Positions 1 to 14,988 of a stretch of DNA of 14,988 nucleotides are shown one piece after another (the stretch's first letter is position 1; every line of letters starts with the position of its first letter). The notes below the pieces were generated by a model, which had not been told where the DNA came from, made no database searches, and saw only the letters and a program-made list of their open reading frames with translations. The position numbers were made by a program, and so were the translations under genes. This DNA is from a bacterium (GTDB taxonomy: Bacteria; Sysuimicrobiota; Sysuimicrobiia; Sysuimicrobiales; Kaftiobacteriaceae). Where the stretch lies: the NCBI GenBank assembly GCA_044868695.1, contig JBIOWP010000121.1, forward strand, positions 1-14,988, given 5' to 3'.

Positions 1-1279
1 GGTGCACGATCTCGAGCGCCTCACCACTCTTGATCAGCACCCCCGACTCGGCGCCGCGGCCGGTCCCGACCATGATCGCCGTCGGGGTAGCCAGCCCAAG
101 CGCACACGGGCACGCGATGATCAACACCGCAACGAACGTGACCAGACCGTAGGTGAGCGACGGCTCTGGCCCAAACACCAGCCAGGCCAGCAGCGTGGCG
201 ATGGCAATCCCGATGACCGCCGGCACGAACGAGCTGGCCACGCGGTCCGCCAGCCGCTGGATCGGCGCTTTGGACCCCTGCGCCTCCTGTACCAGGCGGA
301 TGATCTGCGCCAGCATCGTGTCTCGGCCGACCTTCGTCGCCTTGAAGGTAAACGCGCCGGTCTTATTCAGCGTGGCGCCGATGACCGGATCGCCGGGGCC
401 CTTGTCGACGGGGAGCGACTCACCCGTCACCATGGACTCGTCGAGGGCGGACCGTCCCTCATGGACGATCCCGTCCACAGGAACCTTCTCCCCGGGCCGG
501 ACCACCACCAGGTCGCCGATTGCGACGTCGCCGACCGGAATATCGGTCTCCGTCCCGCCCCGCCGGACGCGTGCGGTCTTCGGCGCCAGCCCCATGAGCC
601 TGCGGATCGCTTCCGACGTCAGGCCCTTCGCCCGCGCCTCCAGGAAGCGGCCGAGGAGAATCAGCACAATGATGATGGATGACGTCTCATAGAAGACCTG
701 CGGTTCAATCCCGCCCGCGCGAAACACCTGCGGGACGGCCGTGGCCACGAGGCTGTAGACGTACGCCGCGCTCGTGCCGACCGCGATCAGCGTGTTCATG
801 TCCGTGGTCCGATGCCTGGCCATCGCCCAGGCACCGCGGTAGAACTGCCAGCCGGCCCAGAACTGCACCGGCGTTGCCAGCAGCAGTTGGACGTACCAGT
901 TCATGAGGATGTGGGGGACCGGCACACCGTGGATGCCCATGTGGCCCAGGCTTCCCCACAGGATGGGAATGCTGAGCGCTGTCGCGGCGATTAATTTGAG
1001 TTGGAGAGCGGCGATGTCCCGGCGGCGCGCGGCCCGCTCGACGTCTTCCGCGGCTTCACCGGCCACCTCGAGGACGTCGTACCCGGCGTCGCGGACGGCC
1101 TTCTGCAGCTCCGCGAGGGGCGTCTGCTCCGTCATCTCGACGGTGGCGCGTTCCAACGCCAGATTGACCGAGGCGTCCAGCACGCCCTCCACAGAGCGGA
1201 GCGCGTGCTCCACCTTCGCGACGCAGGAGGCGCAGGACATCCCTTGGATCGAGATCTGCGTTCGGGCGGTGCCGGTCAT
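1..1279 (-). CDS. copA: Copper-translocating P1B-type ATPase, 3' end truncated by the window edge
   Basis: Translated by hand from ATG at 1279: [24 protein letters not shown] (one heavy-metal-binding domain), [53 protein letters not shown]. The frame stays open to the window edge. The start lies 1 nt after the csoR stop. Confidence 0.96.
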
Positions 1280-1280
1280 C

Positions 1281-1589
1281 TTACAAGCGACCTGACATCT
1301 CAAAGACATCCAGGAGCTCTCGGATGGTCCGCTCCCGCTCGCGCTGGTCGTCCGCTCGGATCGCGGTGCTCGCGCACGTCTCGAGATGATCCTCCAGCAC
1401 CAGCGCGTTGACCTTTTCCAGCGCACGCTGGATGGCGAGGGTCTGCTTGATGACGTCGATACAGTAAGCGCCGTCTTCGACCATGCGGATGACCCCGCGC
1501 ACATGTCCCTCGATGCTGCGCAGGCGGGCCGCCGCCTTGGTGCGCACCGCTGCGCTGCCGTGGGCGAGCTGCGAGCCGTGAACTGCCAT
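1281..1589 (-). CDS. csoR: CsoR/RcnR-family metal-sensing repressor (102 aa)
   Basis: [17 protein letters not shown]...YCIDV...HLETC gives the Cys-His-Cys ligand set. GGAGG RBS 6 nt before ATG 1589, preferred over the track start at 1661. Directly upstream of copA. Confidence 0.93.
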
Positions 1590-1602
1590 GGAGAACCTCC
1601 CC

Positions 1603-1624
1603 CCACCCCCATGGGGAGGGGTGG
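1603..1624. promoter_or_regulatory. Putative CsoR operator (C-tract/G-tract dyad)
   Basis: CCACCCC-catgggga-GGGGTGG inverted repeat containing the perfect palindrome CCCCATGGGG (1607-1616), between the predicted -10 and the csoR RBS. CsoR operators are typically G/C-tract dyads. Confidence 0.6.
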
Positions 1625-1632
1625 CCTCTCCC

Positions 1633-1661
1633 AGGCTACCACGGGAGGAGCCGTCCGGCAA
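1633..1661 (-). promoter_or_regulatory. Sigma70-type promoter for csoR-copA
   Basis: Minus strand TTGCCG (1661-1656), 17 nt, TAGCCT (1638-1633), with an extended -10 TG. Confidence 0.6.
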
Positions 1662-1706
1662 GGGGGAGGACTGTCGGATCTCGCAGGAGGACCACAGGTT
1701 CCCTCC

Positions 1707-1771
1707 AAAAAAGAGCCAGCGGCTGCCGCCGAGTGGTCGATGCGACCTCTCGGCCGGCGCAGCCGCCGACT
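1707..1771 (-). terminator. Intrinsic terminator
   Basis: AGTCGGCGGCTGC (1771-1759) pairs with GCAGCCGCTGGCT (1726-1714); inner stems GCCGAG/CTCGGC and GGTCG/CGACC; followed by C-TTTTTT (1713-1707). Confidence 0.75.
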
Positions 1772-1860
1772 GCCGCTCTAGAGGAGCCGGTAGCCTTGCA
1801 CCGGGCGCGGGGTCTATCTGTCTTCGACTGCGCCAGGCGTTGCCCGGTCCTCTTCGAACG
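1707..1860 (-). ncRNA. Unassigned structured RNA (sRNA or riboswitch-like leader), ~155 nt
   Basis: Bounded by a near-consensus promoter and a hairpin plus U6 terminator, with no credible ORF inside. A long imperfect 5' hairpin (1860-1774) precedes the terminator hairpin (1771-1714). I cannot match it to a family I recognise. Confidence 0.6.
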
Positions 1861-1867
1861 GAACGCG

Positions 1868-1897
1868 ACTATAGCACGGTCATGACGGCACTGTCAA
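1868..1897 (-). promoter_or_regulatory. Near-consensus sigma70 promoter
   Basis: Minus strand TTGACA (1897-1892), 18 nt, TATAGT (1873-1868), with an extended -10 TG (TGcTATAGT). Confidence 0.75.
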
Positions 1898-1933
1898 GGA
1901 AAGGTCTATGGAGATTGCGGTGACGGGCATCTC

Positions 1934-2617
1934 ATGAATGTGGGGCGCGCGGGGCGGTGGATCGTCGCGGTCGGTGCAGCATTGGTCCTGGCGTGGCCTG
2001 CCGGGGCGGCGCCGGCCCGCCCGACCCAGTCCGTACCCACGGTCGAACAGCTGCGTCAGTTCCTGCAGAGTGTCACCATCCACATTGACATCGAGCTGCC
2101 CGACCGCCGCGGCGTATGCACCGGGTGGATTGGGTGGAGCGAACCCGCCCGGAGCGCCGTCTACACCGCGGCCCACTGCTACCAGCCCAATGCCACGTAC
2201 CGGATGAAAGCCGGAGGGGGCGATCCGGTCGTGTCGACCGGGTTCGCCAAGTGGGATGCCCTGGACTTGATGGTTCTGTGGATCCCGCGGGGCCAGCTTC
2301 CCGTGCTCCGGTCATGGAAGCAGATCCCCACCACCCCATTCCGGGCGATGTACATGCTGACCGAGCGGAGCAGCGGGACGCGGCTGGTTGAGGTGGACAT
2401 CCCGCGGGTGTACTCCGAGATCCGGTTCGAGAACCGCCCGGCCGCGGTCGCCCTGCCCCTGTATAGCTACCCCGGGACCAGCGGAGCGCCGGTCATCGAC
2501 CTGGCGGACGGGCTGCTCGTGGGCATGGTCGTGGGTTTCCTCGACGAACGTCCCGACATCGCGGCGGTCGTTCCGGCCCACTCGATCTACGGGGCCTTAA
2601 TCAGCGGGAATCGCTAG
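1934..2617 (+). CDS. Secreted trypsin-like (clan PA) serine protease, 227 aa
   Basis: Signal-peptide-like N-terminus (GRAGRWIVAVGAALVLAWPAGA); catalytic-triad motifs TAAHC, DLMVL, PGTSGAP. Confidence 0.85.
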   Translation: MNVGRAGRWIVAVGAALVLAWPAGAAPARPTQSVPTVEQLRQFLQSVTIHIDIELPDRRGVCTGWIGWSEPARSAVYTAAHCYQPNATYRMKAGGGDPVVSTGFAKWDALDLMVLWIPRGQLPVLRSWKQIPTTPFRAMYMLTERSSGTRLVEVDIPRVYSEIRFENRPAAVALPLYSYPGTSGAPVIDLADGLLVGMVVGFLDERPDIAAVVPAHSIYGALISGNR

Positions 2618-2650
2618 GCCCCGGCCCCGCGGCGCCGGCCGCCGGGGCCT
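2616..2650 (+). terminator. GC-rich hairpin after the protease stop, possible terminator
   Basis: AGGCCCCGGC (2616-2625) and GCCGGGGCCT (2641-2650) form a perfect 10-bp stem; no U-tract. Confidence 0.4.
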
Positions 2651-2676
2651 CCCCCTCCCGGGACATAAATTCCCTC

Positions 2677-2705
2677 TTGATTTGTGGCCGAAACCCCACA
2701 AAAAT
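2677..2705 (+). promoter_or_regulatory. Possible sigma70 promoter for groEL
   Basis: TTGATT (2677-2682), 17 nt, AAAAAT (2700-2705), in an AT-rich patch just upstream of CIRCE; the -10 match is weak. Confidence 0.35.
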
Positions 2706-2714
2706 AGTGAGAGG

Positions 2715-2741
2715 TTAGCAGTTAGACGCCGAGAGTGCTAA
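2715..2741 (+). promoter_or_regulatory. CIRCE element (HrcA operator)
   Basis: TTAGCAGTT-N9-GAGTGCTAA against consensus TTAGCACTC-N9-GAGTGCTAA (2 mismatches in the left arm), 56 nt upstream of groEL. Confidence 0.92.
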
Positions 2742-2797
2742 GCCCGCGGGCCCGCAGCCGTGGGCGGAGTATCTATCTCACAAGGAGGGGGTTCAGC

Positions 2798-4426
2798 ATG
2801 CCTGCAAAGATCCTGCTGTATGACGAGGAGGCGCGGCGCGCGCTGGAACGAGGGGTCGAGCGCGTGGCCAGCGCCGTGCGCGTGACGCTGGGACCCAAGG
2901 GGCGCAACGTCGTCCTTGAGAAGAAGTGGGGCTCGCCCACCATCACCAAGGACGGTGTCACGGTCGCCAAAGAGATCGAACTGGAAGATCCCAATGAGAA
3001 CATGGGAGCCCAGCTGGTCAAGGAAGTGGCCAGCAAGACCAACGACGCCGCCGGCGATGGCACGACCACCGCGACGGTGCTGGCGTGGGCCATCGTGCGC
3101 GAAGGGTTGCGGAACGTCGCGGCGGGATCCAACCCGATGCTCCTCAAGCGCGGCATCGACAACGCCGTCGCCGCCGTGGTGGACGAACTGAAGAAGATCT
3201 CCATCCCGGTGGAAGGCAAGCAGGACATCGGGCATGTCGCCGGGATCGCCGCCAACGACTCCGAGGTGGGCGATATCATCGCCGACGCGATGGAGAAAGT
3301 CGGCAAAGACGGCGTCATCACGATCGAGGAAGGCAAGGGCATCGACACGACGGTCGAAGTCGTGGAAGGGATGCAGTTCGACCGCGGGCACATCTCGCCC
3401 TACTTCATCACCGACCCCGATAAGATGGAGACCGTGCTCGAAGAGCCCTACATCCTGCTGACCGAAAAGAAGATCAGTGCGGCCAGAGACATCGTGCCGA
3501 TCATGGAGAAGGTGATCCGGTTCGGCAAACCGCTTGTCGTCATTTCCGAGGACGTGGAAGGCGAGGCGCTGGCGACGCTGGTCGTCAACAAACTGCGCGG
3601 GGTCCTGGCCAGTGTCGCCGTCAAAGCTCCAGGGTACGGCGATCGCCGCAAGGCGATGCTCCAGGACATGGCGGTGCTCACCGGCGGGAAAGTCCTCTCC
3701 GACGATATCGGCATCAAGTTCGAGTCGGTGGAGATCGACATGCTCGGCCGCGCCGAGAAGGTCAAGGTGGACAAGGACAACACAACCATCATCGGCGGCA
3801 AGGGGGACCGCAAGGACATTGCGGGCCGGATTGCCCAGATCAAGAAGGAGATCGAGGACACGACCAGCGACTACGATCGCGAGAAACTGCAGGAGCGTCT
3901 GGCCAAGCTCTCCGGCGGGGTCGCACAGATCAAGGTCGGCGCCGCCACCGAGACCGAGATGAAAGAGAAGAAGCACCGGTTCGAAGACGCGCTCAACGCG
4001 ACCAAGGCCGCGGTCGAGGAAGGAATCGTGCCCGGGGGCGGCACCTCGTACATCCGCGCCCTCCACGGTCTCGACAAGATCGAAGCCGAAACCGACGAGG
4101 CCATCGGCATCAACCTGGTACGCCGCGCGCTGGAAGAGCCGGCCAGGCAGCTGGCGGCGAACGCGGGCGTCGAGGGGAGCCTCATCGTCGAGCGGTTGAA
4201 GCGCGAAACCGGACGGACGGGGTACGACGTGGCGAAGGGCGAGTTTGCGGACATGATCAAGGCCGGGATTGTCGATCCGACCAAAGTCACCCGGCTGGCA
4301 CTCCAGAACGCCGCGTCGGTGGCCGGACTGCTGCTGACGACCGAGGCGCTTGTTGTCGAGAAGCGGGAGAAGAAGAAGGCGGCGGCGCCCATGCCCGGCG
4401 GTGGGATGCCCGAGGACGACTACTAA
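2798..4426 (+). CDS. groL: Chaperonin GroEL (542 aa)
   Basis: [74 protein letters not shown] before ATG 2798; the track start at 2735 lies inside CIRCE. Confidence 0.99.
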
Positions 4427-4429
4427 ACA

Positions 4430-4555
4430 ACGGAAACGGGAAACAGGAAACGGGAGACCTAACGCCATACGGCGGGTCGTCTGGACTTCGGGCGGCCCGC
4501 CGACCCTTTCCTCCACGGAGCCGGTTGCTTCCCGTTGCCCGTTTCCCGCTTCCGT
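4430..4555. repeat. 29-bp inverted repeat built from degenerate 7-bp units (GGGAAAC)
   Basis: ACGGAAACGGGAAACAGGAAACGGGAGAC (4430-4458) matches the reverse complement of 4527-4555, ACGGAAGCGGGAAACGGGCAACGGGAAGC, at 24/29 positions. Confidence 0.85.
4471..4510 (+). terminator. Probable groEL terminator hairpin
   Basis: GGCGGGTCGTCTG (4471-4483) pairs with CGGGCGGCCCGCC (4489-4501); the G-U pairs work only on the + strand; weak pyrimidine tail GACCCTTTCC. Confidence 0.65.
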
Positions 4556-4558
4556 CAG

Positions 4559-4714
4559 TCAGTGTCTGGCTTCCCTCGCCATCTTGAGAACGTCCTCGCG
4601 GGAAATGCTCTTCCCGTGGGCCGTTTTCATATGCTCCTGCGCCTTGCGCACCATCTCCTCGTCCGAGTCTGCGTGGATCACCTGACCGCACGTGCATGTA
4701 AAGTGCTTGTGCAT
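4559..4714 (-). CDS. DUF1059-like small predicted metal-binding protein (51 aa), not in the ORF track
   Basis: MHKHFTCTCGQVIHADSDEEMVRKAQEHMKTAHGKSISREDVLKMAREARH; the Cys pair, xEE helix and HxxxxH pattern fit DUF1059. GGAGGAG RBS; starts 15 nt after the ilvD stop. Confidence 0.85.
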   Translation of the reverse strand: MHKHFTCTCGQVIHADSDEEMVRKAQEHMKTAHGKSISREDVLKMAREARH

Positions 4715-4729
4715 GGTCTCTCCTCCCCC

Positions 4730-6403
4730 TCAACCCGTGACGGCTCCCATCGACGCTGACGACACCAGACGCGCGTACTTGGCCATGGCGCCTGCGGTGT
4801 AGCGCGGCGCCGGCGGCGTCCAGCGCGCCAGCCGGGCGCTTAATTCTTGACCGCTGAGCTCGACGTCGAGCCGGCGGGCCTCGACATCGATCGCGATGGC
4901 GTCCCCATCGCGCACGGCGGCAATCGGGCCACCCTTCGCGGCCTCTGGCGCGATGTGGGCCGCCATGAACCCGTGGGTGGCTCCCGAGAACCTGCCGTCC
5001 GTAATGAGCGCGACCGAGTCGCCGAGCCCTGCGCCGACCAAGGCCGCGGTCACGGCCAGCATCTCGCGCATGCCGGGGCCGCCCATCGGCCCCTCGTACC
5101 GGATGACCACAACGTCGCCGGGCCGGACCACGTCCCGCCGGACCGCGTCAAACGCATCTTCTTCGCTGTCGAACACGCGCGCCGGGCCACGGTGCTGCAG
5201 CCGTTCGTGGCCTGCGAGTTTCACCACACAGCCTTCAGGTGCGAGGTTCCCGCGCAGAATCGCGATACCTCCCCATTTCTTCAGCGGATTGCTCACCGGC
5301 CGCACGACCTCCTGCGCGGGAGTCTCCCTGGCGGCCGCCGCTTCATCGGCGATCGTGCGCCCGGTCACGGTGAGCGCGTCGCCGTGGAGCGCGCCCGCCT
5401 CAAGGAGCCGTTTGGCCAGCAGCCGCACTCCTCCGGCGCGATACAGATCGGCGGCCACGAACCGGCCACCGGGCTTCAAGTCGGCCAAAACCGGCGTGCG
5501 GGCGCTGACGCGGTCGAAATCGTCGATGGTGAGGTCGACACCGGCCTCCCGCGCCACGGCCAGGATGTGCAGCACCGCGTTCGTCGACCCGCCGGACGCG
5601 GCCACCGCCGCGATGGCATTTTCCAGCGCATGGCGCGTGATGATCTGCCGGGGCCTCAGCCCCGCGCGGATGACGTCCATGACAAGCCGCCCGGCGCCTT
5701 CCGCGGCCGGGGCCTTCTGCGGGTCCACAGCCGGGACATCGTTGACGCCCATCGGCGAGATCCCCATGATCTCAAAGGCCATCGCCATCGTGTTCGCGGT
5801 GAACTGCCCGCCGCACGCCCCGGGGCCCGGACACGCGGCCTCCTCCAGCCCCCGCAGCCTCTCCAGCGTCATCTTTCCGGCATGGTACGCTCCCACGGCC
5901 TCAAAGACATCCTGAATCGTCACGGCGCGCCCCTCAAACTCCCCGGGCAGGATTGACCCGCCGTAGATCATCAGCGACGGCAGGTCCAGCCGGGCCAGCG
6001 CCATAACCGTCCCGGGAATCGTCTTGTCACATCCGGAAATGGCGACGAGGCCATCGAGCAGGTACCCGCGCGCGACCAGCTCGATGGAGTCGGCGATGAT
6101 TTCCCGGCTGACCAGCGAGGTCCGCATCCCCTCAGTGCCCATCGAGATCCCGTCGGAGATGGCGATAGTGTTGAACTCCACCGGCGTCCCTCCGGCCGAC
6201 CGCACGCCGGCTTTGACTTTCTCAGACACGCCCCGCAGGTGGTAGTTGCAGGGCATCAACTCGATCCAGGTATTGGCGATGCCGATCAGGGGTTTGCGGA
6301 GATCCTCATCGGTGAACCCGATCGCCCGGAAGTACGAGCGCGCCGGAGCGCGGTCTGGACCATCCAGCATGCGGGAGCTGCGGGTGCGGAGACCCGTCGG
6401 CAT
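4730..6403 (-). CDS. ilvD: Dihydroxy-acid dehydratase
   Basis: [68 protein letters not shown]. Confidence 0.98.
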
Positions 6404-6444
6404 GGCCTCTCCTCCTGAAGATGCGTCTACAAAAGGGTCTGACC

Positions 6445-7554
6445 CTATTGAAGACCGCGTCGAGCGCCCCGGACGTCCGCCGTCGCCGCCGTCGCGGTCT
6501 CCGCGGATACCCGGTCTCCTACCTCGGTGGTTGACGCCGTGCCGCCGAGGTCGGGGGTCCGAATCCCGGCCGCCAGTACCCGGCCGACCGCCCCCTCCAC
6601 CGCCGCCGCGGCGTCGTCGCGGCCCAGGGAGTGGCGTAGCAGCATTGCCGCGCTCAGAATAGCCCCTACGGGGTTGGCGATGCCTCTCCCGGCGATGTCC
6701 GGCGCGGTCCCATGCACAGGTTCATACAGAAATGGAGGCCGATCCCCCAGGCTGGCCGACGGCAGGAGACCCAGCGACCCGACCACCGCGCCGGCCTCGT
6801 CGCTGAGGATGTCCCCAAACATGTTTTCAGTCACGATCACGTCGAACTGTGCCGGTGCCCGGACCAGCTGCATCGCGCACGTATCGACCAGCATGTGTTC
6901 CATGGTAACGTCGGGAAAGGCGCGCGCCTCTGCTTCGGCCGTCTCGCGCCACAGCCTCGAGGTTTCCAAAACGTTTGCCTTGTCCACCGATGTGACTTTG
7001 CGGCGCCGCCCTCTCGCCGCTGCGCAGGCGACGCGGACGACTCTCGCGATCTCCTCCCGTGAATACCGCAGGGTATCCACGGCGGCATCGCCGGTCCGTT
7101 CGTGGGGCCGGCCAAAGTACAGCCCACCGATGAGTTCGCGGACGATCAGCAAATCGGTACCCGCCGCGACCTCCGGCCGCAGCGGGGACGCGCTCCCGGC
7201 TGCGGGATCCAGCCGGACCGGGCGCAGGTTGGCAAACACGCCCAGAGCGGCCCGCAGCTGCAGGAGGCCCGCTTCCGGGCGCACCGGACCGGGGAGCCGG
7301 TCCCACTTGGGACCGCCGGCCGCGCCAAACAGCACGGCTTCGGACCTGCGGCATGCCTGCAGCGTGTCGGCGGGCAGGGGCACGCCGGCGGCATCGACCG
7401 CCGTCCCCCCGATCGGAAGCTCCGCGAATGCGAACTGGATGTGAAACCGGGCGGCTACTGCCTGAAGGACTTTGACGGCTTCCCGGATGACCTCGGGACC
7501 GATGCCATCGCCGGGGAGGAGCGCAACGCGAACCTCACCCGGCACGGCTATCAA
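6445..7554 (-). CDS. leuB: 3-isopropylmalate dehydrogenase
   Basis: [56 protein letters not shown]. Start uncertain: TTG 7554 or GTG 7545. Confidence 0.97.
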
Positions 7555-7687
7555 ACGAGTCCTGAATGCGCTCGATGACCCACTCCGTGTCGCCGCCCTC
7601 CTGGGACGGTTGGGACACCTGGCTCAACGTTTCCTTCAACACCCTCAGCAGATGTTCGGCGGGCTCACGCCCGGATGATGGTTCCAC
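7535..7687 (-). CDS. Hypothetical small protein (50 aa) between leuD and leuB, not in the ORF track
   Basis: GGGAGGGAG RBS 6 nt before GTG 7687; [50 protein letters not shown]; the stop overlaps the leuB start region; fills the leuD-leuB gap. Confidence 0.6.
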   Translation of the reverse strand: MEPSSGREPAEHLLRVLKETLSQVSQPSQEGGDTEWVIERIQDSFDSRAG

Positions 7688-7721
7688 TGCCGTCTCCCTC
7701 CCTACCCATGATCACGGCTGC

Positions 7722-8222
7722 TCATCGCCGGCGCGCAAGCTCCGCACGGACGTAGCCCACGATCCCGCCGGCGGCCAGCAGCTGCTGCATGAACTCCGGC
7801 ACCGGCGTCCCGTCGTAGACCTCGCCACGGGTATCGTTGCGAATCTTGCCGGACGCCAGATCCACCTCGAGTTCGTGCCCGGGCGCCACCCGACCGTGTG
7901 CCTCCCGGCACTCCACTACCGGCAGGCCGACATTGAACGCGTTGCGGTAGAAGATGCGGGCGAAGGATATCGCGACGATGCACGTCACGCCCGCCCCCTT
8001 GATGGCGATCGGCGCGTGCTCGCGCGAACTGCCCTGCCCGAAGTTCTCTCCCGCCACCAGCACGTCACCCGGCGTGATCCGCGCGCGCAGCGACGGATCG
8101 AGGTCTTCAAACACGTACTTCGCGAGCTCCGCCGGATCCGTCGTGACCAGGTACCGGGCCGGGATGATGACATCCGTGTCGATGTGATGTCCCAGGACGT
8201 GCGCCTTCCCCCGGATGGTCAT
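7722..8222 (-). CDS. leuD: 3-isopropylmalate dehydratase small subunit (short, type 2)
   Basis: IDTDVIIPARYL, GENFGQGSSREHA, SFARIFYRNAFNVGLP; 166 aa; operon context. Confidence 0.95.
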   Translation of the reverse strand: MTIRGKAHVLGHHIDTDVIIPARYLVTTDPAELAKYVFEDLDPSLRARITPGDVLVAGENFGQGSSREHAPIAIKGAGVTCIVAISFARIFYRNAFNVGLPVVECREAHGRVAPGHELEVDLASGKIRNDTRGEVYDGTPVPEFMQQLLAAGGIVGYVRAELARRR

Positions 8223-8231
8223 CGATCGCTC

Positions 8232-9512
8232 CTACGCCGGGACCGGCTCCCGCATGACATCATCGGGGTGCACCAGTTTCCCGGCAACCGCCGCCGCGGC
8301 GGCCACCGCGGCGTTGCTCAGAAAGACCTGGCTGCCGCGATGTCCCATGCGGCCGATAAAGTTCCGGCTGCTGGTCGACACGCACACCTCACCGTCGGCC
8401 AGCACCCCCATGTGCCCGCCGATACAGGGGCCGCAGGTCGACGTGCTGAACGCCGCTCCCGCGTTAAGGAAAATCTGGATCAGGCCCTCGTCGAGCGCCT
8501 GCCGGTAGATCGCGGGGGTCGCCGGAATGACGAGCAGCCGGGTATTGGCGTGCACCTTGCGGCCGGCCAGGACCTTGGCCGCCGTACGCAGGTCCTCGAT
8601 CCGGCCATTGGTGCACGTTCCGATGAAGCACTGGTCTACCCGCACCCCGCCCGCCTCACGCACCGGGATGACGTTCCCGGGCGACGCCGGCGCGGAGACC
8701 ACAGGCTCCAGCGTGGAGACGTCGTACATGCGGACATCGGCGTATCGCGCGTTGCCGTCGCTGCGCTGCGGGGTGAACGGGCGGCGGGCTCGCGGCCGCA
8801 CCCACCCCAGGGCGCGATCATCGGGCTCCATGATCCCGTTTTTCGCGCCGGCTTCCACGGCCATGTTCGTGATGGAAAACCGTTCGTCCATCGTCAGCTG
8901 GGCGAGCGTATCCCCCGCGAACTCCATCGCGCCGTAGCGCGCGCCGTCCACCCCGATCTCGCCGATGACCTTGAGGATGAGGTCCTTCCCGGTCACCCAG
9001 GGGCGCAGCCGGCCGGAGAAGACAAATTTGGTGGACTCCGGCACCCGCAGCCACAGCCGGCCCAGCGCCATGGCGGCGGCCAGGTCGGACGACCCGACGC
9101 CCGTGGCAAACGCCCCCAGCGCACCGTGGTTGCACGTGTGTGAGTCCGCCCCCACGAACACCTCGCCCGGAAGCACATACCCCAGCTCCGCGAGGAGCAC
9201 GTGGGCGATGCCGGACCGTCCCACGTCGTAGAAATGCGGCAGGGCATGAGCGGCGACAAACTCCCGCGTCACCTTACACTGCTGCGCTGAGGCGATGTCT
9301 TTGTTGGGGACGTAGTGGTCGAAGACGAACCCCACTCGGTCCGGATCGAAGACTCTGGCCACGCCCATCTTTTCGAATTCCTTGATCGCCAGGGGCGCGG
9401 TGATATCGTTGGCAAACAAGAAATCCACGTTGCAGTCGATCAGATCACCGGGCCGCACGTCGGGACGGCCTGCGTGGGCGGCCAGAATTTTTTCCGTGAT
9501 CGTCATCCCCAT
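8232..9512 (-). CDS. leuC: 3-isopropylmalate dehydratase large subunit (type 2, homoaconitase-like clade)
   Basis: MGMTITEKILA, GADSHTC, FIGTCTNGRIEDL, STCGPCIGG, STSSRNFIGRMG. Start taken at ATG 9512, just after the leuA stop. Confidence 0.95.
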   Translation of the reverse strand: MGMTITEKILAAHAGRPDVRPGDLIDCNVDFLFANDITAPLAIKEFEKMGVARVFDPDRVGFVFDHYVPNKDIASAQQCKVTREFVAAHALPHFYDVGRSGIAHVLLAELGYVLPGEVFVGADSHTCNHGALGAFATGVGSSDLAAAMALGRLWLRVPESTKFVFSGRLRPWVTGKDLILKVIGEIGVDGARYGAMEFAGDTLAQLTMDERFSITNMAVEAGAKNGIMEPDDRALGWVRPRARRPFTPQRSDGNARYADVRMYDVSTLEPVVSAPASPGNVIPVREAGGVRVDQCFIGTCTNGRIEDLRTAAKVLAGRKVHANTRLLVIPATPAIYRQALDEGLIQIFLNAGAAFSTSTCGPCIGGHMGVLADGEVCVSTSSRNFIGRMGHRGSQVFLSNAAVAAAAAVAGKLVHPDDVMREPVPA

Positions 9513-9516
9513 CGGC

Positions 9517-11061
9517 CTATGAGCCCCCTTCCTGCGCGAGCAGCGCGGCCGGCCGCTGGCCGACGAGGATCTTGTTGACCGCGGCCAGATACGCACGGCC
9601 GCTGGCCTCGAGAATGTCGGTGCTGCTCGCGCGGCCCACGGAGAGGTCCCCCTCCCACCGCAGCTTCACGACCGCCTCGCCGACGGCATCGGCGCCGCCG
9701 GCCGCCGCCCGCACCGTGTAGTCCACCAGCTCCGGGTGGACCCCGACGGCGGACGCGATGGCATCAAACAGCGCGTTCACGGGACCGTCGCCGCTGGCCG
9801 TCCGTTCCGCTTCCGCGCGACCGCGCGACACGACCACCGTCGCCGCCGGCTTGCTTCCGCTGCCGGTCGCCACGGCGAACCGCCGCAGTTCCCACGTGCG
9901 AGGCGCGGTGGCGAACTCCTCCTCGACCAGGGCGATGACCTCGTCCTGGGCGACGGTCTTCTTCCGGTCGCAAACCTCCTTGAACCGCGCGAACGCGCGC
10001 TCGAGTTCCTCCGGCCCCAGGCGGATCCCCGCGTCGTGCAGGACCCTCCCGAACGCGTGGCGGCCGGAGTGCTTGCCAAGGACCAGGCGGTTGGTCGGCA
10101 GCCCGATGGACGCCGGTGTCATGATCTCATAGGTCCGCCGGTCCACCAGCACCCCGTGCTGGTGAATCCCCGCCTCGTGCGCGAAGGCGTTCGCGCCGAC
10201 GACGGCCTTGTTCGGCTGGACGTCGATCCCTGTAAACGCGCAGAGGAGCCGGCTGGTCGGGTAAATCTGGGTCGTGTCAATCCCGGTGATGAGGCTCGCC
10301 GTGTCCCGCCGTGTTGCCAGCGCCATGATGACCTCTTCCAGCGCCACGTTGCCGGCCCGCTCGCCGATCCCGTTGACCGTCCCTTCGACCTGCCGCGCTC
10401 CCGCCTGCAGGCCGGCCAGGGAGTTGGCGGTCGCCAGCCCGAGGTCGTTATGACAGTGTACGCTGACCGTCACCCGGTCCATGCCCGGGACGCGCTCGAT
10501 CAGCGTGCGGACGAGGGCGCCGAACTCTTCCGGCAGCGCGTACCCGACGGTGTCGGGAATGTTGATGATCGTAGCGCCCGCGGCGATGGCCGCCTCAAAG
10601 ACCCGGCACAGAAAGTCGATCTCGGACCGGGTGGCGTCCTCGGCGCTGAACTCCACTTCGGGAACCAGCGACCGCGCGAATGCGACGGCCTTGCGCGCGC
10701 TCTCCAGGACCTCCTCGGGCGTCATCCGGAGCTTGTGCGCCATATGGATGGGCGACGTGGCGATAAAGGTGTGCACCCGCGCCCGCTCAGCCAGCCCGAC
10801 GGCCTCCGCCGCGGTCTCCACGTCCTTCGGGTTGGCGCGCGCCAGCCCGCAGATCACGGGACCGCGCACCTCGGCGGCGATCCGCCGAACGCCTTCGAAC
10901 TCGCCCGGGGAGGAGATGGGGAACCCGGCTTCGATAACGTCCACGCCGAGCCGCGCCAGCTGGCGGGCCATCTGGAGCTTTTCTTCCGGCCACATCGAGA
11001 AGCCCGGCGACTGCTCTCCGTCGCGCAGCGTGGTGTCAAAGACGAACACGCGGGTGGACAT
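9517..11061 (-). CDS. leuA: 2-isopropylmalate synthase
   Basis: FDTTLRDGEQSPG, HCHNDLG, GIGERAGN, GKHSGRH, and a C-terminal regulatory domain (GDGPVNA). Start taken at ATG 11061, 5 nt after the ilvC stop. Confidence 0.96.
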   Translation of the reverse strand: MSTRVFVFDTTLRDGEQSPGFSMWPEEKLQMARQLARLGVDVIEAGFPISSPGEFEGVRRIAAEVRGPVICGLARANPKDVETAAEAVGLAERARVHTFIATSPIHMAHKLRMTPEEVLESARKAVAFARSLVPEVEFSAEDATRSEIDFLCRVFEAAIAAGATIINIPDTVGYALPEEFGALVRTLIERVPGMDRVTVSVHCHNDLGLATANSLAGLQAGARQVEGTVNGIGERAGNVALEEVIMALATRRDTASLITGIDTTQIYPTSRLLCAFTGIDVQPNKAVVGANAFAHEAGIHQHGVLVDRRTYEIMTPASIGLPTNRLVLGKHSGRHAFGRVLHDAGIRLGPEELERAFARFKEVCDRKKTVAQDEVIALVEEEFATAPRTWELRRFAVATGSGSKPAATVVVSRGRAEAERTASGDGPVNALFDAIASAVGVHPELVDYTVRAAAGGADAVGEAVVKLRWEGDLSVGRASSTDILEASGRAYLAAVNKILVGQRPAALLAQEGGS

Positions 11062-11066
11062 CGTCG

Positions 11067-12089
11067 TCAGGATGCGCCGACCGGCTGCTTGGGTGCTTTG
11101 CGCGACAGCCACGGCATCATCGCGCGCAGCCGGCGCCCGACCTCTTCGATCGAGTGCGCCTGCTCCTGCGTGCGCTGCTCTCTAAAATTCGGGCGGCCGG
11201 CCTGGTTTTCACTCACCCACTCGCGGGCGAACGTCCCGTCCTGAACCTCGCGCAGGATCCGCTTCATCTCCGCTCGCACCCGATCGCTGATGACCCGGTG
11301 GCCGCGGCTGTAGTCGCCGTACTCCGCCGTGTCGGAGACGGAATAGCGCATGTACGACAACCCGCCTTCGTACATGAGGTCCACAATCAACTTCATCTCA
11401 TGCAGGCACTCGAAGTAGGCAATCTCCGGCTGATACCCGGCTTCCACCAAGGTGTCGAACCCCGCCTTGATCAGGCTGGAGATCCCGCCGCACAGCACGG
11501 TCTGCTCGCCAAACAAGTCGGTCTCGGTTTCTTCCTTGAAGGTCGTCTCAATCACGCCCGCCTTCGTGCAGCCGACGGCGCGCGCGTAGGCGAGCGCCGT
11601 CTCCTTGGCGTGCCCCGTCACATTCTGGTGCACGGCCAGCAGCCCGGGCACCCCCACCCCCTCCACGAACAACTCTCGCATGCGGTGACCCGGCGCCTTG
11701 GGCGCAATCATCACGACGTCCACGGTCGGCGTGGGGACGATCTGGCCGAAGTGGATGTTGAACCCATGCGCAAACAGCAGCGTGCGCCCGGGCCGGAGAT
11801 TCGGCCCGACCTCCCCTTCATAGATCCCGCGCTGCACGTGGTCGGGCGTCAGCATGGCCACGAGGTCGGCCTGCTGCGCCGCCTCGGCTACGGGGGTGAC
11901 GCGGAACCCGTCCGCTTCCGCCTTGCTCCACGAAGGGCTGCCGCGGTAGAGCCCCACGATCACTGAGATCCCGCTGTCCTTGAGGTTCTGCGCGTGGGCG
12001 TGCCCCTGGCTGCCGTAGCCGATGACGGCCACCGTTGCGCCCCGCAGCGGCTCGCCCGGTGCGTCCTTGTCATAGTAGATGGTTGCCAT
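11067..12089 (-). CDS. ilvC: Ketol-acid reductoisomerase (class I)
   Basis: [67 protein letters not shown] before ATG 12089. Confidence 0.98.
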
Positions 12090-12111
12090 CGTCACACCCC
12101 CAAAGTCTGTC

Positions 12112-12612
12112 TCAGGTTGCCTGCGCTCCTCTGACGAGCGTCACCTGTCCCGTCCGGGCGATCTCCCGGATCCCGTACTTCACCAGGAGCTGCACGAAGG
12201 CGTCGATCTTTTCGCCGCGGCCGGTCACCTCAAGCGTCATGGTCTTGTCCGTGAGGTCGACCACACTCGCACGGAACACGTTGGCGATCTCCATGATTTC
12301 CAGCCGGGTGCCGGTGGTCACGTTCACTTTGATGAGGGCCAGCTCACGGTCGACGCTGGGCGCGCTGTCGATCGCCGTCGCCCGCATCACCTCGACGAGC
12401 TTGCGCAGCTGCTTCGCGAACTGTTCAGTGCGTTCCGGGGCCGTGTCAACGACGATGGTCATCCGCGACACACTGGGATCCTCCGTGGGCCCCACCGAGA
12501 GGCTGTGGATGTTCACCCCGCGCCGGCGAATCATCCCCGCCACGCGCACCAGCACGCCTGGGGCGTTCTGCACCAAGACCGAGATCGTGGCCGCGTGGGG
12601 CTGGCTACTCAT
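12112..12612 (-). CDS. ilvN: Acetolactate synthase small (regulatory) subunit
   Basis: ACT domain [46 protein letters not shown]; overlaps the ilvB stop by 8 nt. Confidence 0.96.
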
Positions 12613-14329
12613 CCAGAATCATCTCCGCCACCGACTGGCCGGAGGGGATCATCGGCAGGCAGTTCTCTTCCGGGTCGCAGAGGATATCCACGACGCACGG
12701 CACGCCTTCGGTCTCCAGCGCCGTCCGCAGCGCGGCCTCCACGCCCTCGGGCTGCTCCACCCGGATGCCGCGGGCGCCGAACGCGCGGCCGATCGCGGCG
12801 AAATCGGGGTTGCGGAGGATGGAAGACGAGAAGCGGCCGCGGTAGAAGAATGACTGCCACTGCCGGACCATGCCCAGCGCGCCGTTGTTGAGGACGAAGA
12901 TGGGCAGGCTGAGACCGTGCTCGACCGCCGTGATCAGATCCTGCATCGTCATTTGGAAGCCCCCGTCCCCGACGACCGCGATGACCTGCCGGTCAGGGCG
13001 GGCGAACTTCGCGCCCATGGCCGCCGGGAACCCGAACCCCATCGCCCCCAGACCGCCTGAGGAGATGAAGGTCCGCGGCTCGCGGCACTTGTACCACTGC
13101 GCCATCCACATCTGGTGCTGGCCCACGTCGGTGGCCACGATGGCCCGGCCTCCGGTCAGACGGTTCAGTAGGTCGCAGACATACTGATGGCTGATCCGGT
13201 CGCCGCGCGGCCGGTAGCGAAACGGATACCGCCGCCGCCACTCCTCAATCTGCTTCACCCACGCCTCGATCTGCGGAGCGTGAACGAGGGGTGTCAACGC
13301 CGCCAGGACGCGCTTCGCGTCCCCGACAATCGGGATATGCGCGGGTTTGTTCTTGCCGATCTCCGCGGGATCGATGTCGATGTGGATGAAGCGGGCGTGG
13401 GGGGCAAAGTCCTTCAGCCGCCCGGTCACCCGGTCGTCGAAGCGCACACCGACGGCCAGGATGACGTCGGCGCTGTTGATGGCGAAGTTCGCGAACGCGC
13501 TGCCGTGCATGCCGAGCATCCCCAGGCAGCGCGGATGCGCCTCGTCCATCGCGCCCTTGCCCATCAGCGTGAGCGCAGCCGGGATACCGGTCTTGTCCAC
13601 CAGCGCCGTGAGTTCCGCAGTCGCCCCGCTGCTCAGGATACCCCCGCCCGCGTAGATGAGCGGTTTCTGGGCGCCGGAGAGCGCCGCCGCCGCCTCGGCG
13701 ATCTGGTTGGGATTGCCATCCATGACCGGGCGGTAGCCGGGGAGGGTGTCCTCCTCACCGAAGCTCGGTTCGCACACTTCTTGTGAGACGTCGCGGGGGA
13801 TGTCCACGAGGACCGGACCGGGGCGGCCCGTGCCGGCCAGATGGAACGCCATCCGCACGGCCCTGGGGACATCGACCGCCTGCATCACCAGGGTGTTGTA
13901 TTTCGTGATGGGCATCGTGATACCGGTGACGTCGGCCTCTTGAAATGCATCATTGCCGATGACCGGCCGCGGGACCTGACCGGTGATCGCGACGACGGCG
14001 ACGGAATCCATCATGGCATCGGTCAGACCCGTAATCAGGTTGGTCGCGCCGGGCCCCGAGGTGGCCGTGCACACGCCGATGCGACCGGATGCGCGGGCGT
14101 AGCCGACCGCAGCGTGCGCGGCGACCTGCTCGTGGCGCACGAGGACGTGGCGGATATCCTCCGCGTCGTAGAGCGCATCATAAATGGGAAGCGACGCGCC
14201 GCCGGGATGGCCGAACAGCACCTCGACCTTTTCCCGCCGCAGCGCTTCCACGAGGGCCTGCGCGCCGTTCATCTGGCGTGGCCGCTCCGCCGATTTTGAC
14301 GGCGTGGGCGCGGTCAGTGGACGTGCCAT
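12605..14329 (-). CDS. ilvB: Acetolactate synthase large subunit, biosynthetic
   Basis: FGHPGGA, VRHEQ, TSGPGATN, DAFQEAD, TDVGQHQMW, ThDP motif GDGGFQM...NNGALGMVRQWQ. GGAGG RBS 8 nt before ATG 14329. Confidence 0.98.
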   Translation of the reverse strand: MARPLTAPTPSKSAERPRQMNGAQALVEALRREKVEVLFGHPGGASLPIYDALYDAEDIRHVLVRHEQVAAHAAVGYARASGRIGVCTATSGPGATNLITGLTDAMMDSVAVVAITGQVPRPVIGNDAFQEADVTGITMPITKYNTLVMQAVDVPRAVRMAFHLAGTGRPGPVLVDIPRDVSQEVCEPSFGEEDTLPGYRPVMDGNPNQIAEAAAALSGAQKPLIYAGGGILSSGATAELTALVDKTGIPAALTLMGKGAMDEAHPRCLGMLGMHGSAFANFAINSADVILAVGVRFDDRVTGRLKDFAPHARFIHIDIDPAEIGKNKPAHIPIVGDAKRVLAALTPLVHAPQIEAWVKQIEEWRRRYPFRYRPRGDRISHQYVCDLLNRLTGGRAIVATDVGQHQMWMAQWYKCREPRTFISSGGLGAMGFGFPAAMGAKFARPDRQVIAVVGDGGFQMTMQDLITAVEHGLSLPIFVLNNGALGMVRQWQSFFYRGRFSSSILRNPDFAAIGRAFGARGIRVEQPEGVEAALRTALETEGVPCVVDILCDPEENCLPMIPSGQSVAEMILDE

Positions 14330-14344
14330 CGTCATCCCCTCCAG

Positions 14345-14385
14345 AAAATACATTACGGGAGCGCCTCTAAGGACGGACGCTCCCG
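14345..14385 (-). terminator. T-box-controlled terminator
   Basis: CGGGAGCGTC pairs with GGCGCTCCCG (14385-14356), overlapping the antiterminator 3' strand, followed by TAATGTATTTT. Confidence 0.75.
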
Positions 14386-14593
14386 CGGTACCACCCTAGT
14401 TCCTCCACACGCGCTCGTCTGATCGCGCGTGGCGGCTCTCAACCCGATAACGGCGGTGTGCCGGCGGCGCCTCGCGAGATCCGTTCGGCGCCACGGCTCA
14501 GGGATGAGTTCGGCGGGAATCAGCGCCGCCGGCTTCCACCGTTCTCCGGCTCTCTAAATCGCCTGCCCCAGCCTACTGCTTCCCTTCGTTGCC
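14345..14593 (-). ncRNA. T-box riboswitch with Leu (CUC) specifier
   Basis: Stem I with AGTAG, AGAGA and GGTGGAA motifs; GAA-CTC specifier (CTC at 14508-14506); CCGTTA F-box; T-box sequence AGGGTGGTACCGCG; antiterminator CTAGGG/CCTTAG and GCG/CGT around a TGGTACC bulge. Confidence 0.95.
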
Positions 14594-14605
14594 GAGTCCA
14601 CCCGA

Positions 14606-14658
14606 TAGAAAAAGCCTGAGCGATAGATTCGTGTGAGGAACCTATCCCTCAGGCTTTT
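14606..14658 (-). terminator. Terminator of the ykkC-family riboswitch expression platform
   Basis: AAAAGCCTGAG-G-GATAGG pairs with TCTATC-G-CTCAGGCTTTT, ending in TTTTTCT; the 5' arm is the aptamer's 3' strand. Confidence 0.88.
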
Positions 14659-14750
14659 GTCCTGACGGTGTAACGGTCTAGACGACCGCCTGCGCCGCTC
14701 GGACCAACCGGCCCCTTGTGGGGACCGTGGAACCCTAGGCGCACTCCCTC
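14635..14750 (-). ncRNA. ykkC-family riboswitch aptamer, most likely subtype 2a (ppGpp)
   Basis: GAGGGAGTGCGCCTAGGGTTCC...TGGTCCGAGCGGCGCA...TACACCGTCAGGACAAAAGCCTGAGGGATAGGTTCCTC. It has the ykkC hallmarks CTAGGGTTCC, GGTCCGAG, ACACC and AAAAGCC, a P0 helix GAGGGA/TTCCTC, and lies upstream of BCAA genes. Confidence 0.9.
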
Positions 14751-14774
14751 GAGCGATATTCGGGCTTTCCAAGG

Positions 14775-14803
14775 AAGTTAGCAGAGGCGCAGGTGAATGT
14801 CAA
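14775..14803 (-). promoter_or_regulatory. Sigma70 promoter of the ilv-leu leader
   Basis: TTGACA (14803-14798), 17 nt, TAACTT (14780-14775), with an extended -10 TG; predicted start ~18 nt before the aptamer. Confidence 0.75.
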
Positions 14804-14988
14804 CCCCTGAAACCCCTGAGTAGTGGTTCAGTCTGGACTGTCATCCGTCTTCTGTTGGGCTAGTGGAAGGCCGCTCCGCTCTCGGGGCGGCTCACCCGCC
14901 GGGCGTAGCGCTCGGGCTCGCCAGCCACGATCGGCTGGGCTCACCCGGCCGGCACGACGGCCGGGCACGCTGCTCCGGGCCCCCCCGC
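14798..14988. mobile_element. Possible end of an insertion sequence (TGT terminus), partial
   Basis: Begins TGTCAACCCCTGAAACCCCTGAGTAGTGGTTCAGT with short direct repeats, followed by four consecutive GC hairpins. No transposase is visible in the window; resemblance only. Confidence 0.3.

Follow-up and report, generated by a model that had tools for sequence, protein, structure and literature searches.

A candidate new family of structured small RNA in Sysuimicrobiota, predicted as a stand-alone gene commonly linked to groEL2

Comparative genomics has yielded lineage-restricted orphan structured sRNAs, examples being the Acido-1, Bacteroidales-1, and Chloroflexi-1 motifs, which Rfam classifies as "Gene; sRNA." The czcD (NiCo) motif is a transcription-termination riboswitch for metal homeostasis genes, and the Pseudomon-groES RNA motif is a short leader located directly upstream of groES in Pseudomonas. 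The RNA described here resembles Acido-1, Bacteroidales-1, and Chloroflexi-1 in that it is intergenic, has its own promoter and terminator, covaries, is limited to a single lineage, is present as one copy per genome, and lacks an assigned function. It differs from these motifs in its lineage (Sysuimicrobiota), in its persistent linkage to a stand-alone groEL2 gene, and in having no match in Rfam 15.

Sysuimicrobiota, formerly CSP1-3, is an uncultivated phylum that accounts for up to 22.64% relative abundance in soils and to which Ca. Calidihabitans tengchongensis belongs (PMC11604079). Full-text literature retrieved under the phylum name comprised genomic papers whose main text does not mention non-coding or small RNA. 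A literature search on RNA motifs, groEL, covariation, and orphan RNAs gave nothing relevant among the titles and abstracts listed. The DNA analyzed here (the window) is a stretch of 14,988 nucleotides from contig JBIOWP010000121.1 of assembly GCA_044868695.1.

The initial annotation of the window had proposed, on the reverse strand at 1897–1707, a strong promoter, an ORF-free transcript region of about 155 nt, a long 5' helix, and a hairpin followed by U6, and all of these elements could be located. The promoter, TTGACA-N18-TATAGT with a TG ahead of the −10 (1897–1868, (−)), matches 11 of 12 consensus positions; in the promoter scan, the −35 hexamer TTGACA occupies 1892–1897 and the extended −10 occupies 1868–1875, with TG at 1875–1874, one intervening base, and TATAGT at 1873–1868. 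This is the sole promoter-like site within 1200–2700, where shuffled sequences would be expected to give 0.2. Downstream of it, an ORF-free stretch leads to a long G+C-rich hairpin and a run of six T (1712–1707, (−)), which the terminator scan identified as a U6 tract in the RNA. A covariance model, R1, derived from homologs as described later, places the structured non-coding RNA at 1706–1866 (−) with 144.1 bits and an E value of 1.4e-33. Judging from the positions of the promoter and the U-run, the predicted transcript would extend from about 1862 to 1707 (−), a length of approximately 155–160 nt. The RNA is single-copy in the genome from which the window derives.

The minimum free energy (MFE) of the segment 1866–1700 (−) is −89.1 kcal/mol, compared with −73.0 ± 4.5 kcal/mol for 200 dinucleotide shuffles (z = −3.56), none of which folded as well as the RNA. 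The MFE fold reproduces the 5' helices proposed in the initial annotation (CCGUUC/GAGCGG, AGAGGA-CCGG/CCGG-C-UCCUCU, CGCC-GGCGC/GCGCC-GGUG, and GUC/GAC), with the loop GAAGACAGAUA as their cap, and the 3' hairpin is likewise present. The predicted structure has two domains. Domain 1 (1773–1861, (−), from model coordinates and covariation) forms a long, irregular hairpin whose internal loops carry invariant residues (CGA and AA/CAAG), and it is built from P1 (1861–1856 paired with 1778–1773), P2/P2b/P3 (1853–1842 with 1794–1780), and P4 (1839–1830 with 1808–1799). Its apical loop of about 20 nt (1809–1829) is variable except for a conserved AAGA, which is GAAGA in the window. The invariant CAAG (1795–1798; at least 97% conserved, n = 70) lies in the 3' strand of the internal loop between P3 and P4 and faces AA at 1841–1840. 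Domain 2, or P5 (1714–1771, (−), from the promoter/terminator scan, the fold, and the model coordinates), is a G+C-rich hairpin of about 25 bp with strongly conserved sequence that is followed in most cases by a U-run (1707–1712 in the window), and is predicted to be an intrinsic terminator. Its outer stem (GGCGGCUGC/GCAGCCGCC) is conserved and is joined through a small asymmetric internal loop to an inner segment, GCCGAG-A-/-A-CUCGGC, and its tip is variable but covaries.

Rfam 15 (4227 families) was searched at gathering level with the whole window, and no match fell on the RNA, the lone match being a T-box at 14366–14598. When the region 1560–1960 was searched at E ≤ 10, four noise matches were obtained, the best of which (16.9 bits against a cut-off of 37) lies outside the RNA; the best match overlapping the RNA scored 13.5 bits against a cut-off of 39. 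Gathering-level searches of 17 homolog loci returned just tRNAs located elsewhere in these loci, and searches of two divergent homologs at E ≤ 10 returned noise alone. The earlier claim that no known family matches was thereby confirmed against Rfam 15, for the window as well as for homologs. The same genome encodes, at other sites, SRP RNA (73 bits), 6S RNA (79.3 bits; contig C84), tmRNA (148 bits), and RNase P RNA (284 bits), and RF00013 gives no match at the RNA locus. Because these four RNAs are located elsewhere, the RNA is not a usual housekeeping RNA, and the idea that it could be a divergent version of one of them was dropped.

Homologs were collected by a blastn search of positions 1700–1900 against 61 related genomes, which gave matches in 23 genomes, the window's own genome counted. 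Seventeen loci (L011–L027) were retained because both the promoter and the whole fold were present, and six short matches (L028–L033, 25–37 nt) were discarded as unrelated sequence with neither promoter nor fold. The mean column identity across the resulting 18 sequences is 71%, and each of them, folded independently, gives the same two-domain architecture. RNAalifold applied to a plain MAFFT alignment of these 18 sequences recovered no more than 28 pairs, 12 of which have compensatory changes; P1–P3 were lost through misalignment. The covariance model R1 was built from the consensus of the per-sequence folds and has 165 positions and 48 pairs. From 93 matches, removal of 16 same-genome duplicates and seven short or antisense partials left 70 distinct full-length RNAs (alignment A3), from which a second model, R2, was built.

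In A3, which was fitted to R1 and is thereby biased toward the structure of that model, standard pairs account for 90.7% of 3288 cells, compared with 36.6–46.8% when the pairing partners are slid by 1–3 columns. Compensatory changes, that is, changes on both sides of a pair, occur at 39 of the 48 pairs (n = 70). None of 500 shuffles matched the observed covariation measures, and the top 13 column pairs by APC-corrected mutual information are all pairs of the model. P1 is paired in 98.6% of cells; P4 is 88.1% paired, with compensatory changes in nine of its 10 pairs; the helices of P5 (helices 7–9) are 92–96% paired, with compensatory changes in 17 of 23 pairs. G-U cells outnumber A-C cells by 310 to 97, and the strand that carries the promoter is therefore the strand that folds. 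Neither pseudoknots nor additional helices were detected among the top 60 mutual-information pairs.

Positions conserved in at least 97% of the 70 sequences include the P1 strands (CCG..UC and G..GG), one G-C pair of P3, the CAAG of the P3/P4 loop, most of the outer stem of P5, and GCC/GGC of its inner stem. The AAGA of the apical loop and the CGA of the P1/P2 loop are less strongly conserved, at consensus level only, and the longest invariant unpaired run is the 4-nt CAAG. The promoter is found at a fixed distance from the RNA; across the 70 upstream regions, the column consensus is TTGA ... TG.TA...T and ends 5–7 nt before CCCGUCUC. A strict pattern, TTG[AC][CA]N-16..19-TAnnnT, fits 53 of these regions, and one family has a perfect TATAAT. 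In four sequences, all of which are second copies within one genus, TAGCGA takes the place of TTGAC. Forty of the 70 homologs have at least four consecutive U in the 9 nt that follow P5; the other 30 do not, and in some of these termination may thus be weak. The indels and compensatory changes seen among homologs are unlike the pattern of a coding region. Taken at sequence level, conservation of promoter, RNA, and 3' hairpin as a unit, with heavy covariation, indicates that the RNA gene is real. The RNA proposed in the initial annotation is in this way supported by its homologs.

Of 94 Sysuimicrobiota genomes, 71 contain a full-length R1 match, usually just one; among the 54 that are at least 90% complete, 42 do. 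By family, the numbers are 19/21 (f1), 29/34 (f5), 20/23 (f3), 1/1 (f7), 1/12 (f4), 0/1 (f6), and 0/1 (f2), the lone f4 match being weak (28 bits). R2 recovered genus g22 of f5, which R1 had missed, with 53 bits in genome G045; R1 gives 29 bits at the syntenic place. The same model gave no match in any of the 12 f4 genomes (nine of them of high quality), and positive controls of the same search kind were detected. In three genomes of f4 (G024, G029, and G035), R1 run with filters off likewise revealed no homolog in the 1.5 kb that precede groEL2. In G024 (locus L122), a tRNA-Lys gene fills the slot beside a putative DUF881-like ORF, called by position and length only. Five further RNA-negative genomes, all less than 90% complete, were still negative with R2.

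An exact 25-base motif was used to scan 185,579 species genomes and gave 17 loci, of which 16 are R1-confirmed copies of the RNA. The 17th (L040), which gave no covariance-model match, lies in DNA that looks coding and was set aside as a chance hit. The motif had no match in viral_contigs; this result and the single copy in the genome speak against a repeat or mobile element. The RNA appears, provisionally, to be restricted to the phylum, the search beyond the phylum having consisted of the exact 25-base motif. The comparisons point to a new family of structured sRNA, specific to Sysuimicrobiota as far as searched, with a predicted transcript and a presumed function that is considered below.

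In the window, the RNA points toward csoR and copA and is divergent from a peptidase gene and groEL2. The csoR gene (1281–1589, (−); PF02583, 86.5 bits) has its own Shine–Dalgarno (SD) sequence, an ATG at 1589, and an operator-like palindrome. The 5' part of copA (2–1282, (−)), which encodes a P-type ATPase with an HMA domain (PF00122, 201.9 bits; PF00403, 56.2 bits), runs off the window. On the other side lie a trypsin-like peptidase gene (1934–2617, (+); PF13365, 31.6 bits), a CIRCE-like inverted repeat (2715–2741, (+)) with two mismatches to the CIRCE consensus, and a stand-alone groEL2 (2798–4426, (+); PF00118, 270 bits) that starts with MPAK at 2798. The groES-groEL1 genes are on a different contig of the same genome.

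Linkage of the RNA to groEL2 was found in 62 of the 70 loci, with three downstream arrangements, in each of which the RNA unit is intact. In 39 loci, the RNA is followed by a convergent DUF881 gene (PF05949), the end of which lies 0–102 nt past the RNA, and then, on the RNA strand and 800–1100 nt downstream, by CIRCE-groEL2. In six loci, the RNA is directly upstream of CIRCE-groEL2, at 117–177 nt. The arrangement seen in the window, with the RNA divergent from peptidase-groEL2, accounts for 17 loci, all from family f1; the peptidase gene adjoins the RNA in 19 of 70 loci and belongs to the context of this family. The fetched DNA of the remaining eight loci contains no groEL2; these comprise three short f1 loci, one contig end with a CIRCE at +155, and four second copies. 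Altogether, the RNA lies on the groEL2 strand and points toward groEL2, 117–1100 nt away, in 45 of 70 loci, and wherever groEL2 was found, a CIRCE of its own lies between it and the RNA. Downstream of the RNA, csoR occurs in 20 of the 70 loci and copA in 18, all in f1, at a distance of 80–1195 nt and often with another gene in between. Because csoR and copA follow the RNA solely in f1, the copper genes are a family-specific neighbor; the neighbor conserved across the phylum is groEL2.

The RNA is similar to the Pseudomon-groES motif in that a conserved RNA structure is found at a chaperonin locus, but its gene stands apart and has its own terminator, lying 117–1800 nt from a groEL2 that lacks groES, in either orientation, and no Rfam family matches it. 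A CIRCE element, or a mimic of HrcA/CIRCE, at the RNA promoter was considered and rejected, as CIRCE-like repeats occur solely ahead of groEL2 and have variable spacers. A likeness, GCCGAGAG, between the CIRCE spacer of the window and P5 is not conserved.

On balance, we lean toward the view that the locus encodes an independently transcribed, phylum-conserved structured RNA that likely acts in trans and binds protein, rather than a leader of csoR-copA. The hallmarks of a stand-alone sRNA gene that we looked for are present: its own promoter, a hairpin that a U-run follows in 40 of 70 homologs, the absence of an ORF, and conservation of the unit, the transcript itself being predicted. Considering the fixed strong promoter, the single copy, the phylum-wide retention, and the independence from downstream genes, the RNA would be a stand-alone and probably abundant trans-acting transcript. 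A stand-alone sRNA was one of two possibilities raised in the initial annotation, and the conservation of the unit in 71 of 94 genomes, together with heavy covariation, strongly supports it. Transcription would start 1–5 nt before P1, from a sigma-70-type consensus promoter, and would end at the U-run after P5, with P5 acting as an intrinsic terminator. Where the DUF881 gene converges on the RNA, P5 may terminate transcription in both directions. The RNA would be recognized by a protein or through a tertiary fold, not through antisense pairing, and P5 may double as a binding platform, as its conserved sequence suggests.

Protein binding is favored over seed pairing because conservation resides in helices and in purine-rich loops of 2–4 nt, because there is no long open seed, and because a test for antisense pairing failed. 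6S RNA (RF00013) offers a parallel; it is of similar size (about 160–185 nt), has a strong housekeeping-type promoter, and is near-universal in its lineage, and the conservation of helices likewise suggests recognition by protein. The architecture is different, however, as the RNA described here has two hairpin domains, whereas 6S RNA forms one long helix interrupted by a central, open-promoter-like bubble.

The most serious competitor, which we regard as improbable though well worth weighing, is that the RNA is an Hfq-dependent trans-acting sRNA that pairs with mRNAs through its apical loop or an open segment and binds Hfq through its terminator hairpin and U-tail. The RNA shares with proteobacterial Hfq-binding sRNAs a promoter of its own and, at its 3' end, a predicted intrinsic terminator plus U-tail (40 of 70 homologs have the U-run), AAGA is conserved in its apical loop, and an Hfq-like domain (PF17209; 36 and 32 bits) is encoded in the same genomes with a family distribution that resembles that of the RNA. 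Unlike these sRNAs, it has no conserved seed, all conserved single-stranded stretches being 4 nt or shorter, and its body, of very high G+C content, is paired almost throughout, with the highest conservation in helices, which is unusual for seed-driven sRNAs. Pairing between the apical loop and the cognate groEL2 leader, the sole target class tested, amounted to −12.6 kcal/mol, compared with −13.3 kcal/mol for shuffled leaders and −12.2 kcal/mol for non-cognate leaders (57 loci). Antisense control of groEL2 by the apical loop was therefore rejected, as the pairing is no better than with shuffled leaders. The protein setting differs as well; the Hfq-like domain (32–36 bits) forms the C-terminal end of a conserved ORF of about 380 residues and is thus part of a larger conserved protein, not a canonical small Hfq.

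This Hfq-domain protein is encoded in 19/21 (f1), 29/34 (f5), 22/23 (f3), 1/1 (f7), 1/1 (f6), 0/12 (f4), and 0/1 (f2) genomes. If we were to guess at a partner for the RNA, this protein would be a candidate by virtue of the parallel distribution at family level, a parallel that comes down to one or two losses (f4 and f2) among related genomes and that is probably shared by many other genes. CsrA was discarded as a partner, since it is found just in f4 (8/12) and f7 (1/1), nearly the opposite of the RNA. A more far-reaching and speculative reading, which we consider improbable, is that the RNA is a fifth housekeeping-grade RNA beside SRP RNA, 6S RNA, tmRNA, and RNase P RNA. It would then be a lineage-specific RNP subunit or regulator working with the protein of about 380 residues, lost together with it in one family and tied to groEL2 through several rearrangements.

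The second possibility raised in the initial annotation was an undescribed attenuator, perhaps copper-sensing, that gates csoR-copA. In its general form, this reading takes domain 1 as a sensor and P5 as a regulated terminator, the targets being csoR-copA in the window and the antisense DUF881 gene and/or groEL2 elsewhere. As in the czcD (NiCo) motif, a structured 5' domain precedes an intrinsic-terminator hairpin, and the RNA of the window lies upstream of csoR-copA. An alternative pairing of 8 bp, CCGGTGCA with TGCGCCGG, which would invade P5, does exist in the window, as had been proposed. It is not conserved, however; in A3, it is paired in 66.7% of cells, compared with 68.2% expected from composition or shuffles, most sequences break three of its eight pairs, and compensatory changes, in five cells, are confined to a single pair. 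Conserved mutual exclusivity of terminator and antiterminator was not observed, no other covarying long-range pairs were detected in A3, and each individual fold contains both P1 and P5, with a variable linker between them.

The downstream genes do not form a consistent class either, the counts over 70 loci being 20 for csoR, 18 for copA, 39 for the convergent DUF881 gene, and six for groEL2 directly. Unlike the czcD (NiCo) motif, the RNA is followed by metal genes in one family (20 of 70 loci), it has no conserved antiterminator, the RNA and the genes downstream have their own promoters, and no metal or other Rfam riboswitch family matches. Furthermore, csoR in the window carries its own SD, ATG, and operator-like palindrome, and groEL2 always has its own CIRCE between itself and the RNA. 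The varying downstream genes, the unconserved antiterminator, and the coexistence of P1 and P5 leave little room for a csoR-copA attenuator. Gene context and the antiterminator test both argue against a copper or other riboswitch that gates these genes, and the RNA is, as judged from these comparisons, most probably not a copper riboswitch. We consider a cis-acting switch of any kind quite unlikely. A weaker cis effect, namely read-through toward groEL2, may occur, because the RNA is on the same strand as groEL2 in 45 of 70 loci and 30 of 70 homologs have poor U-runs. The locus also holds a caution, as the look of a metal riboswitch in one genome, with a terminator and pointing into csoR-copA, was lost on comparing relatives.

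That the RNA is a self-cleaving ribozyme, or belongs to some other undescribed class of catalytic or structural RNA, seems less likely still. The fold is conserved across the phylum, the invariant internal loops are purine-rich, and the RNA contains a 5' CGAnGAG box, which faintly resembles the hammerhead CUGAUGA box. On the other hand, no Rfam ribozyme family was found at E ≤ 10, and neither a multi-helix junction nor a pseudoknot was detected. The hammerhead core does not fit, as the RNA has one base too many, lacks the GAAA element, and pairs the supposed cleavage triplet in the covarying P1. Both a hammerhead-like core and a k-turn at the P1/P2 loop, considered by eye, were rejected because the residues needed are paired in P1. 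Finally, the notion that there is no functional RNA and that conservation reflects promoter and operator sites in DNA plus a bidirectional terminator draws on the 0–102 nt between P5 and the convergent DUF881 3' end in 39 of 70 loci and on the divergent promoter region of family f1, and is very hard to reconcile with five helices maintained over about 160 nt by compensatory changes, with a G-U over A-C bias that marks one transcribed strand, and with a unit that stays intact across three gene arrangements at a fixed distance between promoter and P1.

The preferred reading, a stand-alone structured RNA that likely acts in trans through protein, makes the locus a candidate new RNA family for Rfam and for genome annotation, being single-copy, strongly promoted, and found in about three quarters of the genomes of the phylum. 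For the biology of Sysuimicrobiota, the RNA may point to a lineage-specific RNP or a stress-related regulator beside groEL2.

The groEL gene of the window (2798–4426), here groEL2, is a second genomic copy without groES; the groES–groEL pair of the same genome sits on a different contig (C120 of genome G000, 16786–18747). A CIRCE-like repeat (2715–2741) lies ahead of groEL2, whose true start is the MPAK at 2798, the automatic ORF start at 2735 falling within this repeat. In family f4, which does not carry the RNA, the slot is filled at locus L122 by a tRNA-Lys(CUU) gene (419–494, minus strand), which stands beside a putative DUF881-like ORF upstream of groEL2.

In four genomes of genus g21 the RNA has a second copy, which is more divergent and is located apart from groEL2 (L102:3001–3161, L105:3001–3160, L106:3001–3149, and L108:3001–3147). 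The −35 TTGAC of the primary copies is replaced by TAGCGA in all four second copies, and the apical part of domain 1 is mostly absent in two of them.

The sole Hfq-like domain of the window's genome (PF17209, 32–36 bits) comprises the final ~60 residues of a conserved ORF of ~380 residues (locus L143:550–1698, plus strand, on contig C31 of G000). The 200+ residues ahead of this domain are likewise conserved in four orthologs from family f1, to which the window's genome belongs, and the protein may be an unusual fused Hfq. The domain was found in 73 of the 94 phylum genomes and in none of the 12 genomes of f4. CsrA (PF02599) was detected in a phylum-wide search in 8 of 12 f4 genomes and in the single f7 genome, and in no other family, a distribution nearly complementary to that of both the RNA and the Hfq-like protein.

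When the window was scanned against Rfam at the gathering level, there was no match besides a T-box leader (RF00230; 14366–14598, minus strand), which at 93.3 bits was barely above the gathering score of 93.

Upstream of the RNA promoter, a conserved TAGAC, often CCATAGAC, is present at 1906–1910 in the window and at the equivalent place in f1 homologs (e.g., loci L011–L013, L020–L024, and L027), where it is positioned 6 to 9 nt upstream of the −35 element. It occurs twice in L012, and in L024 and L063 the spacing of TTGACA is too short and TAGAC itself would stand at −35 distance. Within the divergent control region of the peptidase gene and the RNA, the motif could represent an additional promoter element or a site for a regulator.

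Reading of the sequence from the RNA terminator to the start codon of csoR (1589) revealed a G+C-rich palindrome, CCCCTCCCCATGGGGGTGGGG (at about 1599–1624), which stands a short way ahead of the csoR SD and resembles a CsoR-type operator. If it is one, this candidate operator would place csoR–copA under its own control.
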